From contig NC_092354.1 of the NCBI RefSeq assembly GCF_963676685.1, positions 49,352,001-49,416,000 of the forward strand: DNA of 64,000 nt, in the 5' to 3' direction. A program made the position numbers and the translations under genes. The notes under the pieces are model-generated. The model saw only the letters and a list, made by a program, of their open reading frames with translations, had not been told where the DNA came from and did no database searches. Each line of letters starts with the position of its first letter. The first letter of the stretch is position 1. Shown here one piece after another: positions 1 to 64,000 of the stretch. The DNA comes from Mytilus edulis. Its lineage: Eukaryota.

Positions 1-360
1 AAATTGATAATTATAATCGTCTCGTTTGTTACAGATTCTGGTACTGAAATGACTGTGTATTTCAAATTCGAGGTATAAGTCTAGAAATGAGGCGGAGGAA
101 GCCGTGACTGTTTTTCCTATATTTTCTATTTCTGGGGGATATATTAATGAAACCTAATCAGAAAAGTTCGGATTGTAAATGGAAAGAACGTCATCAATTT
201 ATCTGAAAGTGGGTTCTTTAGTCTTCTTGTTTTTGAAAAGTGTCTGAAGGAACTCGGATTCATATGAAAATAAGAAAAGGTCGGCAAGGAGAAGCACACA
301 GTTCATACCCATATGAATGCCGACATTTTGTTGAAAAGTCTACCTCCAAAATCAACAAAG
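1..360 (-). mobile_element. Degenerate Penelope-like element (PLE) reverse transcriptase fragment
   Basis: Minus-strand translation gives GIHMGMNCVLLLADLFLFSYESEFLQ...FR*IDDVLSI...SASFLDLYLEF...KRDDYN, matching the PLE RT motifs GIPMGTNCAP, (Y)IDD, FLDL and DKRDDF; contains stops. Confidence 0.75.
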
Positions 361-2987
361 TAGATACACTCACACTCCAAATTTTGATTTACTAAATGGA
401 TACGATGTTATACATACAAATAATGCTCTTTGTTATGATGTCTTGTCGTTTGGTGTCCTAATCTTTTATGTCTGTTTTTTTTCTTCATAAAAGCATGATT
501 AGAAGTTACTTTAAACAATGTTAATTAGCACTACATATATCAGCCTTACCTATAACATAGAACAGACACGATGTATTTTTTTGTTTCGTTTGTTTTTTGA
601 AATATTTTATAGTACATTCTAACAAAGTTCTGCCTCTCTAAATTTTATTTATCAAACAAAACAATTCAATTTTTCTTTTTTTTTAACTAGAGTTAGCAAT
701 TAATAAATGTTAATTTGCCATCATTGTCAGTGTATCTTGTGCATTCATGAATATACTATTTTTATCTTTTAAGATATCCCATAGAAATTGACAATATACA
801 TATAATTACGAATATACATATACTTACGCTTACATGTATTTGTTTGTAAATACATCTGTAAAGTATATGTCAACATAGAGAATAATTTTATAATTCGGAC
901 CATGTGACTTTAATTTTCATCTAACACGTCAAAGCGTATTCGTAACATAGTGTGATAAGACCTTTCATTACTGCTTATAATTTTTTTAGCTTTAAAAGAA
1001 TCGTTCCTTTTGTGATAAACTGTTGCATAGAGTTTATCTTGTAAAACTAAAATTGTCACAAAAATACCGTTGTTAATGTTCATATTTGTTTTACATAATA
1101 TTAGTTCCCTCGGGTTAACGTTAGCCATATAATTAGAACAACTCAACTAAAAAGACACCCTTACAGCTATGCATTTTTGTCGATAATAGACATGCTTATA
1201 TCCAAAAAGTCAGCATTTCACTAGTCCTTAGTCTATAAAAAACATCGTAATAACTTTTGAAAAAAATTAAAGATCTCACTCCATTTTGTCAACAGAACAG
1301 CTTCCGTAAAAGTGGAATTTTAAGCTACCTTCAAATCTTAATTTAACTGAACCTTTTTTTTTGGAAAAATGCCTATACCAAGTCAGGAATATCATTGTTG
1401 TTGTTCCTTTATTTCTATTTGTTTATTTTGTTAGGTTTTATGAACCTATAAGGTCATTTTTTTTAAATTTACATTGTAATTCGATTTTTGTTGATACATT
1501 TTGTTTATCTGCCAACAACACCTAATCCCTTAAACTTTAAATCCAACTCGTATACGACACATGGTAGCAACTAACGAAGATCCCGATTTTGGACAGGCGC
1601 TCAAAGTCATTGTTGTGTATTTTTTTTTAACATTTTTTTTAATATTTCATGCGTTTAAATTAAAGTATCCGTTGAGTGACTTACTAAAACAACCTTTATC
1701 GGACAATTGGTTAGGTAAATCTGGATTTTCTTTTTTGAAAAGACCAGAAAAACACTGTGCATTTTCGATGAACATCAATTCTGTCAAACCTGAATTTTGA
1801 TTAATCATTAATCTTTTTTTTTAATTGATGCAAGTGTTATTGAAACATATAGGTACAAGTAAACAAATGATTACCAAGCTGTGAAATTGCAGTAGAAAAC
1901 TACGATTGTTGCTTAATTTCCCATTCCAGCTCAAAAGATATTCATGAACCAAGACACTAGTAGCACAATTTCAGTCTGAAACGGTCATTTTGGTCTGATC
2001 ACATCTTGATTGACTGGATTTACCGCTAGAAAAAATCGTCAAGATATTTAAGATCGTCAAGTCGCCGTTCAGATCGATAGCCTCATCAGGTAAATCAGTT
2101 CGTTAAGGCATGTCAAGACGGTAAAGACTGAATCGTCTAGCGGGTTGTTTAGACCCGTTAAGACCGTGTCAGACCAAAACAGACCATGAATACAAAAGAA
2201 CATTCAAAATTTGCAGACCCTGTTTAGATCCGTTCAGTATACCGGTTTGATACCACGAGTTGCGCCCCTTCTACTCGATAATGCATTTTAGACTAATACA
2301 TGTATATATATGTATTTTATTATTAGAATTTGAAGTATATTTTGATTAATTAAAAAAAAAAGATTAAATCTTGTGTTAATTCTTTATTTCTTTTCTTGTT
2401 TTGTTGAGGAACTAATAAATTATTCGTCTATATATATATGTTGTTTATTTTTTAATAAATGTTAGTTTATATAAATATATATTGATATTTAAATGCAAGG
2501 GCGTACGTTAATTGTATACACACCAGAATGTATGCCATAAATTTAACCTTGAAATGTTGTGAACACCGGTAAAAATGTTTTTTTGTATTTGAAGATTAGT
2601 AACGGAAAATCCTAAACGTAACCTAAAAAAGTTAAGGAGATGTGGTATGATTGCCAATGAGACAATCCACAGAAATGCAGCGGAGGCAAATTAACACAGT
2701 CATGCATATTTTTGTTTTATGCATGACAGTTTCTTCAATTCGTTTTCTGTTGTTATATGTCCTAGTTTACCGTTGAAGCTGTTGCTTTTTTGGTATGTTT
2801 TTTTTTCGTGCGAGTTACTCTATTAAAGTTGGAAAAAAATATTCCCGACATTCGGAAATTCGAAAAAAGACATCCCGAAACCTGATCATATACATTTTGT
2901 ACTGCATTGAGTCTCTGTCGGGACGGTGTTAAAGTATCACCGTATAAAAATGTTCATTCAAACAATATATCCTTATAATATTTATTT

Positions 2988-3117
2988 NNNNNNNNNNNNN
3001 NNNNNNNNNNNNNNNNNNNNNNNNNNNNNNNNNNNNNNNNNNNNNNNNNNNNNNNNNNNNNNNNNNNNNNNNNNNNNNNNNNNNNNNNNNNNNNNNNNNN
3101 NNNNNNNNNNNNNNNNN
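2988..3117. other. Assembly gap (130 N)
   Basis: Run of n characters. Confidence 0.99.
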
Positions 3118-4406
3118 AATCTGTTTTAGTTAAAACGGTCGAGTTCAATGGCACGTGTTAGTAATCAACCGGGTCAACAGGTAACAAAATCAATGATCCA
3201 TAACGTAAGAAAGTACATGCCTATTATATTTTACAATTACTCTCATCATCATTCTTGATAAAAAGGTCTAAACTTTAATAAAGAATGAATGAACACGTAT
3301 TAGTGATGTCTGACCTTCAGTTTTTAATATAAATTAATGCTTATATATGTTTTTTTTTATATTGAGCAAAGTAACGAATGTGAATCTATTATACGTTAAA
3401 GGTTCTTACAATATCATATATGTCTAAACACTATACCAAAAGACCATGCAAAATATTTGAGCGCCGTATGTAAAACCATTAAAAAAACATGTACTGTTAG
3501 GAAGTTTGTTTAGTATTCAAAAGAAACGTTTCGCTTCTCTACTTATATAGTTTTAGAGAGCATTCCTTTAAATTGTGTCAGTTATATAAAGTAGTGTGTA
3601 TTTGTATTCTATTTATTTATCTAAATGTATCATTATAATATATATTTTGTATTTCACAATTATATATACTATAAGTTGTAGTGTGATTGATTGTTGTTTA
3701 AAGTCCAGTGGCAAATACTTTATGCATGTTCAGGACCAGCTGTAAGTTTATGACATGTATGGAACTCACCGGTGTAGTTTTCACGTGTTATAATAGATAA
3801 AAGAATAATTATTTTTTAAGATATCGAAACATAAAAGAGGCAAGGCGCATGGATTACCCGCACTTATCAGTTCTTTTCTCTTTTTTGTCTTAAATAATTA
3901 TTTTTTTTCGATTTTTTTTATATGTTTATATAATTTACGATAACTGTGGTGTATACGTGCTGTCAGACGAAAGATACATATGTGCCCTCTAAATATCTTT
4001 TTTATTATGGATTGTTTGCTTTCGTATTGACGTTTAACACACAACTTTAATTACTGACTGTGATGTATGTAGAAATTCAAACGTACTGGAGAATGAAGGA
4101 TGCAAATCCAAGCTTTGAATTAAAATGGTCATTAAAATTGACATACAAATAAAAGAACAAGTATAAGTGTTGAAATGACATATACAATATATCACCATGT
4201 GCATTGTCCGAGAATTTAATTTTGATTTTACTTTGGTAACTGGACAAAATTGAAGAGAGGCAGCCCAATCTTTTCTCCTTTTTGTTACGAGTACAAATAG
4301 ATTGTATTTGCTTTATAGACATCGAATAGAATTCAGGGCATAACATTACGGAATATGATCTTCAAAATATACAATTTAATAACAATAACATGTAACAAAT
4401 ACATTG

Positions 4407-4410
<4 letters not shown>

Positions 4411-4443
<33 letters not shown>

Positions 4444-5010
4444 GAGTCTAAATTGAAAACTACGTTCAAACCTATGACTGCGTTGGATAAAAACCGCAAT
4501 TTTTATACGTGTGCATGTCAAACAAATTTCGTTGTAGAAGGGTCTAAAAACAGCACAAACAACATTTTCCAAAAGACCAAAAGCGTGAAAAAGTATAATT
4601 AAACACAACGCATTTGACTAACAGGTCGAACAACTGATGTTCTTTAACCCTGCTGACTGCCATTGACGATTGCCAAATAAAATTGATCACAAGATGTTAA
4701 TATAAATTTAATACGTCACAGAAAGAAAAAATTTTTTGTTAACTTGTGGACAGGATGTTGTGCCACAAACATTCGGTGTCAATATTTCTTTAGTACACCA
4801 TATCCGGATTTCGACAATAAATGTCTCTTCAGTGATGTTAGGGATCGAAACGGTATTTGGAAGGCCATATAAAAAGTACCCTCATTTTTTAGAGAAAGTA
4901 CCCTCATTTTAAGATTAACTCTTGAATTTTAAGAGTCAATATATAGGATGAACGGATCATATAAACCGGAGGGAAAATATGATACATGCCCAAACAAAAA
5001 ATATATATAT
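4411..5010 (-). mobile_element. ~545-bp hammerhead-ribozyme-containing repeat (retrozyme/PLE-like) next to a (TA)n tract
   Basis: Homologous along its length to 43697-44280; begins after (TA)n at 4411-4442; carries a hammerhead at 4795-4838. Confidence 0.7.
4795..4838 (-). ncRNA. Type I minimal hammerhead ribozyme, core intact
   Basis: Minus strand reads ACAUCA CUGAAGA GACA-uuuau-UGUC GAAA UCCGGA UA UGGUGU: stem I ACAUCA/UGGUGU, CUGANGA and GAAA core, palindromic stem III, AUA cleavage triplet. Confidence 0.8.
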
Positions 5011-6159
5011 AAAGTAATTTTTTGATCATCAGTGCAAGCAGTAGCGTTTGTTTGATTTTAAAACACGAATCGATCTATACTATTTAAAATTACAATACGC
5101 AAGCTGAAACCGTACCAAGTGATTATTATTTTTGCACACGACATCTAGGCTGTCGTCCCACCTCTAACAGTAGACGGTTCTCTTGGTGGGGATATTGTGC
5201 ATTCAACCGTGGATATGATAAAATATCTGTAATAAACAAAATTGTAATGTTTTGATTGTGTAATGTCTTAATTTTTAAGGTTACGCGGGTTCGGTATTAA
5301 GGGGGACAATTGGTATGAACACATTTCGATATACGTGTAAATTATATTAAAAGAAGCTTTCAAACGCAGTTATTTACGAGGATATTTAAAGATACAAATA
5401 AAAAAATCTTTTTATGTTTTTGAATTAGGCTTTTAATTTCCATTCCTAATTATATATCATTGTAGAAAAAATTTATTTTATACATTTAAAGTACATGTAA
5501 TTCTTTATGCTTGCTAGTCCATGAATAAAATTGCATAAATCACAAAAACACACTCGGGAATATGTACACATGACAGTTGTAAGTAACAGCTATATAACTA
5601 TACAAGAGAAGATGTGGTATGATTGCGAATGAGACAACTGTCCACAAGAGACCAAAATTACTAGTACACAGACATTAACAACTATATGTCACCGTACGGC
5701 CGTCAACAATGAGCAAAGCACATACCGCATAGTCAGCTATAAAATGCATTTCAAAGATACTATAATTAGAACAAAAGGTTAACGTACTTACAAAATATGT
5801 CATCTTAAAGAATGTGATTTCACAAATAAATTATTTTCAAATTCGCAGTCCAAGTCAACCTAAAATCGGTTACACACATTTTTAATGTTATAAATCCATT
5901 CCAACAATATCATTTTAAACACACACTAGCTTGCCTTTTCATTAATTTGAATAATACAAATTCAGCTAAATTTTGTTTATTCCCATCAACAGAGAAATCT
6001 CACACTCATCCCAGACGTTAATAATACTCATGCACTTCAATTTTGATAAACAATTTATTGATACGGATGACAACGCTTTAACATACGGTTACATTAGGGT
6101 TAAAAAAAATGTGAACTTGTTTTTAATTGAATCCAAAGACAGATTAAACGGTAGCTTTA

Positions 6160-6419
6160 GGCAGCAACCATTTGATTTTCTGGGGTTGGAAGGGGGGGGG
6201 CTATGTTTTTTTTTTGGAAAAAAAGTTTGTTTCCAGTTTTGGAGAAAAAATAATTTGTTTTTGATCCTGAGAAAAAAATGTTTGTTTCACCCTCAGCTGA
6301 CACTCTATGTAATGCTAATATTGAAAGAAACAAAATTTGTCGCCAAAAAAATGTTTGTCTGGGAAAAAAATCCATAGCCACCCCCCCCCCCCCCCTAAGA
6401 AAATCAACTGGTTGCTGCC
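6160..6419. mobile_element. MITE with TTA TSD (PIF/Harbinger-like)
   Basis: tta|GGCAGCAACCATTTGATTTTC...GAAAATCAACTGGTTGCTGCC|tta, with internal poly-G/poly-C arms. Confidence 0.75.
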
Positions 6420-9400
6420 TTAATAGTGAAATGAACTATTTTTTTGAAGACTCGCCTAAATGTATGTTGCATAGATGTATTTGACCCCAACAATTTTATG
6501 TAGATCATGCTGTAAATTATATTTATAAAACCATTTATTTGTAAATACCGCATAAATCAGTCTGTTCACTGTTTGAATATAGAAACTTGTTGATTTTATA
6601 ATATTGAGAGATATCCGAGATTTTGTAATATGGTGTGATAAACAAGTAATTGAAGATGAATATCATTTTATTTTAGTATGTGAAAAGTATAATGAACTTC
6701 AAAAGAAATTTATCAAACCATATTAATGGAGAAAACCGTCGAATCTTAAACTTTTATATACGATCAATGCATTTGAATGGGGGCATATATATACAGTTGG
6801 AACTCGCCCCTTTTTTTATGCTCGGTTGAGACCCCCTTTTAAAGTGGTTGGGTTCTCACCAGTATCTGTTCATAATGTAAAGGAACTTACCAATTAAAGG
6901 GAAGTTTTTATTTCTGACTGAGAAGGTACGAAATTAAATTCATTCATTAATGCTAAAAATCCATTTGATCCTATTCTGCTGTACTGTTATAATGGTATAC
7001 CTACGTATATGATTATTTGACTAATTGTTTAAATGTAAATATATTTCACTGATGTAATTGAATATTTGTAATAATTATTTTCTGTAAGTTGTATTGCTTA
7101 CGAATAAAAGATTATATTATTAATAAAATAAATATTATAACTTTTCTTTTTTGATTGGATGACCATGCAGTGGTGTTGCAACGTATTAGTTTGTGGTGCG
7201 TTGGTTAGGTATTTGGTAAACGTGATTGCAGTTTTGTCTGATAGAGTACTAATCTCCTGCTTTCGAATACCATGACTTATAATAGTGTGGTTTTGGTCTT
7301 TCACGCTGTCAGACCTTTTGTGTAGACACCTGTTTCTTGTTGAAGACTAAACATGCGCTCTTGATTCATTTATGATTTTTTGTCGTTTGGTTGCTGTCAA
7401 ATTGAAATATATCCCACATCTCCTATAGTATGTGTTCCGTTTGATTAAAAAAGGTAATTATAAAGAGATAGATTATTTAAATTCCAACGATCACAAATCT
7501 AATCTAAATCCGATTTCAATTATTTCGTAAAAAACGTTTTTTGACAGATATTACCTTTATCTGATTATCATAATATTCCCAGTTTAAGGAAAAGAAAAGA
7601 CATTTTTTCTATATATTTTTTTACAAAGTTGCTAATGGTTTCATTATGCCGTAATTTGCTAGGTCAGTGTCGGATTCCGGGCGACATAGCGTACACTTTC
7701 CTTTTAATTTTGAGCGTTATTAATATCGTAATGTTTGTATCCTTGCTATCCTTGCTAAATATTCTACTGTATATCACAGCTAGTGAATAAGTCTAAATGT
7801 CCGTACAGTGTATAGTAAGATCTTATTTCCACACATGGACATTTCATTAGTATAGAAAGTTCGCTATAGTGTTCCATCATGGTCTTAGTGCAGTTTCGAG
7901 AGCTTATAGTGCACCGAGGCGGCCTAGGTTATTTTTAGACGCACCGTAAAGTCCCAGTCACACCATTGCAACAACGTCCTGTTTTGATAAATTTGTTAAA
8001 ATGCTGGGACCATGATACTAATAGTATAATATTTCCCTTTTAAATAGTAATTGTTATGAATGATAATATTTTATATGTATGCTGTCTTAGTTTTTAAATA
8101 GTTATTTGGTTAATATGGTGTCTCGTAAGTCATTTTTGGACAGGATATTTTTGTTTTATAGTGTATGTAAATTCTGCACGAATAATTTTTATCGCTATCA
8201 TTATAAAAAACTAGACTATGTAAACCGTATGAGATCGCACACAAGACAGCTGATTGGATAAATGGGATGAATTGTTACGTCTACATAAAACTGATATCCA
8301 ATCGAATGCCAGCAGACACCTGTCAGTAAAAACAAATTGTAAGCGTGGATGGTAAGAGATTTATTTGTGTATTCGATATTTGAAAAATAAGTTACATAGT
8401 CACTATTCGTTTTCCCTTTTTTTCAGCCGGATTTCAATAACTGTTTTTACACTTTCTTAATTAACCGAAAGGTATTTAAATAGAAGCGCACCACATGTAA
8501 CAGAGATTTACAAGCATTTAATATAGCGACTTGTGTTTTCCGGAACGTCCTATTTTCAATAATTCACAGACTTTTGCAATAATATTAAACCTTTATTTTT
8601 TACCTTCAAAAACTGCTCAAACTTTTATTCTCAGACTAGACAGCATGAAAGACATAAACACTTTTATAAGTCAGTGTACACACGGTGTTTTCCAAACTTG
8701 GTAATTTCTTCGCCCAGGGATATGAATTTGACATTAAAAGTCCCTCAAAGCTTTACAATACCCGGTCGTGTCATTTCCATATATTGTAGATGGAACGAGT
8801 AATATACATACACCAGACATACATGTTCCAATACAGGTAAATTTTACCTTTTTGGAGGACTCCTAAGTGGGGATGCGTTGCATGTGTGCTAATCTAAAAA
8901 AAAAATCCAATCTTTTATTTTTCTAAACTGCGTTACATGCAAATGCGAAATAATTAGTGTTGTTTGTTCAGTCCAATTTATTTATAAATATTAATTTATT
9001 CTTTTGAATAAAAAAAACTACGCATGTAAACTTCAATGAATACAATAGTATTTAATACTAGTAGCCTAAATGTAAAACGATTGCAGCAAGTTTTGAGGTT
9101 GAAGCGGCTCGATCAAAACGTGAATAGATGAGAAATTGTCATCATTCTTCTAATTAATTACAAAGTATTTTGTGAGAACAAATACTTATATTTTAGTGAT
9201 GGTGATTCATTGTTGTTTGCCTCAGTCACCTCCAGTGGCAAATATTTCATTCGTGTTCATAACGAGAACACAAGTTTTAAATATAATAGGAAGAACTTCA
9301 AATAGTCGTTCGACAATAAGATTAAAAGTAAACTTGAAATACCACTGGATAATGAGAGAAAATTTAATACGGATAGAAATTTAGCCTTGCAACAGCTCGC

Positions 9401-11600
9401 TACAGTGGGATCACTAACATACTTGAGGAAGAGTTTTCAATTTGCAGAGAGCGATGGTCCTCTCAATCTACTCTGATGTCGGCCATCTCTATTCATACGT
9501 GTAGATACCAACATCACATAACGGCATCTAATTTAGATAAGATCATGACTTTAAAATCGCATTAGTAACGGTGATAATTCTGTTAAACTGTATTGTTTAT
9601 TATGCTCGAGTTTTTGGTATGACTATGCGACCTCTCTCTTGGTTGGTCTCATGAGAATAAGTTCACCTCGACAGCGAGAGGACTTTAGTCCGAATCCCAA
9701 ACGGGTCTAACAAAAGTTTTTTCCTTTCTTTCGAACTGTTATTTTGTGAACTTACACGTTAAAAATCCATCTCAGTGTGTCGGTCTAGTACAAAGCAGGC
9801 TTAATTTTCATATTATATTTCCAAATTATAGTTTTGTCCTAAATCTACTGATTTACATCACACCTGCTATAATTTTCAACGATCGAAATAAAAAAAATGG
9901 TACGTGAAATACTTCTACGGAACACTTGCATTTTTGTCTAAAAAAAATCACTGCTCCCGTATTATTTAGTCTTGTTGCGGTTTAGGCTTTTTATTCTGTA
10001 TAGGTTTCTTTCTATTACAAAAATCTGTGTGTTGACTCTTAATGTTTTGATTGATATGTGTCGTTGGGTTGATGTCGTATTAATGTATACCTTTAAAATT
10101 GTTTTCAAAACCAAATGATTGATTGGGTATAGAAATATTCACATCTCTTGACTTACCCCGTTCGACAGTATATCTTTGCTAAAATTGGGTGCGGACGTTT
10201 GGTTGTTCGGTTGTATAAATAAGCAGCCGCATTTGGTCGAGAAAAAAAATAGTCTATGCATGGTGTAGTGAGAGTTTCGCGCTATCTATACGTTAAAAAA
10301 AAATGAATAAATCGTTGAAGGCATATACAAACTTCGATTGAAATTTCTAAAAATGAAAAAGGTCACCTGAATCTCCAAGTAAGCAAGTCGCATGGTTGAA
10401 TTTAACACTTTAGAAGAAACGAAACGGCCAAAATAAGTTTAGTCATTTTATAAATTGTTGCCAACTTTTTCGTCCGTTTTTGCTTTTATGACAACTTTAC
10501 CAGATATATATATATAAAGATTTGACAGTAATTGTTTCACCAAAACGAGCTCAACTACATGTCGTTGTTTTACGCTTCAACATTATAAATGCATATGTAT
10601 GTATACAATGGAGACTGTTTTATGTTCTACTGCCCTTGTCCTAGATTGGCTGTATACAATCTAACCCCTGACATGGACTACTGTATTAAATGTTTACAAA
10701 CAAATAAATGCAAAGAGAAAGATTCGGAAAGAAATTCTAAAATTTACGCTAAAAAATAAAATGCACAAAAATGGAAACAGTTTTAGACAATTATCATTTG
10801 AGAACTATATATAATTAGCATGCATCACTAAATTAAACTGATAAATTGATTGCTCCCTTAAGGTCCAGTGGCAAATATATCACGCATATTCATGACGAGA
10901 TGCGAAATGGATCGACCTGAAGCAAATGATTGATACATCACCAAGACAGAGAGTTCGCTGAGGTAAAACGTATGCCGTACTAGAATGCTGTATGGATTTT
11001 GCTCATTGTTAAAGGCCGTACAGTGACCTTTGAACGACTTTAACCCCCCCCCCCCCCCCTGCAGAGCTATACAAAAACAGTACATTAACGGGTGTTACAC
11101 AGACTCTTTTTCGATGATACACAGACTCTTCCTAGTTGTTACACGGACATTTTTTATGAATAGAATCACTCGTGCATGATCAGTGAGTTCATGGGCACTT
11201 TAATTTTCAATTAGATTTGAACTTTTTGGTTCACCGAGCTATTTCCTGTCTTTTTATTGGATAAAATATTTACGTTAGCATCAATATCTATTTTACGAAA
11301 CATTTCCAGTAAAATACTATTCATATCAGTACACTAAGGGATTAGACATTTAACTTCAAGGGGGGGGGGGGGGGGAGGGGAGGGTATAATAAATCAAATT
11401 GTCATCACTGTTGGGTTTCTCGTCTGAATATTTTACATTAACTGTGTCAGATGCCTCATTACAGGCTGAACCTTTTATAGGGTGCTCATTATAAAGTTTT
11501 AGTTTTTGGTCATTGTTGACCTATTATATAGTGACTAACAAGTAAATCACTTGGTCTACATGGTTTAAATGGTCGATAGTCGTCTCACCATATCTCCTTA

Positions 11601-11694
11601 GGCCAAAATAAAAAATTGTTTGTTTTCCCTCCCCACACCCAGGTCAAAAATAAGCCCCCTGGGATGGGAAACAGACATTCTTTTAAATGTGGCC
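11601..11694. mobile_element. Short MITE with TTA TSD
   Basis: tta|GGCCAAAATAAAAAATTGTTTGTTT...AAACAGACATTCTTTTAAATGTGGCC|tta, imperfect TIRs. Confidence 0.55.
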
Positions 11695-14600
11695 TTATTC
11701 ATGATCTTTTTATTGAAATTCTGTAATAAGAAGATTTTACTAGTTTATAAGTATCACATACACTTTACATTATCAATAATCCATTAAAATGAAGTCCAGT
11801 CAAAATAACCATGCCAGACAGATATATGGTGTCATTGTCAGATGAGATAAGCCATTCAAAAATGTCAAACATGTACAACTTACATTTATTCCATAATTAT
11901 GCCAAAAGTAGTGATCCTATACATGTACAATGAAGCTTATAGCTTATGAGAAACATTGATGACCTTCGGCTATTGTCTGCTCTGTAGTCGGGTTGTTGTC
12001 TTTTTGGCACATTCCCCATTCCCAGTGTCAATTTTATTAGGAAGTATAAACTGAGAAACAAACCTAACCATGTTAACATTGTATTAAACTGAAATAACCT
12101 TAATCACTTAGATTAACCATGAAGGTCAAGGTCAGGTCAACCCAACCTGATAGACAAGTAGATCTTTCAAGATACTCATATACAATAAAATGTATCCAAT
12201 TACATATATAAAATATACAATATAAGAGAGCATTTCATTGATTAAGTAACAGTATATTTTACATGCAATCATTGAACCATGAAAATGGGGTCAGGTGCAA
12301 TGTACATATAATGGCAAACTGAAACATCATAACATATTAATTAGCTACTAGCATATGAATACAAGACAAGAAACATCCAGCTCTTTTAGCTTTTAAAATG
12401 TAAAGCTCTATAAAATAGCTTACATCATCACCCCAAGACTGTAATACAAATTTCTTGTATACAACTAACTTTCATGACTTTTGTGTAAGGCGAGACAAAA
12501 TAAACGGACAATGTCATGACAATAAACGGAAAACGATAAAAGACAGAGTTATATATATTTTTTTCCCTGCCTCAAAGTTACTCAAATGCAATTTATATAG
12601 GTAACATAAAAAGATAAATGATAATGCATTCATTTACAATATTTAAAAATAGTTACATCTTAAATTTAATTTAACATATTAAGATCACGTTTTCAAGTGT
12701 TCACGGCCGACATCCGTTATTATAAAATAAGGGTGTAAAAAAGAATGACAAATTCTTAACCACGTACGGCAGTCTGTAATTGCATATAAAACGTATTGCA
12801 ATCACTTGTAAACCATTAAATATAAAGGTTCAGGTGCTTATATTCAATAAATAAATATTATTTCGGCAATCTGTTGTTTTTTTTTAGTCAATTCGCGGCG
12901 ATTTGTTCAGCAGTATGACTTTGAGCTACTTTTTTTTATTTATATAATTATAAAACAATGTTAAATAATTAAATAGGAAGAAGTTAGAATTCAAATTGAA
13001 TATTTGTTTTATTTAAATAACATGATTAAGGGGACGTGGTAGACTTTCAGTTTCAGCTTCTTTCACAGTTTTATTTTATTCTTGAAAGGGGAGCAACCCC
13101 TGATAAATAATGGGAAAGTTTCACTCGTTTTGTGTCCAAATTATTAAAATCTGAACACGACTGGACACGGTCTGACAACATCTTGACGTCAGTTTGTATC
13201 CATAGTCTGTTTTGGTCTGACACGGTCTTAACGGATTCAAACAGCTCGCTAGAAGATACAGTCTTAAATATCTTGACATGCCTTAACGGACTAATTTACC
13301 TAATGAGACTATCGATCCGAATGGAGACTTAACGATCTGACAAATCTTGACGTTTTCCTCTAGCGGTAATTCCAGTCAATTAAGATACGATCAGACCAAA
13401 ATGACCGTTTCAGACTGAAATCGTGCTACTAGTGAGAATATCCTGTGTTAAGTAACTTACAATTAGTTTTTTTTCTAGCAGTTCATATGTGATATACGAA
13501 TAATGCCAACAATGACGTCTATTTCATTAAGACACACCATATCTTTACATTGAAACAGGTTCATAATTGTGTCAAGTTAACAGTACCGATATCATTATTT
13601 ACCTATATTATGCCTGTTTTGTTTTGTTTACACATTTTTGTCAGTATAATAGAATAATATGTGACTGTCATACAAGTGAGGCGTTAAGCAAGCTATCATA
13701 CTACATAAGGAAATGCCTGTACTTAGTAAAGAATAAGACATATTTATGCATTCTTTTGATGTATTTCAGCTTTTAATTTTGCCTTGTGATTAGGGACCTC
13801 CGTTTTGAATTTGAATTTTCTTTTGAAACAGTTGTGACGTAGTTCCATTTGAGTGAATTTTGTTAAACACTACAAATTATACCCATTTAACAAAGTAAAA
13901 CATTATCCGTCTAAATACAAGTGTAAACGTAAAAAGTAAACGCTTGGGAATCTGGCTTGACTGTTTGACATTTAAATAGTTAATGAATTCGATGTTTTAA
14001 GTGATACCAATTTGTTCATTTTTTGACTTTTGATTTGAGTTCTTAAACTGAGTCGTACTGATGATTTATGATATTTGAACTCTCAAATGATGCTCTTATT
14101 AAAACGTTTGAATAACAAAACAACCCTAAGTTGAAAATAAGAAAAAGCCCTGAAGTTCCGAAATGCTACTGGGCTTGTCTGGAACCAGAAGTGGTTCAAT
14201 CAAATATTGGTAAAACTTTATCAAAGATAACAGGTGTATAATTTGGTCTACGTAAACATTATATGAGGCACTCAAATCATAACAGTAAGAAGGCCAAGTG
14301 AAATACAAATTCTGTTACCTAAAAGTCATTATATTTTAACAGCTCTTGTATTTAAAAAAAAACACAGACAATGTGAAATTCTCATTTTTATACAGCATAA
14401 AACAGTGTTCAATTTCCTCCGGTCAGGTAATGGGATTTTTTTTTACCAAAATGATTAATTGCTACATTCCCATACAGTGGATAATAGGTGATTAAATTAA
14501 CTGAACTCTTAAACCAAAAATTCAATATAAATCAGCTGATTTGATATAGACTTATTTTAGTAACCTTTAGCCCGGACTTGAAATATTATACATATGACAG

Positions 14601-14759
14601 CATTACTAAAATTTGATTGATCAAATTCCTTTGTAGAGTATATAGTTGCTATATCCTATTCAAATGATAAATTATCAAAAAATGAAGGACACTTGACACA
14701 ATTTGACTTATTATGTTACTTGAATGTAAAACAGGGAAATAGGACATAGTATATACAAA

Positions 14760-14774
14760 ATGGCAATACGAATG
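14760..14774 (+). CDS. Gene A putative first coding exon (MAIRM)
   Basis: ATGGCAATACGAATG|gtaggc. The upstream context gaatgtaaaacagggaaat...agtatatac matches 44414-44466 (MASKM|gtaggt) and 49017-49063. Confidence 0.5.
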
Positions 14775-15927
14775 GTAGGCTGTTATTAATTATCTTATTA
14801 TTTCGTTTTTGATCTTCATATTTTCCAAACATTTCTTATTACACAAACAACTTTGGGTAGTTTTCGTGTTTACGGTTTAAAATGTCGGCATAAGTTTTAT
14901 TGATATCAATAGAGATCTTTCAAATCACGAAACATGTAAGTAAACATTCTACAGGGTAACATGCATGTAGATACAATCACTTTTGTTCTTCATGTATTAA
15001 AAGTATCCATTTACATAGACTTTCTGGCGTACAAGGCTTATGCAGTTTGTGTTATCGTAGGTTTAAATCCCAACAGTATATACTGGTTTGTGTTTTGAAC
15101 GTACTTCACATGTTTACCTTACATGTGAAATCTTGTTATATATCTTGAAGTTAAACCAGACATTTGATTTATGAACAAAACATGCGTTTGTTATAATTGA
15201 TTCAATAATTTATAGATAATATCTAGTTAAGGCTTGGTGACAGTACTGTTTATACAATTTGGAAATCAATCAAAACACTGTAGATGCTGTACCGAACAGA
15301 TACAAAAAACAGTTAATGAGATGTTTTCATCCTTACATCCATTCAACATCAGTCCAACTGAAATGTATATTATATATATATTAATGACTGAGTTACGTCC
15401 AGTAACAAATATGAATACATTCATTGAGCAAACACTTGTGAATGCACTGTTACAAAAGCCAGATTTTATCTAGACCAACAATTGTATTACAGAATTCGTT
15501 ATGTATAACCCACACGGTAAACAAATACGAAATGTACATTTAATTAAATAATCGAAAAGAGTAAGCAAGAGTGGTGTTTGGATGCAAATACGTTTTTTTC
15601 AACCGAAAGATGTTTTAAGACTCTAACGTTATAGAGTATAATGATATAGTCCACATAAGGTCACGTCTTTCACCCAACTATAATTTTCTAACTTGGTGTA
15701 ACTTCTTTTTGTAAAATTATTTGCAGAAAGGCAGTTTTGTGTATGCCAAAATTAAAACACTAGACCACCCGACCCCAAAGTTATAAATAACTTATCGTAA
15801 CGATCAATTAACTAATATTGAAATTACTGCAATACTTTTTATACCAACGATAATGATTCGCAAGCATGATTTTCATTCTTATTCATTTGAAAGTTGATTT
15901 TTTCAAAAATCATTCATTCTATTTCAG

Positions 15928-16189
15928 ACCAATCCGTACAGACAGATTCAAGTTTAATTTTTACAACGGAAATGACATCGATAAATCTGACATTTCAAAA
16001 TTTATTCCAAGAGCTTTATTTCCAAATATCTGGAACAGCATTTTTCTAGCTTCTCAGCGGAAAAATACAACATTGTAATACGTCCAGATATTTTAAAAGT
16101 TTCCATAATAAATGTAACAGCAAGTGACATAGGATCTTACTGGATAGACAATTGGATTGGTACATATGAAATAATGCTTAACATCTCTG
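15928..16189 (+). pseudogene. Gene A Ig-like domain 1 exon, +1 frameshift
   Basis: tttcag|...|gtatgt, 262 nt. Removing one T at 15993-15995 gives DQSVQTDSSLIFTTEMTSINLTFKIYS...EKYNIVIRPDILKVSIINVTASDIGSYWI...LNIS, colinear with gene B 51200-51475. Confidence 0.8.
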
Positions 16190-17904
16190 GTATGTTGATC
16201 ATTACGTGCATACATTTGATTGGTGTTAGCTGTGTTTTATAATTGTCGTCAGTTGCAAATATTACATATTACATGGAAAATCAAATTGGCAAATTGTAAG
16301 CTAAATTTTAGACTATGGTTATCACTCCTTATTTTGGTTTTTTATATATAATTATAAAAGATAGCGTATGATCTGGTTCCTTAAAATTGAACATCAAAAT
16401 GTATAGATACCTCTAAAGCAAAATTATGCATCTGTTCACACAGTATAGAGGAAAGTATTCCATCTGTTTCTTTCGGCACATTTATGATATATGGAAGCCA
16501 AAATAAAACGTGAACTTTTCACACTAATGTGATTTTTTTTATATTAGAAGTACCAGAAACTGATAGACTTGAATATTTACTCTTATTTTGCCACTTTTGG
16601 GTTTTTACCTATACACAGATTTTAATGTGGTTGTCTTCAAGTTCTGTCAAAATAAAACAATGTTGTTATTTATGTCTGCATTTATTTATACATATCTTTA
16701 ATGGTTGTTTTTTCAAAGTGTTTTTTTTTTTTTTTATTATATTATTTGATTATAAAACACTTACTACTATTGGCTTATAAATTTTATATTTGAGGACAGA
16801 GTGAGTCGATTAACTCATAAAACATATTTTAGGATTTGAAGACGCAACAGTCAGCCTTCTAATTTTTATTTGCGTGAATCAGTTGGAAAGAAAAAATATA
16901 GTAGAAAAAATGTATTTAATAAATGTTAAAAAATGTAATTTAAACGACCTCATGATTGTTATATTTTATAGATTCTTGCACTTTTTTATATATGAAAGAG
17001 CTTAATCTATAATCAAAGGAATATATTTTGAACTGCATTCCATTGTGGTATGGGTACAGTAAGCGTAATATCACCACATGTACCAGACATGTAATCAGAA
17101 AATTTTCGAAAACTACTCATGAATCAGCCTATTTTGATCGATACCTCTTCGCTAAACATACAGACGTATTATTATTAATGAAATGAATTATGGCTGCTTC
17201 AGACATTGGACCAACAATTCATGTTATTTATCTATCAGTATTTCAAATATAACTAAGAGCTAAGTTATTAGCATTGCAAGAAATAAGCAAATCATCTTTG
17301 GAGACAAATTGTGTGTTTTGCCATGCCGATGGCAGACAAGATACAGAAGAGGCAAGGAACATGTCGACTCCGGTACTTGTGGAGTACTCTGAAGGAACAC
17401 TGCACAGTATTTAAAAGAAATAAAAACATTCGAAAGGCTTCTGTGGAACCCAGTGTCTCACCTACTTTTGTTGTTAGTCGCAGTTTGAATAAAATGGGGA
17501 AACTATTTCATTCAGATACAATATTGTTTGATTGTAAGAATCTTTTGTCCATATTTGGTTACAATCCAGGATGGGTTATGAATATAAATAATGTTTTACA
17601 AAATGTAACTGCAGATTTATGTAATGTTAACTGAAAAAAAATAAGTCTATTTTTAAGTAATATACGAAAAACAGGAAATATATTTTACAAATGATTTCAA
17701 GATACATGCTTTAGATCATAAACAAACTTTTACAAATCAAGGATAGTTTGAGAGAGTTATTCAATTTTTTAAAACTTTAACCACTGAGTAAATGTTATAT
17801 GTTAATTAGTAGAAAATAAACTTAGTTCGATCAGAGAACAGCTCAATACCTACAATGGGTTTTCAGTACAGTGAGAGATTTTCGCACCAAGAGGTGGGCT
17901 TCAT

Positions 17905-18870
17905 ATAAAAAAGAAGATGTGGTATGATTGCCAATGAGACAACTCTCCACAAGAGACCAAATGACACAGAAATAAACAAATATAGGTCATCGTACGGCCT
18001 TCATCAATGAGCAAATCACATATCGCATAGTCATCTATAAAAAACACCGAAATGACAATGTAAAACAATTCAAAGGAGAAAACTAACGGCCTAACAAAAA
18101 AATTACGAAAAACAAATATGTGACACATAAACAAACGACAACCACTGATTTACAAGTTCCTGACTTGAGACAGGCACATACACACAGAACGTGGCGGTGT
18201 TAAACATGTTAGCGGGATCTCAAACCCCCCCCCCCTAATCCGGGACAGCGGTGTAACATTACAACATAAGAACGAACTATAAAAATCAGCTGAAAAAGGC
18301 TGCAAATGTTTGCACCTGTCCCAAGTCAGGAATCTGATGTACAGTAGTTGTCGTATGTTTATGTAATTTATACGTGTTTCTCGTTTCTCGTTTTTTTATA
18401 TAGATTAGACCGTTGGTTTTCCCGTTTGAATGGTTGTACACTAGTAATTTTGGGGCCCTTTATAGCTTGTTGTTCGGTGTGAGCCAAGGCTCCGTGTTGA
18501 AGGGTGTACATTGACCTATAATTGTTTGATTTTTTGGATTGTTGTTTGGATGGAGAGTTGTCTCATTGGTACTCACACCACATCGGCCTAAATCTATTAA
18601 CTCATCAGATGGATAAAAATACAAATACTACAAATACAAGTGAACTTGTACATCCAAACAATAAAATACACTAAGTACATATATCAGAGTACTCGCAGTT
18701 ACTGACAGCTAGTTATAAGCCACTTACAACTACAACAACAAAATCATGCATCTAAGACTAAATTATCAATCAGTACACATCCATCATCCAATGGATTTAT
18801 AGTAAAGTCGTGATAAACAGTCAGACAAAAACATAACCTTGTGCAATGCCAAGATACAGGTATTGACAGA
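17905..18870. repeat. Nested copies of an abundant interspersed repeat (AAGATGTGGTATGATTGCCAATGAGACAACT head); an inverted copy at ~18302-18596 sits inside a forward copy
   Basis: The same head occurs at ~2637, 5610, 38846, 40767 and 42005, and reversed at ~7380-7420 and ~52690-52725. 18302-18596 is the reverse complement of 42005-42290. Confidence 0.7.
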
Positions 18871-19243
18871 ATATCAATGAATGTGTATATGTATATAAAA
18901 AAAATATTTAGTTTGCTTTTAATTTACTGATTACAAAATCAATATTAATACCAATGTAACAATATTGATATAATTACAGTTTTCAATTGTTTACCTTTTA
19001 GAATAAGTTTATTTAAGTATCCATAAGTTTACAAGGATCGTTTCTTAATTTCTTGGCACGGTAAACAATATTTCCCTAAAAAAGGGGAAGTACTATCCCG
19101 TTTGAAATCAGTTTTTTACGGGTACAACCAAGCTTCAAAACCAAAGCTTTTTATCTATGGAGGAATTTTGTAAAGTTTTTCAGTAATTTGTGGTTCTTAA
19201 AGAAAAATGTGGACTAATCATGTATGTTTTTGTTTTGTTATAG

Positions 19244-19507
19244 ATTCGTCCTGTCCATCTTCTCAAATTGGACAAGTATGTGCCATTGTGGGATCGTCAC
19301 CAATACTGAAATTTATACACTATGAGCAGATATTCTATAGTAGATATTACATCCACAGCAGGCTTAGAAAGACACGAAGAGTCAGCAACTTCACAAGGCA
19401 TACAGACATTCAAATTTACAATGTAACCGGTGAAGACGCAGGCTTATACATATTACATGAAATTGATTCGAATAATTCATATTCTCGAATAGCGCTGCAT
19501 GTAGCCA
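19244..19507 (+). CDS. Gene A Ig-like domain 2 exon
   Basis: ttatag|...|gtgagt, 264 nt, open: DSSCPSSQIGQVCAIVGSSPILKF...IQIYNVTGEDAGLYIL...IALHVA (V/I-set DxGxY motif). Confidence 0.85.
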
Positions 19508-20062
19508 GTGAGTACTGTTAATCTTATTGGGTAATTGTATCGTCACTTATTGGTAACATTACTATCTGAAAGCTAGTTGTGTAACACAGTAATGTTTACT
19601 TGTACCTCAAAATACGAAACCGATCATGTTCGTTTTATGAAATTTGTTTTGATAATAGACAGAATTGCTTTATTAAAAACTACAAATATAAGTTTTCTGT
19701 ATAACTTATATCAAGAAACAGAGACATTTAAAATTATATAATAGTAATCGATGTAAGGCGATCTTGATTACCAGGTCTTTATTACTACCACTGGGTCGAT
19801 GCCTCTGCTGGTGGACTATTAGTCCCCGAGGGTATCACCAGCCCAGTAGCCAGTACTTCGGTACTGGCATGAAAATACGGATTTTTTGTGTTATTTAAAT
19901 TTGCTGTTACAAAATATTAGAAATTATTATAAATTAAGGAATGTATCTCCCTCATGCAAAGCTCTGATTCCTTTCACGAATTTGACTATACTTTTTGGAC
20001 CTTTTGGATTATAGCTCTTCATCTTTTATATTAGCTTTGGATTTCAAATATTTTGGCCACGA

Positions 20063-20106
20063 GCATCACTGAAGAGACATATTTTGTCGAAATGCGCATC
20101 TGGTGC
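20063..20106 (+). ncRNA. Type I minimal hammerhead ribozyme, copy 1 (intact)
   Basis: GCAUCA CUGAAGA GACA-uauuu-UGUC GAAA UGCGCA UC^UGGUGC; predicted cleavage after 20100. Confidence 0.88.
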
Positions 20107-20412
20107 AACAAAATTGGTACCGTTGATTTTATTACTACCACTGGGTCGATGCCTCTGCTGGTGGACTATTAGTCCCCGAGGGTATCACCAGCCCAGTAGC
20201 CAGTACTTCGGTACTGGCATGAAAATACGGATTGTTTGTGTTATTTAAATTTGCTGTTACAAAATATTAGAAATTATTATAAATTAAGGAATGTATCTCC
20301 CTCATGCAAAGCTCTGATTCCTTTCACGAATTTGACTATACTTTTTGGACCTTTTGGATTATAGCTCTTCATCTTTTATATAAGCTTTGGATTTCAAATA
20401 TTTTGGCTACGA

Positions 20413-20456
20413 GCATCACTGAAGAGACATATTTTGTCGAAATGCACATTTGGTGC
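20413..20456 (+). ncRNA. Hammerhead ribozyme, copy 2 (stem III palindrome and cleavage base altered)
   Basis: Core intact but GAAA UGCACA UU in place of UGCGCA UC. Confidence 0.75.
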
Positions 20457-20762
20457 AACAAAATTGGTACCGTTGATTTTATTACTACCACTGGGTCGAT
20501 GCCTCTGCTGGTGGACTATTAGTCCCCGAGGGTATCACCAGCCCAGTAGCCAGTACTCCGGTACTGGCATGAAAATACGGATTTTTTGTGTTATTTAAAT
20601 TTGCTGTTACAAAATATTAGAAATTATTAAAAATTAAGGAATGTATCTCCCTCATGAAAAGCTCTGATTCCTTTCACGAATTTGACTATACTTTTTGGAC
20701 CTTTTGGATTATAGCTCTTCATCTTTTATATTAGCTTTGGATTTCAAATCTTTTGGCCACGA

Positions 20763-20806
20763 GCATCACTGAAGAGACATATTTTGTCGAAATGCGCATC
20801 TGGTGC
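20763..20806 (+). ncRNA. Hammerhead ribozyme, copy 3 (intact)
   Basis: Identical to copy 1. Confidence 0.88.
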
Positions 20807-22509
20807 AACACAATTGGTACCGTTGATTTTATTAGTATGGTTACATGTTACGTAAGTGTTAGCAGACCTGTTAACAATTAACGTAAGAGCATGTCTGGTT
20901 CGATCAGACGTGTCCAAATCAAATTTAGCTTTTTGCAGGACCGGTTTCGAAGTTAAAGTAGTAACAGACCTGTTTGCATTTAACATTTTGCAAGTCATAA
21001 AATACAGTCATAGGACCAAATACCCTTTTTAAATTCACTTAATTGTCGTCTCAGTAGCAGGTTACCCATGATCATCACTGATCTACTTTGTTTGGAAATA
21101 ATGTCCAGGAAAATTTTACATTATGAAAAAGTGTTCTAGTCCATGAAATTTTGTCACCTCCTTCTAGGCAATATTTCATTATGAAATTCTGTCCATGACA
21201 ATATTTCACGATGAAATAATGTCCATAAACAATATATTATATGAAATTTTGTCCGACGAACAATATTGCATTAGGGACAATATGTTCACTGTGAAATACT
21301 GTCCATGAAAATATTTCTTAATCAAATTATTAAAAAATAAAAACAGTACATTTCAGAATGCAGAATGCACATTTTTAGATATCTGTAATCATTTTGTAAA
21401 GCAAAAACGTATCATTTGAAACTAGTTTTAATTTTGATGTAAGCTAGATTTAAATTTGCATAGATACTTAATACATTGCTAACAGATTAAAAAATTGTCT
21501 ATTATATGCTCTATTGTAAACATTATACTGTATTGATGCAAGTAATATAATGACATTCCAAAATTGAATGTACTATTTGTATATACAATGTACTAGTATG
21601 GCGAATCTTTTTTGCTGGTATGTCAGAGGTACAGAATAATTGAAATGTCCTTGTTCAATATTTCTATTTCATTTCCACAGATAACCTCCCCTTCATGAGA
21701 CATTTAAAATTTCATAATCAAAATATATCCTTCTTTGGACATAATTTCGTGAATATGGACACTATTTCATGATACATAGTTGTGAAATATTGTCTTGGTG
21801 GACAGTATTCTATTGGACAATATTTTGCTTTACACATCAATCTGTAAGTTATAACCACCGTTACTGTTGACTGCCATTGTTAGTTAACTAACAGACATAA
21901 ATTCAAATAGAGAATCCTAGTACATAATTTAATAAAAGATCAAGAACAGTTCTGTGAACCTGCTTGTTAGAATCCAATGTTCCGAACAATTTGGTTAATG
22001 AAAAAGAAAATATTCGATGCATTTCTTTTGATAATATGCATATTAACAGCAAGGACTTGTAAAAGCTATTTACTGACGTTTTTGTTGTTTTTGTAACTGG
22101 TATTGCCAATATTGTATTCAATCATGTCATACTCTGGACCATGGAAATAGGTGTGAACGGACACTTGTTAAAATTTCAGTAAAATGTCGGCGGTAACTGT
22201 TGAATTGATTAATATTAAAAGATCAGTAGCTACAAGCTTAAATACAGAGATAATGTTGTTATAACTCTCTGACGAAGCGAACAGTTTTACAGCTTCAAGA
22301 AAAATATAGGTTTACAGTAATTTTAAGTGTATAAAAATGTGCAAATAATTTAAAAAGAGACAGAAAACAAAACACCTGAAGAATTAATATTGACGAATGC
22401 CTTTCAATATCAGTCAGATCAGGTACGTTTTTTAGTATGCATGCATCGCCCACAAATGTGTTTTTAGTAAAACTCTGAAAATCAGTACAATATTATGCCG
22501 GTATTCAAA

Positions 22510-23200
22510 ATAGCACAACACAAAGAAAGTAAGTAGGTTTGAGGACAATGCAAAATAGCTAGAAAATTAATGGACTACATAAACCAGGTAAATAGATGTG
22601 TGGAAAATATACGATAATTAGTGGGTGTGATATTAACTTAAACATAGCATATAAATGTTATGACAACAAACACATAGCAAACAGATTATATGAAAAAATA
22701 AACATAGTGAGACAATGTAAGGACGCGATACACGTATTAAATAAATCTTTAGAGACAACACACACATAGATAGTAGATGTAAGTACAACAAAAACATAGT
22801 AATTAAATCATAAGACAGCATAGGCATCGACGTAGATGCACGGACAACAACACAATAGTAAGTAGTTGTGAGGACAACATATACATATATAGCAATTAGA
22901 TATAAAACTACATCACCATAATAAGTGGATGTAAGGACAACACAAATTTAGCTAGTAGATTTATGGACAATAAATACAAAGACAGTGCATGTGTGGAAAA
23001 ACATGCGATAGTTAGTGGATATGGAATTGACATAAATAAAGCATGTATTTTTGAGGACAACATACACATAGAAAGGTGATGAGATGATAACACAAACATT
23101 GTAAGTAGTTGTGTGGACAACATTAACCTAGTGGGAGATGCAAGAATAACACACAAATAGTAGGTAATTGTGAGGACAATACAGATATAGTAAGTAACAT
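22510..23200 (+). repeat. Degenerate ~30-bp minisatellite in the gene A intron before D3
   Basis: Recurrent units resembling GTAAGGACAACATAAACATAGTAAGTAGAT; same family at 54820-54970, 58970-60690 and 62600-62760. Confidence 0.75.
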
Positions 23201-23385
23201 AATCATATTTTAAAAGTACTGTTTTGATTGGACATACGGAAAATATATACACAGAAGGTTCTGCTTTGTTTGGTAGGAGAATATATACGCAGAAGGTCCT
23301 GTTATATAATATTTATTGTTATGATAACATAAAGACAGTCAGTAGAAGTATATTTTTGAAATTACTGTTGGTTTTCTTTTTACAG

Positions 23386-23646
23386 AATTATGGTTCATTA
23401 ATCAAACCAATCTTAAAACAATAGTAGGACAAGAAGGCGAAACAATAAGAATTATTTGTTCCACTGACACTGGACAGTATATTACTGCGTTAACTTTAGA
23501 ATCAAATGGATCAACCAAAGCCATTGGAGATAATCAAACTGTGAGCTATTCGTTTATACCAGACAGAACAGACCATCTCACAACATTTCAATGTGTTGAC
23601 AGTAAACACTCTTCGATAATGATTGAAGTGGAATTAACTATAAGGT
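23386..23646 (+). CDS. Gene A Ig-like domain 3 exon (C2-like, Cys pair)
   Basis: ttacag|...|gtaagt, 261 nt, open: KLWFINQTNLKTIVGQEGETIRIICSTD...DRTDHLTTFQCVDSKHSSIMIEVELTIR. Missed by the ORF track. Confidence 0.9.
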
Positions 23647-24066
23647 GTAAGTCTGTAGCATCATGAGCAAATAGTACTTTTTGTAATCTGACAACAACGT
23701 TAAGATATATTTTTCATGGTAAATTTATCACCAGTGCTTATGTAAACAAAAACAAAATTATCAGGATCGATTTTATCACCGTGTTGTCACGTTATTAGAC
23801 TGAACATTGTTTTTTAAATTTATTTTCCATTCGTGTTTATAAAAGATCCCAATTAGAAATATTGTAATAAGGTATTTCCATTCATATGTGCCATTAAATT
23901 AACAATGGTGAGAACATAAAAGATATTTTGATGTACAAGAATTATAACAGCAACTGATCATATGTAAATTGTATTTGTTTGGTCTCAGTGAAATAAAAAA
24001 TTAATTTTCGAGTCGATTTCAACACTTCTTTGAGATATTCCTACAATTACTAACAATGCATTGTAG

Positions 24067-24341
24067 ATGCTCCTGTAATCAAAGGCCTTTATACGAATGG
24101 AACGATTACATGTGATTGCAATGGCTTTCCAGCAATGTACAGTGTGTACCGGTTAGATCAAACATCAAAGTATGGGGAACTGGTTCGTTCAGTTAAATTG
24201 AATAATCAAACAATCAATATCAAAACGGATCATTTTCCGTACCAGATGAATGGTATATATATATGTGTATCGTTAGTAATGGTGTACCAAGTATCAATGG
24301 AAATGTTCTACATACATGGTCAACACATGTAAAATATGAAG
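24067..24341 (+). pseudogene. Gene A Ig-like domain 4 exon, +2 frameshift in a dinucleotide run
   Basis: ttgtag|...|gtaaaa, 275 nt. YAPVIKGLYTNGTITCDCNGFPA...MNGIYIC; after removing 2 nt at ~24254-24269 it continues IVSNGVPSINGNVLHTWSTHVKYEG. Confidence 0.8.
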
Positions 24342-25529
24342 GTAAAATAAATTTTATTTATACGTTGTATATGTCAAGTTTTTATCAGCCTAAAATCATA
24401 TAAACAATTTCAAATCCAAACATATGTAACAAAATAAAAAAATAATTGTTTCTACATTCTTTATATCTAAGCAGGGAAGTTCTCCAGTGAAAATTGAAAA
24501 CCCCATAACACTCTTCAGTATACTTTACACCCTATATGTTTATAACCAGAGCGTGTCTAACAATGAACTACAACAAGATGATAATGGTAGATTTTGTGGT
24601 TTGTCATGATTGTTTAGTATTCCTATCATTGAAATCCCATCAAAATCACGTAATATTATTATTTAAATTCAATGACATCCAAACCGATTTTATGCTCTTT
24701 ATAAATCATCTGTACATTGTGGATTAGTGTAATAGATATTTAATGCTCATTAAATGTAAGTTATATGTGCGGAGGGTAAACATAAAAATTTACAGCTTCT
24801 TAATAATTTACTGCCCGGCAGATATAAAACAAAATCGCGTACACGTTAAATGTTATCGTTATAGAGTTTCAAACTAAGTTTGAATATAACAGAACAAAAT
24901 GTAGCAAAATTAAAAATAAAAGTATAAATAAAAGACAAAAATAATTGCCAATGCCATATATGGAAGTCATTCACTCTCGCGTGTAGGTTTATCATAGGAT
25001 TATGTTTGTGTAGTTTGTTTCACCTCTTGTTATAATATATTCAGGTGGAAATAATCTAAACACAAGATAATTGTATATGAATTATTTAAACTAATAAAAA
25101 CAACCGTCATATTCCCGACTTGGAACAGGCGTTTTCTGATGAAAAAAAATGGTGTATTTAACCTGGTTGTAAAGCTCTAACTTGTATTGTAGCTGCATAT
25201 AATTCCATTATATTGACAATACTGTGTAAGCTGAAAAGGTGGACATAATTAGTAACAAAAATATTGATACATCAGATAACGTTGTGTTAGGATCTCTTTA
25301 TCCCTTTAAAAGCAATTATTTTATTTCAAAACGAAAAAGCAAATGTCATACATAAACTCTAAAGATCAAGTGCATAAGCTGAAAAGAAAGACAATATTAC
25401 AAAAACACACACAAATACCCTATGGCGGGATGTAAATACAGGGCTACGTCAAAGGTTGTAAAGTGTACACACACTACCCATGTTAACCATATTATTACAA
25501 CGCATGTTAAGAAAACTGAAATATTGAAA

Positions 25530-25830
25530 TGTATCGAGATTGCCTGCAGCTAACGTGTGTTTTGACAATCAATGTCTCCTTAGTTACAAATGTTTATCCG
25601 AGACAAACATATTTAAAAACCCAAAATATATCAAGACAACGAGCTGATAAACAAAAACGTATATACAAATATTAGCAAAGTTGTGAAAGAACAGAGTTTC
25701 GCATAAGAGCGATTTGTACATGATACTTTATGCATTTTCATGTCATTACCGAAGTAATTCCTACTGGGCTGGTGCCAAAATTTTAGACATATAATCCACA
25801 AGCAGAGGTATCGACAAAGTGGTTGTTATA
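25530..25830 (-). repeat. Highly degenerate retrozyme-family copy
   Basis: ccgaagtaattcctactgggctggtg...ccacaagcagaggtatcgacaaagtggttgt is the reverse complement of the 350-bp unit start; decayed hammerhead near 25545-25590. Confidence 0.55.
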
Positions 25831-25971
25831 CCATTTTACAGTACAATTTGTGTTTATCTAGATGCGTATTTAATATTGTTAAATTGACATAACATTGCAT
25901 GCATAATTGATTTTAACGATTTCAAAACATCGTAGAGCATTTTGATTGAAAGACGTTTTCTCTTTTCTGAG

Positions 25972-26307
25972 GTCCACCTGCATTTGCATCAGAAAACAGA
26001 TATATAAAAACTGGAACAATAGGATTCTCAATAACAATGTCGTTTTATACCTACAGTTACCCTGATATCGAAGAAATAGTTATCAAAAATACAGGACAGA
26101 AGTCCACCAAAAGTAACAAATTCAAACATAACAACTTATCTAATTCTACGTTGCTTTACTCAGAGTTCAACAACATCGTCGGAATTGAAGGTTACGAGAT
26201 TGTAATCGAAAGTGAAGTGTTGGACATTGATGATTTCCAGATCTATCGTATAACAATAAAGAATCGCCTAGGTGAAAGCAGTTATCATTTTGCAATTATA
26301 GATACTG
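25972..26307 (+). CDS. Gene A Ig-like domain 5 exon (membrane-proximal, no Cys)
   Basis: 336 nt, open: GPPAFASENR...ITMSFYTYSYPDIEEI...DDFQIYRITIKNRLGESSYHFAIIDT|gtaagc. The acceptor is a weak ttttctgag. Confidence 0.8.
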
Positions 26308-26779
26308 GTAAGCATGGTGAATACACTTCAATTAAGACACCAAAAACATCAATAAAATTGTATAAAAGAAACAGTCAACACATTACGGTATAGAAAACAA
26401 AAGACTGGACAAGACATAGCCACAAGCTTGATAGTAGTATCATATGCGTTAGACGTGTAAGTGTTCTGTCAACACGATTTGCTTGCTCGATATGACACTA
26501 ATGGCAACCCTTATTATATATTATTTTATAAACATGCTACCCCGGTTTTCTTTTGTACAAAACAAGCCTTTTTTTTTTACTATTGTCAATGATATAAGGA
26601 TTTTCTCGTTACTTTTCATGTTTTCTATTAATTTTACATCTATGTCATGATACTTTTTTTTACTATTCAATTTCTTACGTGATCAAAAGTAGACGACAAA
26701 ACGTCTGACAGCTCTTTATATAGGGACTATATAAACTATATATTTTTAACAGATGTGTTTATTAATATATCTATTTCAG

Positions 26780-27208
26780 AGATTCAATCATTGAGCAAAA
26801 ACAACAGGATGTATTTCGTGGTTCTTTGCAGCATAGCTGTGGTTCTTTTTGTTTATGTGGTTATTACTCACGTCTGGTTGTGTGCAAAACATGTTAAGAC
26901 TCGGTTTCAAAGATCTCACAATGTAGTTGACGACCACAATTATCATACGTATGATGAAATTGGCACGATTTCGTATCGCGCTGTCAGCAACTTACGTTCG
27001 TCAGATACCATCGCCAATCACGGCTTGAACTTGACGGAACAGCATGAAGTTGGTATCTCAATTGCTGCAAGTTTGCAATCAACTGATGATAATTTAGCTG
27101 AATTGAATGATGACTTTCGCGAGGATGACTTAGAACAGCATGATTTTACTGAGATCCAAGGAGAAAACGTGTCTCTTTCATTGGGAACTACGAACATTTC
27201 TAATACAG
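26780..27208 (+). CDS. Gene A last exon, 5' part: TM helix and proximal tail (YDEI, ITIM ISYRAV)
   Basis: tttcag| EIQSLSKNNR-MYFVVLCSIAVVLFVYVVITHVWLC-AKHVK...HTYDEIGTISYRAV...; runs into the LTR and stops at TAA 27211-27213. Confidence 0.88.
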
Positions 27209-27551
27209 TGTAACAAAGTTACTTGGATCATCAATATATTCGTAGCAAATTCTTAATCTGTCCAGTGATTGATATACTTACATCGAGGATATGTCAGTCG
27301 AACAATGGAACAATGATTTATCTACTTACCTCGTGATCTTACAAATGACCAATACATTGTGTTATGAAACAATAGAACGCAACACATGTTGCTGATGTCA
27401 GCCGAATGTTTAGATATATAAACTGTGTTGTTTTCTAACCAGGGGGCGACTTGGAGCGACTTCTTCGATGCCACTATACGCACGGTGTCTCTCACATACA
27501 TTGTAAAATAATGTAATAAAGTTTGTCAAATTATCTAGTGTTAGTGTTACA
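27209..27551 (+). repeat. 5' LTR (343 bp)
   Basis: TGTAAC...GTTACA; TATATAAA at 27415-27422 and AATAAA at 27515-27520; first ~62 nt identical to the 3' LTR. Confidence 0.9.
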
Positions 27552-27562
27552 CTAGTAATTTT

Positions 27563-27585
27563 TGGTGCCGCGTGACCAGGATTCG
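27563..27585 (+). promoter_or_regulatory. Primer-binding site complementary to the tRNA-His 3' end (2-nt insertion)
   Basis: TGGTGCCG(CG)TGACCAGGATTCG versus the invertebrate tRNA-His complement TGGTGCCGTGACCAGGATTCG. Confidence 0.8.
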
Positions 27586-27610
27586 TCAACGACGTCTGCT
27601 ACCAATTTTG

Positions 27611-27619
27611 AAGGTATGT
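27611..27619 (+). promoter_or_regulatory. Candidate splice donor for env subgenomic mRNA
   Basis: AAG|GTATGT between the PBS and the gag ATG. Confidence 0.65.
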
Positions 27620-27648
27620 CTTTATTTTGAATTGTTTTGGTGAAAAAA

Positions 27649-28602
27649 ATGGCTGACCAGCAAGTAGGGGAAATTTTTCAGGCTTTGGCCAATACCTTGG
27701 GGCAATTGTCAGATTCTATTGGGAATCAGGGACATAACCAGCAGGCTCTCTCGGCTCAAGTCGAGCTTTTATCAAATACCGTGGGCACGCAAAGTGTTTC
27801 ACAAGTTATTCCGTCTTTTGGGGGGAATCCAAAAGAGTTTCAGGAATGGGTTAAGGCCGTCGAAAAATATGCTGTTTTAACGCATGCGATAGGGAACGCG
27901 GATCGCGTTAAATTAATTGCGTACCAGTCCAGTAAAGGGGCTGTGAGCGATTATCTTAAGAGGTACTTGACCGCGAATGATCAAGCAACCTGGGAAGAAT
28001 GCAAAACTCAATTAACGGCAAGATTTTCAGAGGTAACCGACCCGCAACATGCTTTCTCTCTGCTGCGTCAGGTTAAACAAAAGACGAACGAAACGGTCCA
28101 AGTATTCGCCGAACGCCTGATGGCTTTAGTTACAGAAGCGTATATAGGACAGCCACGGGACGTCGAACCCGTGGAGAGACAAATTATAGGTTTTTTCGTA
28201 GATGGTTTGTTGCTTGACAAACTTAAAATGAAGATTATGCGGGATAATCCGGCTACGCTTGAGGCCGCAATTACTCTAGCAATGACGGAGCAAAATTTGA
28301 TCACGCGTTTTGGGCTAAGAACGAAAGGGTCCAACGTTCGCGTAAGTAGGGATGAGCAAGTAGGCGCGAGTCATCAACCTATGGAGGTTGATCACTATCG
28401 TTCGACCAGACGATGCCACAAATGCGGAAAATTAGGTCATTTTGCAAAAGATTGTAGGAGTAATACTCCACGTAAATACCCGGAAACGCACCGAGTTAAT
28501 TTAGTTCAACAAAGAAATCTAGCAGAGGTTGTTTGCTACTACTGTCGTGGGAAGGGACACTTCCAAAGATATTGTCCGCAACGAAATCGACAGGGAAACT
28601 AA
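27649..28602 (+). CDS. gag: Gag with two CCHC zinc knuckles
   Basis: Open ORF from ATG 27649; capsid-like region (QKTNETVQVFAERL); CHKCGKLGHFAKDC and CYYCRGKGHFQRYC; ends at slippery G GGA AAC TAA (28593-28602). Confidence 0.93.
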   Translation: MADQQVGEIFQALANTLGQLSDSIGNQGHNQQALSAQVELLSNTVGTQSVSQVIPSFGGNPKEFQEWVKAVEKYAVLTHAIGNADRVKLIAYQSSKGAVSDYLKRYLTANDQATWEECKTQLTARFSEVTDPQHAFSLLRQVKQKTNETVQVFAERLMALVTEAYIGQPRDVEPVERQIIGFFVDGLLLDKLKMKIMRDNPATLEAAITLAMTEQNLITRFGLRTKGSNVRVSRDEQVGASHQPMEVDHYRSTRRCHKCGKLGHFAKDCRSNTPRKYPETHRVNLVQQRNLAEVVCYYCRGKGHFQRYCPQRNRQGN

Positions 28603-28618
28603 TGCGCTCTCTTCATAA

Positions 28619-31600
28619 CGAAGCCAAAGTAAAAGTAAAGTCTCTCTTCAAGCGGTAAACGGTGAGTCTTTATTAATAGATGGTAGCGCAAATTTCACAT
28701 TTGATATTGGGGGATCAAAAATAAATCATGTTTTTCATGTAGTGTCGGATATGAATAGAAATATAATTTTGGAAAGAGATTTTCTACAACAGCAAGGTGT
28801 ACGCGTCTATTTTGACTTAAACTGTATAAGAATTGGAAAAGTTTACGTGCCTCTTGAAAATGAAATCCATATTGCCTCGATAGTAAGAGTTGCTAAGAGG
28901 ACACTTTTAAAACCTCAAAGTGTAAACATTTGTATAGGAAAGATCAAGAAACATTCATGTTTTTTAAACTCTGAATTGTTACAAGTATCTGCCGTGGATT
29001 CGGGCTATATAAATTCGGAAGCAGGATTATTAGTTAGTAACTCGGTTACTAAAATACATAAAGTGAACAAGATTCCTGTTTTAATGTTAAACAACACCAA
29101 TAAAACTATTTGTTTAAATAGGGGATGTGTAGTAGGTAAAGTTAGTGACCTCAATACCAAGGACGTTCCATGTGTAACAAAAGATGGTCAAACAATTGAG
29201 TCAATAGATATATCAAATCAGAAAATTGATGTTCCTCAAGATTATCTAGAAGTAGTACGATCTCTTGTAAACGCAAACGAGGACATATTCGCTGATAGTG
29301 ACAAAGATTTAGGGGGAACTGACACCGTTAAAATGTTTATTGATACGGGAAACCATCACCCTATCAAATTAAAACCATATAGAACTCCTATACATAAAAG
29401 GCCAATAGTTGGTAAGGCAATTGATGAAATGATGGAAGCAAATATTATAAGAAGGTCTAGGTCCCCATGGTCATTTCCAATTGTTGTTGTTGATAAAAAG
29501 GATGGATCTAAAAGATTTTGTATTGATTTTCGTTTATTGAACCGTATAACGAAAGTTATCTCTTATCCTTTACCATTGATAGACGATATTTTGGCACAAT
29601 TAGATAAAGCAAGGTATTTTACAAGCTTAGACTTAAAAAGTGGGTACTGGCAAATAAACATGAAAGAGAGTGACAAGGAAAAGACTGCATTCACTTGTCA
29701 TAGGGGTCTTTTTGAATTCAATGTTATGCCTTTTGGACTTGTTAACGCGCTAGTATTTTTAGCCAACTCATATCTATTGCAATGCAAGGATTAGACAAAT
29801 TTTCGGTCGCCTATTTGGATGATATTTTAATCTTTTCTGAAACATTTGAAGACCATTTACGTCACATTCAGACAGTGTTTGATAGGTTGAGACAACATAA
29901 TTTGAAGTTAAAATTAAAAAAATGTAGTTTTATTAAGGAAGAAACTAAGTATTTGGGTTTTGTTATAACGCGTGAAGGTGTTAGACCAGATCAAGATAAA
30001 GTAAAAGCTATTCAAACGATTCCGATACCCAAAACTGTGAAAGAAGTTAGAGGTTTTATTGGTATGTGTAGTTACTACAGAAGATTCATTCTGAATTTTT
30101 CTAAAATAGCGGAACCTCTTGTCAATTTAACGAGAAAATATGCGAAATATCCTTGGTTAGAGGGTTGTGACGTAGGCTTTAATTACTTGAAGGATAGTTT
30201 AACAGTAGTACCTTTACTTGCATATCAAAACCCTAATTTACCTTATGTCTTGTACACTGATGCAAGTGATACATGTGTTGGTGCATGCTTGACACAGATA
30301 ACTGAAGAACAAAATGCAGTTGAAAAACCTATTTACTTTCTATCGCATAAATTAAGCGACACTCAAACTCGGTGGTCAACTGTTGAAAAAGAAGCGTTTG
30401 CGATTCATTATGCACTACAGAAGTTAGATTTTTATTTGCACGGAGCAAACTTTATCATCAAAACGGATCATAAACCTTTGAAATATTTACTAGATTCACC
30501 GATGAAAAACAAAAAACTACAAATGTGGTCTTTAGGGATATCTGGATACAATTGTAAGATTGAGTACATATCAGGAGAAACAAACTATTGTGCAGATCTT
30601 TTGTCAAGAACTCCACAAAGTGATGAAGATAAGGGAATAAGTAATGAAACTGTCGATCCCGATATAAATGATAATACCTATGAAATTAATACAATTAATT
30701 CAAATAAATTAGAAACACGAAATTTCGCAACTTGCACTGTAGAACACCCAGATTTACCTAGTAAGGAGACTTTTCAAAATGAAGATTTAGATATGAAATT
30801 AGAACAAGCGAAAGATTTGAACATTGTTAAGGTTAAGAAGGAAATTGAAACAGGTACAGCGAGTAGCTCTACACAAAGTCAATTCATGATTATTGAAGAT
30901 GTTGTTTATTTTCTGTCACAGCCTGACATTGATCCTCTAATCCGATTATACGTCCCGGAACATTTAAGGGAAGATATTGTCGTTCAATATCATGATAATA
31001 ATGGTCATTTAGGTATTGATAAAACGTATGACAGTATAAAGCTACGGTATTATTGGCCAGGGTTATACAAGAAAATATATGCCTATGTAACCATGTGTGT
31101 TACGTGTCAAACTAGAAATTTAAGAAAAGTAAATCCTCCTGTTCAAGAAGTATTTATACCACCTTGTCCGTTTGCTAAAATAGCATTAGATTTATCGGGA
31201 CCCTATCCAGAAACATTGTCTGGGAACAAATACATAATTGGGTTCATTGATCTTTATTCGGGATTCCCTGAAGCTTTTGCCGTAAAAGATAAAAAAGCCG
31301 AAACAATTGCTCATTTGCTTATCGAGGAAATTATTCCAAGACATTCAGTCTCATTACAAATTTTAAGTAATAACGGATCTGAAAATGTAAATAAAATTAT
31401 GAAGGAAACATGCGAAACGCTGAATATAAATCATATTACTACTTCGTTTTACCATCCGCAAAGTAACGGACGAATTGAAAGGTTCCATCGTACTCTCCGT
31501 GATGTTTTATCTAAACTAATGAAAGACGACACATCAACGTGGGATTTGTTTTTAAATCAAGCTTTGGCCGCTATTAGGTTTAATATAAGTGAGTCTTCTA

Positions 31601-32385
31601 AATTTTCACCATTCTATTTGTTATATACTCGAGATGCCGTTCTACCCGTTGATAACATAATGAAACCCCATAGGAAATATATGGGCGAAGATTTGCATCA
31701 AATAATGCTAAATCAACAACATAAAGCATTCGTGCTGGTACACAGGTCCATGAAACAAGCTCAAAAACGACAGTTAAAATATAAAAATAAAAACTGTGTA
31801 GATGAAGGTTTTAAGATAGGGGATCTTGTTTATTGTAAAAATCATTTGAAGAAAAATAAATTAGATAATCGATGGACACCGTATTTCCGTATTGTTGATC
31901 AAACCTCGCCAGTGTCATTCATGATAAAGGATCAGTTGACTGGAGTGGTACGAAAAGCACATGCTGAACATCTGCGAATAGCTAAAATCGATGAATGGGA
32001 TATTCCTAAAAATAAGGGTAAACAGTTAAGAAAAGCTGCGTATGTTGCATCTCCGGATGTAAGTAGTTCAGACATGGAGGTTGACACCGACTCGGATTCT
32101 GATTTTAATAAACCTCTTGCTACTCTTGCAAAGAAATATCGAAAAGAACGAACGAATAGTTCTGATGAAGAATCAATTTCTCTTATGGAGTTAAGTAAAC
32201 TCTTAAAAGAAAAAGAAAGAGAGGAAAATTATGACAGTGATTCAGAGGAATCAATGTCTGTAAACGAGGTTATAGAGACAAATCTGAAAACGAAAAAAGT
32301 TAGGCGAACATTGCCGTCAAACATATGTAAAGAAAAAAATGTTAAAGTAAAAGAATTATTGGCGTCAATTTCTAACATGTTGTAA
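28619..32385 (+). pseudogene. pol: Pol (truncated protease, RT, RNase H, integrase), inactivated
   Basis: RT motifs SPW, LDLKSGYWQ, MPFGL, YLDD; RNase H YTDAS, EKEA, TDHKPL; integrase HHCC and D..(N)..E. The protease D[ST]G half is missing, there is a 1-nt deletion at ~29750 (NAP becomes NAL), and SDNG is SNNG. Confidence 0.93.
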
Positions 32386-32450
32386 GGCTTCACAATATGT
32401 TGATATTGATTGCACGGGATTATAAATTGTATATAAATAATATGAGAATA

Positions 32451-32463
32451 TTTTGTTTTGTAG
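32451..32463 (+). promoter_or_regulatory. Candidate env splice acceptor
   Basis: TTTTGTTTTGTAG| ending 18 nt before the env ATG at 32482. Confidence 0.7.
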
Positions 32464-32481
32464 ATATAAAAAGTAACAAAG

Positions 32482-34545
32482 ATGAATTGTCAACTATTGA
32501 TCTTTTTGTGCTTAACCAGTGTTGTTTATAGTCAGCATAACGTGATCTTTGATAAAATAGGGGAAATAACAACGACGCGTTCAAAATGGCTCGTCACGTT
32601 TGTTATCGATCTGGAAATATATCAGACATTTTTAAGGGATCTTTCGTGTGATATTCAATCGGCAATATCTCTGGCACAAATTGTACGTGTACATGCACCT
32701 AAACGTTGGGTCAAGTCATTAGCCAACCTCAAGAAGGAGTTGGTTAAGTTAAATGTTACACATAATATAATTACCGACATGTTTCAAGAATGTCGATCGT
32801 TATTGCGAAAGTCGAAACGATCAATCATTCCGGTAGTAGGAAAAATTTTGGGTTTTCTCTTCGGAACCGTATCCGAACAAGATTTGGATTCTATACGCAG
32901 TAATGTGAATATGTTGGCTAAGAACCAACAAAAGATGGTACATGTTTTAAAAGAAAGTTTAACTATTCTAAATATATCTCGTTCGGATATCGCGGAAAAT
33001 AGAAATTCAATAAATGACTTGTTTATTGCGTTTAATGAATTATATGTCGATTTTAAAAATTTCACTAGAGCTGTGAAAGAAAGAATTTTTCAAATTGAAA
33101 GACATGTAATGATAAATTCGATAACTGAAGGGTTATCGCGTCTTGTAACGCACGCTCAATTTCATATTTCTCACCTACAAATGCAGCTGAACATGCTGTC
33201 GTTAGGTCATTTGTCACCAAGCGTGATTTCTCCGAAAAATTTAAGAAAACTATTAATTGGGATTAATTCAAAATTGCCACCAGGCATAATGTTACCGAGT
33301 GATCCAATTACTAAATTATGGGATTACTATCAAATATTAAGCTGTCACACCGTATTGGATAATAATCGTATCTTCGTTGTTTTGTCGGTACCATGGATAG
33401 ATTACAATAGTAATTTTGAGATTTTTAAACCATTTAATTTACCTATTCCGATAAACTTAAATCTGCAAGTTGACAGTACAAAGTCTATGCTAGCATACTC
33501 TAATCTTGAAGCTAAGGCGTTAGGTGTAAATGCTAAAAGAACTGAATATATTCTTCTAAATGATGATGAACTAAATAAATGTATTCATCCGATAAGAAAT
33601 TTTTGTGACATAAGAAGTCCAGTCTATCGAATAAATTTAAGTAAGTTTTGTATAGTTGCTCTGTTTAGGAATGATGTAAAATTGATTGAAAATAATTGTC
33701 ATAACACCATTAAAATAAATGCAATACTTCCAATGGCGGAATACTTATCGTCGGGAACGTGGATAATGGTAACAACTAAGCCGTTGCGTATGTCCATTAA
33801 CTGTGGACCTAACATTAGGGCCGTAGAAAAAATAATGAAACCGCCCATCGATTTATTAACTCTCGAAGTCGGTTGCTCAGCTAATAACGATCAGCTTACT
33901 TTACTACCCTACTATCAACTAGAATCTAAACTAAATATTGATGAACCATTCGCCAGGTTTATGAAAAATTATAATACTACATATGTTAATATGTGGAAAC
34001 ATTTATACGATATTATGCCAGAAAATCAATCGCGGCCGCTGTTAAAAGGGTTAAAAGGAATTGAAACTCTTTCAATGGATTCCTTGGTTCAAAAACTTAA
34101 GGGGGATAATAAAATGCCGGACTTGCAAAAGAGAGAGTCTGCATTTCCAATATGGGTCTATATTGTCCTTACTGTGGCCATATTAATTATTGCCTACGGG
34201 GTTGGGAAAAATTTAAAACACTGGTTAGCCAAAATTTTCATTAGGGCAAGACAGAATTTGACAAAGCCTGATGAAGAAGTGGTGGGTTTCACAGATGAAA
34301 CTCGGAGCGTGGTCACCGCAAATGAAGATGAACAATCTAAGCCACTATCATTTATAAAGGGCTTGAGACAGAAGTCAAAACGGAAAAGATACACTTCGTT
34401 GTCAAATCGAACACCTCAGCATACATATATATGTAACAAGGAACCTGAAGAACTTTCATTGCAAAATCGGTTGCTGAGGATAAGCCGAATGCCAACACTC
34501 GGAAATATTCCCGAGTCGATTCACGAAGTGGAATCAGAGCACTAA
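32482..34545 (+). CDS. env: Envelope glycoprotein, class I fusion protein of baculovirus-F/errantivirus-Env type (687 aa)
   Basis: Signal peptide MNCQLLIFLCLTSVVYS; furin site RKSKR (32806-32820) followed by fusion-peptide-like SIIPVVGKILGFLFGTVSEQDL; heptad region; Cys-rich region; TM FPIWVYIVLTVAILIIAYGVG; tail with YTSL. Confidence 0.9.
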   Translation: MNCQLLIFLCLTSVVYSQHNVIFDKIGEITTTRSKWLVTFVIDLEIYQTFLRDLSCDIQSAISLAQIVRVHAPKRWVKSLANLKKELVKLNVTHNIITDMFQECRSLLRKSKRSIIPVVGKILGFLFGTVSEQDLDSIRSNVNMLAKNQQKMVHVLKESLTILNISRSDIAENRNSINDLFIAFNELYVDFKNFTRAVKERIFQIERHVMINSITEGLSRLVTHAQFHISHLQMQLNMLSLGHLSPSVISPKNLRKLLIGINSKLPPGIMLPSDPITKLWDYYQILSCHTVLDNNRIFVVLSVPWIDYNSNFEIFKPFNLPIPINLNLQVDSTKSMLAYSNLEAKALGVNAKRTEYILLNDDELNKCIHPIRNFCDIRSPVYRINLSKFCIVALFRNDVKLIENNCHNTIKINAILPMAEYLSSGTWIMVTTKPLRMSINCGPNIRAVEKIMKPPIDLLTLEVGCSANNDQLTLLPYYQLESKLNIDEPFARFMKNYNTTYVNMWKHLYDIMPENQSRPLLKGLKGIETLSMDSLVQKLKGDNKMPDLQKRESAFPIWVYIVLTVAILIIAYGVGKNLKHWLAKIFIRARQNLTKPDEEVVGFTDETRSVVTANEDEQSKPLSFIKGLRQKSKRKRYTSLSNRTPQHTYICNKEPEELSLQNRLLRISRMPTLGNIPESIHEVESEH

Positions 34546-34861
34546 TTTGTACAGAAATACTATTATATAACATGAATTTTGTTGTGGTAATAATTATATA
34601 TTATTTATTATTACTGTGGGAACTATATAGCCATAGGAAAGTGACGAAACTGTATACCAGGAATAAATATGTTTAAGTATATATAACATAAACTTTAATA
34701 TGAAGGAACCAGACAACTTCATGATGGACTTACCTTGGAACATTCCGTATAAATATGTTATTTCCATATATATATATATCTTACAAGGACACTGTTATCA
34801 ACATCGAACTTTAAAGAAAATTTCTATGTTTAGAAACTTTCTTTTCTTAGCATTGGAGGAA

Positions 34862-34956
34862 TGTAACAAAGTTACTTGGATCATCAATATATTCGTAGCA
34901 AATTCTTAATCTGTCCAGTGATTAATATATATTTATATCGACTTATAAGTGTTACA
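34862..34956 (+). repeat. 3' LTR, internally deleted (95 bp)
   Basis: Preceded by purine run GGAGGAA; matches the start of the 5' LTR, then jumps to AGTGTTACA; followed by TSD ACAG. Confidence 0.88.
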
Positions 34957-34960
34957 ACAG

Positions 34961-35670
34961 ATGTATTGCGTTTACCGCCTCCTATCATATTGAGCATGGG
35001 AAATGTCAGGGGTTACCAACAAACCAATGAAAATACAGATTCAGAAACCCAAAGTGAACAACAGAGTCAAGCAAGCAATGACTCTAATAGTGAATCATCA
35101 CAGAATATGGTAGGCAATAATGACGATGAATATGAAAACCCTTATCAGACTGTATTAAACGATCACAGAAGTATTCATCAATATGTTCAGATCACAAGAG
35201 AAAGAAACAATAGCATCTCATCTGGTGCCAATCTGTATTTGACCGATGCTTATACAACTGAGTTGAATGCAAACTTTCTCGAAGAAGTTCATATGACAGA
35301 ACAGCAAGTGCAGCGTAGGACTATGTCCTTGAATGAGTTGGATTTCTCTTGTCCAGATTCGACGCTGACATCGTCCACTGTCATTCCAAGTATGCAAAAC
35401 ATCGTAAATAGAAATCAGAATAATAAAAGTTCAACTAGTGATGACTCTGATAGTGATTCATCAACAAATGATATTGTAGGCAATATTGCAGATGGATATG
35501 AACACCCTTATCAAACGGTATTACAAAATCACACAGAAAGTCACCCATACATCGAGATTATCAGAGAAAGACATAGTAGCATATCATCTACTGGATCTAC
35601 TGAAAGTGAAGCGCAAATTGTTGGAACAGACTCGACAAAGAAGGAAGACTACATCAATCTTCAATTCTAA
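34961..35670 (+). CDS. Gene A last exon, 3' part: cytoplasmic tail with duplicated tyrosine modules
   Basis: Joins in frame to 27208 (...ISNT-DVLRLPPP...); YENPYQTV-x9-YVQI, YEHPYQTV-x9-YIEI and C-terminal EDYINLQF*. Confidence 0.88.
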
Positions 35671-37339
35671 TTAACACTTAACCTACCCCAAAACAACGAC
35701 TAACACGAATTGTCGATCTACGCGTGTTGATAGTTAAAAAGTTTTTTTCTATAATGCTTAATTTGCTTATTATCATGAAAGAAAATATTGTATAGTATGA
35801 AATTGTTTTAAATTCTGCAAGCATCATGTGAAACAGTGTGTTCCAGTATTGTTTTACTTTGAATCTTTACAGCTGTTGTTAATTATACCGGAATACAACT
35901 GTCGAGATACAAGGAAGAAAGCCAAGAAAATACACAAGAGTGTTGATTCATAACACCAAAAACGCTCTACGTAAAAACAGCATAGTTATAAGAATAATTG
36001 AATTTTGTATTAAATCAAGAATCTGGGCAAAATACATGCGATTGTTAAATTTCAGTGAACGTCTCCACTTATTTCCTGATATTCATTGAAATTTAAGGAT
36101 GAACATTTTGTGCTTTTTTCCGTACAGCTATGTACATATTATATAGTGTTATGAATCAAAACTAATCATGTTATAACACTTTTGAAAATCAAGTTTTATT
36201 CATCTCTGTACATATTCATTTTTTTGCCGACATTCTTTTTTTTTATTTTAATTTACACATACACGATAGTATAAAACGTGTTTGTTTTTATTTTATGAAT
36301 CACTAAAGATATTGTGTTGAAACGGATAAACGGGTTCTAAGAATATTTTTTTTAAAGTAGATAGCGGATGAGTTGAAAGATGAAAAACCAAAAACATACT
36401 TAAATACGACAGTTTCGTCATCAGGGTATTGCTGTTTCAACGTTAACGATTTCTTATGAATGAATGGAAAAATATCTCCTTAAGATTATTAGCATTATCG
36501 ATCCTACAAACACAGGACGTGTAGAATACATGTTTAATAGTTTAACCATTGTTTTTAGATTAAGTGGATATAAACTAGAAATGAGAGAGATTCCAACTGA
36601 TCCATCTTTTTTTTAAATGTGTTTTAATTTTCTTGATGTTTAACTCGATTGGTTTGACATGTATAAGCATGCATGTAAGTCTGCTTTGAAAAAATAGTTT
36701 AGAAAAAAAGCAAAGAATAAATGATTAGTAAATGTACAAAACGCGAATATTACTTCTGCTATGTATAGAGAACTATGAATGGTCGTTTCAAGAGCAATTG
36801 ATAATGTCAATGAACCTAGTGCGTTTGTATATATGTACATATATGTGTATATTGAAACACATGATTGTAATTTTCTTTCATTAAAAGAAAAATTACAAAA
36901 AAAATGCGTCTGTTATCTTAAATGTTTAATTAAGTGTGTTCTGTCCTTCTTAAGCTTTTTGGAGTAAGGACAAATGGTTTTACTACAAGCAAATGCAATT
37001 TCATTTTATTTACACATATATATGTTTTTCAATTGAAATCCATTTAAAAACTTGATTTGTGATATTTTATCCTATTATTTCCGCCTAAACGCTTCAACTT
37101 CATTTGCGGCTATACAAATGATGTCTTACATGTTTCGAGTACAAAGAAAACGTTTGGTGACCAGCTCAACGCATTTGTTTCATCGAATTTGAATTAATAC
37201 AGCAAATTAGTCTGCCACAAACAGAGACTTACATTAAATTAACAACGATTACTGAAAATTAAAAATTTGAAAATGGAGATGGGGAATGTGTCAAATACAA
37301 TCCCCCTAAAACATCTAGCCGATGTAGATAAAACAAACA

Positions 37340-37480
37340 CATATCAATACAATGCTCTTCAACTTCCTATTGTATTTGGCCTTTTTAACTTTTTTGGATT
37401 CGAGCGTCACTGGTGAGTCCTTTGTAGACAAAACGCGCGTCTGGCGTATATACCAAATGTAGTCCTGGTATCTATGACAA
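37340..37480 (+). repeat. Retrozyme-family fragment with mutated hammerhead
   Basis: GCGTCA CTGGTGA GTCC..AGAC AAAA CGCGCG TC TGGCGT at 37404-37447; two core substitutions. Confidence 0.65.
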
Positions 37481-37849
37481 GTTTACGTATAGTAAAACAA
37501 ATACGAAACAAATTTACAACAGAATAGGTGTGTCAGCCCACATATTTTGTACACCTTTACCTTTCCCTGTAGCGTCTCCAGCGTCTTTAAATAGCGTATA
37601 TAACTTTTTGATAATATATAATTCAAGAGCGAGCACTTTCTATCATGTTTTACTCGATGGATTGTTCCCGTTAACATGACAGTATGAAACCACGATTCTG
37701 TTTGTGCTTTGGGCTTCGTTTGTTGTAATAGTTATTTTTGCAAAAATCAGCCTGTGTGTTTTCCTGCTTCAATTGTATTTCATTCGTTCTTTCGAAGCTT
37801 TTTATAGCTCACTATGTGATGTGTGTTTTCCCATCGTTAAAATTGAATT

Positions 37850-38155
37850 AGCTATATTTTGACTTACATCTAGAAATTGACAATGAGGGTCGGTTGAAAA
37901 CAAAACTTTACGACAAAAGAGATGATTTCAGCTTTCCAATTGTGACCTTTCCGTTTCTAAGTAGCAACATTCCAGCAGCATCTGCATACGGGGTATATAT
38001 CTCCCAGTTGATACGATATTCCCGTGCTTGCATTTCCTATCATGATTTTCTTGATAGAGGGTTGCTGCTCACAAGGAAGCTATTAAACCAAGAGTTCCAA
38101 ATGGTGAAGTTGAAATAATCCCTTCGTAAATTTTACGGACGCCATCACGAGTTGG
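37850..38155 (+). mobile_element. Penelope-like element RT (thumb region) fragment
   Basis: YFDLHLEIDNEGRLKTKLYDKRDDFSFPIVTFPFLSSNIPAASAYGVYISQLIRYSRAC...K*SLRKFYGRHHEL; a related downstream piece lies at ~39810-39960. Confidence 0.8.
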
Positions 38156-41100
38156 CATGCTAGTAACATTAATATGTTGCTTGTTTGTGGTATTTTTATG
38201 TTTGCCTATTTTCTTTTCATGATGGTATTTTCTGTCTATCTTAATTATTAAATGTTGACAAAGAGCTCGTAACTCATTGGTTTTCTTCTTTTTTTTTGTT
38301 GTGTATTATATTTGGTGTTTGGTTGATGCGTTGCACAAAAGCAACCATTTTGATTCTTACTTTTAACCTTTTTTTTTGAGACGGTGGACTCATGAACACT
38401 AAACTAAAGATTACCTATATTTTTTGTTTGAAAGACATAACACGTATCATTAAAGTCGAATAATTTTAAAGTCTAAATAAAAGCAATAATAAAATGATAC
38501 TTAATTACTTCATTTAACCCATTGGTAGAGGAAGTGTGCTATGTATATTTTTATGTTTTTGTGTTTGTTTGTTCAAAATCATGTATGTCTGCAATAAGAA
38601 ATCAAGAATGGGTCTTTATTACTATGAGGAAATCTACATTGTGTTTGATAAAGTTGATGTAATCTGAATATATCATTTGCCATTGATATGAATAAAAACT
38701 ACATTTTGTTTTATCTAAACATGTAAACAAACTCCAAGGTCAATTCAAAGAGGAGAAGTCTTGAAAAAGTTACAAAATCAAACTTCATCAACCAACGGTC
38801 TGTGTGGAAAACAACTGCTGTACACCTTACTTTGATTAACTAAATGTTGTATGAGTGCCAATGATACAACTCTCCATACAAGACACAATTGATAAATATA
38901 TAAGTAAACCATTATAGGTCAAGACACGGTCCTCAACAAGGAGCCTTGGCTCACAACGAACAGCAAGCTATTAAATCTCCCCCTAAAAAAATACTAGTGT
39001 AAAACCATTCAAACGGGAAAACCAACGATGTATTCTATATAAACATGATAAAAAAACGAAAAACATGTATGAACCTCATCAACAAATGACAACTGATTAA
39101 CATTATATTCCTGACTTAGGACAGGTGGAAACAATTGCAGTGGGTTTAAACGTTTAAATGATACCAAACCTTCACTCTTATCTTATACAATAGCGTAACA
39201 TCACAACATATAAAGACACACTATAAAATATCAATTGGAATGGCTTATCTCAATCAAAAGACGTAGTATTTAAACACAAATGAATATACACTCATCGAAC
39301 AAATTTGATCTATGGTACAATGTAAACTCAAAGTTAATAGAAATAAGGGATGAATAATTAAAGTAGAAGCAGTATACAGCTGTAAAATGCTAAACAATTC
39401 CATAAAGACATCAACTTAATGATTTGAGTCAATGAAACTAAACTGTTTTGTTAAGTGAGTGAATATTCACAGGGAAGCTACTTTGCAACTCTGTTTTTTT
39501 TTCCATTTTGTCAGATTATCTTAAATCCTCTGGATTTATCCTTCAAAGTGCCTCGTAAATTTTTGTCCATTGACCCCCTCTTTTCTCTTCATGTTAACAT
39601 TCCATATATTTTAAAAAAGACATTTTTTGAATCTTATAAAATCTTTGTTACTTGTCCTTTATCTTAAATACAAGCACACTGATTTTTTTCTAGTTGTTTA
39701 AGTTTCGCTATTATATAGGTTCTACCTATTTATAGAAGTCCTTTGAAATCCTTGTTATTTTGAAGCTGAGTTTCAAGTGGTGACTTTGTAATCATTCCTT
39801 CATAAGTTGACGGACCCTATAACGAGTTGGTTGACCGTTATAGATTATCCGTTTCACAAAGGATAGCGGATATGTCCATTATGTCTTAACTACAACCTGC
39901 CAAATTTTCCAAATTTAGCCCTACCGAAATAAACTTATTACTTGGTTTGTACAAACATGACGAGGAGGAATGGATAGGGTAGTAATAACGCAAGTATAAC
40001 ACATGTGTATCGTATTAGCAAATGAATTCCATACCGTTCAAGCGTTCAAACGAATGATAATAGCGTACGTAAAATCTTAAAACTAGCTGTCAGTAGTTGC
40101 AAGTACTCTCAGATCTGTACGTAGTGTCTTTCTGCTGAGTGGATGTATAAATAGCCGTCCACATATATTCTTTGTTGTTGTAAGATGTATTTTTTATTTA
40201 CATTTATTTATCTAGTTTTTAAACTGTACTTTATAGTATATTGTTATGTTGTATTGTTACACCATTTTCATAAGAGATGATGGAGGGTATGCGCCTTGCA
40301 ACGAGTTTAACATCCCCACATTATGTACGTTGATATTAGCAGATGAGTGCCAATTAGACAAGTATCCATTCATGTCACGATTTATAAAAGTAAACCTGTA
40401 CGGTCTTCAAAACGGTGCATTGGCTCACACCGAAGAGTATGCTATAAAGAGGCCAACGAAATAGAAGAAGAATATGCAAAATGATGCAAAGAAGGGTTCA
40501 CAACATGATATTGGTTGACTATTAAGCAAACTATAGGTGACATTTCTGCTAATGAAATACCAGACTAAATAATTTATCAGTAATACAAGGATCACGTTCG
40601 TTAAAATCTGAACGGCACAGCAGACACGGGCATAGCGAGTTGTGATATATACACAACGTAAAATTGTTTTAAAGCAACATCACCATCAACAATAGAAAAA
40701 ATCAACTAAAGCTAACGAACAAAATCGTCTCTTTTGTCGTTAATGTCAATGTGTATATACAAATCAAGATGTGGTATGATTGCCAATGGGACAGCTCTCC
40801 TCAAGAGACCAAACAACACAGGCAGTTTCTCGTGTAACTGGAATATCTTAATCTAGAAAAGGACAGTTATTAGCGATTACATTTGATTTTTCCGTTATTT
40901 AAATGTCGGCAGAATATTTGAAAATTATTGATTATTAAATAAAATAAAATCACAAAGAAAGTGTTGTTGAATGTATGAATCAAATGCAATGAATACGGAT
41001 CTTTACTGAGTTTGGCCATAACTTGTGATTTATAAAAGAACAAACACACGTACGATACTAAAAGGGCCCAGAGAAATATCTATAATCAGTCGATCAACTT

Positions 41101-42004
41101 TGTTAGCCTTTTCTTGCAATCCTCCTGTGCTATAAACACACGAAATAGCCGTTTATTCGGGACTTACATCCGGAAAGGGTTTAAAATGTAGCAAATTGTT
41201 ACTATACAGGCATAACATTCAGGAAGACAAATTTTATATTTAAATTTTAACGGGTTTGGATTTCCTGAATGAGCTGTAAGATGTGTTAAAAGTGTACGAA
41301 CAGACTCTTTTTGTTGCATACATTTGTAAATTAACAAATCAGCATTGTTGAATTTGTGAAACACATTGAATGATATTTTTGTTGTTCAATCGTTTCAAAG
41401 TTTACAATTGTAATGATAACAATGATACTAAATATCGGATATAATAGTTTCCGATTTTTTTTGATTTTTTATATACTTCCCGTTAACTCTTCAATAGAGG
41501 AAGTTTTCAATATATATCAATTTGTTTATTTTTGTTAAAACTACAAGTATGTCCGCAATAACAATTCAAAAGTAGATAGAGACTCCATTGCGTTTGATTA
41601 AGTGTAGATTTTCAGAATAAAACATTTGTCCTAGATTACAATAAAACCACTGTTTTGTTTAAATTTAGGTTATCAAATAGTCAATACTTCCAAACAGTAT
41701 GTTACTCAAAAGGCAGCTATGGAACATAGATGAATGTTAAATAAAAGTACTAGTTTTTACCTACATTGTTCAATGATACATCTCCACCCAGTTGAATTCA
41801 GACAGTGATTAAAAACACTGAACTCCATATAGTCGATTTGCCTCTATAACAGTATGGCTTTGGAAAAATAAATTATTGAAATAAACGGTAACTGTTACAT
41901 GTAGGCAAACGATAGTATGATATAGATGTAGCACGAATAGGCTGTTGTCATTTAGTAACTTTTCTTATCGTCCTTTGTAAATAATAATACATAATAGATA
42001 TAGG

Positions 42005-42380
42005 AAGATGTGGTGTGAGTGCCAATGAGACAACTCTCCATCCAAATAACAATTTAAAAAAAAGTAAACAATTATAGGTCAATGTACGGCCTTCAACACG
42101 GAGCCTTGGGTCACACCGAACAACAAGCTATAAAGGGTCCCAAAAGTACTAGTGTAAAACCATTCAAACGGGAAAACCAACGGTCTAATCTATATAAAAT
42201 AACGAGAAACGAGAAACACGTATATATTAAATAAACAAACGACAACTACTGTACATCAGATTCCTGAGTTAGGACAGGTGCAAACATTTGCAGCGGGATT
42301 AAACGTTTTAATGGATCCAAACCTTCTCCCTTTTTCTGAAAAAATAGCATAAAATCCCAACATGGAAAAACACACGATAG
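42005..42380 (+). repeat. Interspersed repeat copy (same family as 18302-18596 and 38846-39230)
   Basis: GAAGATGTGGTGTGAGTGCCAATGAGACAACTCTCCATCC...CTAGTGTAAAACCATTCAAACGGGAAAACCAACGG shared among the copies. Confidence 0.75.
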
Positions 42381-42460
42381 GCCTTATTTAGAGTTACATG
42401 GTATACAAATAAGAACATAGCATAAGCTTTAAGGAGTTGTAAACCGAACGTGTATATATA

Positions 42461-43330
42461 TAGAATCCCGGGGAGGGAAGAACAACAAATTTGCGAAAGC
42501 AAATATACAGATCCAACATTTCATTATATATATATATATATATACAACTCGTCTAAACATCAACCCAACAATGTTAGATCTGTAAATTTGCTTTCGCAAA
42601 TTTTTGGTTCTTCCCTCGCCGGGATTCGAACCCATGCTACTGTGATATCGTGACACCAAATCGCCTGCACTGCAGCCGTCCCGCTAGACCACACGACCAC
42701 CTGCGCTCTCAAAAAAAAGAGCTTTCGCTGGCCGTGTGTTACCTTTCCACGTCAGTTTTAATCTAGCGGCGTACTGCAGTACATGATATATAAGGCATGA
42801 AGATGTTATTGTTACAGATCAGCTAAATTATCTATAGTAAAGGATCCTACAAATTAATGTAAGATACAGTCACAGAAAATAATTATATTTATAAGTACGT
42901 CTGAGTCAGTGACAACCCTACAACAGATGTATCCATCGGATCGCCATCAATGATGGTGATACATGGCTGTGTACATAATGTATATACAACTCGTCTAAAC
43001 ATCAACCCAACAATGTTAGATCTGTAAATTTGCTTTCGCAAATTTTTGGTTCTTCCCTCGCCGGGATTCGAACCCATGCTACTGTGATATCGTGAAACCA
43101 AATCGCCTGCACTGCAGCCGCCCCGCTAGACCACACGACCACCTGGGGTCTCAAAAAAAAAAGAGCTTTCGCTGGCCGTGTGTTACCTTTCTAACATTGA
43201 TCTAACATTGTTGGGTTGATGTTTAGACGAGTTGTATATACATTATGTACACAGCCATGTATCACCAACATTGATGGCGATCCGATGGATACATCTGTTG
43301 TAGGGTTGTCACTGACTCAGACGTACTTAT
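42461..43330 (-). mobile_element. tRNA-derived (Leu-like) repeat: ~1.5 tandem units of 442 bp plus inverted fragments, bounded by (TA)n
   Basis: Minus strand CAGGTGGTCGTGTGGTCTA (A box)...GCATGGGTTCGAATCCC (B box) at 42613-42706 and again 442 bp later. 43199-43330 is the reverse complement of 42891-43024, and 42461-42520 is another inverted piece. Confidence 0.75.
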
Positions 43331-43648
43331 ATATATATATAGAGTCTATAAGAATCTACCAACCAGTAAACTTAATAGGTATTGGATCATCAAAATTGAC
43401 AATACTACACAAACAGGAAAAATTATATGAGTCTAAAAGATTGTGTAACAATACCGATAAAAAGATGGAAAACAAAACACTAAAAAGTGTTGAATATCAT
43501 CGCACAAAGATGGAAAAACTGAACAGATGATATAAATTATACACTAATTGCAAATATTTCGGCTCAACAAATGGCCTTCTTTGGTGCAAAAGTTTTAACA
43601 ATACTGATATATAATGTATAAGGTGTAAACATAGATCAGTAATAATAC

Positions 43649-43651
<3 letters not shown>

Positions 43652-43694
<43 letters not shown>

Positions 43695-44280
43695 GTCTAA
43701 ATTGAAAACTGAAAACGTTCAAACATATGATTGCGTTGGATCAAAACCGCAATTTTTATAGGTGTGCATGTAAAACAAATTTAGTTGTAGAAGGGTCGAA
43801 ATACAGCAAAAACAACATTTTCCAAAAGACCAAAAAAGTAAAAAAAGTATATTTAAACGAAACGCATTTTACTTTCAGGTAAAAAAACTGATGTTCTTTA
43901 ACCCTGCTGACTGCCATTGGCAACTGCCAAATAAAATTGATCACATGATGTAACAAAATGCATCTTAATATAAATTTAATACTAAACAGAAAACAGTAAC
44001 CGTGTGGCCCAGATATGCCACACACATAAGGTGTCAATATTGTTCTGGTACACCAGATCCGGATTTCGACAATAAATGTCTGTTAAGTGATGTTAGGAAT
44101 CGAAAAGGTATTAGGAATGTCATATAATTTACCCTCAATTTAAGATAGGCTCTTGAATTGTAAGAGTCAATATAGGATGAACGGATCGTATAAATCGGAT
44201 GGAAAATATGATACAAGCCCAAACGAAAAATATAAACAAGGCTAAATTGAAAACTACGTTCAAACCTATGATTGCGTATA
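43652..44280 (-). mobile_element. Second copy of the ~545-bp hammerhead repeat, terminally redundant, core mutated
   Basis: Follows (TA)n; CTAAATTGAAAACT at 43697 recurs at 44242; the hammerhead at 44050-44093 has CUUAACA instead of CUGAAGA. Confidence 0.72.
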
Positions 44281-44451
44281 TATATAAACATTTTTTAAAA
44301 GGTAATTGATTTTTACTTTTTTAGAGTGAATATTTGTATTTGTTATGATCTTCCTGTAAACAAATACACATAGTTACGGAAACATGGCACGATTTCGATA
44401 CATTGTGTTGCTAGAATGTAAAACAAGGAAATATAACCTAGTATATACCAA

Positions 44452-44466
44452 ATGGCTTCAAAAATG
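44452..44466 (+). CDS. Putative first exon (MASKM) of gene B or of a lost paralog
   Basis: ATGGCTTCAAAAATG|gtaggt with upstream context homologous to 14722-14774. Confidence 0.45.
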
Positions 44467-47400
44467 GTAGGTTTTTATTATTTTTTTTCATTTTCTTACC
44501 CTTTCCATTTCCCGACATTTTTTAATTACAATAACTGATTTTAACAGTTTGGTTTGATATGGTTAAAATGATGGGAATACCATGTTGACAGTGAGTATAC
44601 GAAATACCAAAGACACATTTACGGTAAAAGCATACGATGCATATCCATCAAATTGACATAAAACGTATACGAAGAATATAAACTGACATTCAAAGATTAA
44701 ATAAAAAAGAAAACGACCAACATACAAATATATTTCACAATGCAAAACATTGATAACAATCAAGTGAACCTAACGAACCAACAAAACACGGGAGAGGGGA
44801 TCTCATGGAAAACCTGATCCATATGCAAAATAAAAATATATAAGACGATTTTCCAATGAGAGTTAATAGCTGTAAATGCAGTTGTAACACTTTGTGTTAC
44901 TCAAATATAAGTCGTATCTCTTAGGTGTACAAGACATCTGAAGTTTCTTCTTAAAAATGATATAAGCAAGTTTAAGAGTAAATTAAATAACAGTACCCTT
45001 CGGAAAAACCGGCAACATACTTTTGATTGTCGTAATGCAATACTTTGTAATGCATATACTATCTCTGATTTCGATGATTAATTGACACATGTACAGACAC
45101 TGTAATGTGTGGTTTCAGCTTAATCATTTTTATCAAATCACTCAATAGTTGTGTAGGTCTTTTATGCCCTTTAATGGCTCCTGGGAATTACATAGATTAA
45201 TTCTGAAACAATTATGCTCCATTTTTATCAGATTTTGCTATACAGTTCAAATTTTTATTAGGCGTCTTATGTAATGATGAAAAAAAGAGCAACCATGCAT
45301 TTATAGTAATTATTTAGAGATCTAGGTGCCTGTCAAGTTTGAATAATGTTGCAATCAGTCAAAAAGTCAAGGATGTTAAACCAAAAAACTTAGACTTGAA
45401 AAGTAGATATCCTTTGAAATCCACATTGACGAGTCAATCTTTCACGTTTTTATTTTATCAAGACACAGTTAATGTGCCCGTCCCATATGAAATACGATAT
45501 AAACATATTTTCAGATTATAGTGTCTTTTTTTTGTTTGTCAAATATGTATGTTTTCCATATTGTTGTGTATAGACAATGGTGTAACACAATGTGTTTAAT
45601 ACACATTTGTTGAGTGAAAACAAATAGTCTATAATTTTAGATTCCATCCCCTTCTTCGGATGATTTACATAAGTGATGTTAATAATTAAATGGTGCAAGT
45701 TGTTTATGGTGTTAGATTACGCCATATTTACATATTGTTAATAGGAAAAGAGATGTATCTTCAGAAAATAGCACATAACAGATAAACATTATATAGATAT
45801 GTTTTGCCCGAAGGGATTTACATACTAGTATTGTTGTGGTAGATTGAAATTTTAGAAAAAAAAGAGACACACGAACTTAATGACAAAATTTAAGTGAAAT
45901 AGAAAATTGATATTAAAGGAACACTAGCATTCAAGTACATTTGAAATTGAAAAGTAAACAATTATGAGGATTATTATCAGAAATTAGAATAGGAATAGGA
46001 AAATAATTAAATTAGGAGTTGAAAAAAAAGTCTTAACGATGTGTTTTGTTCACAAATAGGCAAATATTTTTTTAAATTGTTTTAGTTTTTAAGATCATGT
46101 TAGTTAAGTTTTAAACGAATTAGATTGTTAAATTCAGATCTCAACATATACCCTAACACTGAGTCGTATTGAAATATATCAATAGGATAGGCATTAGGTT
46201 TAAATTTTTTAAACAAATGAAAAACAGATATATAAAAACGAAAGGACTCATTATGAAGAGGAAACTATATACTAATTTTTGAAAAATGTAACAGATTAAG
46301 GAGAAAGACATTGGTTTCGCAACGAGGTGTTGTTGTCAAATATGGAATATAAGGTCAGTAACTAATTGCACAAGACGTAGTTTAGATTTTATCAATGGAA
46401 TCCTAAATGATTTTTTCTTAAAAGTGATGAGCGTTAAGCTTAAGTAATAAGAAACTTATGTTAAGGATGTAAAAGCATTACAATTGGTTACAAAGTAACA
46501 CAAATAAATTTTAGTAATGTATGTATAGGTATCATGTAGGTGTAGGGTTATATAAAAGGATCTAACTGAACTTATTTTAATTGTAAATTTATAAATATAT
46601 TTCTTATGTATGTAGGATTCTCAAAGTTGTAGAAATTTAATATGACAGTTTTTTCCCCTTTTGATTTTTTGTCTATAACATATAATTTGATAGTTAAGCA
46701 TGTTACGACAACGTATTAATTATACATAGAAATTGTTTTTTTTTAATTTTGCTAGACCTGAATAACCCAGTGAACTAAAGGTGATTAAACAAACTATCAA
46801 TAATCTGATTGATAAATAAAAAAATGAAAAATAAGGGGAGGTAAACATATTTTAGTTTTTCCAAATTAACAAAGTTTATCAGTGGAGTTTAGGTGCCATA
46901 TTTTTGTTCTGTTAATTTATTTAGAATATATCTTGGTTAGCCAAAAAGGAAATTGTGAGTTCTGGTTATAACGCCACGAACAATTGTTACAAAATGGTGT
47001 CAATGCAGTTGGTTGGTACATATGCTTCCAGACAGATGTCTTCCTCTGCGCCATTGATCAGGGACAATAACTTAACCGAAGGCCGACGTTAACAACCCCT
47101 TAAGAAAGATGTACCCACAGCTAGATGCGTCAACTACTTTGTAATGGGACTATATCGTAAACTTTACAACGTTGATGACCGGATTTACTAGCAGATGATA
47201 ACCGATAAGTGTACAAAGAGTAGCGCCCTTTCACCAGTGGATGAACATTATACTATGATGGTGTCGGGTTTTATGAACTCTATGTATCCAGATGTTCATG
47301 ATGTTTGACTTGCCGAAATTTATAAAACTATATATGTGGTGATGGTTACCGAAAGCTTAAACAAGGAACTACAAAATAATATTATAGCATACAAAAAGAA

Positions 47401-49060
47401 GGACTATCGTATTTTACCGAAGGCATGTGTTACACAATGTGTTTAATACAGAACAATATCTAACAAGGTGTATTCCGATCTAACATTATGGATAAAAGTA
47501 AATGTAGTTTGCAGACACTTATCGTACATGTATTATGCCGACTTTAATTGCATTGTACATTGTCAACTGACCAACCTATTACACTGATGTATTATAAATA
47601 GCTAGACTACTTTATAAACTGTTGTCATTTACGGCTATTGTCGAAAGCTGATTGATGACCCTTCTGAACTATATATATAATATCCAGCTTTGGACTAGGA
47701 GGGCGGACATATTGGTACAAGTAATTCCTAGATAAGATTCCGACAGGAGATTCCGCCAAGGTTTACCCCTCGTGGGTAGGCTGGAACTTATGCACTTAAT
47801 ATAAGAATGAACAATTGTACCACGATACGATCATGTGTCCGTGTGATATATTGAACATTCGAACAATTCAACTTTAAAGACAGTTTGTAAACATTCGAAC
47901 ATTTGAACTTTAGAATCTTTCTTGACTTTGTAATTACATAATAAAATATTTAATCCATCTACTGACTTCATTACAATGGAACTTGAATATAGCATTACGC
48001 GGAAACATGAAACGAGGATGACTGTTTTGAAATTAAATCAGGACAAATTGATTCCACATTACTGATAGAGCACGCATATACCTCTGTCAGACAACATGCT
48101 TTTGTATGGTTCAATTTTCTTTGAATAGTTTAATATTCTTGGCTAAATTTGTAAAAACAAACCAACCAAATAATGACTTTTCGACGCGTTAATGGAAAAT
48201 GATATAATTGCTGATTTGCTTAACTAGAGTAGATGTACTTGGTTAATTTGCATGTCAATGACACCACTCCAATACTTCATATATAACATAGACTTATGAC
48301 GTCTTTATATTTTGATTGTTTACATAAGTTTATATTGTACACGAGCTATGGGTAAGCGTTTAAACCATAAAAAACACCCAAAATTATTATGGATACCATT
48401 AAGTCTTTCTGATTACAAATAGCTCAGAGAAATGATTTATTCGATATTATTATTTTCTTGATATCGCACATTGGTAGAATTGAATTGTTTTACAATCATA
48501 AGATCAACCCTTGATTAATTGTGTGCCTTGTTGAGAAAAAAGTAAAACCACAAAAATACTCAACTCCGAGGAAAATTCAAAACGGAAAGTTCTTAATCAA
48601 ACGGCAAAATCAAAGGATAAAACAAATCAAACGAATTGACAATAACTATCATATTCCTGACTTGGTACAGGTATTTATGAATGTAGAAAATGGTGGATTG
48701 AACCTGGTTTAACAGCGCTAAACCGGTCACTTGTACGACTGCTTTGTAATTAATGAGTCATTTCTTTGACATTGTTTGTGACTTAAAAAATGTCTCCAAA
48801 TCTTTGAAAAAGAGATATCAATTGAAATCGAAATATTTAGACACATTAGCTTTGCCCTGCCCTCCGTGAAACAATATAATTCTTTTTTTTTAAATGATTG
48901 TCATTTTGTTATGTCGATCTTTAGTTTTTTCCTTCTTTTATAATGAACGATGAGACTTTGGAACTTAAATATGAAATAACGGAAACATTTAACAATATAG
49001 ACATGTTTTCACATGGAAAACAGGAAATAGAATATAGTATATTGAAAAAAAGTATTTATA

Positions 49061-52000
49061 ATGGTAAGCTTCATTTTTATGTATAGTTTTGAATGCTTCA
49101 ATGTTATCTCGGTAGTTCAATATTCTTGACTAAGTGGGTACAATCAAATGCAATGACTCTTTGAAGCATTCATGGGAAACGACTTAAATGCTAATTTGGT
49201 TAATAATAGTAGGTATACATGTACAATATAAATGTCAATTCAACCACTCCAATACTCCATTTATAAAATTTACTAAGGACGTCTTTGTATTTGAATTTCG
49301 TAGGGTAATATCTTTATTGTAATATTAGATTATAGTGTACTGGAGATGTTAGTCCGCGTTAAACTCAACGAAAATTCTTGAGATGGACTACATCCAGCCC
49401 TTTTCAATGTACACGAAATTTCTTGCTCTGATTACTAAAAATCCCGAGAAAAGAATATTTCAGTCAACTTTCTTAATAAAAAAAAAACTCGATTTACAAA
49501 TGCAAACAGTCTGTTTTATGTCGCCTAAGCTATATGCCGTTATATAATAGCAGACTAGGAGACTTGCCGACTGTACCAAACATAGTATATACATTTCCAA
49601 CCAACAGCGATCATCAGTGCTTTCAACTCATTTATTTTTTCAATTATTTGTCAAATAACTTAACTTTCATATCACATTTTTTTTATAGATATTTAAGCCA
49701 TATCATATGCAGTTTATTATTCTAACTTACTTCATTTATTTTATGTATCAACAAAGCAGGTCTTTGTTACTGAAACAATAATTCAATAATGTTTTTACTG
49801 AATATAATGTGCATGTTTTGTGCATATAATATTAAAACATTGTGGATACTACACTCAGCTTTAACACAATTCTTAAGATGTTTTGTTTTCAGTTACCTCC
49901 GATTTCGCTAAATGATTTAGCCTTAAAACTTTTTTATGTGAGCTCTACCGATTAGTACTAGGTACATGAAATATCTGTCTGCTGTACTATTGAGGAAGCC
50001 TGGTAAATAATTACACTTTTGTTTATGTTTACAACATGTACAATCTGACATTAATTAAATTTGTGTAATGCAATGCATTTCATTTTAGGTATTGGAGAAA
50101 CTTTGTTTGATGTGGTTCTTTTTACAAGGTAAGGAAGATGATTTCAATGATGTTGCAAAAATGCTTACATATATTAGTTTAGATAAAGAGGCGAAAGTTT
50201 CAGATGGGTTATTCAAACACAGTATATGTCAAGCGAGGAGGTTTCAAAGGAATGTAAACAAAAATGTATGTTACCTAAAATTGTGTTCTATGATATCCGA
50301 AAATAAAACATGTTGAACCAAACAACAAGATCTCAGTATGCAGAAATTATTCATTATTCCAGTAGGTTATTATGCATTTTGATTGGTAACAACAGTGCAT
50401 CCCTACTAGCCGATATGTTTTAGACAAATGTGAAAAAATAAGAAGGTCATCTCTGAACAAGAATATCTGAAAAAATAAATTGTAAGTTTTACTCTTCTTA
50501 GCAGCGATGTACCAACTCCACCATCGTTTGGTGTATACATTTTTCAAGTCCTTCGATATTCAAGATCTCACAGCTATTACTCAGGCTTTGTCGTCGTCAA
50601 AATATGCTAGGGTTTTTGTCAAGGTATGTTTTATCCTTTTTTTAAAAATATTGATCGGAAAGTACCAAGACATATGAAATAAATATAAACTGTCTACTTC
50701 ATAAACAATACAAGATTGTCTTGAGTTTACGATTCTATGAGATTTATTTGTATATATGTGTGAACTTACACTCACTCCTCTGCTTGGTAACGTGCAGTTT
50801 TTTTTTCTGTTTTTATGGACTTTCCCTTATGTTTTGTTCTAAAGCGAGTTCATTAATTGTTAAGACCGAATCATTACCATTATTACATATGTGTTGAATT
50901 ATTTAGGAAATATTTGCCATACGTGTTTGAATCATGATGTGGAAATAAATATATAGGGTATACATGTACATCGCAAAATCAGCAACAGTGTAAGCGCCAT
51001 GAAATAATCAGGACATATACTTACGGTATGTTATCAATCTCCTCAATAACAAGAGCAGCCGCTGTATTGAAAAGCTGAATATAATTTTCAGAAGGAGACT
51101 TAACTTGTGTCACGAGTTAGTTTGATAATCATGATAATAGTAAACACCTTACACATTTGATACATGTACAATTTTTATTCGTTGTTTTAATCATTTCAGA
51201 CAAATCCATATTCACAGATGCTAGAAGCATATACACTGTAGTTGGATCAACGTTAAATCTAACATTTAAAGACAGTAACCCATTGATTAGATACAGGTCA
51301 CATAGAAATGGACATTATTTTTCTGACCTAGTGAACTCTGACGCAATCAAATACGAAATTGTATTACGTCCAAGTGTTATAGAAATACAGATAAAAAATG
51401 TAACAACAAATAATACAGGACTATACAAGATAGCTTATTTTGATCGATCATCTACATTACAGCTAAGTATAACTAGTATGTCTTACACATGATAGTTTGT
51501 AAGCAGAATAATTGACATTCCTGTTTGTCTTATATTTATCAAGGTTTGTGGGATATTATTACAGAGTAGAAGGTGCATGTGCTGTGAGCAATTTATCTGG
51601 CCTTATCAAACCTATGAAATAACATTCGTCACATGTTCATTCATATAAAAAGCAGCATCTACAGTTTTGAAATTCGTCTGACATGTTTGCTTTGGAAGTC
51701 ATCATTTCTTCATTTATTACACAAACTGCAGAAAACCTCATTTTATTGCCATTAATATTTAGATATGAGCAAAGATTTGACACCACATGATATGTTGTTT
51801 TATTTATTAACATGTTTCAGGATGTTCTTATCCCAAGCATAAAAACATAGCCGTATTTCACACAACCTTTTTCAACTTTAGATCTTCAGTGCTGTACAAC
51901 TTTGTACTTTTTTTTTACTTTCGATCTTTTAGATCTGGGCGTCACTGGTGAGGCTTGTGTGGACGAGGCGCGTTTTTGGCGTATTATATTTTAAACCTGG

Positions 52001-55000
52001 TGTTTTTTTTTTTGTTATCCATTAATCATGTGTTTCCTTTTCTAATACGTTCTCCTATTTATTTGTATTGTAGTCCTGTAATATTATGTTGTCATTTCAA
52101 TGTTATATTTAGCAATATCCATTAAAGTGCGAGGTTTGGCATGCAACAAAACCAGGTTCAATCCACCATTTTTTCCTTTAAAAATGTCCTGTACCAAGTC
52201 AGGAATATGGCCATTGTTATATTATTGTTCGTTTCTATGTGTGTTACATTTTAACGTTGCGTCGTTTCTTTTCTCTTATTTTTGAGTGTAATTTCACATT
52301 GCGATAAGACGTGTCACGGTACTTGTCTATCCCAAATTCATGTATTTGGTTTTGATGTTATATTTGTTATTCTCGTGGGATTTTGTCTGATGCTTGGACC
52401 GTTTCTGTGTTTCTAACATTTTAGTGTTGTGTCGTTGTTCTCCTCTTGTGTTTGATGCGTTTTCCTCGGTTTTGGTTTGTTGCCCCGATTTTGTTTTTGC
52501 CCATGGATTTATGGACTACTGTTGCCTGTGTTATTCAGCAGTGGGTTTTTATCCTTTGAATTGTTTTATATGTTATCATGTTCTTGTATTGCTTCTATAT
52601 TTATAAATGTACAAGGCACAGTGTGAATTTTACTCATTGTTAAAGGTTGTTTAATGTTCTTTTGTTGTTGTTTCATTTCATTTTGTCTCTGGCAATTGTT
52701 GTCGTATATGAAATCATACCACATCATCCTATTTTAAAGCCAGTTAAAGCCGGTTAACAAACAATCTAGAAACATAGAAAAGGCATTTCAAATGTCTGTA
52801 ATGTTTCAATTCAAATTGTAGTGCACATTTGTCAGACTTTTACATCATTAAACTGACTTTGTAGGATACATGAACTTGTCTAATTTTGATATGATATAAC
52901 ACAATTAAAACAAAATACATGTATAAGAAAATAGACAAACTGCTAATAATGAGTTATTGCTGTTGTTTGTTAGTATACTGGATACCTCAGTTGACTTTGT
53001 GCATCACAACGGATGTTGGTAATTCTAGTGTTAATTTCTCAGTAAAATATAATAAAATTTACAAAATGAACCTATACATTGTATTAGACAGTACTTATAT
53101 GCACACAATGTATACTGGTAATGATGTATATATAAATGACATACTAATTTATGTGGGTATATTATGGAGTCTCCTGCTCATACATTCTTCATTATAGATC
53201 CTTCATATATAGAACGTGTTTGCAATTTCGAACGACTCCTACCTTGAAAATAGCGGGGTAACCATTAATTCTTATCATATTTTTTTATAAAAAGCATAGT
53301 TAAATCTTCATTTTGGCAAAGTTAAAAAAATCTATATATATTTTTCTACCCCTGAACTACCTTAATACATACAGATCCTACTGCTGAAAAGCTACATCAT
53401 AATAACTACATTGTAGTCAACTATAAGATATTTATTTTGTTTGCATATATGACATGCATGATACTATATTCTTATTTTGGTTATAGATATGTCCTGTCCA
53501 TCTCGTGCAACTAAAGAAGTGTGTGCTGAAGAGGGATCATCGGCACTTCTTACTTTTATAATCGAGGACTTCATTTATTATAATCCAATCGAAGTTGCGC
53601 TCCGACCATTAAGCAATTATACACTGCATGTAGACTTTTACATTTACAATATTACCCATGAAGACGGAGGGTCTTATAGATGTCCCTATATTTACGATTC
53701 TATCTGGCTGCACGTATCAAGTAAGTAGTTTCTAAAGTATATGTCATAAAAATACATGTAGTATCGATTATACAAATATACAGTATTGTTTAACACTAGT
53801 CTTCAGTCGCGTTTGACATGGATAAAATATCTGAGTACACTTAATGGATCACGAAGCATTGATAACGGTACAAAGATAAATGATTTTTTTTTCTCTATTA
53901 AACAGGGGTAAAACTGACGATGTGAGAAAAATAGAAAAGTCACTGTTCTTATAAAAAAAAACTTTCGCAAAGCAATTGTACGAATAGTTTGTTAAACTGA
54001 ATTTAAAAATTATAATCTTTGCAGTCATGAGTATACAACATATACAGATCTCTATTTATAGAAGTATCAAACTAAGTGCATAATCAATTACAATAGGTAT
54101 ATCTATCATTAGCAGATTAGATTTTGATCACACTGGACTGCTACTGTCACTTGGTTGTTAAATTTAGAAATATAGTATTTTGCCTGTTTTAACAATTATA
54201 ACTTAGCGTCTTCACTGAATCTGAACCAACAGTGTAAAGATCAATTGTTCAGTGCTCATATGGACGGATATATCTTGACAACATGTTTTCCACTGTATAA
54301 GTAATATTTCAGTAGAAACAGCATTATATTTTCTACATATACATGTATGTAATCAGTGTTATTCAGGACAGTTGTCAATTTGTAGAGTGATACAATTTCA
54401 GACAGGATATTGTGTTGACTCGTCGTAGTCAAATAATATATCACCAAACTTGTATTTTTTCATCGACACAAAAATTGCTTTAAATTTTAGAATGCTTTTG
54501 TTCTCTCAAAACCAGTAGAATAGAGCACATCTGTAATATCTAATAGTGTTTTTATACATGTACATGTAACCTGGTTGTACTTAAATCAGGTGTAGTTTTT
54601 TTTCTTCAGATTGATCATTTTTCAACTGGAACACATATAATCCATACACATCACATTTATCAAAATCTTGTCTTAATCCAAATCCGATGTCTTCCCCAAC
54701 CAACAAGTGACGCCTAACTGTACTTCACGCTCCTTATGAGTGATTTTAAGCATGAGGATTTTTGGCTTAACACAATAGTCGTTGCCTTATTAATCTAATT
54801 AGGTACAAGAACTATCATACAAGTTTGAGAATAAGCATAGTTAATATATAATATATAAACAACATAAACATTCATGTAATAAGGAGGTGATAAACACAAC
54901 ATTATAATAACAAGAACATAAACATAGTGTAAGGTAAATAGTAGAAACAACTTAACATAGTAAGTACATTAGTGGAGTGACCAAGCCAACATTTTTTTAA

Positions 55001-58000
55001 CTTTAATGGACCACCCTACCTGCAGGCTAAATTATGACTTTTTGGAAAGAGAAATGTTTATTCTTTAATTTTTGCCTGGTCGTAGAATTGAAATATGGTG
55101 ATTTTTTTTTAAATAAAGTCAAAGGTTAGTGATTGGGTTTTCACTATTGTCAATTTATTTCACAAGAGGTTATAAAAAGTCTCCGAATAATATTTGAATT
55201 GTTATTAAACAATAAATGCATAATGAAATAAACTATGACACTTCGTTTTCAACTTAATTTCAAAATAATGAAATCACCAAATGCACATTTTAAAGGGAAT
55301 TCAGACTAGCAACAATAAGAAAATAGATGGAACCACCGACTCTCAATTCATTTTTTTTTACATCGCATGTACTTCTAAAGATATATTTCTAAATTTGACG
55401 GCTTTTATAAAAAGAATCGAAGTCAATTAGGCTTTTGCTTTGATGTATATTTATTGCCAGTCACAAATATTTCACAAGGAAATTAACTCAAATGAGTTTA
55501 ATGCTGGACTTAAGTTTCAGCGTATATTCTAGCTCTATGAACCTTTTAGGTTTTATGTGCCTTTGCCTTACAAAAGCGCACACGGACCCCTTAGATGAGT
55601 GGTTTTATGGGCTATTTTAACAAACAAAGGGCATATCAACTTTCGGAAACTTGACATCAGTCATCGTTTTCATTGTCGTCTTCTTTCTATATTGCTCGAT
55701 GGGTTAAATAATATCTACAACAATCAAACCGTTCACATGAACAAATATTGGTATACGCGGATTGCTGTTGGTTGCATTCACAGTTGTTGTTGCAAGCTGT
55801 TTTCCCTTTTCCGTAAACGTACAAACAAGGTCTTTAAAGAAATCTACTGACATAGGTCCCTCAAAGAAAACCAAGTGCAAACTGTTTTTACCCTCTTACC
55901 AACTAGTCTTTGGAAAGTATGATCACTGGTTTAGCAATATGAGAGTTAATTCAAACTTGCGTTAGAAGCATTGCACGTTGGATGTGATGTAAAAACGTGT
56001 TTTCACATACATAGGGGAATTTTCACAAGACTGACATCCTTTGTGGCGGCAAACTCCAACCTTAGCTTGTTTAGATTACCATGAAAATACCTTTCCCTTC
56101 GTCATACAATGAGGCGATACATGCACTTCCAATGTTAACGGCGATTCCTGATCTCCCGTTTGAAAACTTATCGGAAGAGGGTATCACCAGCCCAGTATTC
56201 AGCACTTCGGTGTTGACATTAATATCAATCATATGGTCATTTGTATAGTTTACCATTTGCAAAAGTATTATTTTTTGGACATGCTAAATATTTTGTTTAT
56301 CCCAGACATAGACTACTTAAGCCGTATTTTGAAATTGTTGTCCTCAATGCTCTTCAACTTTATACTTGTTTGGCTTTCTGAATAGTTTGATCTGAGCGTC
56401 ACTGACGAGTCTTATGTAGACGAACTGCGCGTCTGGCGTAATAATTATAAGCCTGGTACCTTTGATAAATATTGTCATAATTTGGTAGATTGAAAGAAGA
56501 GCAAATTTCCTCTTCAAGGAGGTGAATTTGTATCAGATTTAGAACATGTCCACATGGTACCATTAGCATGGAACAGAGATAAAGGTATGGGACTCATAGG
56601 ATATACCAATATCCTGACTTCAGTCACATTCTCACGATCATTAGCAAAACTAAAGCACGACGAACTAATTTTACTAGGTTTATATATGCCTTAACAAAGT
56701 CACCTGATTCACACCTGAGTTTTGAGGTCTTTATCGTATCATGGAAAGTATTGAGAGGAGACCACACGACATAGGACTGTAGAATTCACGTGTTTCATAC
56801 TCATTAGAGCAGCCTTCCACAGAAGATTTAACCATCTGAACGCCACGTTCAAGAGATTTAAGAAAAGAATCCTGAACATTTATTGAGGCTTTCACTTCTG
56901 TAGAAATATTTATCAATGGCTAAGGATGATCGGCAACGTTAAATGGATCGGTCATATTTTAATGCAGATACCCTATCAAATCAGAGACATTCTTCTTGTC
57001 TCGTGTCATTGCCGTCGGCTTGTTTTCTTCGTGTTCAATTTCTGTACTGTGGTTAATCCCGATCTTGATCTCATACCAGAACTAAAATGCGCAGGATGTG
57101 TCTTATACGCATCCATCGAAGACCAGCGTTTTTTTCCTTGCAAATCCTATGATGCCTCTACAATCTCTAGAATTAGAATCTTTAAAAATAGTTTACCTGT
57201 AGCCATATCACTCAGATACTTAGGCTCCATTGTTTATGTTTGATTGAAAACTCACCCGACATAAAGACAGATTTTACCGTTTCAGACAGATTCATCATAT
57301 CCAATGTGTAGGCTGGTGTCCACCTAGCATAGCTCGTACGATTGGTAAAGAAAAAGCATTGCAATATTGCAGCTAGCATTTGCAAATGTGAAAGCCACAA
57401 CCCATTCCGTTCAGCCCTAATATTCTGTAACAATATCTCAACTGTACGAAGAAACATATCTCAAAATGCGAAGTTTGGTGATCGATTACAAGAGTGTATT
57501 CTGAATTTTTCAAACAGTGGCAACACATGTTTTTTTTTTTTTAAATTTCTTCAGCTTCACCTTTCAGCAAATGAACTGTGACAGTCAAAAAACGCCTTCC
57601 ATACAGTTGGTTCAAATAAACGATTTTCGTCTTAACACCAATTGAAAAATGCTTTTAAATTAAACAAAAGAGCCATGCGAGCTAGCCTCATATACCAAAA
57701 TTATCCTCGAACACGTCTGGCATAGACCAATTTACATTTTGGCAACAGCATAAAATTAATTGTCAAATGTTTTCTCAGCATATTGTTGACCAGCACGTTT
57801 TGACATATCTGAACATTGTTTCAAAATTGTAAATACTATTACCATGTCGCTAGGCTTGGCATCTATAACCCGGAGCAAAGGCTACAGATGAAATTTTCAG
57901 ATTTAGCCCTTTACAAAAACTGGTCAAAAATGGAATAATTTGTTCAGTTCTTTCTGTCGCAAATGAATCGAATCTAAGTTTTGTGTCGAAAGAAGGCGCA

Positions 58001-61000
58001 AAATTACCAAAGACAGGACAGATATATCTCGGTTTTCCATGAAACAAGACACAATCTTCCCATAAACATTAGAATAACGAGGAGGTCCATACCGTTCTGT
58101 TAGCAAAAGGTAAACATGCCATAAGATTGGTATTCGAATCATTCAACGTCAAAGACCTTTCTAGTCCCCGTTCAACCGGTATGGAACTCATGTGGTCATT
58201 CGATGATTCGTTTTGGAACTGAAATACAACTCTACCATGGAGTGAAATGTATTTTTACCATCGATTGTTTCAGCATTTAAGTCAATATTTTCTGCTCCCT
58301 CCTCTATAATCCGACCGCCTTTTCTAAATAGATCAATACATGCATTAGGTCATAGGACATGTCTTGGATTCTGTCTATTTCCAAATTTGCTAAACTAGTC
58401 CGATATCTACGTACTTATACGAAGAATAGGATGCACAAAAACCATGAAAGCTGGGATTTTCAAGTTAATTTATAAGAAATACTGACTTGGAATGGCTTTT
58501 ATACTTTACAATAGGAAGTTCAAAACATTTTTATTCGGAAAATCATGAAATTATCAATGTAATCTAAATTTACAAATGTTGTAACCACTTCGTTAAAATA
58601 ATACAGAGTGTGCTTTCGCTAAACTGAGTGAAAATGGACAAGATTTAGAAAAATAAATAAGTTATTTTAGTTTTACATTATGAATTAACAATTAAACTCT
58701 GTATATTATGCAAAATCATATGTCAAAAGACAAAAAAAAAGTTAAAAAAAATATTTTTTTTCCTATCTTAAAATTTGAAAAATAAATCCAAGTGTGTTTT
58801 TTCTTTCCATTTTATAAAAAAAAAATGCACCGCATGAAATGTCTACGACCGGACAAAAATGTAAGCTTAGGATATTGGCTTTGCAAAAAAATCTTGTTCA
58901 GCCTGCAGGTATACCGGTCCATTTAGATCGTCAAATAAGCACCTTTCTCTTGAGCTGTTACTCCACTACATGGTATAAACACAATACACATAGTACGTAG
59001 ATGGTATAAACAACACAAAAACAGACGAACATCATAAATATAGTAAGTATATTTTAAAAACACCATACAAATACTAAGTAGATGGTATGAACAACATAAT
59101 AATAGTAAGTTGATGGTATAAGTAGATGTGAGCACAAGATATGCAAGGACAACAAACGCATAGTAAATTTTTAGGACATCATACGCATGGTAAATATATG
59201 TGAGGGAATATAAACATAGTAAGAAGTTTGTCAGGATAACACTATCATGGTAGCAGATTTCAAGACAATATAGACACAGAAGGTAGATAAGTAGGAAACA
59301 TTCACACAGTAAGCTGATGTTAAGACAGTACTAGCGAATTAAGTAGATGTAAGGTCAACCTTTACACAGAAAATAAATGTATAGACAGCATAAAGAAAAT
59401 TATTTATAGGATTCGAGAACAATATTAGCATTATGTGTGAATGTGGGGAAAACTTTAACACATTGATTTAAGTGTAGTCGAGCTGAAAAGCAGTATGACA
59501 CGATTTTGAAATTCCTTACATCAAAATTCACCTCTACGATGTATACAATAATGTGGCGTAGTTGAATTGTCTTTTTATCAATCATAATGTGAAACAAGAA
59601 ATTCACTGATATAAATGTATGCGTGTTGTCACTGGACGTAAATAAACGTTATTGTGTATTTTTGTATTGGCTTTACTTGGAAATATTGCAAAATACAAAA
59701 TCATTAAGCATTGATTCGATGTAAGGATAGGACCACATAACTAATATACGCTGGCGTGAGGGAAACACACACATAACAAGTAGAGGTTAAGGCAGCATTA
59801 ACATTGCCACCGATTTTAAAACACCAACAACACTGTGAGTAAATATATGTAAGGAAGACATGTAAGAAGAGGTAAGGAAAACCTAAACTTAGTAATCACA
59901 AACATGTACAGTAGTTGTTAGAACAATAACACTAGTATATTGATTGATTTAAAAACAGCATGAATAGAGAAAGTTAATGTGAGGACAAAACAGCCATAGT
60001 AAGTAGATAAAATAACAATATAAGCATCTTATATTGATTTAAGGACAACCTAAGCATAGTAGATAGATAACATAAGCATAATAAGTTGATGTAAGGACAG
60101 AATACGCATAGTTAGTTCATTTAAGGACAAGTTAAGCATATCAGGTAGATTTAAGGACACATAAGTATAGTAAGTAGATTTATTGACACCATATACATAG
60201 TAGGTTGCAGTAAGGACAACATGAGCATAGCAAGAAGGACAACATACTAAGTTAGTAAGTAGATGTTAAGACAACACGTGAATAGTAAACATATTTTAAT
60301 TTAAAAAAAAACATAGAAACTACAAGTAGCCTGTACAACGCTAGTATATTAACGGGATGTTTGGAAAATATGTACATAGTCAGTAGATGTGAGGACATCA
60401 TTGACAAAGTTAACATAGTTAGTTAATATGAGCCATATGAGAACATCATTTACAGTAAGTAAATGTAATTCCAATATGAACCTAGTAGGAAAATATGAGA
60501 AAACAATCATTACCAAAGTTAGTAAATGAATTGAAGACGAAACATTAAAGTTAGGTTAGATGTTTGGACAACGGAAACATAGTAAGTTAGTGTAGGACAA
60601 CGTAAACATAGTACGAACGTGTATGGACAAAAAGATAATAGTCGTAGATATTCGAACAACTGACATGTACTATTTAGATGTAAGGATAATGTCAGACACT
60701 CCTGTTGGAGTTTTATTCCCCTCAGCGTATCACCAGCCCAGCACTTCTTTGTTGACATGAGTAATCATTGAAATGGGCATAGTTATGAATTCTATCTTTA
60801 TAAAACTTTTTAATTTTGAAAATCAAGGCTTTTCTACCTCATGGATTATATATATTATAATATAATATTAACGTCGCTGTATTTGGCAAAACTGTCAAAA
60901 ATATTTGGTCTTCGATGCTCTTCAACTTCGTATTTTATTTGGTCTAAACTTTTTTTTATTTGAGGGTCACTTATGAGTATCATGTAGACAAAAGGCGAGC

Positions 61001-63061
61001 CGGGGTAAATACTAAATGTTAATCCATGATTAGTTTATACAGCTTATGAAACAAAAATAATGTCAACATAAATGTAAAATAAAAACAGATGTGTGCAGTC
61101 CTAATCTGTACAGCAAGTTAACTTGATAACTAGTCCTTTGGACTGGTCAAAGTTAACCTGTTACCGGATTTTGGACTGCTATTACCAGTCCTAGGACCAA
61201 AATCTAGTTAACTTGAAAAGCGGACTTAGACCTACATTTTTGTAGGACTGTTTATATGCCTGCCAAAAAATTAACTTTGGCTTTGACAAATCTGATCGAA
61301 ACCAGACCTGTTCCCAAGTTAACTTATGACTGGTCTGCTCAACACTTAGTTAACTTGTAATAAAAACCGCTATATATCGATTAAAAAAAATAATATCTTG
61401 TTTCTTACTATAAATATCAAAAATAAAGTAGAATTAATACTTCCGTTATATAAACAGGATTAAATACAAATATTTAAACATACAGTACGCATAAAACGTT
61501 GCTTGTCACACAAATTTAGCTGTGATCTAAAAAAAACGATCTTGGTGACAACGATAACGGGCACTGAATATATATTCCAATACCTATCAAATTCAACCAT
61601 ATTTGCACATTATTGTGTTTATCTATGCAAGGCCGTATATTAGATGTTAGTTATAATTCCTTGATCTTTGTAGATACAATCAGCAATATTTTGATTTCAG
61701 GATAGAATTTAAAATAAAAAATAAAAGTATCATTAAAACGCATAAAGTCTGCACAAAATAAGAGTCCCAGCATGTCCTCCTTTTGTTCAATATATTGATA
61801 CGTAACAAAATTTCATTAGTTTTGATACCTTATGCTGACTTGTACAACACAATTATTTAACCGCTGCAACCAAAATTGACCATATGTGCACTTTATATGT
61901 AAACCTATATACCAGTATAGCAAATCAGCCATATTTTTATATCAGGATTCAATGTATAACACAATGGACAGCAATATTGAAATACAATAACAACAAATTT
62001 TTGTTTGCATAAATTTAGGGTAACAGCATGTCCTCCTTTCATTCAAAATATTGATATGTACAAATTTTCAGTAGTTTTGATACCTCATGCTGACAAAACT
62101 ATTTGACTGCATCGACCAAAACTGACCATATGTGCACTTTAATTTGTAATCTATATACCCGCATAGTACATCAGCCCTAATTTTTATGTCAGGAATAATA
62201 CAATAGACAGCAATATTGCAATAAAATAAAAACAAATTTTTGTTCACATAAATTTAGAGTGCCGGAATGTCTTCCTTTTATTCAAAATATTGATACCTAA
62301 ACAAAATTTAAGTAGTTTTAATACCTCACGCTGACTTGTACAACAAAATTATTTGACCGCATCAACAAAAACTGACAATATGTGCACTTTAATTTGTAAC
62401 CCTATATACCAGCATAGTAAATAAGACATTTGTTGTATGACAGGACTCAATGCATAATACAATAGACAGCAATTCTGCTATACAATAATAACAAATTTGT
62501 GTTTGCATACATTTAGGGTGCCTGAATGTCCTCCTTTTATTCAAAATATTGATATGTAAGTTTTGATACTGTCGACTTGTACAACAAAATTATTATTACG
62601 CAATAAACATCATGAACATAGGAAGAATATATGAGGACATAATAGCCAAATTGAGTACAACTACTTCTAATTGGATATTATACAATAATATATACATAGA
62701 AATTACTGCTATGTTTGATATCTTAGGACAACATAAAGACAGTAAATAGAATATGTAGAAGTATATTTAGGATATTCTATTGTTTTTTTTTTATTTACAG
62801 AACTATGGTTCATTAATCAAACCGATCTGAAAACAATAGTAGGACAAGAAGGTGAAACATTAGACATCATTTGTTCCTCTGACCCTGACCAGTACATAAC
62901 TGAGTTAAAGTTAGAATCAAATGGAACAGTTAAAGTAATTGGGGATAATCATACTGTGAGATTTTCGTTTATACCTGACAGAACAGACCATCTGACAAAA
63001 TTTCAATGTGTGGACAGTAACCACTCGTCGATCATGGTTGAAGTGGAATTAACTATAAAAC
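49061..63061 (+). CDS. Gene B: paralogous Ig-superfamily receptor, 5' portion (continues past the window)
   Basis: ATG|gtaagc 49061-49063, signal exon 50089-50128, D1 51200-51475, D2 53487-53720, D3 62801-63061. All are GT-AG, phase-compatible and stop-free. Confidence 0.82.
50089..50128 (+). CDS. Gene B signal-peptide exon (VLEKLCLMWFFLQ)
   Basis: cattttag|GTATTG...TTACAAG|gtaagg; phase 0 to 1, joins ATG exon to D1 in frame. Confidence 0.6.
50350..50720 (+). mobile_element. Highly decayed Penelope-like RT remnant
   Basis: IGNNSASLLADMF (cf. MGTNCAPLLADLF) and SDVPTPPSFGVYIFQVLRYSR (cf. 37894 ORF). Confidence 0.55.
51200..51475 (+). CDS. Gene B Ig-like domain 1 exon (no Cys)
   Basis: tttcag|...|gtatgt, 276 nt: DKSIFTDARSIYTVVGSTLNLTF...IQIKNVTTNNTGLYKI...LQLSIT. 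Confidence 0.85.
51820..52000 (+). repeat. Retrozyme-family fragment with dead hammerhead
   Basis: GCGTCA CTGGTGA...GGAC GAGG CGCG...TGGCGT at 51939-51982. Confidence 0.55.
53487..53720 (+). CDS. Gene B Ig-like domain 2 exon
   Basis: ttatag|...|gtaagt, 234 nt: DMSCPSRATKEVCAEEGSSALLTF...IYNITHEDGGSYRCPYIYDSIWLHVS. Confidence 0.85.
55005..58923 (-). mobile_element. Decayed TIR DNA transposon with transposase-like remnants (Academ-like, tentative)
   Basis: ~110-bp imperfect TIRs (AATGGACC..TACCTGCAGGCT...GGTCGTAGA at 55005-55125; reverse complement at 58800-58923). Minus-strand fragment LLQNIRAERNGLWLSHL...FFFTNRTSYARWTPAYTLDMMNL at 57212-57457. Confidence 0.6.
56177..56470 (+). repeat. Retrozyme-family copy nested in the TIR element; hammerhead with near-core substitutions
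   Basis: GGGTATCACCAGCCCAGTA...CACTTCGG head shared with the 350-bp unit; GCGTCA CTGACGA GTCT-tatgt-AGAC GAAC TGCGCG TC TGGCGT at 56396-56439. Confidence 0.7.
58970..60690 (+). repeat. Degenerate 30-bp minisatellite in the gene B intron before D3
   Basis: 30-bp period visible at 60091-60180 (gtaaggacag.../ttaaggacaa.../ttaaggacac...). Confidence 0.8.
60700..61030 (+). repeat. Degenerate retrozyme-family copy
   Basis: GTATCACCAGCCCAGCACTTC head; decayed hammerhead gggtca cttatga gtat..agac aaaa near 60964-61005. Confidence 0.55.
61590..62600 (+). repeat. Diverged tandem repeat, ~240-260-bp unit, ~4 copies
   Basis: ATGTCCTCCTTTT..TTCAAAATATTGATA recurs at ~61772, 62028, 62267 and 62527. Confidence 0.8.
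62801..63061 (+). CDS. Gene B Ig-like domain 3 exon
   Basis: ttacag|...|gtaagt, 261 nt: KLWFINQTDLKTIVGQEGETLDIICSSD...DRTDHLTKFQCVDSNHSSIMVEVELTIK; 69/87 identical to gene A D3. Confidence 0.92.
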
Positions 63062-64000
63062 GTAAGTGTGTAAGAGCATGATTAGATAATAACACTTAGT
63101 GATCTGACAACAATGTTAAGGAATATTGTAAGTGATAAATTTATCACCAGTGCTTATCTATTCGAAAAAAAACTAACTGAGCATAAATGATAGTATGGAC
63201 GTGTTGCAATGGTATTAGACGTATTAAACAACTAAACGTTTTTATGGCACCTCTTTTTTATTATAACGGATTGATTTTTTTTCAGAAATGTAAAATTAGG
63301 TTTATTCAGCCAGACGTCATTTACGTTTCATTTAGATTTTGATTCCTCAACATTGTACGGATCTGCAATCTTAACAATTTGCAAAATAACAATACTGATC
63401 GTTCTACTCTTCCCCTTATTCGTCTTTTACTCAATCACGTCGATCGAAGAATAAGTGGTATACGTCGTTTCTTAAATGAAACTTTTTCTACCTTAATTGA
63501 AAACGTGAAAACACATACCATACTCTTTGTGTTTCATAGTGTGGTGTATCTAAATATCAATCATGTTTGCACTTTAAGGAATTCATTAGCAGTTGCTTTC
63601 TCTGTACACATATTAAGCTGGTCTAAAATAATATGAGGTAGAACAACTAAAATTGATTCTGAAAAAGTATGTACACTCTCATTGGTTAACTGATACGATA
63701 TAACATTATTTGTAAACTTGAATATCAGATGACCTACTCGGAAATTAAATATAAAAAACGGCAAAACATTTCAATAGAGAATTTCGTCACAGACACATTT
63801 GATCGTTCGACCTGTTCTCAATGATAACCGCAATAGTTGTGTGGTCAATATCAGACATTTCAGCTGTCCAGGAAATGGTAGTCATTTTTTATATGTGTTT
63901 TATCCCGTTAAAAACTTGTAATCGTCTCTGTTTTATATGAGTCCTCTTTAATGATTAACCTATAACGCAAGACCATTGTGTGTGCTTAAACAATTGATAA

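What the first reader, a model, noticed from the sequence alone, without database searches (positions are those of the whole stretch)
27209..34956. Envelope-encoding Ty3/Gypsy element (endogenous-retrovirus-like) in a probable bivalve genome
Seen: LTR-PBS(tRNA-His)-gag-pol-env-LTR with a 4-bp TSD. The third ORF is an intact 687-aa type I membrane protein with signal peptide, RKSKR furin site, a GKILGFLFGT fusion-peptide-like segment, Cys-rich ectodomain and TM. Established: that post-furin pattern is the signature of baculovirus F and insect errantivirus Env. Drosophila gypsy-type errantivirus Gag lacks CCHC knuckles, whereas this Gag has two, and the bivalve Steamer element has no env. Inference: a distinct, possibly infectious lineage of mollusc retroelements, which could provide a cell-to-cell or waterborne route for retroelement spread.
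Basis: partly seen in the sequence, partly recalled or inferred. Interest (0 to 1): 0.88.

Follow-up and report, generated by a model that had tools for sequence, protein, structure and literature searches.

The report
Broken mussel errantivirus with intact envelope
This is a broken copy of a virus-like jumping gene that has landed inside a predicted mussel receptor gene and still carries an unbroken envelope gene, predicted to fuse membranes and likely made by splicing; such elements were already catalogued in bivalves in 2026.

Summary
The element is real: LTR, tRNA-His primer site, two-knuckle gag, pol, a 687-aa third ORF, LTR, with an ACAG target duplication. ORF3 is an F-type envelope: its model matches baculovirus F proteins (E 4e-22) and RSV F, and 38 of 66 aligned proteins hit Baculo_F, though ORF3 itself does not. 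The kind is already published: Chary and Hayashi (eLife 2026) list 36 bivalve F-env Ty3/gypsy elements, five from Mytilus californianus and seven with His primer sites. This copy is defective: the protease active-site stretch is missing, RT has a frame break, an integrase catalytic residue is replaced, and the 3' LTR is 95 nt against 343. The cleavage site lacks the canonical P4 arginine. Three additions. (1) A GT donor at 27614 and an AG acceptor at 32463 are joined exactly in an LTR- and TSD-flanked env-only copy, so spliced env RNA was likely reverse-transcribed; microhomology is a rival. (2) The insertion splits the last exon of a host Ig-like membrane gene, and empty sites occur in other runs. 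(3) Sister families carry small unnamed ORFs before env. Nothing here shows infectivity or waterborne spread.

The parts
27205..27208 (+). Target-site duplication, left (ACAG)
   Evidence: empty-site contigs hold one copy
27209..27551 (+). 5' LTR, 343 nt
   Evidence: same ends as both LTRs of L011
27563..27585 (+). Primer-binding site for tRNA-His(GTG): 21 nt complementary, with a 2-nt bulge
27614..27615 (+). Predicted splice donor (GAAG|GTATGT) for the env RNA
   Evidence: joined to the acceptor in L011, L051 (two copies) and L052; donor-like GT after the primer site in sister families
27649..28602 (+). gag, 317 aa: capsid-like domain and two CCHC knuckles; open
28593..28599 (+). GGGAAAC heptamer before the gag stop, predicted -1 frameshift site
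   Evidence: same heptamer at the gag end of L014 and L017, and found in L033; absent in L067
28619..29794 (+). pol, 5' piece: protease C-terminal part (active-site stretch missing in this copy) and RT N-terminal half
   Evidence: other copies and runs carry extra sequence at about 28627-28630
29746..32385 (+). pol, 3' piece in another frame: RT C-terminal half (YLDD), RNase H, integrase with a replaced catalytic residue, acidic tail
32462..32463 (+). Predicted splice acceptor (pyrimidine run plus AG), 18 nt before the env ATG
32482..34545 (+). env, 687 aa, F-type class I fusion protein: hydrophobic N-terminus, dibasic site ending at residue 113, fusion-peptide-like segment, long helices, beta-rich domain, transmembrane helix about 553-571, tail
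34855..34861 (+). Short purine run before the 3' LTR (PPT-like)
   Evidence: sequence; similar runs in relatives
34862..34956 (+). 3' LTR remnant, 95 nt (internal part lost)
34957..34960 (+). Target-site duplication, right (ACAG)
26776..27207 (+). Host exon, part left of the insertion: transmembrane segment and start of the tail; the frame stops 6 nt into the LTR
   Evidence: P0091 aa 328-471, 95%
34957..35670 (+). Host exon, part right of the insertion: about 236 aa of Ser/Asn-rich tail with tyrosine motifs, cut off from the gene
   Evidence: P0091 aa 471-707, 97%
25974..26306 (+). Upstream host exon (extracellular part; further exons match at 19243-19506 and 23367-23657)
   Evidence: a contig in X15 runs from this exon's sequence into 26779

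Best explanation
This is a replication-defective copy of a tRNA-His-primed Ty3/gypsy element with an unbroken F-type envelope gene, likely a member of the published mollusc 'ancient errantivirus' clade, inserted in the last coding exon of a mussel gene for a predicted Ig-like membrane receptor. In the active family, full-length RNA would give Gag, and Gag-Pol by a predicted -1 frameshift at GGGAAAC. A spliced RNA (donor 27614, acceptor 32463) likely gives Env and keeps the primer site and both ends, so it can be copied back into DNA; the env-only copy L011 is read as such a product. Env is predicted to be cut at the dibasic site and to fuse membranes like baculovirus F. By analogy with Drosophila errantiviruses it most likely moves particles from somatic cells into the germ line of the same animal (inferred, not tested). 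This copy could at most supply Gag or Env in trans.
For: Shown: architecture and TSD; His primer; Ty3/gypsy domains in RT-RH-IN order; pol breaks. F fold: model pLDDT 76, pTM 0.66; the top three BFVD hits are baculovirus F proteins, E 4e-22 to 5e-20; the top PDB hits are RSV F, E 5e-9; the profile hits PDB 'fusion protein' 9w4d at E 2e-13; 38 of 66 aligned proteins hit Baculo_F. Selection on env: dN/dS 0.22 over 681 codons against L011 and 0.28 over 586 against L018. Placement: pol tree of 15 rows, window in a 100/100 clade with the His-primed families L012/L043, L014, L017, L067/L068. L067/L068 env is 95% identical to M. californianus P0021, and their primer 12-mer is the exact complement of the PBS listed for Mcal_errantivirus_1, which the paper puts in RT clade G; all 10 His_GUG mollusc rows I saw are in that clade. 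Splice: L011 has two near-identical LTRs, a CATA duplication, the primer site, and exactly the GT..AG interval missing; the same junction is in three tandem pieces on another contig. Spliced env RNA is the rule in Drosophila errantiviruses (PMC12992720, passages). Host gene: relatives run straight through the site; the exact empty site is in contigs of X1, X5, X7 and X15, with a variant in X14.
Against: No RNA run showed the spliced junction: 0 of 4 laid, with only 38 and 23 reads in the two raw-read runs. Donor-side and acceptor-side ends share 7 of 8 letters, so template switching could give the same junction. ORF3 has no Pfam hit itself. TM-scores to F proteins are 0.43-0.47 or lower, and the Atlas recognition value (1670) is under its 2300 mark. 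dN/dS is higher against two partial copies, 0.76 (184 codons) and 0.44 (215 codons). P4 is K. No named reference sequence was in the tree, so the clade link is indirect. None of the 12 other loci of this family that I fetched has gag, pol and env open together.
Confidence: 0.85

Rival explanations
1. The family is, or recently was, an infectious retrovirus-like agent that passes between mussels, or between species, through water or haemolymph.
For: Open F-type env under purifying selection; family pieces at 98-100% identity in runs under four organism labels; young related copies with 99.5-100% identical LTRs.
Against: Host flanks in the same runs are about as similar (1 difference in 605 nt in X1, 36 in 466 nt in X14), so shared ancestry or hybridisation is enough. 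A sister family's env is 94-95% identical to M. californianus. PMC13524379 finds host-element congruence and favours vertical descent (sections 5 and 11 and discussion passages). No particle or infection data.
Confidence: 0.08
2. The env-only copies arose by recombination or reverse-transcriptase template switching at a short repeat, not by splicing; env would be translated some other way.
For: 7-of-8 microhomology between the two ends; no spliced read seen; other internally deleted copies with other breakpoints exist (L035, L061).
Against: The junction falls exactly at GT..AG in at least two separate lineages of copies (L011 at 92% and the C7 pieces at 78-81%). Donor-like sites follow the primer site in 7 of 7 sister loci where it was found (8 tried), and an AG after a pyrimidine- or AT-rich run lies within about 12 nt of all nine start codons inspected.
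Confidence: 0.15
3. This env is being kept by the host (domesticated or used for receptor interference), which is why it is open while pol is broken.
For: env is open for 687 aa while pol has three lesions.
Against: The insertion is not fixed (empty site in five laid runs) and disrupts a host gene. gag is also open, and three lesions spread over 7.7 kb can miss a 2-kb ORF by chance. There is almost no read cover on env in two RNA runs.
Confidence: 0.04

Closest known systems
Mollusc 'ancient errantiviruses' of Chary and Hayashi 2026 (PMC13524379), RT clade G / IN clade Z, e.g. Mcal_errantivirus_1, Ffra_errantivirus_1
   Same: gag-pol-env order, F-type env, mollusc host, His primer site in many members; a sister family in this genome is likely the counterpart of Mcal_errantivirus_1
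   Different: A separate family: pol 61% identical to that sister family over RT-C/RH/IN, env 36% to P0021. This copy is defective. The paper's main text has no match for 'splic', 'accessory' or 'CCHC'.
Drosophila errantiviruses (gypsy, ZAM, Idefix; PMC12992720)
   Same: env-F with basic cleavage site, fusion peptide, cysteines and TM helix; spliced subgenomic env RNA; repeated env-less derivatives (passages)
   Different: Different primer (Ser or Lys there per PMC13524379 section 5; His here); separate pol group in that paper; the env ATG lies wholly in the second exon here; soma-to-germline infection is shown only in the fly.
Baculovirus F (Ld130-like) and pneumovirus/paramyxovirus F proteins
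   Same: Predicted fold and cleavage-site/fusion-peptide layout
   Different: 10-14% identity, TM-score under 0.5, encoded by a retroelement; fusion untested.
Steamer (Mya arenaria)
   Same: Bivalve Ty3/gypsy LTR element (recalled)
   Different: One search gave only a search listing.

Membership tests
Ty3/gypsy LTR retrotransposon (Metaviridae) | LTRs with TG..CA ends, target duplication, primer site, purine tract | tested here: met
   the 3' LTR is internally deleted
Ty3/gypsy LTR retrotransposon (Metaviridae) | pol order PR-RT-RH-IN with gypsy-type domains | tested here: met
   (RVT_1, RT_RNaseH, Integrase_H2C2, rve; Ty3_capsid in gag, below its cut-off); protease only partly present
Ty3/gypsy LTR retrotransposon (Metaviridae) | Classification against GyDB/Repbase profiles | not testable with these tools
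   no such library or named reference sequences here
Errantivirus in the broad sense of PMC13524379 | Third ORF after pol that is an F-type or gB-type envelope | tested here: met
Errantivirus in the broad sense of PMC13524379 | env is shared by related copies and families | tested here: met
   pol and env trees split the same two groups
Errantivirus in the broad sense of PMC13524379 | Intact RT and integrase in continuous ORFs (the paper's criterion for an intact element) | tested here: not met
   this lowers 'intact element', not 'copy of such a family'
Mollusc clade G/Z of PMC13524379 | pol groups with clade G members | tested here: inconclusive
   indirect only, through L067/L068 and P0021; the paper's sequences were not in the tree
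Mollusc clade G/Z of PMC13524379 | RNase H followed by a 'mini' domain in the pol bridge | not tested
   described in section 7; not modelled here
F-type class I fusogen | Canonical furin site R-X-K/R-R before the fusion peptide | tested here: inconclusive
   dibasic K-R with K at P4 and R at P5; canonical in 55 of 65 rows
F-type class I fusogen | Cleavage, trimer formation and membrane fusion | not testable with these tools
   needs bench work
Insect errantiviruses (Drosophila gypsy/ZAM/Idefix) | Ser/Lys/Leu primer site (predominant use) | tested here: not met
   His primer against PMC13524379 section 5
Insect errantiviruses (Drosophila gypsy/ZAM/Idefix) | env from a spliced subgenomic RNA | tested here: inconclusive
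   genomic junction copies support it; not seen in RNA

The most novel reading that the evidence does not exclude
The His-primed mussel errantiviruses are complex, retrovirus-like agents: one donor spliced to several acceptors makes Env and, in sister families, unnamed 150-180-aa accessory proteins; the spliced env RNA is itself packaged and integrated; and the particles are infectious beyond the gonad, passing between cells or between mussels in water.
Probability: 0.1. Interest if true: 0.75.

Novelty: new member of a known kind. Interest (0 to 1): 0.3.

Why it matters
The kind is in print, so this copy alone adds one more family. It does sharpen a point that the 2026 paper leaves open, namely how env is expressed and used outside insects: the exact junction 27613/32464 can be tested by RT-PCR and in situ work in mussel gonad. 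The env-only copy is genomic evidence that env RNA was made and copied in the germ line. The insertion is also a non-fixed truncating allele of a predicted Ig-like receptor with a tyrosine-motif tail, which bears on mussel gene variation. If particles pass between animals, that would be a route for retroelement spread among bivalves, but nothing here shows it.

Tried and rejected
Pfam on ORF3 alone: no family. phmmer of ORF3 against PDB: one chance hit, E 0.95. One-off capture of ORF3: rejected. Spliced junction in RNA: not seen in X22, X23, X15 or X16; cover was very low and X15/X16 are only guessed to be RNA, so this is no evidence of absence. It was also not among the joints listed for the four DNA runs, where 5 joints were not shown. 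Filled insertion junction in other runs: no listed piece bridges it, but the tables are cut. Cross-species transfer from run identities: cannot be judged, because labels are coded and host flanks are about as similar. Extra DNA after gag in L031 and L032: no protease motif in three frames, unexplained. A strict junction pattern found 1 place in the genome, L011's; the C7 pieces differ from it. The env tree by IQ-TREE did not finish and was redone by FastTree. The VIA-align search never ran. Small ORFs of sister families: no convincing Pfam hit for 8 proteins, Atlas best score 0.83. Paper searches: searches gave no paper describing this family or LTR-flanked spliced env copies in molluscs; the library lacks most subscription journals, and Repbase could not be searched. 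PMC12440569 (Troyka; passages) is unrelated, as those elements have no envelope. One search did not identify PDB 9w4d. Earlier findings of this scan: none. Figures and the GitHub sequences of PMC13524379 were not seen and may already hold this family or its small ORFs.
Full report
Observation. The element spans 27209-34956 between two ACAG copies. The 5' LTR is 343 nt. The 3' LTR is 95 nt and keeps only the first 68 nt (67 identical) and the last 13. The primer site is complementary to 21 nt of a genomic tRNA-His(GTG) end with a 2-nt bulge; ARAGORN called that gene in 1 of 2 loci scanned. Gag (317 aa) has two CCHC knuckles and ends just after GGGAAAC, a heptamer also at the gag end of L014 and L017 but not L067; a -1 frameshift is inferred from established retroelement biology. 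The host is a Mytilus-like mussel: the closest named protein to ORF3 is 98% identical over 536 aa.

This copy is defective. Its match to three related pol proteins begins about 30 residues after their protease motif, while the same-family copies L033 and L034 match across it. pol is split into two frames near 29,750-29,790, and the second catalytic acidic residue of the integrase is replaced. Public runs also carry extra sequence at about 28627-28630. None of the 12 other loci of this family that I fetched (L011, L018, L031-L036, L051-L053, L061) has gag, pol and env open together; the searches scored only 100 and 40 candidates, so this is no census.

ORF3. It has no Pfam hit at E 0.1. I aligned it with 65 of the 90 homologues, leaving out near-duplicates, fragments and fused gene models. 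Of the 66 rows, 38 hit Baculo_F at E 0.01, and the profile hits PDB 'fusion protein' entries 9w4d and 9w4c at E 2e-13 and 2e-11. The model (pLDDT 76.2, pTM 0.66) matches baculovirus F proteins first among viral models (E 4e-22 to 5e-20, TM 0.43-0.47) and RSV F first among solved structures (E 5e-9, TM about 0.28). The Atlas points to Baculo_F clusters at 0.96, with a low recognition value. The basic site ends at residue 113 and has K at P4; 55 of 65 scorable rows are canonical and 61 end in K/R-R. dN/dS for env is 0.22 and 0.28 against the two long copies, and 0.76 and 0.44 against two partial ones. Fusion activity is predicted, not shown.

Family and placement. The env query gave 81 matches among 100 scored candidates in the genome. 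Among 60 fetched stretches, several families have gag-pol-env, some with LTR pairs 99.5-100% identical. A pol tree of 15 rows splits them into a His-primed group with Env of about 670-690 aa, which holds the window at 100/100, and a group with Env of about 800-870 aa. A FastTree env tree of 17 rows gives the same split. Broken pol copies were left out of the trees.

What is known. PMC13524379 (Chary and Hayashi, eLife 2026): I read the abstract, sections 5 (part 1), 6 (part 1), 7, 8, 11 and 14, passages, and rows of supplementary files 1 and 5. It lists 46 mollusc elements. I saw 45 rows, all ENV_F; 36 are bivalve, 5 of them Mytilus californianus. His_GUG primers stand in 7 of 36 bivalve and 3 of 9 gastropod rows seen, and all 10 lie in RT clade G. 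Mcal_errantivirus_1 is in clade G; its listed PBS is the exact complement of the L067/L068 primer 12-mer, and M. californianus protein P0021, from a contig of the same length as in the table, is 95% identical to their env. The window family is therefore likely a further member of that clade, about 61% identical in pol to L067/L068. The paper states that transmission by env is unresolved outside Drosophila and favours vertical descent.

How env is made. A donor (GAAG|GTATGT) lies at 27614 between primer site and gag, and a pyrimidine run with AG ends at 32463, 18 nt before the env ATG. L011 has two LTRs that differ by one 3-nt gap, a CATA duplication, the primer site, and env joined at exactly these two sites; its env has one stop. 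Three tandem, 3'-truncated pieces on another contig show the same junction at 78-81% identity to the window env, so there were at least two events. Sister families have a donor-like site after the primer site (7 of 7 found, 8 tried) and an AG shortly before nine inspected start codons. In Drosophila errantiviruses env comes from a spliced RNA (PMC12992720, passages). Against this reading: the two ends share 7 of 8 letters, so template switching could mimic splicing, and no junction was seen in four RNA or guessed-RNA runs with thin cover. I put splicing at about 0.85.

Insertion site. The element splits one host exon. P0091 (M. edulis, 707 aa) matches 26776-27207 to residue 471 and 34957-35667 from residue 471. 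Relatives are annotated as Ig-like proteins (a weak Ig_3 hit in 1 of 4 scanned) and have 6-9 YxxI/L/V motifs in the last 330 aa. The window's frame stops 6 nt into the LTR, which removes about 236 aa of tail. The exact empty site is in contigs of X1, X5, X7 and X15, with a variant in X14: 5 of 8 runs laid. The X1 contig has 1 difference in 605 nt on the left and 44 in 837 nt on the right, so an allele is likely but a paralogue is not excluded.

Verdict. A new, defective member of a published kind. The envelope call is sound; novelty as a lineage and infectivity are not supported. The testable additions are the splice junction, the env-only copies, the truncated host allele and the small ORFs of sister families. 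Interest 0.3.

Noticed in passing
L012:4796-5332 and 5399-5917, L014 (5756-6229 on its minus strand), L017:5868-6356: Sister His-primed families carry one or two small ORFs (158-179 aa) between pol and env, each behind an acceptor-like AG, mostly homologous to each other and conserved (dN/dS 0.09, L017 against L055). No Pfam family; 21 hits among 1.84 billion representatives, and the five named ones looked up are Mytilus. The window's family lacks them. Possible accessory proteins.
   Followed up: partly
L016, L054, L056, L057, before env: A second, unrelated small-ORF family (173-196 aa) before env, dN/dS 0.21-0.33.
   Followed up: partly
L012, L013 against L043-L050, L069, L070: One family with pol 97-99% identical: 2 of 12 informative loci carry env and small ORFs, 10 keep only env remnants at about 78% identity; L042 was uninformative. 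This looks like the env-loss and amplification pattern described in Drosophila.
   Followed up: partly
L019:8766-9329 (same ORF in L020): GDSL/SGNH hydrolase ORF after env in the long-Env group (Lipase_GDSL_2, E 3e-11).
   Followed up: no
L067, L068: Young copies (LTR pair 99.65% in L067) whose env ORF starts at about residue 200 of the window env, without the cleavage site and fusion peptide.
   Followed up: no
L035, L061: Short elements with this family's LTR and primer site but an unrelated internal stretch of about 1.1 kb and only the 3' end of env; non-autonomous partners.
   Followed up: partly
L031, L032, after gag: About 850 extra bases after the gag stop with many stops and no protease motif; unexplained.
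   Followed up: partly
fold search of window 32482-34545: An uncharacterised 801-aa protein of abalone herpesvirus (A0A145VUZ2) ranks 10th, E 3e-16: a mollusc virus protein with an F-like fold.
   Followed up: no
window 53465-53752 and 62770-63060: Further exons similar to the host Ig-like gene (39% and 70%), suggesting a tandem paralogue cluster.
   Followed up: no
G000:C6:40136095-40257779 and C96: 197 matches to the tRNA-His 3' motif, most listed ones in a tandem array with a period of about 820 nt; ARAGORN called one gene in L073.
   Followed up: no
window 2988-3117: A run of 130 N, outside the finding.
   Followed up: no
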